DNA of 55,280 nucleotides from a virus (Duplodnaviria > Caudoviricetes). The notes below the pieces were generated by a model. The model did no database searches. It was not told the DNA's origin and worked only from the letters and a program-made list of their open reading frames with translations. The DNA lies in IMG/VR virus record IMGVR_UViG_3300033273_000069, positions 1 to 55,280 of that record; one strand, written 5' to 3'. Below, in pieces: positions 1 through 55,280 of the stretch; the stretch's first letter is position 1, and each line of letters opens with the position of its first letter. A program made the position numbers and the translations under genes.

Positions 1-429
1 ATACTTGCACGCGATCTCGCGTCGCAAGGGCTGCATCGTGCGTCAATGGCGCACGAGGACAGTCGCAAAGCACTCGATGAACTGAGACACGCAGTCAACA
101 TGTTTGACGCGATCCTGTTCGACAAGCCGATGGTGCACGATGAACCCGAGGATGCGACGCCGATCCCCGATCTTCCCGACCTACCCGAAAGGGCGCAAGG
201 GCCAGCCTTACACCACATGAAGGATGGGATACACGTTTATTCGTTCATCGACAACATAGGTGTCGTGATCAACTCGCGTCGTCACCTAGACTACGACGAC
301 CTTGATGCGCTGTACGAAGATGCGCACACGATGTACGGGCTGCGGTTGACCAAGGTGCCGTCACACAACGGGCACCTATATCGCGACCCGAACACAGCCA
401 ATTTCAGTTACACGGAGGATAACGCATGA
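1..429 (+). CDS. Early hypothetical protein; N-terminus probably encoded at 55257-55280 across the circular junction
   Basis: Frame 1 is open from base 1 (ILARDLASQG...) to the stop at 429; 55257-55280 has AGGAG RBS + ATG and exactly 8 codons. Confidence 0.7.
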   Translation: MLARDLASQGLHRASMAHEDSRKALDELRHAVNMFDAILFDKPMVHDEPEDATPIPDLPDLPERAQGPALHHMKDGIHVYSFIDNIGVVINSRRHLDYDDLDALYEDAHTMYGLRLTKVPSHNGHLYRDPNTANFSYTEDNA

Positions 430-701
430 GAGTAAACCCATTTCGACCAGTCGAAATCCGATACGGCGCCCCATTGGGGCGCGACGGAGGTCGCAAAGCA
501 ATCGACCCAACCAAGCGTATATGCGCACGTTGGGGGTACGGATGCGAAGGATACGACAGTGGTGGTGCCTATTGGGGCGCACCACAAAATATCTGGGCAG
601 TCTGGAATGCAGGCGACCACGAAACAATCAAGTACATACGCGCATGGGACAGAGCCGATGCGCTGAAACAAGCACTCAAAACTACGGAGGATAACACATG
701 A
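426..701 (+). CDS. Conserved phage early protein of unknown function (YGAPxGR / GYDxGGAYWG motifs)
   Basis: GGAGG RBS, ATGA overlap with the upstream stop, motif-rich 91-aa ORF. Confidence 0.8.
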   Translation: MRVNPFRPVEIRYGAPLGRDGGRKAIDPTKRICARWGYGCEGYDSGGAYWGAPQNIWAVWNAGDHETIKYIRAWDRADALKQALKTTEDNT

Positions 702-904
702 ATACGTACGAGAGATGGGAGCGCCAGTGGTTTGCGCTCCACGCCGACCATTGCCTGCACCGACTAGGCGATCATGGCGACAAAGAAGCAGCGCAAGACA
801 CAGCATTCGACCTTGGATTAGGCGAGTGCATAATCATTGACGCAGACGAAGCAGCGCAATGGGAAGCAGTAATCACACATGTAAAAAAGGAGACACAATC
901 ATGA
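698..904 (+). CDS. Hypothetical early protein
   Basis: GGAGG RBS, ATGA coupling on both ends. Confidence 0.75.
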   Translation: MNTYERWERQWFALHADHCLHRLGDHGDKEAAQDTAFDLGLGECIIIDADEAAQWEAVITHVKKETQS

Positions 905-1068
905 AGTACACAGTAAGCGTAACGCTTTGTGAAGAAGTACACGAAGCAGACACACCCAAGGAGGCGAAACAGGCGTTCATACGCAACTTCGTGCTTGGCG
1001 ATCTCGCCTACGGCAACTGGAAAATCGAAGTGAAGGAGGTGAAGCATGACACCACAGACATGCAATGA
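901..1068 (+). CDS. Hypothetical early protein (MKYTVSVTL...)
   Basis: AGGAG RBS before ATG 901; start re-assigned from the ORF track. Confidence 0.7.
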   Translation: MKYTVSVTLCEEVHEADTPKEAKQAFIRNFVLGDLAYGNWKIEVKEVKHDTTDMQ

Positions 1069-1279
1069 CTGCGGCGATAGCGTCGCATGGGGCAGCGGTA
1101 AATTCGTGAACCGCGTACCCGCAGACGATGGTTGGATGTGCGCTGATTGCCAAGCAATCGAGTGCGACAACTGCGATACGCCCACGATTGAGTGGGGCCA
1201 CCCGAAGCACGACAACACACAGGTATGGTGCTGTGATTGCTTGGATGAACACAACGCATGGGAGGAAGAAAATGCCTAA
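1046..1279 (+). CDS. Small Cys-rich (multiple CxxC) putative zinc-finger protein
   Basis: Four CxxC-type pairs; GGAGG RBS. Confidence 0.75.
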   Translation: MTPQTCNDCGDSVAWGSGKFVNRVPADDGWMCADCQAIECDNCDTPTIEWGHPKHDNTQVWCCDCLDEHNAWEEENA

Positions 1280-1478
1280 AGTGAGATCATACGCGATCAT
1301 GGAGATCGACTTGGAATGGGAGGGTCACGTACCCGACGACGTACCCGAAGATGAGCGTTGGCTCTGGATCAAAGAAAACGTGGACGGTGGCGAGTTCACC
1401 GACACGCAATGCGGATCGTGGACATGGGGTCACGATGTTGACGTCATCGAGGACGATCCACCCGCAGCCACGGAGTAA
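1272..1478 (+). CDS. Small acidic hypothetical protein (MPKVRSY...)
   Basis: GGAGG RBS before ATG 1272; overlaps the upstream stop. Confidence 0.7.
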   Translation: MPKVRSYAIMEIDLEWEGHVPDDVPEDERWLWIKENVDGGEFTDTQCGSWTWGHDVDVIEDDPPAATE

Positions 1479-1507
1479 CATGTAGGCATAGGTAAGGAGG
1501 TTACACT

Positions 1508-1867
1508 ATGAAGCCTGCACTATTTGTTTTCGCCGACGATCATGGAAGCAACTGCGTTTACGTACACAAGTGCGACGACGACCTAGCTTACGACATGATT
1601 ACCCGAACAGTGACGCACGAATGGGCACCAAGCATGGAGCAGTTTGATCCAAGCGAGTACACAGCCCTGTTCGTAGTGGCGAACAAGAAAGCCCCATTCG
1701 ATATGATCGTGACTGGTAAGTTCGATGAAACCAGTGACGACTACGCTGACATCGAAGCCGTGTACGAGATCGGCAAGACGAGGGATGGCAAAGCGATCCG
1801 CGTCTTAGCCGTGAGCAACGAGCAAGACACAGCGATCTGGGAACTACGAAAGATGGTTCTCCACTAA
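1508..1867 (+). CDS. Hypothetical protein
   Basis: Strong TAAGGAGG RBS, 119-aa ORF. Confidence 0.8.
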   Translation: MKPALFVFADDHGSNCVYVHKCDDDLAYDMITRTVTHEWAPSMEQFDPSEYTALFVVANKKAPFDMIVTGKFDETSDDYADIEAVYEIGKTRDGKAIRVLAVSNEQDTAIWELRKMVLH

Positions 1868-1924
1868 CTCTACACGTACGCCCGACCAGAATATCAAAGA
1901 TATTCTGAGGAACTTAGAGCTATG

Positions 1925-1955
1925 GATTTCGGCATTCCGCCGAGGTCTGTTTTCT
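1925..1955 (+). terminator. Putative intrinsic terminator
   Basis: GATTTCGGC-attcc-GCCGAGGTC stem (with G-U pairs) followed by TGTTTTCT. Confidence 0.55.
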
Positions 1956-1973
1956 GCTGTCCGCAGATTAAAC

Positions 1974-2009
1974 TTGACACATCGTACGTTGTGTCGGATA
2001 CACTACAAC
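1974..2009 (+). promoter_or_regulatory. Sigma70-like promoter with overlapping palindrome/operator upstream of the cobS-like gene
   Basis: TTGACA at 1974, near-perfect palindrome GACACATCGTACGTTGTGTC (1976-1995), TGTGT-N3-ATACA-CTAC box at 1990-2006. Confidence 0.6.
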
Positions 2010-2030
2010 CTGACAACCATGAGGTATCAA

Positions 2031-3614
2031 ATGTCAAACTCAACAGTTACAGTTCAAGAAATCCTTAACACCCACAATGCTCGTGATACGCAGCGTATCC
2101 TACGAGACTACATCGTCCACGAAACCCGTCACTTCCATGACGAGTGGGCGGCTATTGTCGAGGCAGCCAAGAACTCTCGGCTCGTCAATCATGATCACCC
2201 AAACTCTCGCAAGATGCGTAGCGTAAGCCAGTCGCAGATACTGGATCGCATGAACGTGGACGCGTTGGCTATCATGATTAACCTGATGAACGAGGGTGAC
2301 TACGCAGAAGCACTGGAAACACTCAAGTTCCAGTTCGAACACAGAGGCGTAGATCACATCACGATCTGGCCCTTCTACTTAGAAGCGCCCGACCTTGATC
2401 ACGTTGTGTTGAACGTAGACGCGGACGACGTAACGCCCGACACCGATGGTGAGGCCGAGGCGGAGCCAGAGGCCGAGCCTTCTGGTGCGTACAACGTGAA
2501 GGACGATATTGCGTCGGCTGCGAACGTGTTGCTACGTGCCGCAACCAATGGCGAGATGGACGATCTGCAAGCGTTGCTCGATGAGGTCGTGGAGCTACGC
2601 AACAAGCCTAGCTTCGCACCGCTTCCACAGGTGCAAGCGTCTGGTACGATCCCATTCGGTGCACCCATACGCAAGAATGCGCAAGAGGTGTTCGGCATCG
2701 ACAGCGAACTGCTCGACTTCGACATCAACACGTACGAGTGGGACGGTGACAATCCGTTGGTGCCACGCAAGGACGAGAACTACATCTTCAACGTGGACAA
2801 TCTGCACGACGTGTTGTGGGCCAAAGAGAACGGCGAGAACGCATGGCTGACTGGTCACACTGGCACAGGCAAGTCCACGTTCATCGCTCAAGTCTGTGCG
2901 TACACTGGCTACATGATGGTGCGTGTCAACATGGACAGTGCGATTGAACGCCCTGACTTCGTTGGTTCGATGGCTGTCACGACCGATGATGATGGCAACA
3001 CAGTCACACGGTTCAAGGACGGCATCTTGCCCAAGGCGATGCAGCAACCATGCGTGTTGTTGCTTGACGAGATAGATGCTGTACGCGCTGACATCGCATA
3101 CGTGATGCAGCCTGTCCTTGAGGGTCAGCCGTTGCGCTTGCTTGAGGATGGTGGTCGTGTGGTTCACCCACATCCTGACTTCCACATCGTCGCTACTGCC
3201 AACACCACTGGTGCAGGCGATAGCTCGGGCATGTACGCAAGTGCGGTCAAGGTTCAGTCTCGTGCGCTTATCAACCGCTTCAGCACGTTCGTCAGTGTGG
3301 GCTACCTACCCATCGACGACGAGATGCAGTTGGTTCGCAATGCTGCGCCCAACATCAGCGACGAAGCGATGGGCATGATCAAAGACTTCGTGAGTACGTA
3401 CCGCTTGGGCTTCCACGATGGAACGATTGCGACACCCATCTCGCCTCGTAACACCACCACGATTGGCAAGTACGTGAGCAGCATCGAGGGCCGTGTCGGT
3501 GCGACCGATGCAGTACGTCGTGCGCTCAACATGAACGTGATGCTGACCGTCGATGAGGGCGACGCCATTGCCGTGACAGGCATCATGGATCGCATCTCTG
3601 GTCAACCATTCTAA
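2031..3614 (+). CDS. CobS/MoxR-like AAA+ ATPase with long N-terminal extension
   Basis: Walker A GHTGTGKS, Walker B LLLDEID, ATANT sensor, ALINRF arginine finger; GAGG RBS before ATG 2031. Confidence 0.9.
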   Translation: MSNSTVTVQEILNTHNARDTQRILRDYIVHETRHFHDEWAAIVEAAKNSRLVNHDHPNSRKMRSVSQSQILDRMNVDALAIMINLMNEGDYAEALETLKFQFEHRGVDHITIWPFYLEAPDLDHVVLNVDADDVTPDTDGEAEAEPEAEPSGAYNVKDDIASAANVLLRAATNGEMDDLQALLDEVVELRNKPSFAPLPQVQASGTIPFGAPIRKNAQEVFGIDSELLDFDINTYEWDGDNPLVPRKDENYIFNVDNLHDVLWAKENGENAWLTGHTGTGKSTFIAQVCAYTGYMMVRVNMDSAIERPDFVGSMAVTTDDDGNTVTRFKDGILPKAMQQPCVLLLDEIDAVRADIAYVMQPVLEGQPLRLLEDGGRVVHPHPDFHIVATANTTGAGDSSGMYASAVKVQSRALINRFSTFVSVGYLPIDDEMQLVRNAAPNISDEAMGMIKDFVSTYRLGFHDGTIATPISPRNTTTIGKYVSSIEGRVGATDAVRRALNMNVMLTVDEGDAIAVTGIMDRISGQPF

Positions 3615-3642
3615 TCAATCTCAACATTCACAGGAGACACAC

Positions 3643-5622
3643 ATGTTTTCACAAAATTCAGTATCCGCATTGGCGACAGAGTTGGAAAAACTTTCTCGCA
3701 TCATGGGTGGCAAAGACATACGTACCCAGTTCAAGGGCGACCGTGCGTTCACCGATGGTAAGTTCATCAATGTTCCTGCGATGGACTTGACCGCCGAGCT
3801 TGACCCTACCCACCAAGCAATCATGCGTGGCTACCACATACATGAGGTCAGCCACGTAACAGACACAGACTTTGGCATGTTCCAGAAGCGTGGCATCAAC
3901 AAGATCAAGAGCATCTGGAACTGTTCCGAGGATGTGTTCGTAGAACGCAAGGCGATCCAGAAGTTTGCGGGTGCCCGCAAGAATTTGCAGGAGACAGTGC
4001 AACACGTACTGGCGAACGAGCAACAGTTCCGCAAGGACAATCCTGATCACCCACAGGTCAAGCGTACACGTTGGTGGTCTGAGATACCCTACGCTGCGCT
4101 TCAGCAAGCACGTAAGCAGATGGGGTACGAGAGCGAGGCACTTGATGAGTACCTGTCGGGCTTACCCAAGGAGTTGGCTCGTGAGGCTCGCAAGTTTGCC
4201 AAGCGTATGATCGAGGCTGACAGCAGCGAGGAAGCAGTGAAGGTTGCTCGTGCCATGAAGCGACGCATGGACAAGTTGGGTACACCCGAGGAAGAGCAGC
4301 AAGAGCAGCAGCAAGACGGTGGCATGGCTACGTCATCAGACGATGGACAGCAGCAAGGCGATGGTGGCGACGACAACACCAACGACGAGACTGACGACGA
4401 CGGTGACGAGCAAGGCGATGGCAATCGTACGAACGACGACGACAGCGACGGCGATGATGAAGGCGACGACGGCAGCGGCAGCGGCAGCGGTGACGGCGAC
4501 GAGGACACTGACGACGACGGCAGCGACGACAGTGGCAGCGACGGCGACGCTGATGGTGACGACGGTGGCGACGGTGATGCTGACGAGGACTTCGACCTTG
4601 AGGCTGCGCAAAATCGTGCCGACGAGGCAATGCAGGAACTGTTTGGCAAGTACAACACAGGCACGAGCGACATCAACCAGAACCTTGCACCAATCTTTCG
4701 TACGCATGTCGAGTATTGGGATTACCTACATGACTTGTACCACAATACACCCAACACGAAAGAGGCTCGTGAGTTAGCTGACGTTTGGCGTCAAGAGGTG
4801 ATAGATATTACTGCCAGACAAGCTGCGAAAGAGCACACAAACGATGCCAAGCGGTTAATCAGTGACGATGTACGCCAGTACAGCGCACGACTTGCTCGGT
4901 TGTTGTTGGCGCAGGAAGATCGTCGTAATGAGGGCGGTTACGCAAGCGGTCGCATTGATCGTCGTCGGTTGAGCCAGTTGGTTGCAGGCAACACCAATGT
5001 GTTTGCACGTCCACATGTGACACGTACGAGCGAGACACGCATCATGATTGCGGTCGATGGTTCGGGCAGCATGAATGCATCACGAACAAGACAGGCAATA
5101 CTCGCAATCAATTCGTGCCTTGGTCGTGCAGGGGTCAAGTTCGATATTGTCGAGTGGACGCAGACCACACTCAGAAGAGGCAAAGGGAACACAGCCCGAA
5201 ACAATACTGGCCTGATCTATCACAAGACTGCGAGTGATAGCTGGCGCACGATTGACACTGAGTTTGACTTCCAACCCGTCGGTGGCAGTACGCCCACGTA
5301 CTCTGCGATACTGTCGGTGTCACGCATCATGGCTGAGTGGACTGAGCCTCGTCGCATCTGTTTGTTCGTGACTGATGGGGTGCCGAACGGTTGGACAGTC
5401 GGTGAAGGCGAGGCTGTTGGTGAGCACGTAAGTGCCATGCGCAAGGCCGACATCGAAGTGTACGGCATTGGGATCGGCACCAACTGCAATATCACCCAGA
5501 AGATCATGACGGATATGTTTGACACGCACGTTGTGCATACCGACTTTGAGAAACTTGGCGAGACGATGCTTGGCGGCATCGAGCGCCTATTGATTGCAGA
5601 GGGTCACGCTCATGCCGCGTGA
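3643..5622 (+). CDS. CobT-like protein: N-terminal HExxH domain, Asp/Gly-rich linker, C-terminal vWA domain
   Basis: HEVSH motif, GRIDRRRL motif, MIDAS DGSGS...T...TDG; directly follows the AAA+ gene. Confidence 0.88.
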   Translation: MFSQNSVSALATELEKLSRIMGGKDIRTQFKGDRAFTDGKFINVPAMDLTAELDPTHQAIMRGYHIHEVSHVTDTDFGMFQKRGINKIKSIWNCSEDVFVERKAIQKFAGARKNLQETVQHVLANEQQFRKDNPDHPQVKRTRWWSEIPYAALQQARKQMGYESEALDEYLSGLPKELAREARKFAKRMIEADSSEEAVKVARAMKRRMDKLGTPEEEQQEQQQDGGMATSSDDGQQQGDGGDDNTNDETDDDGDEQGDGNRTNDDDSDGDDEGDDGSGSGSGDGDEDTDDDGSDDSGSDGDADGDDGGDGDADEDFDLEAAQNRADEAMQELFGKYNTGTSDINQNLAPIFRTHVEYWDYLHDLYHNTPNTKEARELADVWRQEVIDITARQAAKEHTNDAKRLISDDVRQYSARLARLLLAQEDRRNEGGYASGRIDRRRLSQLVAGNTNVFARPHVTRTSETRIMIAVDGSGSMNASRTRQAILAINSCLGRAGVKFDIVEWTQTTLRRGKGNTARNNTGLIYHKTASDSWRTIDTEFDFQPVGGSTPTYSAILSVSRIMAEWTEPRRICLFVTDGVPNGWTVGEGEAVGEHVSAMRKADIEVYGIGIGTNCNITQKIMTDMFDTHVVHTDFEKLGETMLGGIERLLIAEGHAHAA

Positions 5623-5932
5623 CCTGAAGCTACCCACCCGCTTTGATCACAAGGTTTCACCCAAGATGAAACGCGAATGGTATCGGCTGGCTGATGGCTG
5701 GCGACCCCATTCGTGGTGGTGGCATGTGGCGTACGTCATCCGTCTAAAGCGCGTACGCCACGCAGATGAAGAAAAGATCACCCGCATAATGCGGTTGGTC
5801 GATCAACAACTTCCACATCTACAGGAGGATTACACCCGTGGAGGCAATAACACAAGCAGTGCTCTGCCTAGCTATGAACGTATATCACGAGGCGAGATCA
5901 GAGGATATGTTGGGACAACTCGCCGTGGCTGA
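5612..5932 (+). CDS. Hypothetical basic, Trp-rich protein
   Basis: ATG overlapping the cobT-like stop; 3' end overlaps the next gene by ~95 nt. Confidence 0.55.
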   Translation: MPRDLKLPTRFDHKVSPKMKREWYRLADGWRPHSWWWHVAYVIRLKRVRHADEEKITRIMRLVDQQLPHLQEDYTRGGNNTSSALPSYERISRGEIRGYVGTTRRG

Positions 5933-6230
5933 AGTCACGCTCAATCGAGTAGAGAGCGAGAGGTATCCCGACAACATATGCGACGTCGTGTGGCAGCGGA
6001 AACAATTTTCGTGGACGCATGACGGCAAGAGCGATGTTCCCAGGGACAAAGTTGCCTGGGAACGAGCGCTGTACGTAGCACGTATAGCAATCGAAACCGA
6101 GGACATGGCAGTGGTTGGCGATGGTGTCACTCACTACCACGCCGAGTACGTAACGCCGTACTGGACGACATCCTACACGAGAGTTGCCAAAGTAGGCAGC
6201 CACATTTTCTACAAGCGAGGACAGACATGA
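5838..6230 (+). CDS. SleB/Hydrolase_2 cell-wall hydrolase
   Basis: CLAMNVYHEARSE, VTLNRV, QFSWT, THYHA, VGSHIFY motifs; AGGAGG RBS. Confidence 0.92.
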   Translation: MEAITQAVLCLAMNVYHEARSEDMLGQLAVAEVTLNRVESERYPDNICDVVWQRKQFSWTHDGKSDVPRDKVAWERALYVARIAIETEDMAVVGDGVTHYHAEYVTPYWTTSYTRVAKVGSHIFYKRGQT

Positions 6231-6394
6231 ACGACGCAGACAAAATTTTGAAGAGACTAGACCGTAAGCTGGAGCTTATGAAGATGGACGCGAAAGCGAA
6301 AGGCGATGCGGTCAAGTACGACATTGATGAATGCCTTACACTTGTGAGTATGCTTGAGCGTACTGTTAATCGTACGGTTGGAGAGCAGCAATGA
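6227..6394 (+). CDS. Small coiled-coil hypothetical protein (55 aa, not in ORF track)
   Basis: MNDADKILKRLDRKLEL...; GAGG RBS, ATGA coupling at both ends. Confidence 0.7.
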   Translation: MNDADKILKRLDRKLELMKMDAKAKGDAVKYDIDECLTLVSMLERTVNRTVGEQQ

Positions 6395-6771
6395 CGGACT
6401 ACAATCAAGATGACGTCTTGCGCGAGAAGATTTTGGCGTTTGAACGCGAACAAGTGAAGAAGAAGTTACGGCCCCGACTGCCATGCGACATGGCAGGAAG
6501 GGAGCTTTCGTACAGCGAGAGGCAATCACAGGAGCGGTCGATTGAGAAGAAGGATCGACGCAACGACGTGTATAAGGAAATCCTGAATGTGATGGGCGAG
6601 ACTGAACTTCTGAACAGCAGGGATATTGCCAACCGTACAGTATACAACACCCAAACGGTTGCGAACTTTATGCGGTTCATGGTGAAGGAAGAATTGGTCG
6701 CGAAGATACCAAGATACGATAGCAATGGGAGCACTTGGGCGTACGTAAAGACTGGCAAGAAGGTGCGGTGA
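6391..6771 (+). CDS. Putative winged-helix DNA-binding protein
   Basis: LNSRDIANRTVYNTQTVANFMRFMVKEELV HTH-like segment followed by a beta-wing. Confidence 0.65.
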   Translation: MTDYNQDDVLREKILAFEREQVKKKLRPRLPCDMAGRELSYSERQSQERSIEKKDRRNDVYKEILNVMGETELLNSRDIANRTVYNTQTVANFMRFMVKEELVAKIPRYDSNGSTWAYVKTGKKVR

Positions 6772-6772
6772 T

Positions 6773-7051
6773 TTGAACGACGAACCTGAAATCAAATACG
6801 TACGCAAGAGATTGTACGTGACCGATGGCAAAGCCCCTGCTTTGAGCATCGACAAGGATGGCTACGTACGCTGCGGGATTACGGCGGACATGACCGAGAA
6901 TGACATGGTTGTACTGGGACTGACGCTCGCGTTGAAGAACAAGGACTGGAAGCAGATGCTGATCGAACGCGTGAAGGGCGAACTGGTTGGGGCTACGACA
7001 CCCACAAGCAGGGCAGCGAGAGTGATGAACTTGTTGAAGGGCGGCGACTAG
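6773..7051 (+). CDS. Hypothetical protein
   Basis: 92-aa ORF closing the early operon, followed by a terminator. Confidence 0.7.
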   Translation: MNDEPEIKYVRKRLYVTDGKAPALSIDKDGYVRCGITADMTENDMVVLGLTLALKNKDWKQMLIERVKGELVGATTPTSRAARVMNLLKGGD

Positions 7052-7064
7052 CCGCTCTTTTTTT
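7039..7064 (+). terminator. Intrinsic terminator of the early operon
   Basis: GGGCGGC-gacta-GCCGCTC followed by T7. Confidence 0.8.
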
Positions 7065-7107
7065 GTATATACATTCGTGTATATGGGGGCACCCGAGAAG
7101 GCCCACG

Positions 7108-7143
7108 AAAAAATGGGGCGCTCAGTGACCAACTGAACGCCCC
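7108..7143 (-). terminator. Intrinsic terminator for the - strand transcript
   Basis: On -: GGGGCGTTCAG...CTGAGCGCCCC followed by ATTTTTT. Confidence 0.75.
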
Positions 7144-7315
7144 GATAAAATACATTCCTGTTGCAACAAGAACGGTGCAGTCTCAGGGCCAAGGAGTGTA
7201 AACAGCCTTTACTACACTGACATGGTTGACGCACTCATGCCTTACGTTTGCAGGGAATGCCAAGCCCTGCGATGATTGATGCCCCTGTGAGGGACAATAG
7301 AGGGCATCAATTCCA

Positions 7316-8017
7316 CTACACAACCACGGTTGGGTTGAGTTGTTCCATGCGACGTCCGTAAACGAGAGACGTGTGCGCTTTTCCCTCAGAGTTGTGTGTT
7401 GTGTATCTGGCCTCCACCAGTTTACCCGCCCGAGCGAGAACGTCGCAACGACTTTGGACTTTGGTGTAGCATCCGTGTTGCGTCTCGTTCATAGACTTTA
7501 GAGGGACAGGATTTATCGAGAGGACAGACCATAAGACGTCTACGAAACCCATCGGATTTACATCCAAAACCTCGAGTATCATGTCGTCTAAGTCAGAGTT
7601 GTCCATGTTCAGCAGAAGAGTAAACATTTGATCGCGCATTGTACGCAGATCGGGTGTGGCAGTCACAGGCTCCACAACTTTTTCTGGTTGTGTAGGTGTG
7701 ACAACTTCGGGCGCAAATTCTTCTGCGGCGTAGTCGTCTTTCTCGACGACTTCTTCTTCTTCATCTTCGTCTGGCACAAGAACTGTGTTCTCGTGATCCT
7801 GATGTAAGCGTACTGCAATCCAATGTGCAATGTGCTGACGCTCTGGATAGTTAGGGCGTAGTGTTGCGTGGTACTTGTCTCCTTTGCGCACGTCACAGGC
7901 TTCCGCCATCGCGACTGAGATGTAACAGTTCTCGCCATCATCCGTGAGTGAATACGCAGAACCGATACGTGTTACGTTAGTTATTTCGATTACTTTAGAT
8001 GTGTATGTGATCATCAT
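7316..8017 (-). CDS. Hypothetical protein: OB/cold-shock-like N-terminal domain, acidic linker, possible winged-helix C-terminus
   Basis: ITNVTRIGSAYSLTDDGENCYIS...KGD pattern; start re-assigned to ATG 8017 because the upstream extension runs into attP. Confidence 0.7.
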   Translation of the reverse strand: MMITYTSKVIEITNVTRIGSAYSLTDDGENCYISVAMAEACDVRKGDKYHATLRPNYPERQHIAHWIAVRLHQDHENTVLVPDEDEEEEVVEKDDYAAEEFAPEVVTPTQPEKVVEPVTATPDLRTMRDQMFTLLLNMDNSDLDDMILEVLDVNPMGFVDVLWSVLSINPVPLKSMNETQHGCYTKVQSRCDVLARAGKLVEARYTTHNSEGKAHTSLVYGRRMEQLNPTVVV

Positions 8018-8132
8018 TCTTAACCCAGTAATGTGTGTGCAACACAATAGTTGCGGTGATGTTTGAACCAAGAGTTGTGTACTCTTGGGTTGCTCAATGA
8101 ACACCGAAAGTTAAATGAAGATTTTGGGAAAA

Positions 8133-8174
8133 CCCTTAGCAGGGGAGCGCCTTCGACCACTCGGCCACGTTTCC
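8133..8174 (-). tRNA. 5' half of tRNA-Ser(GCT) (fragment) = probable attP core
   Basis: - strand GGAAACGTGGCCGAGTGGTCGAAGGCGCTCCCCTGCTAAGGG: acceptor 5' strand, D-arm and anticodon loop CTGCTAA; diverges 3 nt after the loop, with no variable or T arm; lies ~100 bp from the integrase stop. Confidence 0.88.
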
Positions 8175-8181
8175 ATGGACG

Positions 8182-8210
8182 GTAATACGCAGTAGGCGTT
8201 TGATGTGCAA
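8182..8210 (-). promoter_or_regulatory. Sigma70-like promoter in front of the tRNA half
   Basis: TTGCAC-N17-TATTAC, 7 nt upstream of the tRNA G1. Confidence 0.7.
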
Positions 8211-8272
8211 GAGAGTTATTCATCTTTCTTCCTACTTAACCTTCGGTGTGTCCTCAAGTTGTGTGGCTGACC

Positions 8273-9283
8273 CTACGCAAGGGACATCACGGCTGCTTTA
8301 TGATCTTCGAAGGTCGTGTTCATGTAGCGCATGACCATCTTTAGATCGCTGTGCCCAAGTAGATCGGCGATCACTTTGGGCGGTACTCCGTTACGCGCAA
8401 GACGCGTAGCGAATGTGTGTCGTAAGGCGTAAGGCGACTTGGTGATACCAAGTTTGTCAGTGACCTTGCGCCAGTGGTATCCGATCTGTTTGTTCGTTTC
8501 GAAGGCGCGGCCTTCGAGTAAGAACGGATACGTGTGCGGTGGCGGATCGCTCCGTGGGATTGTCGCGAGTGCATTGTCGTTTAGGGGCACCCGACGCTCC
8601 CTGAGTTCTCCGTTTGCGCCCTTATACGAACCGAGGACTACAGTGTTGTTGCTGAAGTCTACGTTGTCGTAGGTTAGACGCATCGCCTCAATCGGACGCG
8701 CACCAGTATGCAGAAGGAAGTTGCAAAGGCGGCGGATGTCAGGATGCAAGTCGGGAAAGATTGCGTCGATCTCTTCTTGCGATAACGTATCCGTTTTGTG
8801 TTTACCTTCGCGCGGCTTCTTCAGCTTTATGGTGTCGCGTAACCCGAGGGATGCTGCAAAGTTTAGAACACCTTGGAGTTGGTTGAGGTCACGCCTTATG
8901 GTTGAGTTGGCGTTGCCCTTGTTGACATGCTTCTCTTCGACATATTCTTCGATGTCGTTCAAGTCGATCTTGTTGACTTGGAAGTCTCCGAAATAATCTA
9001 CGAGACGCATGACGTACTCCTGTGTTGACTTGCTGCTCCCAGTATGGGGCGACTTGAGATAGCGACGAGCGACTGAACGGAATTTGTTTTGTGCTCCGTG
9101 TATGGATTTCTGTCCGAGCTTGATGTGACCCGCTAGAACTTTTGCTTCGTACTCCGCTGCTAATTCTTTTGCGTGTACGTAGTCGGCTGTACCTAGTGAG
9201 TGTCGGACGCGAAAGCCTTGCCAGTTGCCAACCGCGTAGTAAAATTTGCCACCGCTGCGCTTCTTTACTTTGAAGAGTGGCAA
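8273..9283 (-). CDS. int: Tyrosine recombinase/integrase
   Basis: TGAR, YALRHTFAT, LLGHSD, MRY catalytic motifs; N-terminal arm-binding-like region; adjacent to the tRNA fragment. Confidence 0.95.
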   Translation of the reverse strand: MPLFKVKKRSGGKFYYAVGNWQGFRVRHSLGTADYVHAKELAAEYEAKVLAGHIKLGQKSIHGAQNKFRSVARRYLKSPHTGSSKSTQEYVMRLVDYFGDFQVNKIDLNDIEEYVEEKHVNKGNANSTIRRDLNQLQGVLNFAASLGLRDTIKLKKPREGKHKTDTLSQEEIDAIFPDLHPDIRRLCNFLLHTGARPIEAMRLTYDNVDFSNNTVVLGSYKGANGELRERRVPLNDNALATIPRSDPPPHTYPFLLEGRAFETNKQIGYHWRKVTDKLGITKSPYALRHTFATRLARNGVPPKVIADLLGHSDLKMVMRYMNTTFEDHKAAVMSLA

Positions 9284-9286
9284 GCG

Positions 9287-9742
9287 TTAGTCCTCCTTTC
9301 TGTATAGTGCTGCGTGTGGGTCAGGCACATTTGGATCGTACGTTCGTGCCCAGTCGATTGGTATGCCGCCTGAACTGCGAGCGTATTCGGTAGGGTCTAC
9401 GCGGTCGAGGATGTCGTTAAAAACGAGTGCTGCTTGCCCTCTAGTTTTTGTGCCGACCTTCTTACACACGGCCCTTACATGTAGCTTAACAGTATTCTCT
9501 GCGATATTTAGGACGTCCCCAATATTTTTATTGGCCCATCCCTCTATGAGTAGTTGTGCAGTTATGTGCTGCTTGGCAGTCATAGTTCGGAGCAAAGAGA
9601 GTTCGGCGGGGGACACGGTGCTATAAGCATCTGATATAGACGGCGCATCCTTACCCTGCTGTAGGAGAAGATTAGTGATAATGTCGAGCTTGGCTTCAAG
9701 ACGAGCAAGCTCAAAGCGAAGTGCAGTATTTGTACTAGACAT
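9287..9742 (-). CDS. LuxR/GerE-type HTH transcription regulator (no ligand-binding domain evident)
   Basis: MTAKQHITAQLLIEGWANKNIGDVLNIAENTVKLHVRAVCKK...TRGQA matches the LuxR C-terminal HTH pattern; likely start ATG 9742. Confidence 0.85.
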   Translation of the reverse strand: MSSTNTALRFELARLEAKLDIITNLLLQQGKDAPSISDAYSTVSPAELSLLRTMTAKQHITAQLLIEGWANKNIGDVLNIAENTVKLHVRAVCKKVGTKTRGQAALVFNDILDRVDPTEYARSSGGIPIDWARTYDPNVPDPHAALYRKED

Positions 9743-9805
9743 TGTATCATTTTGATCCGTGATAGTTGATGATTGATGACGCCCAAGTTGTTGTGGGCTA
9801 TCTGG

Positions 9806-9835
9806 AATGTAGTGTTTATGATACATCTATGTCAA
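9806..9835 (-). promoter_or_regulatory. Promoter of the luxR-like gene with an operator in the spacer
   Basis: TTGACA-N18-TACATT; the spacer contains ATGTATCATAAACACTAC, 17/18 identical to 15917-15934. Confidence 0.7.
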
Positions 9836-9972
9836 CACCTTTCGTTTACGAAAGGCTCCCCTATTGCGCAACCTATTGATTACTCATGATAAAAATTTGC
9901 ATTTAGTTAGCAGTCGTGGAAGTGAGTAGCGACTTCTTAAGACTATCTAATTTCGTGCACACTGGTGTAAAC

Positions 9973-10188
9973 CTATACGCCGCAGACCTTTTGGTGTGTC
10001 TCGTTGTGGATTAGTACGTCTAAGAGAAGCTCTTGATCCCTCTCCATCAACCAGTCGATTGTGTCCTGACTGTCAAAATACATAGGTGAGGCTATGTCGC
10101 AGTACGTATCACCGCTTATCTTTGCGCACCCACTTATTAGCACGGTCAACAAGGTAAGGGTCATCAAGGCTACGTATTTCATCGTCAA
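9973..10188 (-). CDS. Outer-membrane spanin-like lipoprotein (Rz1-like)
   Basis: Signal peptide with lipobox LISG-C; overlaps the 3' end of the preceding TM gene in another frame. Confidence 0.75.
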   Translation of the reverse strand: MTMKYVALMTLTLLTVLISGCAKISGDTYCDIASPMYFDSQDTIDWLMERDQELLLDVLIHNETHQKVCGV

Positions 10189-10348
10189 TTTCTTTCTGGG
10201 TTTTGAGGTGGGATATACGCTTCTCGTCTATCTTGCGTTTTACTTTATCGGTTCCCCGCGCGACGCCTGCCGAATAAATGCCAAGCAAGCCGAGTACGAA
10301 TGAAACGGCAATAAGGCCGTAGAGTTGTAGTTTTGATATGCCGAACAT
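10109..10348 (-). CDS. Inner-membrane spanin-like protein (Rz-like)
   Basis: N-terminal TM helix + charged helical tail, immediately after the endolysin. Confidence 0.7.
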   Translation of the reverse strand: MFGISKLQLYGLIAVSFVLGLLGIYSAGVARGTDKVKRKIDEKRISHLKTQKEIDDEIRSLDDPYLVDRANKWVRKDKR

Positions 10349-10351
10349 TGT

Positions 10352-11020
10352 TTAGTGCCAGCCTTCTGCCCATGCTTTAAGACGTTCCCTCATTATATAC
10401 AGACCAAACAAGATGGTGATGCCTGCAAATCCGAGGATGATGTACTGTGCTGTTTCGTTCATGCCAGAAAGAGCGGTGATGGTTGTGCCTGCGGATGCGG
10501 CGACAGTAGCGGCGGATGCCTTTACTGTTTTTGACTGAGCGGGTTTCGTACGCTCTGGTTTCTTTGCCGTAGCTTCAGAAAGGTTTACGCCAGCCAGCCA
10601 TTTTTGCACGCGGAAACCTGGGCACGCTTTTGTACTTAGCTTATTGTGACCGATGACGTTCTCGTTCTTTACGTTGTACTGATCTTGCAGTTCTTTGATG
10701 AGTGCGTGCAGGCGAGCAAGTTGTACGGGCGTGTAGTGTTCCGTTGCGAGGTCGTCAGCATCGGAGCCAAACCCGCCGATGAGGCAGATAGCGATGGAGC
10801 CTTCGTTGTGTCCCTTCTGGGCGGCAGGGGTTTTTTCTAGGGGGCGGCCCATGACGGCTTCCCCAGCGCGTGAAATCACGTACGAATATCCGATCATGTC
10901 GAAGCCACGTTCGCGATGCCAGCGATCTATTTCTTTTAGTTGCGCGTTGATGCCTTCGTCTGCCATCCATTCTGGGCGTGTGGCGGAGCAGTGTACGACT
11001 ATCTTGTCTATCTTTCTCAT
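10352..11020 (-). CDS. N-acetylmuramoyl-L-alanine amidase endolysin (T7 lysozyme-like) with C-terminal hydrophobic anchor
   Basis: IVVHCSAT, WHRERGF..IGY, IGHN...KACPGF motifs; C-terminal Ala-rich and TM segments. Confidence 0.92.
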   Translation of the reverse strand: MRKIDKIVVHCSATRPEWMADEGINAQLKEIDRWHRERGFDMIGYSYVISRAGEAVMGRPLEKTPAAQKGHNEGSIAICLIGGFGSDADDLATEHYTPVQLARLHALIKELQDQYNVKNENVIGHNKLSTKACPGFRVQKWLAGVNLSEATAKKPERTKPAQSKTVKASAATVAASAGTTITALSGMNETAQYIILGFAGITILFGLYIMRERLKAWAEGWH

Positions 11021-11415
11021 AAGGAAAACTCCCGTCGTAAAGTTTCAGTTTGATGTTCAGCAGTGAACAAGTCGGGATTTATCTTAATGGTTAATGGGGG
11101 TATGTCGTCCCATCTGCGGGCGAACATAAGTTCGAGATCGAGGGCGACGAATATGTAGACACCATCGTACGCAGGCTTGCGTGCTTCGTTGACCTTGAAG
11201 TGGTAACGAGGCTGCGGATTGATACGGTCTTTGCGCAGGTGTGGCTTGCGTGCAGACTTTACTTGTACGCGGATGATGTCTCCGTCTGGGTGTGCTGCCC
11301 AGAGATCATCGTAGGGTAGGTCTACGTGACTGACACGAAGTCCTAAGTTTTCTAATGTATATGCTACGAAAAATTCAGCGGAGCGTCCGCTATAGATGTT
11401 TTGTTGGCTAGACAA
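11017..11415 (-). CDS. PD-(D/E)xK-family endonuclease-like protein
   Basis: GRSAEFFVAY...YDDLW...IRVQVKS pattern. Confidence 0.75.
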   Translation of the reverse strand: MSSQQNIYSGRSAEFFVAYTLENLGLRVSHVDLPYDDLWAAHPDGDIIRVQVKSARKPHLRKDRINPQPRYHFKVNEARKPAYDGVYIFVALDLELMFARRWDDIPPLTIKINPDLFTAEHQTETLRREFSL

Positions 11416-11691
11416 TTATCTGTTTCGCAGAAGTGTCTCCAAGTGAATGATGGTGGTCTTGGCTGTTGATAGGTCTGAACGGAGTTCTGCGATCTCCCCT
11501 AGTAGTTGCTCTATTTGATCGGTCTTTTCGTCTAGCTTGTTAGCTAGTCTATCGACCTGTTGTTTGAGGGTTGTTTGGTATTCTGCGTTCGCGTCCCGCC
11601 GTTGTTTCTCTCTCATGGACATGAATGACCAGAAGCCTGCGCTGCCAATCAATGCGACTGCAATGGTAATGATATGTTCGATACCCACCAC
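11416..11691 (-). CDS. Holin-like membrane protein (one TM + coiled coil)
   Basis: IITIAVALIGSAGFW TM followed by heptad repeats; located in the lysis cassette. Confidence 0.65.
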   Translation of the reverse strand: MVGIEHIITIAVALIGSAGFWSFMSMREKQRRDANAEYQTTLKQQVDRLANKLDEKTDQIEQLLGEIAELRSDLSTAKTTIIHLETLLRNR

Positions 11692-11698
11692 GGTTCCC

Positions 11699-11932
11699 TC
11701 AAGTTCTGCTATCGGCTTTCGGCTGCGAAGCGTTAAGCGTAGCAGCAGCCGCCGTTTGTTTCATATCTATACAACGTGTCACGTACGACGCGTTGGGTGG
11801 CTTAGTCTGTTCTAACATTTGCTCGTACTCGTAGCGTGCTACGAGACAAGACTTTTGATCTGCGAAGATCACAGGCATTGCATTGACCTTATACTGCGTG
11901 CCGATCATGAGGATGGCGAGAAGTACGTACAT
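11699..11932 (-). CDS. Small hypothetical protein with hydrophobic N-terminus and a Cys pair
   Basis: TAATG coupling to the upstream gene. Confidence 0.65.
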   Translation of the reverse strand: MYVLLAILMIGTQYKVNAMPVIFADQKSCLVARYEYEQMLEQTKPPNASYVTRCIDMKQTAAAATLNASQPKADSRT

Positions 11933-12408
11933 TAGATCAGCCCCCGTACTGAGGCGACGTAATAGAACAGGCCGCCTAAGAATGTTACGAAGATGACACC
12001 CGCAGCGATGTAGCCGTACAGTTCCATTCGTTCTTCTTGAGCTTTGGCTGCGGCTCGCTTTGCTTCCGCACGCTTCTTACGCATCTCGGCCTCGAAACTT
12101 ACGAAGCGATCCCAACTGCCTGGGCGACCGTAGAGTTTCATCATGCTCTCAAGATTTTTACGGTTCTCTCGCATCTGTTCGAGACACTGGAACGCCTCGA
12201 AATCTGAGGCCGACTTACCCAACATTTTATTTAGGGGAGAGTTTTTTTGTTTTTCGACTTGCTGCTTTAGCTGATCTTCGCTGTCGATCACCACGCCGAT
12301 CTTGTCCATTACGGTAGTGAGTTCACGACCGTTCTGGATGCACGTCTTGATGGTGCTGTAAGCTGCGTTACACGCGCTTGCTATTGCGAGGACTTCGGCT
12401 ACTGGCAC
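11932..12408 (-). CDS. Conserved phage membrane protein (C-terminal TM, coiled coil)
   Basis: GGAG RBS before GTG 12408 (MPVAEVLAIASA...); C-terminal TM. Confidence 0.75.
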   Translation of the reverse strand: MPVAEVLAIASACNAAYSTIKTCIQNGRELTTVMDKIGVVIDSEDQLKQQVEKQKNSPLNKMLGKSASDFEAFQCLEQMRENRKNLESMMKLYGRPGSWDRFVSFEAEMRKKRAEAKRAAAKAQEERMELYGYIAAGVIFVTFLGGLFYYVASVRGLI

Positions 12409-12520
12409 GACGAACAACTCCGTTGACTGACACGGTTGTCTTAGGTGTTCGTAAATTTTTCGTGTACGCAGACTTAGCTGCGCGACCACGCTTTGAGTTT
12501 GATTTTGGTTTACGTGCCAT
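12368..12520 (-). CDS. Tiny highly basic protein (50 aa, MARKPKSNSKRGRAAK...; not in ORF track)
   Basis: Open frame translated by hand; ATG lies 6 nt after the -10 of a GGACGAC promoter; Arg/Lys/Ser-rich. Confidence 0.55.
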   Translation of the reverse strand: MARKPKSNSKRGRAAKSAYTKNLRTPKTTVSVNGVVRRASSRSPRNSKRV

Positions 12521-12526
12521 TCATAG

Positions 12527-12557
12527 AACATAACGGATATGCAAAAAGCTGTCGTCC
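12527..12557 (-). promoter_or_regulatory. GGACGAC-type late promoter of the lysis cassette
   Basis: GGACGAC-N18-TATGTT in the intergenic gap. Confidence 0.6.
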
Positions 12558-12934
12558 TAGATCAGCCCTTTTTGTAGTAACAGTGCTGTGTAAAGTTGAC
12601 GCCAATCCTTCAGGCGCATGACGACAAGACTGTCGTTGAGTGCTTCTTGATTACGCCGTGTGATTACGACTGGCGCTTCGGGTGAGCGAGTATCTTTGAT
12701 GTTGCGTTCGGCCTGTGCCATAGCGTCCCGAAAGTTCAGACGTTCTACGCGCTTTGCCTCGATGAATATTTCGGGTGTACCGAGGATGTCAGCGCCGCCT
12801 GCTTGAAGGCCGACCTTTCCGCCTCCGCTAAGGGGCGCACGTTGGCAACGATCTTCACAGAAGATGTGCTCGTTGAACCACTTTGCCAAATCGTTTTCGT
12901 ACTTGTCGCCTTTGCGCTTCTGTGGATTTCCCAT
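12557..12934 (-). CDS. Holliday junction resolvase-like nuclease (Hjc/PD-(D/E)xK)
   Basis: KRKGDKYENDLA...RAPLSGG...ADI...IEAKRVE. Confidence 0.85.
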   Translation of the reverse strand: MGNPQKRKGDKYENDLAKWFNEHIFCEDRCQRAPLSGGGKVGLQAGGADILGTPEIFIEAKRVERLNFRDAMAQAERNIKDTRSPEAPVVITRRNQEALNDSLVVMRLKDWRQLYTALLLQKGLI

Positions 12935-13294
12935 TTACCAAGGAACCTCTGGTTTGTACGGCTTCTTGCGAGCCTGCGTTTCATTGTTCTGCTCTTCGTA
13001 GGAAACGCGAGCAGCGTCTGCTTCCCTGTCTAGGCATGGGTCACACCTAAACTGGTTTTTTGGTCTTGCCTTCGTGCATCCGCACATAAGACAAGGCCGC
13101 CTCCATTTTTTAGGAGACGGCTTGATCTGGTACTTGGCCCCTGGAAAATATTGAAGATTGAGGCGCATCAGTATTCTCTTGAGCGTGTCTACGCACACCG
13201 AGTATCGTTCTGCTAGTGCCTTGTGCGTGAAGTCGTTGTGATGATTACGGAGCCAAGCTACCTCTTCGTCTGGTAGCTTTGTTCTTCGTGCCAT
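12935..13294 (-). CDS. HTH + C4 zinc-finger regulator (GcrA-like architecture; candidate late activator)
   Basis: DEEVAWL...THKALAERYSVCVDTLKRILMRLNL HTH and CLMC...CDPC; start re-assigned to ATG 13294. Confidence 0.65.
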   Translation of the reverse strand: MARRTKLPDEEVAWLRNHHNDFTHKALAERYSVCVDTLKRILMRLNLQYFPGAKYQIKPSPKKWRRPCLMCGCTKARPKNQFRCDPCLDREADAARVSYEEQNNETQARKKPYKPEVPW

Positions 13295-13716
13295 TGCCGC
13301 CTTCGCAATTATTTCCTGCGTGAACATGTTATGTCTTGTAGCAAATACACAACTTTTAGTAAACGTACGGTCGTAAAAAATATCTCCGTACGTATTGACT
13401 TTTCCGACAAAGACGATAAAATCGCAAGCGATGTAGGCGACTGCAAGCGAGTTCGCCGATGCGGTAGCATCTGCGAACGAGAGCAGGACAAAGACGTAAG
13501 AGAGCAGCGATTTTATCGGTTTCGATACGAACGCTGTACGCACAGAAAAAAAGATTTCCTGAGAAATTTTTTGCAAATAATTTTGTTGAAGTGTGTCTTA
13601 AACTTATGCTAAACTTTAGTTGTTGAAGTTGGTCGTGGTGAGGGGTTCATCTCTTGCTGCGGCTTAAATAAATGCTTGGTGGATGCCTGTTCCATCTGCT
13701 CCAAAATTTCAAACTG

Positions 13717-13747
13717 AAAGCGCCCCACTTGGAGGCGCTTTTTTTTT
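13717..13747 (+). terminator. Hairpin terminator at the end of the primase gene, with its long T-tract on the + strand
   Basis: AAAGCGCC-ccacttgga-GGCGCTTT followed by a further T run. Confidence 0.75.
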
Positions 13748-15695
13748 ACTGCGAGTTAGATACCCACGATGCGGTTGATGTTTCTCTTATTGGCCTTGTC
13801 CATTCTTCTACTGTGGATACTGGACGACCAACCCGATCAGCAATCTCCAAGTCAGATAACGGTGGGCGAGTTGCCCCCGATGCATCAGACCACTCCTGCG
13901 CAAAAGTAAGTGCGCGTTGCTTGGCTGTCTTAGGCGCAATGACAGACACCGTATCGTCAGTCTGTGATGATGCGAACGCCATGTTGTAGACAGGCTCGTG
14001 TGCGTCTGACCATTCACGTACCTTGCCGAAGCGAAGCTGCATCATCACATCGAGGCGCTTGTGCTCTGCGTCAGCGGCTGCCTGCATATCTACGAACGGA
14101 GATGCGGGGATTGTCTCTTCATAGATACCCGCCTTTACGTCAGCCGTTTCCTTGTCCCAGAATACTTGCGTGACTTTGATCTGGGTTTCGAGGACGGTCA
14201 ACTGGTTCGAGCTACCTGCCTCACGACCTGATGCTGTGCCCTCACTTGGCTTGTTGCTGTGGTGTAGTAGCCATACGCATAGCCCTGCGTTCCGTAACTT
14301 GAGGCAGAGTTGGTTGATGTACCCCCACTGTTCTGCTGAGTTCTCTTGCAATCCAGGGAAGGCCGAACGGATCGTGTCAATCACAACGTGCGTAGGCTTC
14401 GTAGCTTTGATCCACTGCTCGAAGTTCTTGATACCCGCTTCGTTCATCAGGTTCATGTCTCGGTCGTCATGGAAAGGTGCCCAGATCATGAAGTTATTTC
14501 CTGCATCACCGAAGCTACGTTTAGAGCGATCTAAAAACTTAGCGATGTTTGCTCGGCTGTTCTCGAAGTCGAAGTACAAAACTTTCGATGTCTTGTTTAG
14601 ATCAAATGGGCCGAAGCGATACTGCCCAGAGCTTGCTGCGTACAGTAGGTTTCGTACGAACATTGACTTACCGTGACCAGAGTAACCGAACACCTGAATG
14701 ATTGTCCCTGTCGTTGGCGCAATCGGGTCAATGAAAAACTCCCTTTGATCTAAGTAGGACTGTAGCGCGAAAAGGTCGCTCGTAGTGATCGGCTTCAGGA
14801 GGCGTGGCTTTGGCTGCTCTGGTACCACTTTCTCGGGCGCTACGTTGCCCTTGCGTACCTCATTCTCCTCGGCTCGCTCACACATCTGGCGAACCTTGCT
14901 GTCCTCGATGGGGTTCTGGAAGAATGCATCCATGAAACGATACGCACCATCGACAAGTTCTTCGCCGCGATCACCCTGCCCTGCAAGTGACGATATGTAC
15001 TTATACAGACGATCATCACGACCGTTGCCACCACCATCAGGAAGTTTGCCAACACGCGCCACCAGTTCTTCAGTGCGCTGCCATATAGGCTTGTCTACAT
15101 GTACGTCATTAAGAGACATACCCTCAAAGCGAAATGAGTTGAAGTCTACCACATTTGTTTGGGTGTTCGATGTCCCAGCCAGATCGTGTAGGCGTGGTGC
15201 GTACACTGGAAGATCATCAAAGTCGTGACCCTGTAACATTTCCCACTGGTAATTTTTACTAGGCGGTGCAAGGACGTAACCCTTCGATCCACGTAGATCG
15301 AGGCCGTCAACACGAGGCCAGTCCCGACCATTGCCATCTGCACCAACACGGTTCTTGATCCACCCTGATCCCTTGGGGAACTTGAAGTAGAAGTGCCAAC
15401 CCTTCTTCGTGCGTACAGATATAGGTGTGGACGTCAGCCCATACTTCTTTGCTTCATCGACAGCATTTTCGTTGTCGCAATCTACAACGATAATTTCCGA
15501 CATCTCACCTGTAAGTATGGCGATGTTTGCATTGGGCCACTTCTCGAACCAATCAATCACCTCTTCTTCTGTCGGCATTACGTGGTTGTCTATGTAATGC
15601 CCCCACCTTATGAGCGGCTTCTTTGTGTCAGGGCTGATCGGTATTACCGCCCACCCGTAATCCAGATACTCTAGTGCCGCGTCCAGTATTTCCAT
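13746..15695 (-). CDS. Bifunctional primase-polymerase (Prim-Pol) fused to a RepA/AAA-type helicase
   Basis: NIAILTG..VVDCD, GWHFYF, DLRG.KGYV.APPS; Walker A GYSGHGKS, VVIDT, LHHSNK. Confidence 0.92.
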   Translation of the reverse strand: MEILDAALEYLDYGWAVIPISPDTKKPLIRWGHYIDNHVMPTEEEVIDWFEKWPNANIAILTGEMSEIIVVDCDNENAVDEAKKYGLTSTPISVRTKKGWHFYFKFPKGSGWIKNRVGADGNGRDWPRVDGLDLRGSKGYVLAPPSKNYQWEMLQGHDFDDLPVYAPRLHDLAGTSNTQTNVVDFNSFRFEGMSLNDVHVDKPIWQRTEELVARVGKLPDGGGNGRDDRLYKYISSLAGQGDRGEELVDGAYRFMDAFFQNPIEDSKVRQMCERAEENEVRKGNVAPEKVVPEQPKPRLLKPITTSDLFALQSYLDQREFFIDPIAPTTGTIIQVFGYSGHGKSMFVRNLLYAASSGQYRFGPFDLNKTSKVLYFDFENSRANIAKFLDRSKRSFGDAGNNFMIWAPFHDDRDMNLMNEAGIKNFEQWIKATKPTHVVIDTIRSAFPGLQENSAEQWGYINQLCLKLRNAGLCVWLLHHSNKPSEGTASGREAGSSNQLTVLETQIKVTQVFWDKETADVKAGIYEETIPASPFVDMQAAADAEHKRLDVMMQLRFGKVREWSDAHEPVYNMAFASSQTDDTVSVIAPKTAKQRALTFAQEWSDASGATRPPLSDLEIADRVGRPVSTVEEWTRPIRETSTASWVSNSQ

Positions 15696-15885
15696 ACGTT
15701 GCCTCCGTGAAATATTGATCGAGGTCTAGCGAAGGCCAAACCTCTTTGATTTTTGACAGGTAAGTGGAGGAAACAAAGTCTCTGCGTACCCACCCATACG
15801 GCGTGGTTCGGCAGATGCCCAACGACTTAGCTACAGCGGGTGCCCCACCTAAGTCGTCGATCAGTCTTTGAATATCAAAGTGCAT
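15628..15885 (-). CDS. Cro-like HTH protein
   Basis: LIDDLGGAPAVAKSLGICRTTPYGW pattern; first gene of the leftward replication operon. Confidence 0.8.
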   Translation of the reverse strand: MHFDIQRLIDDLGGAPAVAKSLGICRTTPYGWVRRDFVSSTYLSKIKEVWPSLDLDQYFTEATYGNTGRGTRVSGLRVGGNTDQP

Positions 15886-15901
15886 TTTTTTCGTTTTCCT
15901 C

Positions 15902-15934
15902 TTGCAATAAACTTGAATGTATCATATACACTAC
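15902..15934 (+). promoter_or_regulatory. Divergent promoter/operator region
   Basis: TTGCAA-N17-TATACA; perfect inverted repeat TGTAT-cat-ATACA at 15918-15930. Confidence 0.65.
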
Positions 15935-15988
15935 TACAACACAACCTCTGATCTGTACTTACAGCATCAAATTTCAAGGACAAACATC

Positions 15989-16408
15989 ATGGACGAGATT
16001 ATTTTCGGTGACACCCCTATACAGTTAGCGCCAGTTCATCCTAAGCAGGACAGGCTAAAGGGTCATGCTGCCCAGTATGTCGAAGCCCTTGCAAAGATTG
16101 AACATCTAAAGGCCACAACGGATTACCTTAAAGAAATACTCCTGAGCGATCTACCTGAAGAGGCGGGAGAATATCCCATAGAAATGGACGACGGGCGTAC
16201 GCTTATGATTAAGATACCCGAGAGGTGGTCATGGGATAAAAAGTTGTTGAAAGAGACATACGAAGTTGCAGGGTTGCCTGAGTGTGTCAGCCAAAGTTTC
16301 CTCGTTGATCGGAAGAAGTACGAAGCCGCTCCCGACAACGTGAAGGAAGTGCTGAGAAAAGCACTAACCATCGAATGCGGCTCACCCACAATCAAGGTTC
16401 AGACATGA
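15989..16408 (+). CDS. Hypothetical (Gp157/Gam-like) recombination-module protein
   Basis: AAGGA RBS before ATG 15989; coiled coil + WSWDK motif; upstream of the Sak4-like gene. Confidence 0.65.
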   Translation: MDEIIFGDTPIQLAPVHPKQDRLKGHAAQYVEALAKIEHLKATTDYLKEILLSDLPEEAGEYPIEMDDGRTLMIKIPERWSWDKKLLKETYEVAGLPECVSQSFLVDRKKYEAAPDNVKEVLRKALTIECGSPTIKVQT

Positions 16409-17172
16409 AAATCACACCGCTAAAGACTAATGACGCGACCGTATCGGAAACGTCAAAGACTTTGGTGTATGGGCCGCACGGATCGGGTAAGACTACCCAG
16501 TGCGCGAACTACGCCAAACGATACGGTAAGGGGTTGATCCTGTCAGGAGAGAGTGGACTATCCTCAATCTCTGACATGGCTATCGACTACTTACCTTTCT
16601 CGACATTTGATCGAGAGCCAAAGGAAGGACAGTATTCCTTCAAGCAACTGATGCAGTACATCAACTCTGACGACTTTCGCAAAGAGGATTACAAGTGGAT
16701 TGCAATCGACAGTGCGACAGAACTTTCGCAGAAATGTTTTGCGGACGTTGAAGCTGAGACAGCAGGATCACAAAACAACTTCGAGAAGTGGAGCGTGTAC
16801 GAACGCAAGATCACATTCGCTCTGAAGTGGGTGCGCGATCTGCCGATGCACGTACTGATTACGGCTCTTGCTAACGAAGAGAACGACGATAACGGCGTCA
16901 CAAATTACTGGCCCATGATGGTTCAGAAGAAGGTGCAGCGGTTGATCCCTGCCCTCTACGACAACGTGTTCCCACTTGTACGCAAGACATCGGAGCAAGG
17001 CGGTAAGGTTTCTGTTCGCAGATACTTAATTACCGACAACGTAAATGGGTGGCACGGCAAAGTACGCGACCCGCATCGTCGCCTCAAGCCCTTCGAGGAA
17101 GTGGACGACGTAACTGAACTTCTATCCCTCATTTACATGTCGGATGCTGAGTACAACAAACGGAGCGAATAA
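16405..17172 (+). CDS. AAA_24 / Sak4-like NTP-binding recombination protein
   Basis: LVYGPHGSGKTT, IAIDSATE, GWHGKVR. Confidence 0.88.
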   Translation: MKITPLKTNDATVSETSKTLVYGPHGSGKTTQCANYAKRYGKGLILSGESGLSSISDMAIDYLPFSTFDREPKEGQYSFKQLMQYINSDDFRKEDYKWIAIDSATELSQKCFADVEAETAGSQNNFEKWSVYERKITFALKWVRDLPMHVLITALANEENDDNGVTNYWPMMVQKKVQRLIPALYDNVFPLVRKTSEQGGKVSVRRYLITDNVNGWHGKVRDPHRRLKPFEEVDDVTELLSLIYMSDAEYNKRSE

Positions 17173-17173
17173 A

Positions 17174-17386
17174 ATGGAAATTAAAATCCTCAGACTACCA
17201 CAGGTAATCGAGTACACAGGACTATCCCGTTCATCCATCCTTGTGATGGCTAAAGAGGGAGAGCTTGATTTCCCGAAGCCTGTGAAGATTGGGAAGCGAG
17301 CGATGGGGTGGAGAAGCCATGACATCGAGGCATGGTTATCAAATCTCGCAGAACCAAAAGCATATGGAGAAAACGAAAATGACTGA
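17174..17386 (+). CDS. AlpA-family regulator / putative excisionase
   Basis: ILRLPQVIEYTGLSRSSI...FPKPVKIGKRAMGW...IEAW. Confidence 0.9.
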   Translation: MEIKILRLPQVIEYTGLSRSSILVMAKEGELDFPKPVKIGKRAMGWRSHDIEAWLSNLAEPKAYGENEND

Positions 17387-17819
17387 ATTTCTCGGATTAG
17401 AAGGAATGGACTTGTCTGACGTTGAGGTCAAGACAACACAAATCTTGGGCGTAGGTCGCCACGTTGTGAAGATCACTGGCGCAGAGGTGGAGAAAGACGA
17501 TAGCCGCAACACCGCGCGTTTGGTTCTTTCGTACGAAAACACAGACGGTTCCATTCGTCAGTGGATTTACGTGTACCACGGTGGGTCACCGAAGGCGACC
17601 GAGGTTGGCAAGAAGCAACTGAAAGAGTTGCTGTTGACCTTGGGCCACGACGGTAAAGAGGCACCAAATCCAAGTTACTTCAAGGGCAAGACTGTTGGTA
17701 TCAACGTCAAGAACGAGGAGTACAACGGCAAGACACAAGCGAAAGTGTCGTACCACTTTACTCCGAAGGAAGCGGCACCCGCAGCGGGTAAGCCAATGGA
17801 TGATGAAATCCCGTTCTAG
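17379..17819 (+). CDS. Single-stranded DNA-binding protein (DUF669-like)
   Basis: OB-like core and acidic C-terminus DDEIPF; follows the Sak4-like gene. Confidence 0.82.
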   Translation: MTEFLGLEGMDLSDVEVKTTQILGVGRHVVKITGAEVEKDDSRNTARLVLSYENTDGSIRQWIYVYHGGSPKATEVGKKQLKELLLTLGHDGKEAPNPSYFKGKTVGINVKNEEYNGKTQAKVSYHFTPKEAAPAAGKPMDDEIPF

Positions 17820-17828
17820 GAGGTAGGT

Positions 17829-18086
17829 ATGAGCTTTGACCTTACAGACAAGAATTGCTTATTATACGCAATAGATGGATCATACAAGCGCTCATTTAAG
17901 GTGCTGCGAGATAATGGTGAGTACCTCTACGTTGAGGAGCTTTCAGATGGGCACAAGGAAGATGGCGCACAGATCATCCGTTCAATCATAAGCAAGCAAG
18001 CTATAAGCTCAAATCCAAGCCTTTCACGGTTCGTCGTTTTTGAGAACTTTGAGGCTAGTGAAGCCTTTGAAAAAGGGCTGAATTAA
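17829..18086 (+). CDS. Hypothetical protein (visibly AT-richer insert)
   Basis: GGAGG RBS; 85-aa ORF. Confidence 0.65.
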   Translation: MSFDLTDKNCLLYAIDGSYKRSFKVLRDNGEYLYVEELSDGHKEDGAQIIRSIISKQAISSNPSLSRFVVFENFEASEAFEKGLN

Positions 18087-18089
18087 ATC

Positions 18090-18917
18090 ATGCATCCAGT
18101 ACACCCACTTGCCCAGAAAGTCGTTGACGCCATTGACGATGGGTACAGTAACGAAGATCACGGCGAAGCTCGCTGCTACATAGGGGCTTCGATGGCAGGG
18201 ACAGACTGCATTGCGCAGATGGCACTGTCCCTACGTGGCTTCCCCGACGTAGACCCAGATGCATCATTGAAGCGCATCTTTCGTGCGGGGCACCGCATCG
18301 AAGATTGGGTTGTTTGGGACTTGAAGAACAAAGCCGATCTTCGGGTGTACGAAAAGGATGATATGACTGGTCGGCAGCACAGACGAGAGTGGCTGAATGG
18401 TCATGTGGTTTGTAACTCAGATGGACTTGTTGATTTCGAAGATGGTTCGGGTCAAGCGATCCTTGAGATTAAATCCATGAATGACGCTAACTTTAAGAAG
18501 TTCCAGACGACTGGCGTTAAGGCATCGCATCGGAAGTATTATCGGCAGATGTGCATGATGATGGCGATGTTTCGTATCGAGCGCTGTTTGTTCATTTCGT
18601 ACAATAAAAATAACTCTCAATATCACGCCGAGATCGTTCCGTTCGATCAGGAAGAATGGGACACAATGTACGTAAAGATACAGGCTGCTCTTGATGGGCA
18701 GGCAGAGCGCGTCGCCACAGCACCCGAAGACTGGAGATGCAAGTCGTGCTTCAAGAGGGAAAGTTGTTGGAATGCTCCCGACGTTAGCCCTGCCTGCCGC
18801 TTTTGCAAACATAGTTTCGCCAACAAGAATGGTGGATGGACATGTAACTTAACAGGACGAGAAGTCATGGATGTCTGTGATAAGTATGAGATGTTCAGAC
18901 CAACACAGAAAGCATAA
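18090..18917 (+). CDS. Cas4-like PD-(D/E)xK exonuclease with Cys clusters
   Basis: IGASMAGTDC, GHRIE, SDG...LEIKS, YRQ, CKSCFKRESC plus extra Cys. Confidence 0.85.
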   Translation: MHPVHPLAQKVVDAIDDGYSNEDHGEARCYIGASMAGTDCIAQMALSLRGFPDVDPDASLKRIFRAGHRIEDWVVWDLKNKADLRVYEKDDMTGRQHRREWLNGHVVCNSDGLVDFEDGSGQAILEIKSMNDANFKKFQTTGVKASHRKYYRQMCMMMAMFRIERCLFISYNKNNSQYHAEIVPFDQEEWDTMYVKIQAALDGQAERVATAPEDWRCKSCFKRESCWNAPDVSPACRFCKHSFANKNGGWTCNLTGREVMDVCDKYEMFRPTQKA

Positions 18918-18921
18918 CTCA

Positions 18922-19152
18922 ATGGACACACTCAGAGAACTTAGTGATGCCCGACAAGGCATCATACGCAAAGAGGCTGAGATCGAAAGTATATACGAAC
19001 GCTTAGAGGCGTTGGATCATAGCAATATCGACGATATTCACAGAGCTAAGACAAAGCTGCGCCATGAAAAGGAGCGGCTCGTTGACCTGAAGTGTAAGGC
19101 TACCGAGTTAGAGATTGACCTTATGCGGATGGGATACTTGAAGAATGTCTAA
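18922..19152 (+). CDS. Small coiled-coil protein
   Basis: Heptad pattern; in operon. Confidence 0.7.
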   Translation: MDTLRELSDARQGIIRKEAEIESIYERLEALDHSNIDDIHRAKTKLRHEKERLVDLKCKATELEIDLMRMGYLKNV

Positions 19153-19483
19153 GCCTAGAGACTTACCGCTTGAAGAAGCGAAGCGGCTGATTAACGCCGA
19201 CAGAAATAAAGAGTACGGTGAACCGTACGATAACTTCACTGATATAGCCTCGATGATCAACGTGATCTTACGTTCGGTCTTAAAGGAAGGCGAACGTGTG
19301 AAAGTAGAGCATGTCGCGATGATTATGATCATCGTAAAACTGTCCCGAATGACGACCTCCCCTAGAAAACTTGATAGTTGGATAGACATTGCGGGATACG
19401 TAGGAACTGGTTGGGAGGCCATCGAACAGGACAGGAGGAAAGAAGATGTCCGACATGGAACTGGCGAGGAAGCAACTGACTGA
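19145..19483 (+). CDS. DUF6378-like protein
   Basis: ADRNKEYGEP..NF..IA...VAMIMIIVKLSR...DSWIDIAGY. Confidence 0.85.
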   Translation: MSKPRDLPLEEAKRLINADRNKEYGEPYDNFTDIASMINVILRSVLKEGERVKVEHVAMIMIIVKLSRMTTSPRKLDSWIDIAGYVGTGWEAIEQDRRKEDVRHGTGEEATD

Positions 19484-19799
19484 AGCGATCCAGTTGATAC
19501 ACGACGAGCAGTACGCAGAAGCGTGCGAGCACATTCAGAACGCGTACAACAATACGTTCAGGGTGTACACGCGCAAGAAGTCTGGAAACGAAAGCAACCC
19601 AATCACTCAAGAAATTCGTGATGGCGTACTATCAGACCACTGGATGAGTAACATGTCTCACAGAGCGCTTGCTGAAAAGTACAACATAAACAGCGGTAGG
19701 GTTTCTGAAATACTGGATGGTTGGTACAACGACAAGTTCGACGGGCCGCCCCCGATCTCTACTATTAGCCCTCCCCCAAAGCCAGAAGAAATAAACTAA
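19446..19799 (+). CDS. HTH DNA-binding protein
   Basis: MSHRALAEKYNINSGRVSEILDG. Confidence 0.75.
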   Translation: MSDMELARKQLTEAIQLIHDEQYAEACEHIQNAYNNTFRVYTRKKSGNESNPITQEIRDGVLSDHWMSNMSHRALAEKYNINSGRVSEILDGWYNDKFDGPPPISTISPPPKPEEIN

Positions 19800-19802
19800 G
19801 AA

Positions 19803-19827
19803 TGGAGGGGGCTAGTAGCCCCCTCCA
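19803..19827. terminator. Perfect 12-bp inverted repeat at the convergence of the two genome arms
   Basis: TGGAGGGGGCTA-g-TAGCCCCCTCCA overlapping the giant-gene stop. Confidence 0.65.
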
Positions 19828-22800
19828 AATCCGCCTCCGTATCCAGAAGATTTCTTGCCGCCTGCACCGCGTACACCCGCGACCGTATCGACAATACCTT
19901 CTTTAGCCCACGATACTCCGCCGAGAACTGGTACGCGCCCTGCAATTTCACGAACTGCTGCGCGACGCAAACCATTAGTTTCGTCATCATCCCACCAAGA
20001 ACGTGCACCTTGCATCACTGTTTGAGCGTCGTTGAATAGTCCGACAGTTGGGCCGCCGATAGTTTCAAGAGTACGTTGTGCACCGTACGCACCATTGTCT
20101 GTTTGAGATGCAATGTCGTACATCAACTCACCAACTAGACCTAGACCGCCGAGTGCAACCATACCATCGAAGTACCAACCCATAAGGATGTCCAAGTCCT
20201 CGTTCTCTACGAACGCCTCAGATACGGTTTCCGACAACTTGCGTTCACGTAGCGCAAACTCACGATTGTCCTCTCCACCACGACCTTGAACAACATCTTT
20301 TGCTCCGACCGCGATGCCACCCATTGCAGGGCCAGCTACGAGAAGGGCAGCCAGTGGGCCAAGGCGGTTGTCGCTCTGACCTACGAACGCTTTAGCGAAG
20401 TTCGCGCCACGCTCTGCAACTGTATCTCCACGGAATGCCTCACCCGCTACTGTGTTAATCAAGCGTGTCATCATCAGTGGGTATGACTTCAACTGGAAGG
20501 CAATCGCGCCAAGCGGCGTCTGCGCCCACAGAGGGATGTCATTTGGGTTTGGCGTGAAGATCATCTGGTTTGTTAGCTTGATCGTGGACGATGCCAACTT
20601 GTTCGCAAGTGGATGTTCTAAACCGCTGAAGCGGCTTTCCATGATCAAATCCATATCGAGTGATTGATCCTCGACGAACTCAGCTAGACCCTCTTCCCGT
20701 AAGATACGGCGAGCAATCCTACCAGCCCTAGAATTTGGACGGTTTTTCAGGATTTTGTGCTGCGCTTTTAGGTGTTCGTACGAAACTGCACCCGCAACGT
20801 CACGCATCATATCTGTCCAGGGGGTCAACAATGTAGCGTTAAAGAAGCCCGTCATGAACTGCGTACTATCTACACCATGAGCAACTGTCAGACGTTGGTG
20901 TACTGCGTTCTCTGTTGCAGCACCGATGTTGCGTATCATGTCGCGGTACTCTGGGTCGCTCGCAAACTTGTATAGAGACTTAGTGTACGCCCCAATGTCA
21001 CCTGAACGGATCAATGGAAGGATCAAGTCACCAAGTGAAGTTAGCGTTGTGAAGCCCAGCAGTGTCACCGCGTTCACACCACGCAACCACTTGGACGCAT
21101 TCTTGAGCGAGTACGTACCGTGCACTCCGTCGATTGGACGGCGCATCGCTGCGTTCATAAAGCCCTGTGCGTGCTTGAGGTTGTCGTTAGATGCGAGCTT
21201 TGTCAGCCCTTGTGTATCAGCTAGTGCACTTGCGATAGCTTTGGCTCTCTTGCGGAAGTTTTCACGAAGCATGTTTGCATCAGGATTTTGCGAAAGCTGA
21301 TCGCCAAGCAAGTCCATAATGTTTGCCTCGATCTCAGCAGCAGTCGAACCACGCTGCGCCATTTCGATTAGCTCGTCAGCTTTTATCTTTGCACCATCTT
21401 TGTTCTTGATTGGTGCGTAGAAGTAATTGTTGTCGAACTTCATCTCCTTGACGCCGTGATCTGATCCACCTGAACGAACATAGGTCGCAGTGATAATCTT
21501 GTTCGTGGATAGTAGCTTACCGATAACCTCACGCGGGTTCATCGGCTGCGCAACAATCGCCATGTAGTCGTGATACCCGTGTGCGCCGACGCCAAACTCT
21601 TGTGCAATGTCGATACGATGTTCGACGTTATCACTGTATTTGGTCATCGCTACGAGAATATCGTTCTCCATAAATACAGCAAGACTGTCGGGTGTATCAA
21701 AGTCTGTAAACTCTGGATACTCATCAAGTCTAATTACACGATTGTAGTCTAGGTGATCAGACTGATCGCCTGCCTTATCAGACATACGCTTGAAGTTCTG
21801 TGATGGGTTCGACAGGACGCCATCCTCATCAATTATGCGCTGCATAACCCGACGAGCAGACTTCTCAGCTTTCTCTGCGTTGCCGCCACCTTTGCGTTCA
21901 GCCAAGAAGTAACGAGTTAGTCTGCGTACAAACTCTTCTGGGTCAGCTTCGATCAAGTCTTTGCGCCAGATTTGAGGAACATAGTTCTTCTTAATCTCAC
22001 CAACAATAGCGCCAGCAGCACGCATACGGCCTACAGCCTCATCCAGATACCCGCGTGCGTGGTCATATACAGCACGCTCTGCTGGTGTCAAAGATGGAAC
22101 TTTATTGGCGTCACGTAGCGCACTCATCACACGAAGATGACTTGCAGGTTGGGTCAATCGACGCTTCGGATTGATGCCCAATGCACCCATTGCACTTTCC
22201 GCCATCATCTGCGGGCCAGTACGCCAGTAGTTGATGAGTTTATTATTGCTGTCAGGTAGCTGTTTCAGCAACTTTGTTAGCGGGATAACGAATTTACCCA
22301 TGCGGGCGTTCGTACGCTCGAAGTGCCCGCCACTTCCGTCCTTTGGCTCAAAGAAGTTAGCTAGGGTTTTAAGCCCAGAGCGATCCATAATTTTTGAGTT
22401 TGTACGTAGTGGATTAAATATGCTGGACTTGCGTATCTCTGCGGCTGCGTCTGACGGCATACCACGCCCGCGTGCGACAGAGATCATAGCTTCCAGCGTA
22501 CGCGCTGGGACGCCTGCTTCTTCTAGTTCTGTTGCTGCTTGACTAAAGATACGAACAGGATCACCACCAGATGATGCCGCCTGCATGATGCGACCGTTTA
22601 CTGAGTGTACGCGCGATGCTTCACCCAACACTGGTCTTGCATCTTCGAACACATCGCTACGGATGCCGCGAACATTGCGAGAAGAAAGCATGAGCTTCTC
22701 ATCGCCTAGCTCGATACTTGTAAAGCCAGCATCGCCCATCGCTTTCTTGAACTTGCGTACGCCACCTAACTTAGAGACAAGCTCTCTTGCCATATCTTCT

Positions 22801-25800
22801 GGTAGCTGCAAGCCACGCATTGCAGCAATTTCTTCTGCAACTCTATTGCGACCCTCAGATTTAAGGTGGCTAATAAGAGCCTTAACGATTGGGTGACGAA
22901 CCGACATATCGCCACTGAACACGGCAGGCTGTACGTCGCGGATAAACACTGGGTCTGTGTCTGCGCTTACGTTTATACCCATGCCTGTAAGTTCTTCGGT
23001 TAGAACATCGTCTAGCGTGTAGAGCTTGTCGATGTACTCGTTTGAAGAGTTAGGGTCGATACGTGCAGCATTGACTTTAGCGCGTGCCATTTCTAGCGCA
23101 TCAACCAAGTCCTCTACGTTTTCTCTCATTTCGGGAGACGCCGAACCAATGATGTCGTCACGACGGTTCTGTATTGTATTCATCGGCAAACGGGTGACGT
23201 AAGTGCCCCGACCAAAGACACCATCTTTTTGACCGTTGGTGAAATGCGGAACCATGTTGTCGTTAGTAAAGTCACGAACCGCCTCATAACCCGCCATTGT
23301 GTAGTCAAGCATGATTTCGTTGGCGTGGTCAATCGCGTACTCAGCAGGAACTGTGTCGCCATAGCGAGCACGAGGGCTGCCTTTTCTAGTACCAGAGGTG
23401 CCAATCATGTCGCCGTAGGCAGTGATAGCCGAGAAGCGTTCGCGTGCCGCTGTACTGGTTATAACGCCGTTCAGAACGTATCCAGCAGCCTCTAGTATTT
23501 CGTTGTCCAACTCCTCAATGAAGTCATCGAACAAGTCCATGTCCTCTGCGTCCATAACATTCTGGATTGCCTTGACTTGAGGGCTTCCGACATCGAGGTC
23601 AGAAACTTCAACAAGAATATCGCTGAATAACTTTTCTGGCGGAATGCCAAGGACTGCACTCGCCTTTGACATGACGTTGCGGGTAGCATGAGAAACGGCA
23701 TGACTTGCGTACAGCCCCTCACCTACAAAAGCTATTGCCTGCGAGATGTCGTCGCCACGTACAAGGTTCGTACCAACTGTACGAACGGCTTTCCTGTACG
23801 AACCGTACGAAGATGCATCGACTGACTGCGGTAAGTTCTCCGCTCCCAGGCGTGCAAGGCGTGCAGTAATCGTACGTGATACAAGTTCAATACGGTTGTC
23901 ACGGTGTGTGATACCACGAAGATACTCGCGCATCTTGACCGTTGCATTCTGCGGAATGCCATTTTCGAATGCTGTACCCGCATCTTGCGCCTGCTCAATA
24001 ACGATTGCCTTCTCGACGGCATTCGCTTCTTTGTTACCTCGTTTTGCAGCACGGTTCTGGTGACGAGTTCTAATTAGGTGCTTGATGATATTCATCGCCT
24101 GCTCTGGCGATGCACCCAAGCCTTTAATCGTTTCCTTGTCGGCAGAGAACGACAGCCCTAACACAAGCTCTGGCTTCTGGGCTTCAACGGCTTTGCCTTT
24201 GTTGCCACCGCCTTTTACCTTCTCCTTAGACTGCCAAGTGTTAAAGATCGCCTGCTCTTCTTCGGTTAGCGTGATGTCTTTAACTTCTGTTTGGACAAGG
24301 TGGTAAACACGTCTTGCCAGCTTGTTACCAAACTGTGTGGGGTTCCCGTCCTTGTCGATCTGACGACGATACTCAGACAGTGCTTCTATCAAGGAATACT
24401 TGTTAGGATCGCCGCCCTTGGTGCCCTTTACGACCTGACCCTTAAACTCAACCTTGTTAGATTTCGCTTGGGCGCTCATGATCTGTTCGAGAGACTTCTT
24501 AAAGTTGCGACGTTGTACGTTTACCGCACGCTTCATCTCTTTAGAGCGAGAAATCTTCTCCATCTTTTCTGGAGTAAGCCCATTGATCTCACGACGCGAA
24601 AGAATTTCGTCTGAAATCTTGTACTCAGGGATGTCACCACCCTCGACCTTCATAAAGACTTCATTGATCTGCTCCAACTTGCCGCGTGCGTATTTACCCA
24701 AACGGCTGTTCCATAGCTCGATCATGTCTTTAGGCATGTCTGAATGGTAGGTAGACCCGCCAACAACCATGTCATCGCCGACTTGACTTACAGTGTAGTC
24801 AACTGATGCAGTAATCTTGTTGATCTCTTCAGCAAGCGCACGCATTTGTCTGTGGCCTTTGATCGCTTGGAATGCACCTGAATAGCTTTCGATAAGTGCA
24901 CGATCTGTAGCAGTTGCCCGACCCTCACGCGTCGATGCGATTGCACGCTCACGCTTTGTCATGGCAATACCGCTAAACGCGGCTGATAGTTGACGAGAAG
25001 CTAGACCCATTTTCTCGATGTCATGCATATCAGGATAACCCTGCATTGCTTCCTCGAATGCATGTATCGCTTGGTTGATCTGGTCGTAACGAATACGAAG
25101 AGATGCACCAAGTTTTGTCTCTGGTGATTTGGGGTTCACAAAGCGTACACGACGAGCTTCGTCTTTATCTGCAATCATCTTCTCGAAGATTGGTTCCAAC
25201 TCGGGATCTACAATGTGACGGTTAGTGATGTGCTTCCAAAGTTTCTGGATAATTTTCGTAGCTTTTTCGAACACGCTCATAGGCGCAATCGGAGCTTCGT
25301 ACTTCTTGTGCGCCCATAGAGCGAACTGGTTAGCAAACAACTCACCTGGGTTTTGCTGCGCGTTAGACATGCCAGCAAAGTTCTGACCGTCTTGAACCAT
25401 TGGAGAGTACGCATCTAGCAATGTACCATCTACGCGGTCAGATACGAAGCCTCCGTCGAACTTACCGTTCTGGTCGTAGTATTTACTTACTGACTGCCAA
25501 AACTCTAGTTTCAGTTCAGGAGTAAGTAGGTTCATGTACGCCCAGTGACCAAGCTCGTGCATGATTGTAAAGGATGCAGATACACCCGTCTTTTCGCCAC
25601 GATGGTCTAGTGTTTTCCCGTTTAGGAAAATGTTATTGAAGTCTGGGCCGACATTACCTGTCGCTGCATCTGGGCCAGCCTTACTAAACTCTTGCATTCT
25701 CAACGGACGGCTTGCGAACAACCCCTGTACGTCATCTGGCAACAAGTCAGATAGGTTGTAATCTTCGAGGGGTTTGATTACAGGCGCAGATGACTTCGGT

Positions 25801-28800
25801 ACAATCGCTCGGAACATACGCTCGATGTGTGCAAACGTAGATGGGTTCATCTTGTTTGTCACTTTGCGTAGCTGCTTCACAGACTTATCAATGTCCTGAC
25901 CAGGCATACGCAAGCCCAGTGGAGCCTCTTTGCCAAGTACGTGTAGGTACGCAGTGATCGCATCGAGGCGACGGTTGAACGGTATTTCCTGCTTCGTACC
26001 TGGAATGTCCATGCGGAACGATGCATTTTCTAGGTCTTTGAGTACGTCAGCAAGTTCAGCAATAGTGATGCGCCCCTCTGACAAAAACTCATCAACTGTG
26101 CTTTCCATGATCATCTGAGAGTTTACCATGCGTGCGCCGATAAACAGGCGTTGCGCAATGGATTTACCCTCTGGTGTTGAAGCTAGGCTCTTGATGTCTA
26201 CTTCAACATCAAACGCCTCTTCGTACTCCATAGGAGCTTTCGGAAGATTGTCAGCAGACTTCTTCGGTACAGGCTGTGCACCGATGTCATTATTCTTGTC
26301 GAGTGGCTCGAACACAGACTTGATAATGTCTCGGTCTGTTGCCGCGCTTGGACGCTTCCCGTCTATCTCTCTTGGTATGTAACCGATATTGAAGTTCTTG
26401 ATGTCGCCCTTACCCAACATCTCTTTTAGACCAGCACCACGCTCTTCTTGAGCTTTACCTAGTACGCGAGGTTTTTGCTCAAGGGTCTTGGGAAGAAGTA
26501 CAAGGATTTTGTCATCACGTACAGCGGGCACATCTGGAAGCTCTTGCGATGTGGTTACGTCGTTACCCTGACCATCAACAACTTTCTTAGTAGCTGGGCC
26601 ATCTACGGTAACACCACCCTTACGGGCTTTTGCCTTTAGGATTTCTGTTTCTTCTTCAAACTTATCGAGGTCGCCATCTTTTGCGAACTTAGCTTCTGCC
26701 TCGTCCATCATACGCTCGAAGTCCTCGCGTACAGAGATGCCCTTCTCGTTCGGGTCTACGATCTTGTACTTCTCTTCTTGCTTGATACCCATGCGGGCTT
26801 TTGCAAGTGCTTCTGTTTCGTACGTGTCGAAGCGTTTGTACCCAGTCTTAGGGTTGACTGTCATAACGCCGAACACTTCTTGACCTTCGGAGGCAGGAGC
26901 TTTCGCGCCATTGATGTGCTGACCTGCGCGGGCTTTGTACGCGTAAATGCCTTGTACTACACCTTTAGTTGCTAGATCGTTTTCTGCTTTGGCGCGTGCA
27001 AGCTCACGAGTTTCGTTCTTACGAAGGAAAATGTCGTACCCTTCAGTAATAGTGTACCCGTCACTTGTTTCGCGGCCTGGGCGCAAGAAGGATTGTATCT
27101 TGCCAACTTTCTTCTTTGTCTCACCAGTTTTAGGGTCGATGTAGTCAGTAAGTACGCGACCAGCGATCTTGTCCATTTCAAGAACTTTGCCTGCACGGGC
27201 GGTACTGCCGCCAATGCCGTACGAAGTCTCGCCACCTTTCTGACGTGCACGCGTAGATAGCGTTTCCTTGAACTTAGCAATCTCTTGCTGGTTCTTAAAT
27301 GAAATGTACGTTTCGCCTACGTCACCGTCTAGCTGATCAATACGACGACGGATTGCAGCCGCGACCTCATTCTTGACGGGGGTGCCATCGTCCGCAGCCG
27401 CCTTCAAGAACGCAGAGAAACGGTTGCGTACAGAGTTGACCTTGAGGGTTTTGTAGAAACCAGACTTCTCAACGATGTCGTAAAACAAAGCATCAGCATC
27501 GTCAGAAATTTGTGCGGCTTCTACGTCTGTATCTTTTTTGGCTATAGCATCTTCAGCTTTAGCTAACTTAGGGTCTGTAAAGGAGGCATCATCTTTTCGA
27601 ACAGGCGTACCATATACTTCGTTTACTAGCTGCTTTGTATAAACAGAACCTGTCCTGCCGTTGAAAGTTCTTCCTTCTCTGGCGGCTATGTGTATATTTA
27701 TAGCCTGCCGACCCGCAGGAGTTATTTTGCCATCTTTCATATGGGCTTTATCGGCTGCAAGAATTTTGCCAATTTCAGCTTTAGTAAGGGGCTTATTGTT
27801 TGTTCCGTTTTTTTCGTTTGCCTCTTTTACTTTGTTGCCGTCTAAGTGGGATTTTACGGTTTTTTCAAGCTGTGCAGTCCAACCACCTTTAGTATCCGTT
27901 GAATACTTGACGGCTTTTACATCTGGGATTTCTGGAACTTTTGGGACAGCAGGAGCCGCAACGTCGCCTGCCTTTACCTCGCCGCCTGTATCTCCTTGAC
28001 CTTCTGCGTTATCGGTGTTGTCAGGTGTACCTTCTGCCTTATCACCACCTTGATCCCCTGCCGTATCTTCTGCGGGTGGCTCTTCATTTCCAGTCTTTGT
28101 CGAGTTAGGAGATGCTTTCTTTTTCTTAGCTTCGTCAGCTTTCCTCTGAGCTTCGGCAGCCGCTTCTGCTTCTGCGATACGGTTGCTACGAATGTCGGCA
28201 GCATCTAATCGGTTTACCCGCTCGATGTCAGTAGACGTTAAGATTTCTTGGAACTTCTTGTACTTCTGATCGTAGTCAGCCTGTAACGCACTTGTATTAG
28301 AACCTTCAGTCTTGGCTGTCTCTAGCTGCTTGGCAGTATTCTCTAGTTCATTTTCTAGCTGTACTGCACGCTGTACTGCCGCTTGTACGTCAGCACGCTC
28401 TTTCTCGATATTAACAAGTTCTTCTGCTGCATCTTCGCGTGCTTCAGGAGGCAAAGTATCATCAGCTACTGCGGACTGAGCCGAACGCTCCATGTCGTTC
28501 AGTTCAGTGATACGAGCATTTGCTTTCTCACCGAATGGTGTGCCTTCTTTCCATTCAAGCGCACGTTGTGCAGGAGCCTTAGAAGCTAGAGCACCGATAC
28601 CCGCACCGACTGCGCCACTGAACACACCTTCGATTGCACCAGATGTGGCGATTTGAGTAGTGTCGTACTCGTCTCGTAGACCCTGCTGGATTTGGCGAGA
28701 CTGCTGTAGGGCGTCAAAGCTAGAACCGATACCCGCGCCTAGAGAACCTTCAAGCAAAGCACCGCGTTTTGCGCCTGCCTTCATTGCGGCTTTCGTAGCG

Positions 28801-29249
28801 GCTGCTTTGGTTAGACCTGATGCTTGTGCAGCTTTCGCAACCTTACTTGCCTTTGACGCTGCGCCTGCGTACGGCACAAAGTTAATAGGGTCAGCGATTG
28901 TGGCTAGGCCGTAGTCTTTGACCTTCTCGAACATCGAGCCGCGTGTCGGAGCGTTTTGCCATGCCTTTGACAAACGTGCCAGCATAGCCTGATCAGAACC
29001 CGCATTCTTATACTCAGCCATATCCAATGCGCCAGACAAGAAGTTGCTGTCTTTCCAGCGATTGTCTGTGTACCAATCATCGAGCATGTCAGATGTGGTC
29101 GCAAAGGTCTTACCTTTACTGTCGTAGTATTTACGCAAGTCATCAAGGAAGCCTTGGTCGCGTAAAAGCTCTCCACCTGAAAGATTAGTATAGTCGGATT
29201 GTTGGCTGCTGCTAGAACCGCCTTTGCGATACTTGTCTAAGAATGACAT
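19812..29249 (-). CDS. Giant (~3145 aa) internal virion / polyvalent protein with a zincin metallopeptidase and a probable degenerate ADP-ribosyltransferase domain
   Basis: HELGH...GELFA motif; PHFTNG..DGVFGRGTYVT...GFTSI...E motif; last gene of the virion operon; GGAG RBS before ATG 29249. Confidence 0.8.
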   Translation of the reverse strand: MSFLDKYRKGGSSSSQQSDYTNLSGGELLRDQGFLDDLRKYYDSKGKTFATTSDMLDDWYTDNRWKDSNFLSGALDMAEYKNAGSDQAMLARLSKAWQNAPTRGSMFEKVKDYGLATIADPINFVPYAGAASKASKVAKAAQASGLTKAAATKAAMKAGAKRGALLEGSLGAGIGSSFDALQQSRQIQQGLRDEYDTTQIATSGAIEGVFSGAVGAGIGALASKAPAQRALEWKEGTPFGEKANARITELNDMERSAQSAVADDTLPPEAREDAAEELVNIEKERADVQAAVQRAVQLENELENTAKQLETAKTEGSNTSALQADYDQKYKKFQEILTSTDIERVNRLDAADIRSNRIAEAEAAAEAQRKADEAKKKKASPNSTKTGNEEPPAEDTAGDQGGDKAEGTPDNTDNAEGQGDTGGEVKAGDVAAPAVPKVPEIPDVKAVKYSTDTKGGWTAQLEKTVKSHLDGNKVKEANEKNGTNNKPLTKAEIGKILAADKAHMKDGKITPAGRQAINIHIAAREGRTFNGRTGSVYTKQLVNEVYGTPVRKDDASFTDPKLAKAEDAIAKKDTDVEAAQISDDADALFYDIVEKSGFYKTLKVNSVRNRFSAFLKAAADDGTPVKNEVAAAIRRRIDQLDGDVGETYISFKNQQEIAKFKETLSTRARQKGGETSYGIGGSTARAGKVLEMDKIAGRVLTDYIDPKTGETKKKVGKIQSFLRPGRETSDGYTITEGYDIFLRKNETRELARAKAENDLATKGVVQGIYAYKARAGQHINGAKAPASEGQEVFGVMTVNPKTGYKRFDTYETEALAKARMGIKQEEKYKIVDPNEKGISVREDFERMMDEAEAKFAKDGDLDKFEEETEILKAKARKGGVTVDGPATKKVVDGQGNDVTTSQELPDVPAVRDDKILVLLPKTLEQKPRVLGKAQEERGAGLKEMLGKGDIKNFNIGYIPREIDGKRPSAATDRDIIKSVFEPLDKNNDIGAQPVPKKSADNLPKAPMEYEEAFDVEVDIKSLASTPEGKSIAQRLFIGARMVNSQMIMESTVDEFLSEGRITIAELADVLKDLENASFRMDIPGTKQEIPFNRRLDAITAYLHVLGKEAPLGLRMPGQDIDKSVKQLRKVTNKMNPSTFAHIERMFRAIVPKSSAPVIKPLEDYNLSDLLPDDVQGLFASRPLRMQEFSKAGPDAATGNVGPDFNNIFLNGKTLDHRGEKTGVSASFTIMHELGHWAYMNLLTPELKLEFWQSVSKYYDQNGKFDGGFVSDRVDGTLLDAYSPMVQDGQNFAGMSNAQQNPGELFANQFALWAHKKYEAPIAPMSVFEKATKIIQKLWKHITNRHIVDPELEPIFEKMIADKDEARRVRFVNPKSPETKLGASLRIRYDQINQAIHAFEEAMQGYPDMHDIEKMGLASRQLSAAFSGIAMTKRERAIASTREGRATATDRALIESYSGAFQAIKGHRQMRALAEEINKITASVDYTVSQVGDDMVVGGSTYHSDMPKDMIELWNSRLGKYARGKLEQINEVFMKVEGGDIPEYKISDEILSRREINGLTPEKMEKISRSKEMKRAVNVQRRNFKKSLEQIMSAQAKSNKVEFKGQVVKGTKGGDPNKYSLIEALSEYRRQIDKDGNPTQFGNKLARRVYHLVQTEVKDITLTEEEQAIFNTWQSKEKVKGGGNKGKAVEAQKPELVLGLSFSADKETIKGLGASPEQAMNIIKHLIRTRHQNRAAKRGNKEANAVEKAIVIEQAQDAGTAFENGIPQNATVKMREYLRGITHRDNRIELVSRTITARLARLGAENLPQSVDASSYGSYRKAVRTVGTNLVRGDDISQAIAFVGEGLYASHAVSHATRNVMSKASAVLGIPPEKLFSDILVEVSDLDVGSPQVKAIQNVMDAEDMDLFDDFIEELDNEILEAAGYVLNGVITSTAARERFSAITAYGDMIGTSGTRKGSPRARYGDTVPAEYAIDHANEIMLDYTMAGYEAVRDFTNDNMVPHFTNGQKDGVFGRGTYVTRLPMNTIQNRRDDIIGSASPEMRENVEDLVDALEMARAKVNAARIDPNSSNEYIDKLYTLDDVLTEELTGMGINVSADTDPVFIRDVQPAVFSGDMSVRHPIVKALISHLKSEGRNRVAEEIAAMRGLQLPEDMARELVSKLGGVRKFKKAMGDAGFTSIELGDEKLMLSSRNVRGIRSDVFEDARPVLGEASRVHSVNGRIMQAASSGGDPVRIFSQAATELEEAGVPARTLEAMISVARGRGMPSDAAAEIRKSSIFNPLRTNSKIMDRSGLKTLANFFEPKDGSGGHFERTNARMGKFVIPLTKLLKQLPDSNNKLINYWRTGPQMMAESAMGALGINPKRRLTQPASHLRVMSALRDANKVPSLTPAERAVYDHARGYLDEAVGRMRAAGAIVGEIKKNYVPQIWRKDLIEADPEEFVRRLTRYFLAERKGGGNAEKAEKSARRVMQRIIDEDGVLSNPSQNFKRMSDKAGDQSDHLDYNRVIRLDEYPEFTDFDTPDSLAVFMENDILVAMTKYSDNVEHRIDIAQEFGVGAHGYHDYMAIVAQPMNPREVIGKLLSTNKIITATYVRSGGSDHGVKEMKFDNNYFYAPIKNKDGAKIKADELIEMAQRGSTAAEIEANIMDLLGDQLSQNPDANMLRENFRKRAKAIASALADTQGLTKLASNDNLKHAQGFMNAAMRRPIDGVHGTYSLKNASKWLRGVNAVTLLGFTTLTSLGDLILPLIRSGDIGAYTKSLYKFASDPEYRDMIRNIGAATENAVHQRLTVAHGVDSTQFMTGFFNATLLTPWTDMMRDVAGAVSYEHLKAQHKILKNRPNSRAGRIARRILREEGLAEFVEDQSLDMDLIMESRFSGLEHPLANKLASSTIKLTNQMIFTPNPNDIPLWAQTPLGAIAFQLKSYPLMMTRLINTVAGEAFRGDTVAERGANFAKAFVGQSDNRLGPLAALLVAGPAMGGIAVGAKDVVQGRGGEDNREFALRERKLSETVSEAFVENEDLDILMGWYFDGMVALGGLGLVGELMYDIASQTDNGAYGAQRTLETIGGPTVGLFNDAQTVMQGARSWWDDDETNGLRRAAVREIAGRVPVLGGVSWAKEGIVDTVAGVRGAGGKKSSGYGGGFGGGY

Positions 29250-29277
29250 CGGGTACTCCATTTAACCTGATCGTCAC

Positions 29278-29309
29278 AGATTAGTTGAGAGTACCCTGTC
29301 AAGTCGTCC
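29278..29309 (-). promoter_or_regulatory. GGACGAC-type late promoter
   Basis: GGACGAC-N19-TAATCT. Confidence 0.65.
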
Positions 29310-29313
29310 TTTA

Positions 29314-31878
29314 TCAGTTACGACGGTCGCCTCGTTTTTCGTTCCCGATTGTTGGGTTGAAGAAGTCAGGTAGCCAGTTTTCTTGACGCTGACTTTGCTC
29401 TGCGGGTGTGTAGTCTGGGTTACGTTTTGTGCTCTTATCTTCGATGGTTTCGCTGATCTGAACATTACCCGCTGCAATGGCAGCCTCTTCTTCTTTCGCG
29501 AGGATCGCTAGACCCGCTTGCTCAAGGGTATTTAGTTCGCTGTCGATTGCCCTAATGGTTGCAAGCTGAGACTGAATAATCAGCAATCTATTCTCTAAGT
29601 TCTCGCCCATCGTTTGTAGCTGAGTTAGCTCACCTTCATGGTTTTGTTTGTAGATGGGAGAGCGACCAAGTGTACGCAAGCGACGAATTTCAGATTGTAT
29701 CTGAGCGGCTGTTTGCTCAAGTTTATCTTCTGTCGCGATGATCTCGTTAATTGTATCCAGTGCAGATGTGCCTGCGGGGCCACCACCCTGTATTCGCTGT
29801 ACGAAGTCTTTAGGGTCTGTTCTTGTAAGAGCCTGAACCGCTTGTATCGAAGCATCTGCATCTGACTGAACACTGTCAAAGCTATCTATGATCTGGTTCG
29901 ATGGAGCTAAGTCCTCTGTGACTGTAACTCCACGTACGATGTCAAACTCTTGCTGACGTACTTTCTCGCGTGATTTCGCGTACGTATTACGCCACTCTTG
30001 CTGACCCTCGTCGTTGAGCAACATTACTTCTGTAATGTCGTTTAGACCAAGTTCGTTCAGTGCATCGCTAACTGCTCTTTCTTCAAGAGTTGCATTCGCA
30101 TTACCTTGGAACTGTACTTGTGCGTACGCCTGTAGGAATGCTGCCTCCATTACGTCGTTAGGAAGCTCTCCGTTTTCTAGCAGATAGGCTTCACCAGTCT
30201 TTGACAGTTCAGTTGCAATTATTCTGATCTGGTTGACGTATTCATTAGCGAGAATATCGGTGACTGGAATATCTAGCATACGCCCCATGTTCTGCACAGA
30301 CGTCATAACTTGACCTTTTACTATAGCCAAGTTCATACCCACTGTTTCATCGTCAGTGCCAGTGATTGCAGGAACTTTTAGGATTGTGTCAGCGCGTTTT
30401 TCCACGTCGTCGTAGTTAAAGCTCTGCTGTCGAGAAAGCCCCCCGCCCTCGCCGTTCTCCATCTGAGCGCGTACTTCACTCATCTTGGCATCTTCGGCTT
30501 CATCCATTGCTCCACGAACCAGCGTCTCAGCTTTGTTCCAAAGATCGTCGATGATAGGCTCATAGGGTTTTGTGTCTTGAATGCCTTTGGCTTGTAGCTC
30601 CAGTTCAAACTGCTTAATGAAGTCAGCTTTTGCTGAACCTAGAACTTGTGCTGCACCTTCACCGTCGAGCCGCCCACTAAGAGCAGTTTCGACCTGTGCG
30701 TACAAGCTGCTCTGAATGTCCTGAATGGTCGCGACAATTTCTTCCTTGTCACTCTTAGAGAGTTTAGTCCCACGTCCGCCACCTTCAGTTTCATCAAAAT
30801 TCTTTTCTACTAAAGCGCCGATGGTATCTGCATCATAGATACCTTTCTTAATTTGCTCTTCGATCAAAGCGTCTGCTTGCTGAACAGTTTGAGATAGCGC
30901 ACGCGCGTCAGCCGCACCTTGCTCTTCTTTTATTTTTGCAACTCGGTCGTCGATAATTTTATTCGCATCGCCGAAGTTAAATGTGTAACCTTCATCTTCG
31001 TACTGCTTAGTGAGAGCCGCGATAGCGTCGTTATATGCTTGTCGGTCAGTGGCACTCCTTGCGATGTCAATGGCTTGACCCTCAACTTTAGAAATAATGT
31101 CAGCCTTTTCATCGGCGACTAATTTCTTCTGGGCTGCAAGTACACCGCTTGGGTCTACTACTACACCTGGGTATTTTTTCCTGATTAGGTCGATCTTAGC
31201 GTTCAGTTCTTTTTCGTCCTTGATGCCGCGTAGCTGCTCAATTTCTTGAGCCGCAGCTTGCGTACGCTCTGCCTGCGTTCTGTCAAAAATTGACTTATAA
31301 GTATCTGTAACTCTCTTACCCCAAACATCACCGCCTTGTAGGATCAAGGCGTCTAGTCCCGCTTGTGTTGGGTTTTCAATGAACGCATTGATCAGTCCTT
31401 GGTTCGCGGACTGCCATTCATTCCATGCCTTTTTACCAGCCGCTTCTTTTGCTGCTGGAATAAGGCTTGGGTCTATCTCAAGATCGCCGAACTGCGTCTT
31501 TAAGAAATCGTCGAAGTCCTCTTTTCCATACTGATTGGAGAAACTTTGGCCCAACTCACCCGCTAGTCTTATGTTCGCGATTTTGCGCTGACGCTCTTTC
31601 TCTTTCCTGCGCTCTGCTTCAGCCGCTGCTTTCTTAGCTTCGGCGTCTTTATACTTTTTGTAGTTGCTTTCCATCTGGGCTTTTGTGGGAAGCCCTGCAC
31701 TGCCGACGCCTGTATCCTTGATTAGCTTGTTTGCGTAGTCTAGGCGTTCTTGCGTTGTCGCCCCAGGATTGAGGCGAATAAACTCATTGTATAGACGAGC
31801 GTTTTCTTTTCGCGTTTCCTTGCGACGCTCCTCGTTTAAGTTCATTCGCTTAGTAAATTCACCAAGACCAAAAAGCAT
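29314..31878 (-). CDS. Internal virion (ejection) protein, helical/coiled-coil
   Basis: 854-aa helical ORF lying before the giant internal protein. Confidence 0.7.
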   Translation of the reverse strand: MLFGLGEFTKRMNLNEERRKETRKENARLYNEFIRLNPGATTQERLDYANKLIKDTGVGSAGLPTKAQMESNYKKYKDAEAKKAAAEAERRKEKERQRKIANIRLAGELGQSFSNQYGKEDFDDFLKTQFGDLEIDPSLIPAAKEAAGKKAWNEWQSANQGLINAFIENPTQAGLDALILQGGDVWGKRVTDTYKSIFDRTQAERTQAAAQEIEQLRGIKDEKELNAKIDLIRKKYPGVVVDPSGVLAAQKKLVADEKADIISKVEGQAIDIARSATDRQAYNDAIAALTKQYEDEGYTFNFGDANKIIDDRVAKIKEEQGAADARALSQTVQQADALIEEQIKKGIYDADTIGALVEKNFDETEGGGRGTKLSKSDKEEIVATIQDIQSSLYAQVETALSGRLDGEGAAQVLGSAKADFIKQFELELQAKGIQDTKPYEPIIDDLWNKAETLVRGAMDEAEDAKMSEVRAQMENGEGGGLSRQQSFNYDDVEKRADTILKVPAITGTDDETVGMNLAIVKGQVMTSVQNMGRMLDIPVTDILANEYVNQIRIIATELSKTGEAYLLENGELPNDVMEAAFLQAYAQVQFQGNANATLEERAVSDALNELGLNDITEVMLLNDEGQQEWRNTYAKSREKVRQQEFDIVRGVTVTEDLAPSNQIIDSFDSVQSDADASIQAVQALTRTDPKDFVQRIQGGGPAGTSALDTINEIIATEDKLEQTAAQIQSEIRRLRTLGRSPIYKQNHEGELTQLQTMGENLENRLLIIQSQLATIRAIDSELNTLEQAGLAILAKEEEAAIAAGNVQISETIEDKSTKRNPDYTPAEQSQRQENWLPDFFNPTIGNEKRGDRRN

Positions 31879-31888
31879 GTCTGTAATC

Positions 31889-33070
31889 CTACGATATAGG
31901 GGTTCTGTCTGAGTTCAGCCACTTGTCTGCGTAATCAGCAAAAGCACCAAAGCTCTCTCCTGTCGCTTTAATCATGGTGTTTGTTAGATTTTCTGCTGAA
32001 GAGAGCGCATTACCAAACCCAGCGTTCGTACCGCCATCTGCTGCGAACTTGTATGGAGATGCCGCCATTTGCATTTGGTCAGCCACATAATCATTAAAGA
32101 TGCTAGACTGCGTATTCATTGTACTTAGACCAGTCAGGTAATCGTTCAACGCAGCGTCGTTACGTAAACCTTGCAATAAACCAAGGTCTGTAATGGCCTG
32201 CGTACGCGCATCGTTGTAGTTGTCGTAGACATCCATGCCGTAGTTACCCATGTTGATCTCGCGGGTGACGGCATCATTTGCGTACTGACTTGCATTCTTG
32301 ATAAGGTCTTGACCGAACTTACGCTCGGTTAGGTTCATTAACTGTTCGCCTGCTGTCGTTTCCTGTACGCCCTTCGTATAACGTAGTGCGTCATCCATAC
32401 CCGCAATCATAGCGTCGTTCAGGGCTTTCTGCTCGAAGTCTGCTGCGCTACGTGCAAGCTCTACTTCGAGGGTAGAGCCACCACCGCGACCTTGATTGCC
32501 TTGATCGCTAAGTAAGCCGCGACGTGCAAGATCGGCTGCACCCTTGGAATACATGCGGTCGGCTGCGCCTTTTGCATTTGCCATGCGTGCGTTTATGAAC
32601 TTGCTTGCAATCTTGTCGATGTCTTGCGCCATGTCGTATGTGCTTGGCGCGTTGTAGTTGAAGATCGCGTCTTGATCATCTACACGGCCTTCACCTTGGC
32701 GCATCCAGCGCATCGACTTATCGCGGAAGTCGCTTTCCAAGTTGAAAAGCATTTGCAGATCACGGGCTTCTTCAGCGTCTACTTTACCTTCGTTTACAGC
32801 TTCCTCTAACTGACGTGCGGTAGAGAAGTAGTCCTTCATGCTTTTGAAGTTCTCGACGCTTATGTCGTCGTAAGTGCCGAAGCTGCCATATAGCTCCGAC
32901 ATTACGTTCTTCATTTCTTCAGAGCCTTGTTCGTAAAGCTCCATGATCTTTTTGTTACGCTCTATCTCAGCAAGAGTAAGAGCGTTCTGCTGATCCAGCG
33001 CTTTATTGGCCTTGTTGTTTGACATCAAAGTGTTGATGCCAGTCAAAGCCGTCATGAAGGTATTGAACAT
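31889..33070 (-). CDS. Internal virion (ejection/pilot) protein
   Basis: Ala/Gln/Asn-rich, LARRGL...ST motif typical of podoviral pilot proteins. Confidence 0.7.
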   Translation of the reverse strand: MFNTFMTALTGINTLMSNNKANKALDQQNALTLAEIERNKKIMELYEQGSEEMKNVMSELYGSFGTYDDISVENFKSMKDYFSTARQLEEAVNEGKVDAEEARDLQMLFNLESDFRDKSMRWMRQGEGRVDDQDAIFNYNAPSTYDMAQDIDKIASKFINARMANAKGAADRMYSKGAADLARRGLLSDQGNQGRGGGSTLEVELARSAADFEQKALNDAMIAGMDDALRYTKGVQETTAGEQLMNLTERKFGQDLIKNASQYANDAVTREINMGNYGMDVYDNYNDARTQAITDLGLLQGLRNDAALNDYLTGLSTMNTQSSIFNDYVADQMQMAASPYKFAADGGTNAGFGNALSSAENLTNTMIKATGESFGAFADYADKWLNSDRTPIS

Positions 33071-33080
33071 GGTCTAGCTC

Positions 33081-34178
33081 CTATAAGAATGAACCGAAGC
33101 CTGTTCTCCGTTCGTTTCTGAACATTGAAAGCCCGTCGTTGCCCATAGTTGCGCCAGCGCCGATTGGAACATTGACGTAGCGAATTTCGCCTGTGTCTTT
33201 GTCTTTAACTGCACGACGCATGTAAACACCGTTTGTATTAGAGAACGTCGGAATAATTCCACCAAACGCGGCTGGATCGAGAGCAAAGCCGTAAGCGTTC
33301 AGGAATGCCGCAGGATCGTACGCGCTTGAGCCAAGGTCTAGGTTATCAAAGTAACGAGCCAAGTCCGCTTCTGTTAGATAGTCATCAGGCAGTGCTGTTT
33401 CTGTACCGCCAGAACCTTCGTACACGATTGTTGTACCGCCTCTACCGCCAGTATTCATATTCGCAAGTTGATTTTGCAAGTCTGCAATCTGGTTCTCAAG
33501 GTCTGTGATCAGATCGTTATTTGTGGTGTCTGTTGATGTGGTGGTTGTGCTAGTCGATGTATCGCTGCCACCTGAAGTAGAAGTGTCGGTTGAAGTGTTT
33601 GTGTTCGTGTTTGTATTGGTGTTTGTGCTTGTAGATGAGCTATCGTTTCCGCCTATCGCCACATCGTTAGAACCGCTTGAAAGTGCAGACGTCACAGAAT
33701 TTGTTGTGTCAATGTTATCCGAACCATCAATGCCGCCAGGCAAGTTATTGTTGCCGTCTTGCCCAGCAGATGTTTCAGCGAAGCTGATGTGACCATCATT
33801 GTTCGTGTCCATTGCGGTGTTGTCAGTGTTCGAATAACTATCACCAGATGCACCTGGCCCACCACCGTCAAACATATCAAAGAAGCTAGTGTAGCCGCTT
33901 GAAGAACTGTTGTTTGAAGAAGAGCCGCCGTTATAAGTTCCATCGCGGTCTGCAACCAACTTGTTCAACTCTGCACCATCTGTACCCCAAGGGTCATTGC
34001 TGTTTGCGTATATCTCGTTGATACGATCTTGGTTCGTCATCGTACTGGAGCTAGAGCTAGAGCTAGAACTGTCGTCGTTCGAGCTATTGCTAGAGCTATC
34101 GTTTCCACCGCCGCCGCAACGAGCGATCATCGCATTTTTATTCCAAGACAGCCCACAAAGTTCGTTAAAGGTTCTCAT
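33081..34178 (-). CDS. Low-complexity virion protein with CGGGG motif, Ser/Thr/Asn tracts and an EF-hand-like loop
   Basis: ARCGGGG, DMFDGGGPG, DTNNDGHISFAE. Confidence 0.75.
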   Translation of the reverse strand: MRTFNELCGLSWNKNAMIARCGGGGNDSSSNSSNDDSSSSSSSSSTMTNQDRINEIYANSNDPWGTDGAELNKLVADRDGTYNGGSSSNNSSSSGYTSFFDMFDGGGPGASGDSYSNTDNTAMDTNNDGHISFAETSAGQDGNNNLPGGIDGSDNIDTTNSVTSALSSGSNDVAIGGNDSSSTSTNTNTNTNTNTSTDTSTSGGSDTSTSTTTTSTDTTNNDLITDLENQIADLQNQLANMNTGGRGGTTIVYEGSGGTETALPDDYLTEADLARYFDNLDLGSSAYDPAAFLNAYGFALDPAAFGGIIPTFSNTNGVYMRRAVKDKDTGEIRYVNVPIGAGATMGNDGLSMFRNERRTGFGSFL

Positions 34179-34639
34179 AGCCTAGCCCTCACTGTATATC
34201 CAAACGGGGCCATGCCTAACTTACCCCAAAGTTTCTGTACTCGCTCGGGCCTGATACCCGCGTTTGCGCCACCGATAGCTTCGTCTGCGTTAATAGACTT
34301 TGCCCAAGTGACAAATTTTTTCATAAGTCTAGGGCCAGTCATGCCGCCCCTATATTCCTTACGAACGTAAATTAACTTCTCTCGTGCCTGCCGTGCGTCG
34401 CTGAAAAGCATTGTTCCGTAGTCTCCTAAGAGCAGGCCAATAATTTTTCCGTCGTCCACAGCTAACTTAGCGAAAGTTTCAGGTTGATTTTTAACGTACC
34501 CGTATAAGTTACGCGCCATCTTTTCGGCGTTGAACTTGAACTTAGGGTCGTTGCCCCAGACAGTCTCGGCGTGCATCAAGCTAGTTAAGCGCACGATTTC
34601 AAAAAGATCGTCTAGTGTTGCGTCCCTATATGTGATCAT
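34175..34639 (-). CDS. GNAT-family acetyltransferase
   Basis: YRDATLDDL, YVRKEYRGG acetyl-CoA motif A, WGKLGM. Confidence 0.85.
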   Translation of the reverse strand: MITYRDATLDDLFEIVRLTSLMHAETVWGNDPKFKFNAEKMARNLYGYVKNQPETFAKLAVDDGKIIGLLLGDYGTMLFSDARQAREKLIYVRKEYRGGMTGPRLMKKFVTWAKSINADEAIGGANAGIRPERVQKLWGKLGMAPFGYTVRARL

Positions 34640-34887
34640 TACTTGCGACCTGTCGCCTTACGCACCATGTCATCAATGTTGTAGAACTCGATCATCCCGC
34701 TCTTTGGGTTGAAGGTTCCTGCGCCACCGATGTCTTGAAGCAACTTGATCGTGAAGGGTGATGCGCGAACTACCATGCTGTCGCCTTCACGGCCCATGTC
34801 CGCAGACTTTGCGTCGATTGCCGCTTCTTCTCGACGGGTTGCGATTGACTTGCCCGTGTTCGGGCCGAAAACGTCACTAAATGCCAT
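34639..34887 (-). CDS. Small conserved phage virion-associated protein
   Basis: GREGDS...GGAGTFNPKSGMIEFY motif; AGGAGG RBS. Confidence 0.8.
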   Translation of the reverse strand: MAFSDVFGPNTGKSIATRREEAAIDAKSADMGREGDSMVVRASPFTIKLLQDIGGAGTFNPKSGMIEFYNIDDMVRKATGRK

Positions 34888-34912
34888 AATGGCCTCCTGA
34901 GTTGTTTACCAA

Positions 34913-34944
34913 ACTATAGGGTAATCGACATGCTACAGTCGTCC
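34913..34944 (-). promoter_or_regulatory. GGACGAC-type late promoter
   Basis: GGACGAC-N19-TATAGT. Confidence 0.7.
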
Positions 34945-36192
34945 CTAATCCATCATCATTTGCTTTGCTCTGCGTCTTGCATCCCTACGCAACACCCGAT
35001 TGGTGTAGCGGTGCTCGTTCGTTTCAGGGCGACGACCGCGACGTTTCATTTCGTCACCGATCATATCCGCTGCCTGAAGTGCCTCGGCTGCCAACGACCT
35101 GTCGATCTCCATGTAGCGACGCGCTTCGTTGTAGTTGTGCATCATCTCTTCTTGAAGATCGCGCTCTGTACGCTGACGATAAAGTTTTGCCGATCCCATT
35201 CGACCAAAGAACCCTGCATTCATAGCTGGGTCGCCAACGTCATAGATATAACTGAAAGCACCCTTGGCATCAGCAAGGGCGTCATAGTAACTTTGCTGAT
35301 CAGAGCCATACGAAAGCTCAGTATATCCCGTTGCATCGTCACCGAGGATCAAGCTGTAAATGCCGTCGCGGCCCTGCTCAATCATTATCGAGCCAGAAAG
35401 ATTATCCTGCATATTTCGAGGTAATGAAGCACGATAGCTTTCCATCGCATTCTTCGACATTTCAGATGTCATGTACGAACGGATGTCGTCGTGCTGTCGC
35501 TGTAAGTGCTCGGGAGTTTTATTACCACGCATGTCAGACGAGAGGTTTAATTTATCGTCTACGTATGCAAGTCCAGATGTCGCCATAGGGCCACCAATGT
35601 CTAGGGTTGCCCTGCTCCCAGCAACAGAAAGAAGTTGGCGCATGTCAGCCCACTTAAATTCATCTTGCGAGTAGTAAGCAGGACGCCGTTTATCGTACTT
35701 AAATTCTGGAGGATTATTTGGGTCGTAAGTGTAGCGATAGTTATTACCGTACTTACCCTCTGATGTGCCTCCTTCCAGCATGTCCACGATAGAGGCTTCT
35801 TCTGGCGTTACATGGATAGGCTGCTTTCCGTCAGCGCCCATGTTTTGTTTGATGATGTCACCGTCCATATCCATAATCCTATGTATTTCACGAGCGCGAT
35901 TGTTAAGTTGCTCGCCGCTGTCGTACATGGGCCAAAGACCCTGATCTATTTCATCACGCCAGTAGTCGTACGCTTCGCCCTCGGTGAGCGGACGATCTGA
36001 GTTTACGTCAGGCACCCACCCTGGGACTGATACGAACTTTCCTGCATTCGGCCCGTCGTCGATACGTATGCCGAGTGAGTGAAGTGTGATTGGCAACCCG
36101 CCCTCGTCCAATCCAACACGACCAGTGCTTGCTGAGTTATTGTGATGCTCAACAAGCCGCTGTTCGAGTTTGGATAGACCTTCATCAGACAT
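34945..36192 (-). CDS. Hypothetical virion-module protein (appears two-domain)
   Basis: 415-aa ORF coupled to the upstream tail gene. Confidence 0.75.
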   Translation of the reverse strand: MSDEGLSKLEQRLVEHHNNSASTGRVGLDEGGLPITLHSLGIRIDDGPNAGKFVSVPGWVPDVNSDRPLTEGEAYDYWRDEIDQGLWPMYDSGEQLNNRAREIHRIMDMDGDIIKQNMGADGKQPIHVTPEEASIVDMLEGGTSEGKYGNNYRYTYDPNNPPEFKYDKRRPAYYSQDEFKWADMRQLLSVAGSRATLDIGGPMATSGLAYVDDKLNLSSDMRGNKTPEHLQRQHDDIRSYMTSEMSKNAMESYRASLPRNMQDNLSGSIMIEQGRDGIYSLILGDDATGYTELSYGSDQQSYYDALADAKGAFSYIYDVGDPAMNAGFFGRMGSAKLYRQRTERDLQEEMMHNYNEARRYMEIDRSLAAEALQAADMIGDEMKRRGRRPETNEHRYTNRVLRRDARRRAKQMMMD

Positions 36193-37753
36193 TCGTAATC
36201 ACAGCCGCCAATGTTACCTCGATGTCGCTCACGCTGTTTGCAGATGAAACAGTGAACGCGACTTCACGAGATGTGGTTGTTGCGTCGATAGCGATTGAAG
36301 CTGACAAGTTCTGTTCTGTAAGCGTTGAGCTAACTGGGATAACGTCACCCGCGTTGATGCCGTTCACTTTTAGCTGAATGTTTGCTGTGCCAGATGTGGT
36401 CTTAGCTGCAATCGCGTCGATACGTACGTTCTGTTTGAATGCTCGCGTAACTACGTAGTCTTGGTTCGTGATCGAACCTGACTGCTGGAAGAAGAACGAG
36501 CGAGTAGCAAACGTATCAGGCAACTGCGCAATAGGCAGACGACCTGTAGCATCTAAGCCAGCAACACCATCAGCCGCACCGATGTATGTTTTGGGAACAA
36601 GTGCAGTGAAGTCTACGTTGGCAAATTCTAGGCCGCCACCTGTTGAGTTGACGCGCAAGAACTGTAGGGCGTTCGTTGTGGTGAAGGCAGGGATACCTGT
36701 GTCTGGTGACGTAAGCAGCCAACCTGTCCCGTTGTAGAACTTTAGGACGTTGGGTGATGCCGCAATGTCCACCCACATATCGCCTGCGTTTGCATTCGTA
36801 GGTTCAGATGCAGACACGTAAACGCGACCACGGTTTGCTAGTAGTGTGGAGATGCCGTTCACTTTGTTCTGCGGGATTTCGTCATCCGAGATAGCCAGTT
36901 TCGCAAACGGGATAAAACCGTTGCTGTCTGTGAACTTGTCCTCTGTCATCAAACCAGAGACACGAACCTGAGATGTGTCCTCAACGATGATAAACGTAAC
37001 CAAGTCACCCGCAGTCAAAGCTGACGTAAACGTAATCGTAGAGTTAGCAGGCTGTTGGGTGTAGTCATTCGTACCACCCTGACGCTGTAGAACACCGTTG
37101 CGGTACACAAGAACTTTCTGATCTTCGCTGTGTACGAACGGGAACACAGCCTGTGATGTACCAGCGATAACGTCTTCACGAACAAAGCCACTGTCGTTTG
37201 CAGACTGTACTTTGTAGATCGTGACCAGATCGTTCTCGTCAGTTGTATCATTTAGCGTAACTGTATTGTTCGCAGGAGTATTCGTGTAGTCGCTTCGAGC
37301 AAGAAGCGCACCATTCAAGTAAACAACAATCTCGTCTGCATCCTCGTGGATGTAGTTAAATACAGTTGTACCTGTTGGGTAAGCAATAACACCATCGTCG
37401 TCTGCTTCATTGATGATCACGTCGATACGTGCCGAAAACAATGGGGCACCGATTGTACCGACGTCAGAGCCAGAGTTTCCTCGGATTTCGGCAGAAGTTG
37501 CAAGTTGCTTCCAGCCTTCTTCGGCTTCTGCGTACGTACCAACGCGGTACTGCAATCCGTTTATTGTATCGTTACGAAGTTGAACGGGAGCTTTCAGAAC
37601 CCCCTCGTTGTCGTACAATACTTTCAATAACTCAGCGACTGTGTTGTCACCAAGTTCTGCGGAGTTCAGGTAGCGCACGATGTTTTCAATGTCTGCGCCA
37701 ATATTTCCTGAACTCGTATGGTTTCCTGGGTACAGGACTTTTAAGCGAGCCAT
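36185..37753 (-). CDS. Tail fibre/spike protein
   Basis: Two VYxNGxL...DYT beta repeats, GDMWVD...LKFYNGTGW, GVAGLDATG motifs; AAGGAG RBS before ATG 37753. Confidence 0.8.
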   Translation of the reverse strand: MARLKVLYPGNHTSSGNIGADIENIVRYLNSAELGDNTVAELLKVLYDNEGVLKAPVQLRNDTINGLQYRVGTYAEAEEGWKQLATSAEIRGNSGSDVGTIGAPLFSARIDVIINEADDDGVIAYPTGTTVFNYIHEDADEIVVYLNGALLARSDYTNTPANNTVTLNDTTDENDLVTIYKVQSANDSGFVREDVIAGTSQAVFPFVHSEDQKVLVYRNGVLQRQGGTNDYTQQPANSTITFTSALTAGDLVTFIIVEDTSQVRVSGLMTEDKFTDSNGFIPFAKLAISDDEIPQNKVNGISTLLANRGRVYVSASEPTNANAGDMWVDIAASPNVLKFYNGTGWLLTSPDTGIPAFTTTNALQFLRVNSTGGGLEFANVDFTALVPKTYIGAADGVAGLDATGRLPIAQLPDTFATRSFFFQQSGSITNQDYVVTRAFKQNVRIDAIAAKTTSGTANIQLKVNGINAGDVIPVSSTLTEQNLSASIAIDATTTSREVAFTVSSANSVSDIEVTLAAVITNV

Positions 37754-37754
37754 G

Positions 37755-39275
37755 CTACTTCTCCTTATGCAGTAGAAATGCGAAACTGATGATAGTGACG
37801 TCACTATCAACGTCTTTATCTTCCGTACGGAAGCGGAGCCGAATGCCCCTAAAGATGTGTGTAAACGGGAAAGAATAGTCTTGATAAAGCGGAGCATCGC
37901 CCCACTTCTTGTCACCTTCGATACGGTCAAGGTTTACCTCCACCGAGCCAATGTCCGATCCGTTTTCATCGGTCATGTCTACGTAAAAGCGACCACGACC
38001 AGTCGCTTGAATAATGAATGTATGCGAACGCTTCGTACCTAAGAAGTCACCCAACCAGAGAACGGGTGTCTCTGCATTCATAGGTGAGCGACGCAGATCA
38101 GATAAACCTGTGTCCTGCACGAATGTTCGTGCCGTTGCTTCGTACACGCCGTCAGCCGTGCCAAACATTAAGCGACCGCCAAGGAAAGAACCGCACTTAG
38201 GAAGAAGTGTATCGCCCAACTGAAAGTTTACGTTTTCGTACCCAGCGCGGAAGTTCATAGACAGACGCTGCGTTTGAGTGCCGCCAGGGCGTGGGAAGAA
38301 TACGTGGTACGTCTGAGTGTCTGGATCGTAGACGGCTGATATAGCTTCTGGGTTTGGAGTTGTACGAACAAGCTCCTGATACAGAGGTTCGACCTCATCA
38401 GACAGAGAGGCTTCCGCAATCGTGATACCGTTCTGCTCCGAACGCATGATCGAGTGGATACCGCGACGCGAACAGAACAAGAGGTCTGAACCCGCGTTGA
38501 CGATAGTGTTGTGCGAGATACAGCCAATACGAAGGTTCGCACGACTGTCCAACTGCCACTGCTCGAAGTCAGGGTCGATGATGTAAACGAGTGTCTGGTC
38601 TTTGGTGAATACCGCAAGACGGTTAGCTTCGAACGTACCCATACCCACAATCTCGTCGGCAGTACCGATTAGGTTCGAGATGTCGATGAATGATGCACGC
38701 GTTACTTCTTCTGTTGGCGCTTCTTCTTCAAGAAAGATGTCAGGATTATCTACACGGCTAAACTCAATGGTCGTTGGGCGATCCTTAAACCCAGCGACTG
38801 CTAGGCGACGCTGAATAGGCACGCCAAACTTCGGCTTGATTGAGGCAGTCGATGTGGAGAACTCAAACCCGTCGTAGCGGTACATGCGCGTATCTTGGTT
38901 GAAGATGTGCACCTTACCTTGGAAGTTTGTCATGGAGACAGTGGCTTCTTTGTCGAACGCATTAAGAAGTTTATGCCCACGATCAGATGCAAGGTGTGTA
39001 CCCGCAGCATCCTCTTCAGCGAAGCAAACACCATCACGGTTGTAAAAGCGCAAGCACTTTACAGGGAAACGGTTGGAGCCTTGGTGTAGGTAGAAAGCAG
39101 GGTCACGGATAAGCTGACCACGGTAGTCTACGTAGCAGTTATCAAGCTGCCAAAAGTTCTGGTCTTTCTCTGTTTCCAGAGCCGTAATGTCACGCGATCT
39201 ATCAATACCACGAAAGCCGTAATAAGTACGGCTGTCTGACTTTACAGATATGGGTGAGTACGCAAGTCTCGACAT
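37755..39275 (-). CDS. Tail nozzle / head-stabilisation protein (P22 gp10/T7 gp12-like beta-propeller)
   Basis: 506 aa, beta-rich, IGCISHNTIV motif, follows the adaptor. Confidence 0.75.
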   Translation of the reverse strand: MSRLAYSPISVKSDSRTYYGFRGIDRSRDITALETEKDQNFWQLDNCYVDYRGQLIRDPAFYLHQGSNRFPVKCLRFYNRDGVCFAEEDAAGTHLASDRGHKLLNAFDKEATVSMTNFQGKVHIFNQDTRMYRYDGFEFSTSTASIKPKFGVPIQRRLAVAGFKDRPTTIEFSRVDNPDIFLEEEAPTEEVTRASFIDISNLIGTADEIVGMGTFEANRLAVFTKDQTLVYIIDPDFEQWQLDSRANLRIGCISHNTIVNAGSDLLFCSRRGIHSIMRSEQNGITIAEASLSDEVEPLYQELVRTTPNPEAISAVYDPDTQTYHVFFPRPGGTQTQRLSMNFRAGYENVNFQLGDTLLPKCGSFLGGRLMFGTADGVYEATARTFVQDTGLSDLRRSPMNAETPVLWLGDFLGTKRSHTFIIQATGRGRFYVDMTDENGSDIGSVEVNLDRIEGDKKWGDAPLYQDYSFPFTHIFRGIRLRFRTEDKDVDSDVTIISFAFLLHKEK

Positions 39276-39703
39276 TATTGATACCTGTGATTAGACCCGC
39301 CATCTACTACTTTGCGTGTGTATGCTTTGTTGCCGTACGCACGTTCGTGCAGAATGTTTGCCATGTTTGCTTGGTAAAGCTGCAAGAACATCATAGCTTT
39401 CTCGCTGCCTTGCTGAATGAAGTAGTGCGCAGTCAGACCGTCAATGACTATCATGTCAGGTATTGGACGTCGCTCCGTGATGTCTTGGTAGTAATCAACG
39501 TCGCCGCCTTCCCAGTACGGGTGTTGGCGGACATCTTCGACTACACGGTTGGCTAGTTCAATCATGAGCATCATGACCTCACCGTCTACGCGAGAGGGAG
39601 AGAAGTTGCCCGCGCGTACAAGAGCAGAGCGCACTAGGCTTTCAAGGGGTGTGAACTTTTCCTTACCCGCCGCAAACGGCTTCTGTACGCTCTTCTCTGC
39701 CAT
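39275..39703 (-). CDS. Head-tail adaptor-like protein
   Basis: Helical 142 aa between capsid and nozzle genes. Confidence 0.65.
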   Translation of the reverse strand: MAEKSVQKPFAAGKEKFTPLESLVRSALVRAGNFSPSRVDGEVMMLMIELANRVVEDVRQHPYWEGGDVDYYQDITERRPIPDMIVIDGLTAHYFIQQGSEKAMMFLQLYQANMANILHERAYGNKAYTRKVVDGGSNHRYQ

Positions 39704-40068
39704 TAATCTTCCTCGGCGTTAATGATGCGACCTGACCAAACCATGTGGTGCTGCATCATTGCTTCAGTCAGTGACGTTGGGACACGCCAGCTTACATGTT
39801 CGCGAGCACCATCCCAGATGCCACGTACCTTCACGTCACCCACACGCAAATCGTAGACAGACGCTTCTGGGTTTGCGGATACGAACATAGTAAATGCAGG
39901 CGCTGGGGCGGGAGCCTTCTTCGCTTTTGCTTTCTTAGAGGCTTTCTCTCGCTTCGCTGCCTTTTCGTCTGCACTCTCTTCTACTTCAACCCACGCCTCA
40001 TTTTCTGGTGTGGTGGGGTCGTCGGCAACAAAGTGTCCGTCTTTGGTGCGTGCGCGTTTACGTGCCAT
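39703..40068 (-). CDS. Conserved phage protein (RARTKDGHFVADDPTTPENEAW motif)
   Basis: AGGAG RBS; motif recurrent in phage head modules. Confidence 0.75.
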   Translation of the reverse strand: MARKRARTKDGHFVADDPTTPENEAWVEVEESADEKAAKREKASKKAKAKKAPAPAPAFTMFVSANPEASVYDLRVGDVKVRGIWDGAREHVSWRVPTSLTEAMMQHHMVWSGRIINAEED

Positions 40069-40097
40069 TGAGCTTCTCCTGATAAAATTACCATTTA

Positions 40098-40128
40098 TTT
40101 ATGGTCGTTTTTTGCGGAGCAGTCGTCC
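40098..40128 (-). promoter_or_regulatory. GGACGAC-type late promoter
   Basis: GGACGAC followed after 18-20 nt by CATAAAT. Confidence 0.55.
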
Positions 40129-40135
40129 CTAATGC

Positions 40136-40165
40136 GAAAGGGCCACACCGTAGTGCAGCCCTTTC
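40136..40165 (-). terminator. Hairpin after the major capsid gene
   Basis: GAAAGGGCTGCAC-tacg-GTGTGGCCCTTTC. Confidence 0.65.
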
Positions 40166-40193
40166 TATAATGAGTTTCAGCGCTGGGAGAGAA

Positions 40194-41360
40194 TTACGCT
40201 GAAACCGCATTCCAGTTTTTGATATAGTGATGCGTCTTGTCTTGCAGTAGTTCCAAACCACACTCGGTTAGGTACTCGTGCTTGACCGCATCCATATCGT
40301 TCGCCTGACGATCACGTAGCAACTGTGTGTCGCGACCTTCCATGTAGCGATACTTCAGGTCAGGGAAGTCGATGATGACTGCCGCATTTTCCATGCCAGG
40401 GATTTGACGGAACTGTGGGTGCAAGTGAACCATCAAGTCGCCCGCGAATGTCGCGTAGCGAGTTAGGTTCACACCGTAAGTACCTTCAACCACTGTTGGC
40501 TGCCAGCGGTCTTTGCCGAACTTCTGCAAGTGACCAGCAACTTTCGCGCCACAGAACATGATCTTCTGGTTGCTTCCGAATGCGAAAACATCTTCGATCA
40601 ATGCACGGTCGAACTGATCTTCAGTCATAACGCCAGATGAACCAGAGCGGTCATTTACGTTAGTGATTGTGTTGATCAAGCCGCCCGTGTAGCGAGTTGG
40701 TTGTGAAGAAGAGCCGTTTGCTTCGTGCTTTTTGCCGAAGAACATGGCACGCTCGATGTCCTGCATGTGCAGTTTAAGAGCTTTCGTAGCCATCTCATCT
40801 TCTTTATCGCCTGTACGAAGGTTAGTCGCACGCAAAGTTTCCGTTACAGTGAACGCTGTACGGAAAATCTGTGTGTAGTTCGACGCCACTGACGCATCAA
40901 AAGAGATGCCTGTTGGTGATGTCGCGCCTTCTTCGTAGGCTGTGCCCGCGATGAATAGTTCATCGCCTGCTGTGATAGTGGCTGCGCCACCACCGATACC
41001 ACGCTCAACAGTCAAAGTCGTTGCTGTACCGTCGCCAGTACAACGCATTACCTCGCCTGTAGCTTGGTTGACAACTAGAGCACCCGCAACTGCGAATGTG
41101 CCTGCGTCGTTGTCTGTGATCGAGATAGTTGTGTCAGAGGCAGTGTTGCCGCTGTCAGCTACTAACGCACGAGCAGGAAGCTCGTCACGGAAGTTTTTAT
41201 ACTCGGGGTCATCAGTTGCTTCTGATGAAGTCATCGCAAGCAGAGCGTTCAGGGGTGCGTTCCCGTTTGGCTCAAGAAGCGAATATAGCTCGCGATAGTT
41301 CTTGGGGCGGAAGTCCGTTGTAAACTGACCAGTGCCCCGCAGTCCTTGAATACCAGCCAT
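40194..41360 (-). CDS. Major capsid protein (SU10/DUF5309-like HK97 fold)
   Basis: NYTQIFRT, DIERAMFFG, RYTGGL, TECGLEL motifs; AAGGAG RBS; follows the scaffold. Confidence 0.9.
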   Translation of the reverse strand: MAGIQGLRGTGQFTTDFRPKNYRELYSLLEPNGNAPLNALLAMTSSEATDDPEYKNFRDELPARALVADSGNTASDTTISITDNDAGTFAVAGALVVNQATGEVMRCTGDGTATTLTVERGIGGGAATITAGDELFIAGTAYEEGATSPTGISFDASVASNYTQIFRTAFTVTETLRATNLRTGDKEDEMATKALKLHMQDIERAMFFGKKHEANGSSSQPTRYTGGLINTITNVNDRSGSSGVMTEDQFDRALIEDVFAFGSNQKIMFCGAKVAGHLQKFGKDRWQPTVVEGTYGVNLTRYATFAGDLMVHLHPQFRQIPGMENAAVIIDFPDLKYRYMEGRDTQLLRDRQANDMDAVKHEYLTECGLELLQDKTHHYIKNWNAVSA

Positions 41361-41496
41361 TGCTAGTCTCCTTCTAGGTTTTGGTTACTTTATGTGCGAG
41401 GTACTCAAGATCACGCGGAACAATCACGCGAAACCTATCGTCCCATATAGCAACATCGACATAAAAGGAGCCGTAGCGCCCATCGACATTGATTAG

Positions 41497-41527
41497 ATAT
41501 TGTCAGAAAATTCTGTAGTGGTCGTCC
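41497..41527 (-). promoter_or_regulatory. GGACGAC-type late promoter of the capsid gene
   Basis: GGACGAC-N18-CAATAT immediately after the scaffold terminator. Confidence 0.6.
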
Positions 41528-41534
41528 CACATGT

Positions 41535-41558
41535 AAAAAAAATCGGCCCGAAGGCCGA
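41535..41558 (-). terminator. Intrinsic terminator after the scaffold gene
   Basis: TCGGCC-ttcg-GGCCGA followed by T8 on -. Confidence 0.85.
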
Positions 41559-41563
41559 CTTTC

Positions 41564-42562
41564 TTAACCCATGCGCTTATTCATAGCGCCCACTGCAAGT
41601 CGTGCGAGGGTATCATCTTGATCAGATGCCGCTGCTTCGCTTGTCGGGCCACCCGATTGAGAACGCAAATACGCCTCACGACGGGACGCCATTTCACGCA
41701 AGCGTTCGAACTCTGGTGTGTTCATTTGGTTTTTGAAGTCGTTGACGACTTTGTTGGTGAGGCCAGCATCTGCAAAGTCCTCGGCAGTGTACCCACGCTC
41801 CAATGCGTACGCACGGAAGTCGTCGATAGCTTCGTCAGGTAATCCTGCCGCCTGCTGTGCGCGGTCTAAGTTGTTACGAATAGACTGCATGATCGCTTCT
41901 TCACGAGAGCTAATTGCTTGCTCGCGAGACTGGTTGCCTTGCTGACCCGCTGCTTGGGCTTGCTGTAGGATTTGCTGCATCATCTGCATCTGCGCACCCA
42001 TAGCCTGCTCCATACGTCCTATACGGTCGATCTGCTCGCGATAGCCTGGGGGAAGTGAAATCGCGTTCTCATCTTCGTACTTCTGGAACTCTTCAGACAG
42101 CTTGGCTGACATTGCCGCCGCGTCACCCTTTTCGGCAGCGACTGGTTGAGCCACGCCAGGTTGCGCTGGGCGGTCGTTGCCCATCTTCGCATTCTTTGTC
42201 ATGGATTTGAGTGCGGCTGCCATAAGTTTAGCAGTGTCCTCTGGGCCACGGCCCGTCTTTTCCATGATTAAGTTTGCGATGTCGTTGATCGGCTTCATCT
42301 GCGCCTGCTTGTAGTTCAGGTCACGATAGCGTTCGTACGTACCCGCAATCTGTGATGGAGATAGCTGACGCTCTTCGTCGCCGATCTTCACGTTGTAGAT
42401 GATTGCGTCCGCTTGCGTCTTATCGCCTTCAGTCTCTGGTGATGCTGCGGCTACTGCTTTTTCTTGTGCAGTTGGCGGCGCGTCTTTCGGTGCTGGGGCG
42501 GGTTCGCCCATTTGCTTTGCGGCGATGCGAGCTACTTGCTCGTTGTCCATTGGGTTAGCCAT
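41564..42562 (-). CDS. Capsid scaffolding protein
   Basis: YNVKIGDEE motif, coiled coils, directly upstream of the capsid gene. Confidence 0.8.
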   Translation of the reverse strand: MANPMDNEQVARIAAKQMGEPAPAPKDAPPTAQEKAVAAASPETEGDKTQADAIIYNVKIGDEERQLSPSQIAGTYERYRDLNYKQAQMKPINDIANLIMEKTGRGPEDTAKLMAAALKSMTKNAKMGNDRPAQPGVAQPVAAEKGDAAAMSAKLSEEFQKYEDENAISLPPGYREQIDRIGRMEQAMGAQMQMMQQILQQAQAAGQQGNQSREQAISSREEAIMQSIRNNLDRAQQAAGLPDEAIDDFRAYALERGYTAEDFADAGLTNKVVNDFKNQMNTPEFERLREMASRREAYLRSQSGGPTSEAAASDQDDTLARLAVGAMNKRMG

Positions 42563-42839
42563 TGTCTATCCTTTCTGAGCGGCCTTGGCGGCTCGTGGCT
42601 TCTTCAAGTGAAAGCTCGCCCTCAAGTTTGTGGACGAGCCTTTCGGGCAGATTAAGCAGTTGCTCTGCTGCCCATATTGCCCCTCTTTGAAAGTCCATTT
42701 GCTGTTGCGTCATTTCTTGGGTTCGAGCCATAGACAAAGCAAGTTGCAGGATTTCCTGTCTCATTACTTCGTTTACGTGGCCCCACCCTTTACTTTCAGC
42801 GAGGTCTATGATGTCTTTGATCTTGTTCTTGATTGTCAT
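42555..42839 (-). CDS. Small head-module protein (Bbp19-like)
   Basis: Helical, GW...FQRGAI pattern, precedes the scaffold. Confidence 0.7.
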   Translation of the reverse strand: MTIKNKIKDIIDLAESKGWGHVNEVMRQEILQLALSMARTQEMTQQQMDFQRGAIWAAEQLLNLPERLVHKLEGELSLEEATSRQGRSERIDNG

Positions 42840-42855
42840 GGTGAGGGGGTTGAGG

Positions 42856-42963
42856 TTACTTCTTGGTTTTTAGGCCAGAGGGCTTCTTCTTAACGGGTGC
42901 CTTCCCAGCGCGTACTGGTGAGCAGCCCTTCTTTTTGACTGCGCTTTTCTTTCCGTATGCCAT
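42856..42963 (-). CDS. Tiny basic protein (35 aa, MAYGKKSAVKKKGCSPV...)
   Basis: Hand-translated; TAATG coupling to the upstream gene, AAAGGA RBS. Confidence 0.65.
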   Translation of the reverse strand: MAYGKKSAVKKKGCSPVRAGKAPVKKKPSGLKTKK

Positions 42964-43172
42964 TACTTTTTTCCTTTCTTCCAAGAGATGCGCTTGGAAC
43001 TGGTTTTCTTTTTTGCTGCGCTTGTGCATTGCGCTTTCGTAGGTCGGCAGGCTGGATACGACTTACGCTTCTCACCCTTCTGACGACCACACGGTTTTCC
43101 TGTCTTACAATCTATCCAGCCCTTGCCACCGTTCTGGGCGAACCAAGTACGCAGGCTATTTTTTTCTGCCAC
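42963..43172 (-). CDS. Small basic Cys-containing protein (69 aa)
   Basis: GTG start; SLRTWF...GWIDCKTGKPCGR...YPACRP. Confidence 0.75.
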   Translation of the reverse strand: MAEKNSLRTWFAQNGGKGWIDCKTGKPCGRQKGEKRKSYPACRPTKAQCTSAAKKKTSSKRISWKKGKK

Positions 43173-43314
43173 TTTTGTTTCCCCAGTTCTTTGCGCCAAC
43201 CTTACGGCACTTGGCGACTGCTCCGCTTGCGTACGCAGAAGGCCACACCTTGTAGCGGGCCTTTACTTTCTTTGCGCAAGCATCGAGCTTCTTCTTTTTC
43301 GCTTTAGCAGGCAT
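43156..43314 (-). CDS. Small basic protein (52 aa)
   Basis: DACAKKVKARYKVWPSAYASGAVAKCRK. Confidence 0.75.
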   Translation of the reverse strand: MPAKAKKKKLDACAKKVKARYKVWPSAYASGAVAKCRKVGAKNWGNKSGRKK

Positions 43315-43318
43315 CGGA

Positions 43319-43411
43319 CTAACCTTGCGTACACGGGCAGTCTTTGTGCTGCATCGTGCCTGACTGCGTTTTCTTGCCGAGCTTTTTGACTTCTTTAGAC
43401 GTCTTAGCCAT
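43319..43411 (-). CDS. Tiny basic protein (30 aa, MAKTSKEVKKLGKK...DCPCTQG)
   Basis: Hand-translated; GAGGAAGGA RBS; fills the gap between neighbours. Confidence 0.6.
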   Translation of the reverse strand: MAKTSKEVKKLGKKTQSGTMQHKDCPCTQG

Positions 43412-43430
43412 GTCTCGATGTCCTTCCTCG

Positions 43431-43691
43431 TTAGCAGTTCCATGCCTTGCGCGACCAATAGTTCGCCGACAGTTTGTTGGAGGTGCCCTTGATGCCACCC
43501 GAACGGGCGCAGTACGACTTCTTGCGTGCAGGCTTAGACTTCTTGATGGTCATCTTGGGATCGCCGAAGCGGATGATCTTCTCTTTGCCGTTCGCACAAG
43601 CCTTCACGATAGACTTTTTCTTAGACCCCGCAGGCGCTCTGCGGGGTTTGTTGCATGGCATATCTTTTTTGCTGGCACGTTTAGCTGGCAT
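43431..43691 (-). CDS. Small basic protein (RFG...ARKKSYCAR...SANYWS family)
   Basis: AAGGAG RBS; roughly one third Lys/Arg. Confidence 0.85.
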   Translation of the reverse strand: MPAKRASKKDMPCNKPRRAPAGSKKKSIVKACANGKEKIIRFGDPKMTIKKSKPARKKSYCARSGGIKGTSNKLSANYWSRKAWNC

Positions 43692-44421
43692 CGCATTTCT
43701 CCTTGAGTGAAGTATCTACTAAAAAGAAAGAACTGTCGTCCCGTAATGCGTCGTTGTTTCTGGTCCTATGTTCATCTTCGACTAATGGTCTTATGCGTGA
43801 AACCATTGAGTTAGTAAGCACCGCATTACTGCTAAAGATAATGCGTTCTTGCTTACCCATGTGAGGCTTAGTGCGGTGTGGCATGAATGAGGGGAATATA
43901 ATCATTCGACCCCTCTTTGCCTCTACGTCAATGCTGTCGTACCACATTGTCGTAGCTCCCTCGGTCATGTGACCGTAAATGGGATAAGCAGGGTTCTTGA
44001 ATATGATCTGACCAGTACCTTCCTCGGCCTGACCATAAAAAACCATACTTAGATGCGAGTTGGGGTGAGTATGCTCTGGGACGTAACAACCCTCGTCATA
44101 GGTTGCTACCCAAGATGTATCTATGTAAAAGTCACCGAACTGTTCGCAGCTATGAAAATACTCTTGGTATAAGGCACACGCGGCTTGGTGAACTTTGGGA
44201 ACCGCGCCAAGAGTGGCGAGGTTGTAATTTGTAAAACTGGTGTAGCCGTACTTTGCATAGTCTTCGGGAGACTTCGCTGTCTTCCCAAACTCCTCACCTA
44301 TTAAGCCACCTTCGCGGTCACGCTCTCGGAGCCTTAGAGTAAAGTCACAAAGTTCATCAGCTATTTCATCACCGTCTGGTAAGTCGCGTACCAGTATGGG
44401 AAAGGAGAAGGGATGGATCAT
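43681..44421 (-). CDS. 2OG-Fe(II) oxygenase (TIGR02466-like)
   Basis: HTH-PNS...SMVFY, IFPSFMPH...RIIFS facial-triad pattern. Confidence 0.85.
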   Translation of the reverse strand: MIHPFSFPILVRDLPDGDEIADELCDFTLRLRERDREGGLIGEEFGKTAKSPEDYAKYGYTSFTNYNLATLGAVPKVHQAACALYQEYFHSCEQFGDFYIDTSWVATYDEGCYVPEHTHPNSHLSMVFYGQAEEGTGQIIFKNPAYPIYGHMTEGATTMWYDSIDVEAKRGRMIIFPSFMPHRTKPHMGKQERIIFSSNAVLTNSMVSRIRPLVEDEHRTRNNDALRDDSSFFLVDTSLKEKCDAS

Positions 44422-44646
44422 TTAATCTATCCCCATTGCCTCCTTAATTCGCCTAACTATTGACGAGGGTTTTTCGGTTGTCAGAATGAAACCCATGTTC
44501 TCATTCAAGGCAACCTTCGTCAGAACTGATTGGACTTGCCCGTTTTCATCAACAGGCCCGTCTTGTACCGTCATTGTGAACATAACCCTTGACGCATCAA
44601 AAAAGTTTTCTTCGCCAAATTCGTCAACGTAAGTAATAAACTTCAT
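44422..44646 (-). CDS. Hypothetical protein
   Basis: 74-aa ORF tightly packed in the operon. Confidence 0.7.
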   Translation of the reverse strand: MKFITYVDEFGEENFFDASRVMFTMTVQDGPVDENGQVQSVLTKVALNENMGFILTTEKPSSIVRRIKEAMGID

Positions 44647-44654
44647 GGTGTGCT

Positions 44655-44969
44655 TTAGTCCTCTGCTGCTGATTGTGCTGCTATTGCCTCTGCGTCACGG
44701 TCTGCTTGAGCAGATGATGCTGCTGATGCTTCATTAGGAGACAGTGGCATAGCTGGTAAGTTTGAAAGGTCATCCTCCAACGGATCAGGGATGCTTGCTG
44801 GGTAATCGCGCAGTGCTTGTCTGTACGTCACCCAATCGGCTCGTGCTGTTGCAAAAGCCGCGAATGATGCTGCGTCCTCAATAGAACGCAGCATATCAAT
44901 GTCACTTTGTTTTAGCTTCTCGTTACGTGTTGCGCGACTTGAAGCAAGGATGTCATCACGAATTGTCAT
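44655..44969 (-). CDS. Tail fibre assembly chaperone-like protein
   Basis: RNEKLKQSD...WVTYRQALRDYP motif; TAATG coupling to the fibre gene. Confidence 0.8.
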   Translation of the reverse strand: MTIRDDILASSRATRNEKLKQSDIDMLRSIEDAASFAAFATARADWVTYRQALRDYPASIPDPLEDDLSNLPAMPLSPNEASAASSAQADRDAEAIAAQSAAED

Positions 44970-47101
44970 TATGATTGCCCCGCGATTTTCATTGTTTTCT
45001 TCTCGGTTGTGTAGTTGTACGGATAGCAACGTGTGGTTCCATCAGAAGCTACGCCCCAGATGATTTTCACACCACCTGATCCGCCGTTTCCACCGCCCCA
45101 CGAGGTGCCCGATCCACCACCGCCTGCGCCGTGCATACCGCCTTGGCCTCCACGTTGAAAACTGTTTTCACCGTTGTCGTATTGGTTTTGGCGATAAACC
45201 CCACGAGAGCCGCCAGAGCCACCCCCGCCAGCACCACGGTAGTTGGCGGAACCTTCATAGTAAGAGTTCTCATTTCCCTGCGTACCACCATAACCTGATC
45301 CAGCTTGATCGTTTTGATCTGGGCGGCTGTCTGACTGTGAACCACGAAAGCCTTGACCGTCTAGGCCAGTACCGCCGCCACCGCCCTGACCATAGGTCGA
45401 GGAGTAGTTATTACTATTTCCACCGCCGCCATATTGACCATTAGAGTTGTTGCTATTAACGTTTTGGCCTCTATAACCACCCGCGCCAGTGCCGTGACGA
45501 TCATTAGAATATCCAGCACCACCACCGCCATAGTGCCAGCTATTAGTACCATCGCTTACGCTCGAGCCTTCTGAAGTGCGCATCCCGTAACCACCGCCGT
45601 CACGGCTGTTGTTATAGTTATACCCATTGCCTCTGTTCCAGTAGGTCAAGCCCATAATGCTTTCCCCACCAGTGTAGTTTGAGCTTTGACCATTAGGGTT
45701 GCTGGTAGAGAAGTTGGTGTAGCCGCCTTGCTGCGCGTAAATCAAACAATTCCCCGTAGATGCTCGAATTAAGAAGCTAGGGCCACCACCATATGATCCG
45801 TGATTGCTTTCTGAATAGCGTCCTAGTCCAACACCGACGATAAATTCTTCACCAGGAGTTACGCTAATTCCATTCATCCAACCAAGTCCAGCTCCGCCAC
45901 CACCGTCAGCAGACCAGTTGTACGCGCCCATACCACCGCCACCAATGCAACATGCTGCTATTTGGGTGACGCCAACTGGAACAATCCAACGGAAACGGAC
46001 AGTTTGGTAGTTGCTGCTCGACTGCCAAACTTGTGTATCGCTGTTGTGGAAGCCCAGCGATCCATTCTTTCTATATGCGGTTGTTGTATTGTTTGCATAA
46101 TTCGACGGACTGCTTACGCGAGTTTGCATGTCGTTTGCCCATTCGCAGCCGTAACCATCATTAAAAAGATAGGGAGATGTGTCATACCGATTATCTTGAT
46201 ACCGACGAAGTGCGCCTGTTCCCTTACTAAAGTTAAGGTCTTGCTGTGTTTCAGCAAGACTACGGCTTGCGCCAGAAGTAAAATTTACCCGCGCATTGGC
46301 TGGACTAAACAGTGCAGAACCATATGGGTCGCCGTAGCCTATGTCACCAGTAAAGGTTTGCGAAAAAGTACCAAGCTCAGAACCAAGATTAGCCGTAACA
46401 GTATATTGGTGAGGGCTTGGGTCTTGTTCAATCGCGCCAACATTGGTCACTTTCACCTGACCAGTGGCAGGGTCAATAATTGGCGTTATGCCAGCAGGGA
46501 AGCCCGAAACACCTGATAAGGTAAATATTGCGCCAGAGTATGTTGTGGTTGGCCCATCCGCTAAGACCTGATCGCCAGCCGTGTTTTGCAAAATTTGAGA
46601 GAATTTGTGAACGTTTGTAGACCAAACAGGAGTTGTGCCAGCAGGGAAACGCTTCAACTCGTAATGAATAGTCGCCTCTGTTCCAGCGTTGTCGTAATAC
46701 TTAATAGAAAACGTCGATGTACCCTCTGTCGAAGGTGTGCCATAGATACGGTAAGCACCAATATCAGTATTCGTACTGTCACCATCAGTGGATGACGAAA
46801 CACCAGCAGGTAAGGCTGTTGCCCCATCCGTATAAGTGAACTCGAAAGTACCTGTAGCTGTTTCAAACGCATTGTCGAAATAGATGTACTGATCTTTCGC
46901 TTCAATCGCTGTATTAACATCCATCTTGACGGTAATTGTGTCACCGTCATTCAGGTATCCATCAAAGTTATTATTGTTTGAGTAGATGCTACCTTTGGCG
47001 ATACGAAGCGTACCGCCAGCAGCAGTTGTTCCTGATGCACCGCCGCCACCAAACGTGTACTCGTCACCAGAAATTTTATACTTTCTACGTCTACGTGCCA
47101 T
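44969..47101 (-). CDS. Tail fibre/receptor-binding protein with Ig-like repeats and a Gly-rich C-terminal domain
   Basis: LPAGV...IYGTP Ig-like motifs; WIVPVGVTQI..CIGGGG...GGVKIIWG Gly-rich domain. Confidence 0.8.
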   Translation of the reverse strand: MARRRRKYKISGDEYTFGGGGASGTTAAGGTLRIAKGSIYSNNNNFDGYLNDGDTITVKMDVNTAIEAKDQYIYFDNAFETATGTFEFTYTDGATALPAGVSSSTDGDSTNTDIGAYRIYGTPSTEGTSTFSIKYYDNAGTEATIHYELKRFPAGTTPVWSTNVHKFSQILQNTAGDQVLADGPTTTYSGAIFTLSGVSGFPAGITPIIDPATGQVKVTNVGAIEQDPSPHQYTVTANLGSELGTFSQTFTGDIGYGDPYGSALFSPANARVNFTSGASRSLAETQQDLNFSKGTGALRRYQDNRYDTSPYLFNDGYGCEWANDMQTRVSSPSNYANNTTTAYRKNGSLGFHNSDTQVWQSSSNYQTVRFRWIVPVGVTQIAACCIGGGGMGAYNWSADGGGGAGLGWMNGISVTPGEEFIVGVGLGRYSESNHGSYGGGPSFLIRASTGNCLIYAQQGGYTNFSTSNPNGQSSNYTGGESIMGLTYWNRGNGYNYNNSRDGGGYGMRTSEGSSVSDGTNSWHYGGGGAGYSNDRHGTGAGGYRGQNVNSNNSNGQYGGGGNSNNYSSTYGQGGGGGTGLDGQGFRGSQSDSRPDQNDQAGSGYGGTQGNENSYYEGSANYRGAGGGGSGGSRGVYRQNQYDNGENSFQRGGQGGMHGAGGGGSGTSWGGGNGGSGGVKIIWGVASDGTTRCYPYNYTTEKKTMKIAGQS

Positions 47102-47107
47102 GTGTCG

Positions 47108-48964
47108 TTATTCCTCAATGCCGTGGATGCGAACAACAATGTCGTCTGCATCGGTGGTTACGATTACTTGTTCACCTTGTGAGGCCATGATTGCTGTACG
47201 TTCCAAGATTTCGCCCACCGCGATCTCGGCTTTTTCGTACTTGTCAGCTTGTGGCAATTCAAAGAAACGCTTTTCGCGCATGTATAGTTCGCCGTTGAAC
47301 ATTAAGTCGTAGCGGCGGTTCGCGTCACCGTTGTCTGAGTTCCACAGTGTAGACGTGACCAAAGCCGTTGCGTCATCATGTGGATCAGTTGTTTCTTCAT
47401 CTACGATTGAAAACGCCCAGCCCATGCCACTATGGTTAGGGCAGTAGGTGTAAAGCGTGTCTGGCGCGTTAGAAGGTACAGTCCACTCAATAATCTTTGG
47501 TTGCGATGCATATGTCGCGTCCTCGAAATGAGTTTCGTAGTCTGCCGCTGTCGTCACGACTTGCGCGTGATCCGCTGTAGCTGTCGCATCACCAACATAG
47601 TAAGTTACGCCACTCTCATACGCTGTGCCGTTTGAGTGTGGACCATCCTCTGTTGTGGAGAACAACATAGGGTGGTTGGTGTTTGAAGCGTCTGTCTGGT
47701 GGAAGCGATATGTGCGTCCACGTACAAATGTCCATTCAGGTACTTTTGTAGTAAGCTGCCCGTCAATAAAACGGTTAGACCCGTCGATTGAGGATACCCC
47801 AACATTCACTGGAACTTTTGCGTAGTGCTTGCTCTCAGTCCAAGTCAAGCCCAAGTCCGTTGTCGAGTGCTTCTTACCACCAGCCACAACAATAACGAAT
47901 GCGTTGCCCTCTGAACGAATGTCCAAAACATCCGCATACGCAACACCTGTTGGGAAGTCGAATACACTGTAGCCAGTTGTCGGGAAAGGAACTGCCGCTG
48001 TGTAAGCCGCGTACGCAACATTGCCGCCAGAGTACGCGATGTATAAGTTGCCTTCACCCGATGTCTCACCCTCAATCGCAGCCGCACCAATCATATAACC
48101 AGATACGCCTGTGGGTGGTGACATTGAATTAGATGTAAACTCAGCCTGTGTTTCAGGAGTGTCGTCATTTGAGATATAGTTAAAGCCCGTTGATGTACCA
48201 ACAATGAAGCGTTCTTCCGCTGTCTTAACACCAGCAATCTTCGAAATAGAGCCTAGACCCCAAGTAAACGCTGTGTTGTATGCCGCCGCGTTCGCACGGT
48301 AGTCAGCAATCGTGTTGACCAATGAGCCTGCCGCACCAGGAACACCCTGTACGTACGCCATTGCAAACGCGCCCTCTTGGTTGGTTGCCCACAATATGTT
48401 GTCTGTTGCTGTCATACCGTAGTTGGTAGCTGCTGTTGTAGCTGTCCCGCCAGATGTGATGTAGTTGGATAGAGTGTATACACCGCCGTCGTGTGGAGCG
48501 CGGATGTAAAGCTCTGTACCGTTATAGAACGGCAGAGGGTTGCCAACATTGTCTGTGTCTTGAACAACGTAGTTGACATCCGAACCGCTTACATTTTGCG
48601 CTGTCTGATATGTAAATATCTCTTTCGCCGCGATTGGGTTAGACGCAGTGTTCGCTGATGCTGGTTCGACAGGAGTTGTCTTTAGAGCAGTCAAAAGCGT
48701 AGATGTGCTTGTGCCAATCAGATCAAGTGTGTTCGAAGTATCCGCGTCGATCCATGTCTTTGAATACATAGACGGGCTTAGATAGTCCTCAAAGTCTTGC
48801 GCCTGATATGCCTTGTCAGAGACATACACATTTACGTTGGCGGCTGCGTCGCCATCGTTCAAGATGTTCAAGTTGAAGGTCGTCGTGCGGGATGCAGGAA
48901 CAGTGTAAACTACTTCTGTATCGCGAGCATTTACGACCTTTTTTCCTAATAGTCCGTTAGCCAT
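47108..48964 (-). CDS. Virion structural/tail appendage protein with a cupredoxin-like domain
   Basis: RGRTYRFHQTDASNTNHP...LYTYCPNHSGMG motif. Confidence 0.75.
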   Translation of the reverse strand: MANGLLGKKVVNARDTEVVYTVPASRTTTFNLNILNDGDAAANVNVYVSDKAYQAQDFEDYLSPSMYSKTWIDADTSNTLDLIGTSTSTLLTALKTTPVEPASANTASNPIAAKEIFTYQTAQNVSGSDVNYVVQDTDNVGNPLPFYNGTELYIRAPHDGGVYTLSNYITSGGTATTAATNYGMTATDNILWATNQEGAFAMAYVQGVPGAAGSLVNTIADYRANAAAYNTAFTWGLGSISKIAGVKTAEERFIVGTSTGFNYISNDDTPETQAEFTSNSMSPPTGVSGYMIGAAAIEGETSGEGNLYIAYSGGNVAYAAYTAAVPFPTTGYSVFDFPTGVAYADVLDIRSEGNAFVIVVAGGKKHSTTDLGLTWTESKHYAKVPVNVGVSSIDGSNRFIDGQLTTKVPEWTFVRGRTYRFHQTDASNTNHPMLFSTTEDGPHSNGTAYESGVTYYVGDATATADHAQVVTTAADYETHFEDATYASQPKIIEWTVPSNAPDTLYTYCPNHSGMGWAFSIVDEETTDPHDDATALVTSTLWNSDNGDANRRYDLMFNGELYMREKRFFELPQADKYEKAEIAVGEILERTAIMASQGEQVIVTTDADDIVVRIHGIEE

Positions 48965-48976
48965 AGTTGTCCTCGT

Positions 48977-49345
48977 TTACGATTGTGACAGGAAAAAGAC
49001 CTTTGACGGTGACATTTGGTATGCGTTCAACGCAGACTGAATGCTCGTCTGTAGGCCGTTAAGAGCGTTTTGCTCGGTTAAAGATGCAGCCTGTACCGCT
49101 GCAATCTGAGTATCACCTTCGCTCGCAACGTCTGCGATCTCGGTGTCACCCGCTGACGTGACGCGAGCAAGCTGCGCATCACCTTCTGCCGACACTGCCG
49201 ATAGGTTGGCATTGCCGTTAAAGATTTCGATCATACGCGCCAAGTACACCAGTTCGGCGTTCGGCGTGGATGACGTTAAATTCGTTAAGCGACTAGATAG
49301 TTCGTCTGCAAGAGACTGCTGATCTGCGACTGAAATATTGGGCAT
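48977..49345 (-). CDS. Hypothetical virion-module protein
   Basis: Internal xxEGDxQI repeats; coupled in operon. Confidence 0.7.
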   Translation of the reverse strand: MPNISVADQQSLADELSSRLTNLTSSTPNAELVYLARMIEIFNGNANLSAVSAEGDAQLARVTSAGDTEIADVASEGDTQIAAVQAASLTEQNALNGLQTSIQSALNAYQMSPSKVFFLSQS

Positions 49346-49881
49346 TACAAAGTGCTCCCGTCAAAGAGTTCTCCGTGTAGCTGGGCGATCAGGATGCCCT
49401 GCGCAATCACGGTTGGAGTGGTTTGGTACGCTTGGTTCATGTACGTCTGCGCAAGATCGCGTGCAGAGTTCGCTGCATCGCGTGCCCCTTCAGCCAAGCT
49501 CTGCGCAAGCTCCGCTGCATTCTCAGAGGCAAGGGCTTCTTCTGCGCTCTGCTCCGCGTCTGCACGCTTAGTTTCCATGTTGGCGAGAGCCGTAGTCTTG
49601 AAGTTCTCCAAGTCTGTGAAGAGTTGCGTGAAGGATGCGATCTCTTGGAACTGACCGTCCGTACCGATGCGAAGTTCTAATGTCTGAGTGTCGTTCGCGT
49701 TTGTGTAGCGGAACTCAAAGGCGTCGATGTCACCCGTCGCGTCGTTGAACAACTTACCCATAAGGGTCGCCAGTGATAGGCCGCCCATCTCCGCATCTTC
49801 AAGATACGTATCAAGAAGAGTGGTGCCCGTATTCTGCGAGCGGAAGTTAAGCTGTTCGGAAGGGACGCGCGTACGTGCCAT
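49345..49881 (-). CDS. Hypothetical virion-module protein (Ala-rich coiled coil)
   Basis: TAATG coupling. Confidence 0.7.
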   Translation of the reverse strand: MARTRVPSEQLNFRSQNTGTTLLDTYLEDAEMGGLSLATLMGKLFNDATGDIDAFEFRYTNANDTQTLELRIGTDGQFQEIASFTQLFTDLENFKTTALANMETKRADAEQSAEEALASENAAELAQSLAEGARDAANSARDLAQTYMNQAYQTTPTVIAQGILIAQLHGELFDGSTL

Positions 49882-50153
49882 TAATTATCCTCATCCATTC
49901 GTTTCGCCAGATCAGCCAACTTAGCTGCGCGGCTTGCTGACATTGCGAGCAGTTCTTCGGTGTTAGCCATCCGACCCGCTACGTCGCCCATGTCGCGCTG
50001 TAGGCTTTCTCTTGCTGCCAATATTGCACTACGAAGGGCCGCTATGTCGTCCCTCATAGGTTTTAATTCTTCATGAATACGGGCGTCGATGTACTCACGC
50101 GTTGTTGCGTCTACCTGAGACGCCCAATGGCGGCTTGGTACGGGGTTCGTCAT
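49881..50153 (-). CDS. Small coiled-coil protein
   Basis: ATGA overlap with the portal stop. Confidence 0.7.
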   Translation of the reverse strand: MTNPVPSRHWASQVDATTREYIDARIHEELKPMRDDIAALRSAILAARESLQRDMGDVAGRMANTEELLAMSASRAAKLADLAKRMDEDN

Positions 50154-52066
50154 CGCTGCGGTGCCTCTCTCATTGGGACTAGGTTTCCTTTCCTGACTTG
50201 ATCCTCAATCTGCTCTTGAGGCTGTACGTTCGCGCCACGTAGTTTTTCCATCATCATCATTTGCTGTGACGGAGTTGGCCCTTGCTGCTGCTGCTCTTTC
50301 GAGATTTTGAACTGATCAAGGTCAGATACACCCATGCTGCGGATCGCCTCTTCGACGATCTTGCCGCTGTTGTACTCCATCGCCATGCCAGTCTCGTTCA
50401 GAGTACGAAGCATAGTGATCCATGTCTCCGCATTGCGGGTCGGCTCTAGTGGAAGCGTACCGTCTACGACGAGGTACTCGATCTCGCCCTGAATGTCTTG
50501 GAGCGAGAAGTCTAGGTAGCCGTCCTTCACCATATCCGCGACAGAAGATGCACTGTCGTTCTCGGAAATGCGGATCGAACTTTCTGGCGCAAAGAAGTCT
50601 TGGATGTTTGCTACCATCATGCGCACCATAGGGCGCACCGAGGTAGCTGAGATCGTACGCGCCAGTACGCCAAGACGTTGAGAGCCTAGCTGGGTCAGAC
50701 GCTGGATTTCTGTGGCTGTACGAATACCGTCAGACGTTGGCATACCCTGCTGCGCATCTGAAGCGGCTGATAGACGTTGCTTGAGTTCGCCCATCGCCTG
50801 AATGTCATTCCAGTGACCGCGTGTTACGTCAGGTATCTGACTGATGAACACACCCTCACCTGGCTTTACGCCTGGAAGTGTACGAACGATGCCATGTGGG
50901 TTGCGGTCGATCAGGTCGCCAATAGCGATCTGCGTCGGATCAACGAACATGAGGTTGGTTAAGGCGGCCTGCACGTTGTCGATACGTGACCGAAGCAGCC
51001 AAGTCGCAACGTCGTGGAGGGGGAGGAGCAAATCATACAACGATTGCGAATAGGTCTTATGCGCGTCGTGGTACAGGCCGCCGATTACGACAGGGAACTG
51101 TCTGCCGTAAGGGTTCAACTGACAACGGATAACTACGTTCTCATCGAGTATTGTGATACACAGCCACAACTGTTCTATTTGAGGAACGCCGATCTCGTAA
51201 CCAGCCAAACGAACCCAGCACTCGTCAACGACACGGCTATCTCCGAGGGCGAAGAAAGTTCCGCCACTTTCGCGACGGTTGCGCTCTGCTGGGTCAATAC
51301 TTAATCCTCGTCCCGCTTCTTTGTGCCATCTATGTCCGTCCCAGCCACCAGCAGGAGGCGTAAGGCGGTTGCGCAACGACGGGTACTGCTTGAGTTTGGG
51401 ATACATTCCCGTCTGGAGGAGGCTGTCGTAAGAGGCGAAGTCAGAGAAGATGATGTACTGCATCCGCTCCCAATCGCCCCATTGGACGCGGGGGTCGTGG
51501 AAAACGCGTCGCGGGTCGAAGTTTGTGATGTGGTTTGTTCGCGACGAAGCATCCCACGTAACTTTCGTGGGTGCGTATCCGTACCGAATGCTGTCAAGAA
51601 GGTGTTGGGCAAGGCGTGCTTCTCCTGCTGTTCTACGCATTTGCTGATGCAGCAAACGCTCAATGATTGCAGATGATTTACGAGACTTGCGATTTAATCC
51701 TTCTAACTGGAACATTGGGTTGCGGCCCGTAAGGGCTGCCATCAAGTAAGTCAGTACCGTGTCTGCGATAGCACGGGTATCTGCGATGACTGCCTTCTCG
51801 CGGAACGCGGTAGCATGTGGGTCTACGTACACGTCGTGTGCACGGTCTGCCTGCGTCCAATGATCGTAACGGCGCGAGATGCGGTCATATGACATCTGCA
51901 TTGCCGAACGGACATAATCCACTATGCGCTGCTCCTGTTCTTCAGAAAGCAACGATGAAATGTCCTCATAAGCCATGAGGGCATCAGCGTGTTCGGATAA
52001 GTCTACGACGATGCCGTCGCTCTCAGGAACAAAATCCGCACGGTAATTTGTTGTCGTCAGTGCCAT
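50150..52066 (-). CDS. Portal protein
   Basis: 638 aa directly downstream of terL; RTATEI motif; Gln-rich C-terminal barrel. Confidence 0.88.
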   Translation of the reverse strand: MALTTTNYRADFVPESDGIVVDLSEHADALMAYEDISSLLSEEQEQRIVDYVRSAMQMSYDRISRRYDHWTQADRAHDVYVDPHATAFREKAVIADTRAIADTVLTYLMAALTGRNPMFQLEGLNRKSRKSSAIIERLLHQQMRRTAGEARLAQHLLDSIRYGYAPTKVTWDASSRTNHITNFDPRRVFHDPRVQWGDWERMQYIIFSDFASYDSLLQTGMYPKLKQYPSLRNRLTPPAGGWDGHRWHKEAGRGLSIDPAERNRRESGGTFFALGDSRVVDECWVRLAGYEIGVPQIEQLWLCITILDENVVIRCQLNPYGRQFPVVIGGLYHDAHKTYSQSLYDLLLPLHDVATWLLRSRIDNVQAALTNLMFVDPTQIAIGDLIDRNPHGIVRTLPGVKPGEGVFISQIPDVTRGHWNDIQAMGELKQRLSAASDAQQGMPTSDGIRTATEIQRLTQLGSQRLGVLARTISATSVRPMVRMMVANIQDFFAPESSIRISENDSASSVADMVKDGYLDFSLQDIQGEIEYLVVDGTLPLEPTRNAETWITMLRTLNETGMAMEYNSGKIVEEAIRSMGVSDLDQFKISKEQQQQGPTPSQQMMMMEKLRGANVQPQEQIEDQVRKGNLVPMREAPQR

Positions 52067-52073
52067 AACACAA

Positions 52074-52105
52074 CATTTACTCCTATAATTACCCTTCAGT
52101 CGTCC
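52074..52105 (-). promoter_or_regulatory. GGACGAC-type late promoter of the portal operon
   Basis: GGACGAC-N19-TAAATG. Confidence 0.6.
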
Positions 52106-53770
52106 TTATTCGCCCCAACCACGCCACGCTCCGATGAGCTTGTTTAAGTCGGACTTCTGGCTCCATAAACTGTCGCTTGCCTTGGGCAATGCGAACGAAG
52201 GTGGTGAGTAGTATTCACCCGTGGCAGGCGTACGTGCGAGTACGTCGAGGCCGATAGTCATGGCGTCCACGATGTCGTCGTGCGTACCAGACGGGAACGA
52301 TTGCATCTCCTCGTGGAATACGTCGAGCCAAGGGGCCGCGCTGGGAATAAGTACGCGCCCACCCTCGATGAGCGGCAGGACTGCCGCGAGGCGAGATACT
52401 TTGTCGTTTGAGACTTTGTACGGGATTACAGATACGCCGCTCTCGCGCTTGAGTTCTTGCAAGAGGGACTGGCCCGATGCCTTGTCCTCGATGTAGATGC
52501 CGCGCAAGCCACGACCACGCCACTGGTTGTTCAGCATGATCATGCGGCGTTTAAGATCGGGGAACTCGAAGCGGTCACGCAGTACATCGACGATGTAGAT
52601 GTCGCCTGTATTGTCGAGGCCCATCGTCATCATGACAGAATAGTCGCTGTCTTGGCGGGCTTTGAAGGCGGTGTCCGCCGCGATGATGAGAGAGTTGAAG
52701 TTTTCGGGCTTCATATCCTCTGGGTACGTACGCCACCAGTGCGAGCGGATCATGTTGCCGCCCTGAATGTAGGGTGTCTGTTGGTACAGAGATGCGAACT
52801 CGCGTGGGTTCAGTCTTTGACGACGTTCCAAATCTTCGAGAGAAAACCGTTCGGGCCAGAGGGCGGTCTTTTCAGTCTTACGTATGTATCGCTTTCCTGC
52901 GGAGAGCTTACTCGCTTCACCTGGGGCAAGGTACTGCGGGTGATCGGCTGGTAGATTGGAGCGGGAAATCTTACCACCGTCTCCCTGAATTGGTCTTTCT
53001 TCAATGGCAGGGAAATTAATGTGAAGCCAACGTCCTTCGTGCCAGTCATCAGTTTGCATAAGTCGCCCCGCGAGATCGTCGGGGTGCCAGCGGGTGAGGA
53101 TGATGATCTGGGCGGGGGGTACACCGTCAACGTCGGGTTGGAGACGCGTTGATAGAGCGGATACATAATAATTCCAGACTTTGTTGCGCTGCGTCGCACT
53201 CTCTGCCTCCTCTCGTGACTTTAGTGGATCGTCGAACAGGAGAAGATTGGCTGCACGACCAGATGTTGTACCGCCCACACCAATGAAATACGCGGCTCCG
53301 CCGCCCGTCGTACGCCACTGGTCTACTGCACGGCTGTCCTGGGACATCTCAAAGTCGGGGAACGCTTGGGATGTGAGGGGTTCGTTGCAGAGATCGCGGA
53401 CTTGGCGACCGAAATCAGTGGCGAGTTGGCTGTTGTAGGACGTGGACATGAGGAAACGCGACGGTTTGCGCGACATGAAGTAGGCGGGGAAGATCACGGA
53501 GCCATACGTAGACTTGCCGTGGCGCGGCGGCATGGTGATGAGAAGGTTACGTACGGGTACTTCCTCGGTCTTTGCCCGCTCTGCGGCTGATAGGCCGTGG
53601 TGGGACGTGAGGGTGTTCTTCTCTAGCTTGTCGAGGGCGTCGATCATATCGAGATGGAACTGCGGTAGCTTCCAGTTCGGGTACTGTAGGCGCACCCAGC
53701 CTAAGAAACTGTCCTCGGCGGCCTTCAGTTTGAGCAGATGTTTCGCGGCGTCTTGTGCTGTAAGTGTCAA
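52106..53770 (-). CDS. terL: Terminase large subunit
   Basis: MPPRHGKS, FDDPLK, TRWHPDDL, ADTA, IEDKASG, FPSGTHDDIVDA. Confidence 0.96.
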   Translation of the reverse strand: MTLTAQDAAKHLLKLKAAEDSFLGWVRLQYPNWKLPQFHLDMIDALDKLEKNTLTSHHGLSAAERAKTEEVPVRNLLITMPPRHGKSTYGSVIFPAYFMSRKPSRFLMSTSYNSQLATDFGRQVRDLCNEPLTSQAFPDFEMSQDSRAVDQWRTTGGGAAYFIGVGGTTSGRAANLLLFDDPLKSREEAESATQRNKVWNYYVSALSTRLQPDVDGVPPAQIIILTRWHPDDLAGRLMQTDDWHEGRWLHINFPAIEERPIQGDGGKISRSNLPADHPQYLAPGEASKLSAGKRYIRKTEKTALWPERFSLEDLERRQRLNPREFASLYQQTPYIQGGNMIRSHWWRTYPEDMKPENFNSLIIAADTAFKARQDSDYSVMMTMGLDNTGDIYIVDVLRDRFEFPDLKRRMIMLNNQWRGRGLRGIYIEDKASGQSLLQELKRESGVSVIPYKVSNDKVSRLAAVLPLIEGGRVLIPSAAPWLDVFHEEMQSFPSGTHDDIVDAMTIGLDVLARTPATGEYYSPPSFALPKASDSLWSQKSDLNKLIGAWRGWGE

Positions 53771-53930
53771 AATATCATCCTCAGAGGGTCGTCGTCGAGC
53801 AATACGGGATTGTCAGTTTCGATGTAGCAGAACCATCTTCATGCTCTGTGATCTTGTTTATGTGGATCATGTCGTCACTCATAGTTTTTCTCCTTATCCT
53901 TTGCGGTAAATACAGGTAATATTCTCCGCA

Positions 53931-54218
53931 TTACTTGCTGGTTTTATTCTTTACGGTAAGCATCCAAGCATTGAAGTCTGCACTTGCCATGTAGTCTGCA
54001 AGCACACGTTCAATAGCCCGCAGCAGGTCTTCGTCAGGCTCTATGTATTCACCCACTGTGTTGTCGATCTTGGTGGGCTTACTACACAAGGCGTGATACT
54101 TCATAAGAGATACGATAACAATTTCTTCTTCGTAGTCGTCCTCTAGTTCACGTAGCATATTGCTGAACCTGTCAGTAATTGTATCTGCTATAGTACGGGT
54201 TACGTTGTAGTTACTCAT
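53931..54218 (-). CDS. Hypothetical protein inserted between terS and terL
   Basis: GGAGGAG RBS before ATG 54218. Confidence 0.65.
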   Translation of the reverse strand: MSNYNVTRTIADTITDRFSNMLRELEDDYEEEIVIVSLMKYHALCSKPTKIDNTVGEYIEPDEDLLRAIERVLADYMASADFNAWMLTVKNKTSK

Positions 54219-54516
54219 TTCTATCTCCTCCGCACATTGGGCAGGGATTAAGCCCCTTAATCTCCGCATAGCCAACACCATAGTCGTCATGCTTCACCTC
54301 TATGATGTCGTGGTTATTCAAGAGCCTTCCCATGTCGTTTCGCACACGAGCGATAATCCATCGTATGTCGTCAGGCGTTTCACCCCATAATTCTACAGGG
54401 CTAAACCCCCATGCGTCCCCTACCTCTTCGGTGGCAGGGTAAAACTCATGCACAGCGTAGTATGCTTCGCCTTTGGGGTAGATGTGCTTGATTAGTCGGT
54501 AATGCCATGTGCTCAT
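54211..54516 (-). CDS. Hypothetical phage protein (WHYRL...YYAVHEFY)
   Basis: ATGA coupling to terS; C-terminal CPMC. Confidence 0.7.
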   Translation of the reverse strand: MSTWHYRLIKHIYPKGEAYYAVHEFYPATEEVGDAWGFSPVELWGETPDDIRWIIARVRNDMGRLLNNHDIIEVKHDDYGVGYAEIKGLNPCPMCGGDRNE

Positions 54517-54842
54517 TCGTCTTTGTCCTCCACAACTTCGGCGTCGATGATGTCGTTCATACCCGCAGCGATTGCTTCGAGTTGCTCACGAGACATTTTT
54601 TCGGGGGCTTCTTGTACAGCGTGCTCGTGCTGTACGAACTGTGCGGTCAGATCGGGCATGACTTTGTTGAGCATTGCCGTGAACACCCGCGCTTGTGTGG
54701 GGTTCCACTCCTGTTTGCCCATGACGACGTTGTGGGCCTCGTCTATTTGCTTCTCAACACGGCGGTATAGACCCGCTCGCATGTTGGCGACTTGGAGGGG
54801 CGTAAGTTTTGCGCCCGTTTGTACTGAATTTTTGCGTGACAT
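54513..54842 (-). CDS. Terminase small subunit (putative)
   Basis: LNKVMPDL...MSREQLEAIAA pattern; first gene of the packaging operon. Confidence 0.7.
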   Translation of the reverse strand: MSRKNSVQTGAKLTPLQVANMRAGLYRRVEKQIDEAHNVVMGKQEWNPTQARVFTAMLNKVMPDLTAQFVQHEHAVQEAPEKMSREQLEAIAAGMNDIIDAEVVEDKDE

Positions 54843-55098
54843 TGATTGGTTCCAGACGTTTTCAATTTTGCTCAGATTTCTCGAGGGGTCGGAGATGGCA
54901 ATTCGCGAGCGGGCGGCGGCGGGATGGGGGGTGGCCCCCCTTTCGTACAGGATTTTGCCTCATTTTAGTCACATGACCGCGCTAATGCGTTGATTTTGCT
55001 GCATTTTCGCTCCCCTCGTAGGGGATTTTTGGGGTTTTTTCGCGTTACGAAAATTTCCAATTTCGCTCCTCTCGCGTATGAAAATTAGCCATACGCGC

Positions 55099-55129
55099 AT
55101 GTTACGCATTTGCGTAACGCACGTCGTCC
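55099..55129 (-). promoter_or_regulatory. GGACGAC-type promoter of the packaging operon with an overlapping palindrome
   Basis: GGACGAC-N18-TAACAT; GTTACGCA-tt-TGCGTAAC at 55101-55118. Confidence 0.6.
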
Positions 55130-55256
55130 TGCGTGGGCGCGACCAAAGATAAATCTTTGAGGAACATCAATGGGTGCCAGCTTCGATTGGAGGATGGCCC
55201 GTGCCCTGACGACAGGGCGCGGATGATCGCATGTGTAACGCAAAAGGAGAAATCAC

Positions 55257-55280
55257 ATGACAAAAGCAACTACAAACACA
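55257..55280 (+). CDS. 5' end of the first early gene (continues at position 1)
   Basis: AAGGAG RBS, ATG, 8 codons in frame with 1-429. Confidence 0.65.

Follow-up and report, generated by a model that had tools for sequence, protein, structure and literature searches.

In the window (the whole stretch of DNA that was analysed, which is the entire virus record of 55,280 bp), the region at 8040-8270 is probably the attP of a temperate CRP-810-type roseophage, whose integrase would target the anticodon loop of the host tRNA-Ser(GCT) gene and whose phage-borne 5' half would rebuild the tRNA. Comparison gives the reading as an attP good support; what we infer from sequence is integration, promoter activity and transcription into gene X, the first gene after the core. 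The window fits the 5'-half kind of tRNA targeting, which is known but uncommon, and it gains interest because this kind prevails in a clade of marine phages that are common. The sequence-only reading, in which integration swaps promoters between the host tRNA and a phage gene and so acts as an expression switch, is partly supported as a whole.

A 5' fragment of tRNA-Ser(GCT) beside the integrase gene

On the minus strand, positions 8133..8174 match exactly the 5' 42 nt of tRNA-Ser(GCT) at 17 host loci. This 42-mer is found once in the window and in none of 100 shuffles. It consists of the 5' strand of the acceptor stem, the D arm, the 5' strand of the anticodon stem, the anticodon loop and 3 nt of the 3' stem strand. 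ARAGORN called no tRNA gene in the window, and Rfam reported nothing there at gathering level, since a full-length tRNA alignment forced over 8099-8174 reached 15.2 bits against a gathering score of 29. The block is therefore a fragment rather than a gene.

Phage and host are identical from tRNA +1 itself to 3 nt past the 7-nt anticodon loop; farther on, the host sequence runs on to the variable arm and the phage sequence is unrelated. The tRNA 3' half has no match to the attP block, and upstream of +1 the identity is limited to CTCTTG at the -35 place. The attP thus holds the 5' part of the tRNA (positions 1-42 only) in place of the usual 3' part, just as had been proposed. The anticodon-loop bases at 8136..8142 (minus strand) are the inferred 7-nt crossover segment, and relatives match the tRNA up to a point 1-4 nt beyond the loop. 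The anticodon loop is a described sublocation of integration (10.1101/2020.11.02.365908; PMC8371274), and the boundary of identity is consistent with a crossover there, in agreement with the crossover point suggested from the sequence alone.

Read along the minus strand, the order is the LuxR-like gene, the integrase, one copy of an 8-nt repeat, an inverted-repeat arm, TTGCAC, a 17-nt spacer and TATTAC, followed by 7 nt, the 42-nt tRNA fragment, the second repeat arm, two hairpins and gene X. The sequence-only reading had described a 42-bp tRNA 5' fragment through the anticodon loop, TTGCAC-N17-TATTAC upstream of it, a flanking 14-bp inverted repeat and a location just beyond the integrase stop. 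All of these elements are present (at 8174..8133 on the minus strand, at 8210..8182, at 8101-8114 and 8236-8249, and with 98 nt from the stop to tRNA +1, respectively), and its coordinates were off by a base or two.

The integrase gene (8273..9283, minus strand) encodes a tyrosine integrase of 336 aa (PF00589, E 1.1e-21; phrog_1 integrase, E 4.2e-56). R196, K221, R288 and Y320, which we take to be its catalytic residues, are invariant across 26 aligned integrase relatives. Of the features of an attP module, a PF00589 integrase, the Arg-Lys-Arg-Tyr set and 42/42 nt of host identity 98 nt from the integrase stop are present. Immediately upstream and co-directional lies a LuxR-family (GerE) helix-turn-helix gene (9287..9826, minus strand; PF00196 GerE, E 2.5e-10), and the same order is annotated in Roseobacter phage CRP-810.

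Several short repeats surround the core. An 8-nt motif at 8257..8264, a candidate arm-type site on the integrase side, is one copy of direct repeat D3 with the second at 8073-8080, and the corresponding CCACACAAC block is kept in 16 unique relatives. The 14-nt inverted repeat I1 (93% complementary) has its upstream arm at 8236..8249 and its downstream arm at 8101..8114, both candidate arm-type sites. The upstream arm is conserved in relatives though the neighbouring sequence diverges, and the TAACTTTCGGTG block of the downstream arm is conserved as well. These conserved inverted and direct repeats flanking the core are probably arm-type sites.

Phage family and host group

The virus record has a completeness rating of 99% and no end repeats. 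Its TerL is 60% identical over 97% of the length to that of Roseobacter phage CRP-810, the top of 2647 matching phage records. The luxR-integrase order is common to the two phages, and a PHROG search found CobS/CobT-like genes at 1974-5622 in the window; cobS/cobT-like genes are reported for the CRP-810 family (PMC11288001). Because of the TerL similarity, the luxR-integrase order and the CobS/CobT-like genes, the window can be assigned on sequence grounds to the CRP-810-type roseophage family as that paper presents it (PMC11288001). The integrases of the window and CRP-810 are merely 29% identical.

Among the genomes scanned, the exact 42-mer (window 8174..8133) is present in 17 species genomes, all of Rhodobacteraceae/Paracoccaceae, including strain HIMB11, Epibacterium ulvae, a Pelagimonas and a Marinovum. 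At 16 of these 17 loci it forms positions 1-42 of a 90-nt tRNA-Ser(GCT), and the 17th is cut by a contig end. The identity of the fragment as host tRNA-Ser(GCT), a check that had been named beforehand, is thus borne out by exact matches in genes of this group. All intact loci (16 of 16) show host-type upstream sequence and are empty attB sites. One short block therefore names the host group of an uncultured near-complete phage, that is, pelagic roseobacters with a GGAAACG-type tRNA-Ser(GCT).

In a sample of 401 family genomes, 268 have a match, and in 264 of these tRNA-Ser(GCT) exists as one copy only. Since nearly all of these genomes hold one copy, disruption of the gene without repair should be costly.

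Conservation of the 5' half among relatives

An integrase search gave 29 IMG/VR loci, with the fragment in 24 of them and no extension past tRNA position 43 in any. By a profile search we collected 80 loci, 47 of which have an integrase at least 30% identical to that of the window (30-98%). A tRNA 5' half is present in 41 of these 47 loci, 34 of Ser-GCT and 7 of Arg-CCT type, and the Arg(CCT) identity of the latter was verified against host genes. Every one of the 41 halves lies on the integrase strand (0 on the other strand), 65-164 nt beyond the integrase stop, and ends just after the anticodon loop. This rare 5'-half targeting is thus the rule in one clade of CRP-810-type marine phages and no lone oddity.

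The other loci are of two kinds. L095 and L096 carry, as judged by eye, a 3' part of tRNA-Thr(GGT) in the opposite orientation, and 4 of the 47 loci have no tRNA part, among them L089, a near-twin of L090 minus the attP region. In the remaining 33 more distant loci no 5' half of Ser(GCT) or Arg(CCT), the two patterns sought, was found.

A quick maximum-likelihood tree with 20 Ser-5', 6 Arg-5', 2 Thr-3' and 4 rows without a tRNA part resolved them into two groups with good support; outside both stand CRP-810 and three homologues from genomes, all three of canonical layout. The program cautioned against long branches, and one of the joins it flagged puts the Thr-3' pair next to L093/L094. Whichever half is carried, the tRNA-derived block has the integrase on one side and the anticodon loop on the other, so that the two forms may be read as a symmetric core turned with respect to the arms. 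For the engineering of integrases, natural pairs are available in the clade, related integrases that use either tRNA half around the same symmetric core.

The tRNA part of the attP shows signs of selection. Over 22 unique sequences, its mean pairwise identity is 0.93, compared with 0.40 per 60-nt flank. The differences within it fall mostly at acceptor-stem positions 4-6 (GGAAACG, GGAGACG, GGAGATG, GGAGCTG and GGAGAGG), and every one of these variants recurs as the 5' end of a host tRNA-Ser(GCT) among the matches listed (150 matches, from the 268 of 401 family genomes with a match).

Search for integrated copies, and islands at the same tRNA genes

No attL/attR hybrid or lysogen of this integrase clade was found in the sampled genomes and exact-pattern scans. 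A close integrase is present in 0 of 5 host-candidate genomes (best E 2e-8), and an integrase at E<=1e-25 in 0 of 401 family genomes; among genus relatives, 0 of 8 and 0 of 3 have one. Distant homologues occur in 7 of 401 Alphaproteobacteria (E 1e-31 to 1e-37), and 3 of these 7 adjoin a tRNA, all in the canonical 3' layout. All 51 protein homologues of the integrase lie on contigs of at most 58.6 kb.

A scan for the attR-type pattern (arm motif, gap, T-arm motif) hit no viral contig, and the three metagenome contigs with this pattern were discarded as chance matches at tRNA-Ser(GGA), csrA-tRNA-Ser and tRNA-Ala loci. A right-arm junction scan of a relative returned 10 contigs, all already found via the integrase, and no attL-only contig. 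Among public reads, 20 runs contain 27-40% of the sampled words. Logan contigs of four of the runs break inside 8133-8175 because this stretch is shared with host tRNAs (a depth spike), and no junction is readable there either way.

Integrated elements with other integrases do exist at these sites. Four Rhodobacteraceae islands with other tyrosine integrases are each bounded by a 5' fragment on the upstream side and a full tRNA on the downstream side. In all four the identity ceases directly past the anticodon loop, and the rebuilt gene is preceded by element DNA. The Ser 5' half is present twice in 4 of 401 family genomes (G313, G324, G278 and G110). The 45-kb island of G313 at tRNA-Ser(GCT) begins with a 42-nt fragment behind the host-side upstream region, followed by an antisense tyrosine integrase (PF00589, E 1.3e-16), and the full tRNA comes 45 kb on, preceded by promoter-like hexamers in element DNA; 22 nt of upstream sequence, besides the 42 nt, are common to both copies. 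The 39.7-kb island of G324, also at tRNA-Ser(GCT), has a similar layout, with an integrase remnant 63% identical to that of G313 and a phage lysozyme. G278 has a 16.8-kb island at tRNA-Ser(GCT), and in contig C87 of G005 an 8.8-kb island with a tyrosine integrase lies between a 5' fragment and a full tRNA-Arg(CCT). G110 was left uncounted, since it holds two full tRNA-Ser(GCT) genes 51 kb apart and no fragment-plus-gene pair.

Two isolated Rhizobium phages, RHph_TM3_3_3 and RHph_I1_23, carry a tRNA-Ser(GCT) 5' half about 108 nt past the integrase on the opposite strand, preceded by TTGATC-N17-TATCAG. What these phages and the islands of G313, G324 and G278 share with the window is a block of the first 42-44 nt of tRNA-Ser(GCT) that ends past the anticodon loop and has promoter-like hexamers upstream. 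They differ in that the integrase is on the other side, antisense and beside the anticodon end, and in G313 the identity block reaches 22 nt upstream of the tRNA. The Rhizobium phage integrase is 23% identical to that of the window, and the G313 integrase has no BLAST match to it.

From this comparison, a mechanism of 5'-half integration does exist at these tRNA sites, with other integrases, and four integrated 5'-half examples in Rhodobacteraceae genomes are added. The expectation that related prophages would reveal the site is answered in two ways: within the integrase clade of the window no integrated copy came to light in the sampled genomes and pattern scans, and in the islands with other integrases the tRNA is rebuilt. 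[quoted passage not shown]

The promoter-like site

A promoter-like site (8182..8210, minus strand) was read in the sequence, with TTGCAC at 8210..8205, a 17-nt spacer, TATTAC at 8187..8182 and 7 nt to tRNA +1. The hexamers stand at -36..-31 and -13..-8, the same geometry in the phage as upstream of host tRNA-Ser genes. TTG at -36..-34 is kept in most of 22 unique phage sequences, the commonest -36 hexamers being TTGCAG (7 sequences), TTGCAT (2) and TTGTAG (2). Most Ser-type relatives have TA...C hexamers at -13..-8, with a constant distance to +1 and divergent spacers, and in several Arg-type relatives clear hexamers are absent by eye.

A simple E. coli-type promoter scan, which demands T as the last -10 base, omits the site at 8182..8210 because its last -10 base is C. 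The -10 hexamers of the host tRNA genes likewise end in C, and alphaproteobacterial promoters tolerate C at this position. The hexamers are a putative phage promoter for the rebuilt tRNA. Transcription read-through from the integrase unit may also contribute to its expression, given the several Arg-type relatives without clear hexamers.

Proposed integration and the position of gene X

In the proposed mechanism, the tyrosine integrase would recombine attP with the host tRNA-Ser(GCT) gene in the anticodon loop, and the phage would bring tRNA positions 1-42 on the integrase-proximal side of the crossover. At the far end of the prophage, facing gene X, the host promoter and the host 5' half would remain as a dead fragment. 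The phage 5' half would be joined to the host 3' half, giving a tRNA of wild-type sequence beside the integrase. This rebuilt tRNA would depend on the promoter-like site at 8210..8182, possibly aided by luxR-integrase read-through. The layout foreseen after integration, with the rebuilt tRNA behind a phage promoter and the host promoter facing gene X, does follow from the orientation of the parts.

Gene X (7316..8017, minus strand) is an ORF of 233 aa, co-directional with the integrase and the tRNA fragment. Homologues stand at the same place and at a fixed distance in relatives, and more distant relatives that keep the tRNA half have a different downstream gene. Gene X has no Pfam or PHROG family, and Atlas, PDB-profile and Pfam searches gave only weak leads (wHTH 0.79; Rho RNA-binding OB domain, E 0.069 and 0.016).

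Two hairpins lie between the core and gene X on the minus strand. Hairpin 1 (8068..8088, inverted repeat I5) has an 8-bp stem and a loop that contains the repeated 8-nt motif, and RNAalifold gave 7 pairs, 5 of them with compensatory changes. Hairpin 2 (8039..8054), about 20 nt before the start of gene X, recurs at this position in all 10 of the 10 relatives, with stems that differ in sequence. No U run follows either hairpin on the minus strand, and in the terminator scan hairpin 2 is terminator-like on the plus strand only. The two conserved hairpins might limit read-through into gene X, and they may be RNA elements, protein sites or a part of the attP. A further GC-rich hairpin just past the stop of gene X (7276..7310), in which TTGATGCCC (7276-7284) pairs with GGGCATCAA (7302-7310), was noted by eye as a possible terminator and is absent from the terminator scan list.

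The idea of an expression switch is weakened by this arrangement. Gene X would stand behind a tRNA-type promoter and the same 42-nt leader whether the phage is free or integrated, and the two conserved hairpins between core and gene X weaken the idea further. The promoter exchange is like for like, and therefore no switch is implied; transcription into gene X from a tRNA-type promoter is itself a prediction from the layout.

A wider claim would be that a clade of abundant marine phage integrases has reversed tRNA targeting, with Ser-GCT or Arg-CCT carried as 5' and not as 3' halves, and that the promoter exchange is put to use, with an essential, mostly single-copy tRNA under a prophage promoter and the strong host promoter driving gene X only once integrated. 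We regard this as doubtful. If true, the promoter exchange would be a lysogeny-specific expression or dependence circuit, and if it has a role it would offer a prophage a simple means to sense and use the integrated state.

Alternative explanations

Besides the reading as an attP with its own tRNA promoter, other explanations were weighed. The 5'-half attP might be as described and the hexamers no dedicated promoter, so that the tRNA would be rebuilt under luxR-integrase read-through as in pTN3-like elements. In favour of this, the fragment invariably follows the integrase on its strand at 65-164 nt, a scan gave no terminator-like site between the two on the minus strand, some Arg-type relatives are without clear hexamers, and pTN3 is a precedent (PMC8371274). 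However, TTG and TA...C keep a host-like distance in most Ser-type relatives while the spacers diverge, and in a quiet prophage the supply of an essential tRNA would run short if it hinged on transcription of the integrase, so that we think read-through as the sole source unlikely.

It is very improbable, in our view, that the promoter and the tRNA half serve the free phage, either as a leader of gene X or as a tRNA-half RNA with a regulator or decoy function, and that recombination needs the anticodon stem-loop only. Such a role leaves unexplained the start of identity exactly at tRNA +1, the acceptor-stem variants that match host variants and the interchange of Ser and Arg halves in the same slot, and relatives farther off retain the half in front of another gene; it would suit the fixed distance of gene X in relatives, the two covarying hairpins in the leader and the fact that no lysogen of the integrase clade was seen in the sampled genomes and pattern scans. 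We give the least credence to a decayed phage tRNA, a host scrap from faulty excision or an assembly chimera, now without function. The weak full-length Rfam alignment over 8099-8174 is what this has in its favour, yet its score is below gathering level, the 42 nt are 100% identical to host genes before the identity ends abruptly, 41 loci of many different samples, with integrases as little as 30% identical, share the truncation, and the repeats on either side are kept. The decayed tRNA and the chimera were both rejected on these grounds.

Relation to known systems

Fragments of the tRNA 5' part are a small minority among known islands. Of the 3919 islands in Table 1 of Islander, 3760 have a 3' and 159 a 5' fragment (PMC4383910). 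Software for finding islands that expects 3' fragments could easily miss 5'-half elements. Like the canonical anticodon-loop modules (site class 'A' of Islander), the window has a tyrosine integrase beside the attP, a tRNA block ending at the anticodon stem-loop and a tRNA that would be rebuilt (PMC4383910; PMC8371274). Unlike in those modules, where the 3' part is carried and the host promoter is kept, the block of the window is the 5' part up to the crossover, and for this reason the phage must also bring a promoter.

The nearest described mechanism is that of the archaeal pTN3-like integrases of Thermococcales, for which 5'-half targeting is reported, with the tRNA 5' half as attB and the recombinant tRNA expressed from the integrase promoter of the element (PMC8371274). 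In pTN3-like elements the host tRNA promoter may also transcribe the displaced integrase part, and the same source describes 5'-half targeting as seldom encountered in bacteria (PMC8371274). Targeting of the 5' half with promoter exchange is thus not new as an idea (PMC8371274). In the pTN3-like (suicidal) type the att is internal to the integrase gene; integration splits this gene, and the integrase promoter serves the tRNA (PMC8371274). In contrast, the attP of the window is intergenic, with its core 98 nt past the integrase stop, the integrase would stay intact, separate hexamers precede the tRNA by 7 nt, and a tailed phage with a bacterial host is involved.

The likeness to CRP-810 is a crossover in the middle of a host tRNA gene. 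CRP-810 is reported to share a 13-bp core with tRNA-Thr and to carry a whole tRNA-Thr gene, whereas the window has no whole tRNA, and the CRP-810 paper gives the 13-bp core of that phage only (PMC11288001). A 5'-half attP in CRP-810-type or other roseophages was not found described in the literature searched; the supplement of the CRP-810 paper lists 251 related viral genomes and their att data, which may bear on this.

In the 'tRNA-dependent lysogeny' reported for mycobacteriophages (actinobacteriophages), a whole phage tRNA complements the host (PMC10865867); the window has 0 tRNA genes, and its 42-nt block would rebuild the host gene instead. Klebsiella islands upstream of arg2 (tRNA-Arg) resemble the window in their insertion on the 5' side of the tRNA, and as described they differ in the D-loop sublocation, the host and the integrase group (10.1101/2020.11.02.365908).

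Hairpins around the gene beyond the att core

Between the att core of the window (the 5' 42 nt of tRNA-Ser(GCT)) and the first gene beyond it (7316-8017, minus strand; 233 aa), two hairpins are located at 8039-8054 and 8068-8088, and both are maintained across relatives via compensatory changes. The loop of the hairpin at 8068-8088 contains an 8-nt motif, a second copy of which is found near the integrase stop. A third hairpin, GC-rich and recognized by eye at 7276-7310, is located just past the stop of the 233-aa gene, between convergent genes. It may serve as a terminator, making this gene a single-gene unit.

Probable attP layouts in other phages

The Rhizobium phages RHph_TM3_3_3 and RHph_I1_23 both contain the 5' 44 nt of tRNA-Ser(GCT) (2890-3100 of loci L002 and L003, respectively), about 108 nt beyond the integrase and on the strand opposite to it. 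In both phages this stretch is preceded by TTGATC-N17-TATCAG, and in the annotation of RHph_I1_23 it falls within a hypothetical protein.

Other layouts exist among the integrase relatives from IMG/VR. In L095 and L096 (integrase 42-44% identical to that of the window), the 3' part of tRNA-Thr(GGT) takes the place of the 5' half; it is located about 80-130 nt past the integrase stop and points towards the integrase. As in the relatives with a 5' half, the tRNA block has the integrase on one side and the anticodon loop on the other. At about 100-150 nt past the integrase stop of L083 (59% identical), there is no tRNA half but only a short stem-loop resembling an anticodon stem-loop, which may hint at a non-tRNA target. 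No attP-like block accompanies the integrase gene in L089, L100 and L106. For L089, the gene which is located beyond attP in its near-twin L090 comes almost directly after the integrase stop, as if attP had been deleted.

In Roseobacter phage CRP-810 (L060, 3450-3560), an anticodon-like core was found by eye about 20 nt to the 5' side of a whole tRNA-Thr gene. With the core in this position, the complete phage tRNA would come after the promoter and 5' half of the host gene in the integrated form.

Islands at tRNA genes in Rhodobacteraceae genomes

Islands bounded by a 5' fragment of tRNA-Ser(GCT) and the full gene are present in genomes G313 (45 kb; L141, 3040-4188, and L142, 4762-4851), G324 (39.7 kb; L146 and L145) and G278 (16.8 kb; L149 and L152). 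In the G313 island, a tyrosine integrase gene adjoins the 5' fragment in antisense orientation, and the repeat at the island ends reaches 22 nt upstream of the tRNA. In genome G110 (L143 and L144), the full tRNA-Ser(GCT) gene is present twice on the same strand, at a distance of 51 kb, and the upstream regions of the two copies are similar. This arrangement may reflect a duplication, or an island bringing a whole gene.

An AT-rich island of 8.8 kb lies between a 5' fragment and the full gene of tRNA-Arg(CCT) in G005 (L175, contig C87; 35-111 and 8873-8911), on a contig that stops just beyond each tRNA copy. It encodes a DUF5906 protein and a 537-aa tyrosine integrase, the latter divergent from the rebuilt tRNA-Arg(CCT).

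CobS/CobT-like genes

Two large genes of the window (1974-5622) match PHROGs annotated as porphyrin/cobalamin biosynthesis, one encoding a CobS-like ATPase and the other a CobT-like protein whose long insert is acidic and rich in Asp and Gly. Such a pair has likewise been reported for CRP-810-type phages.
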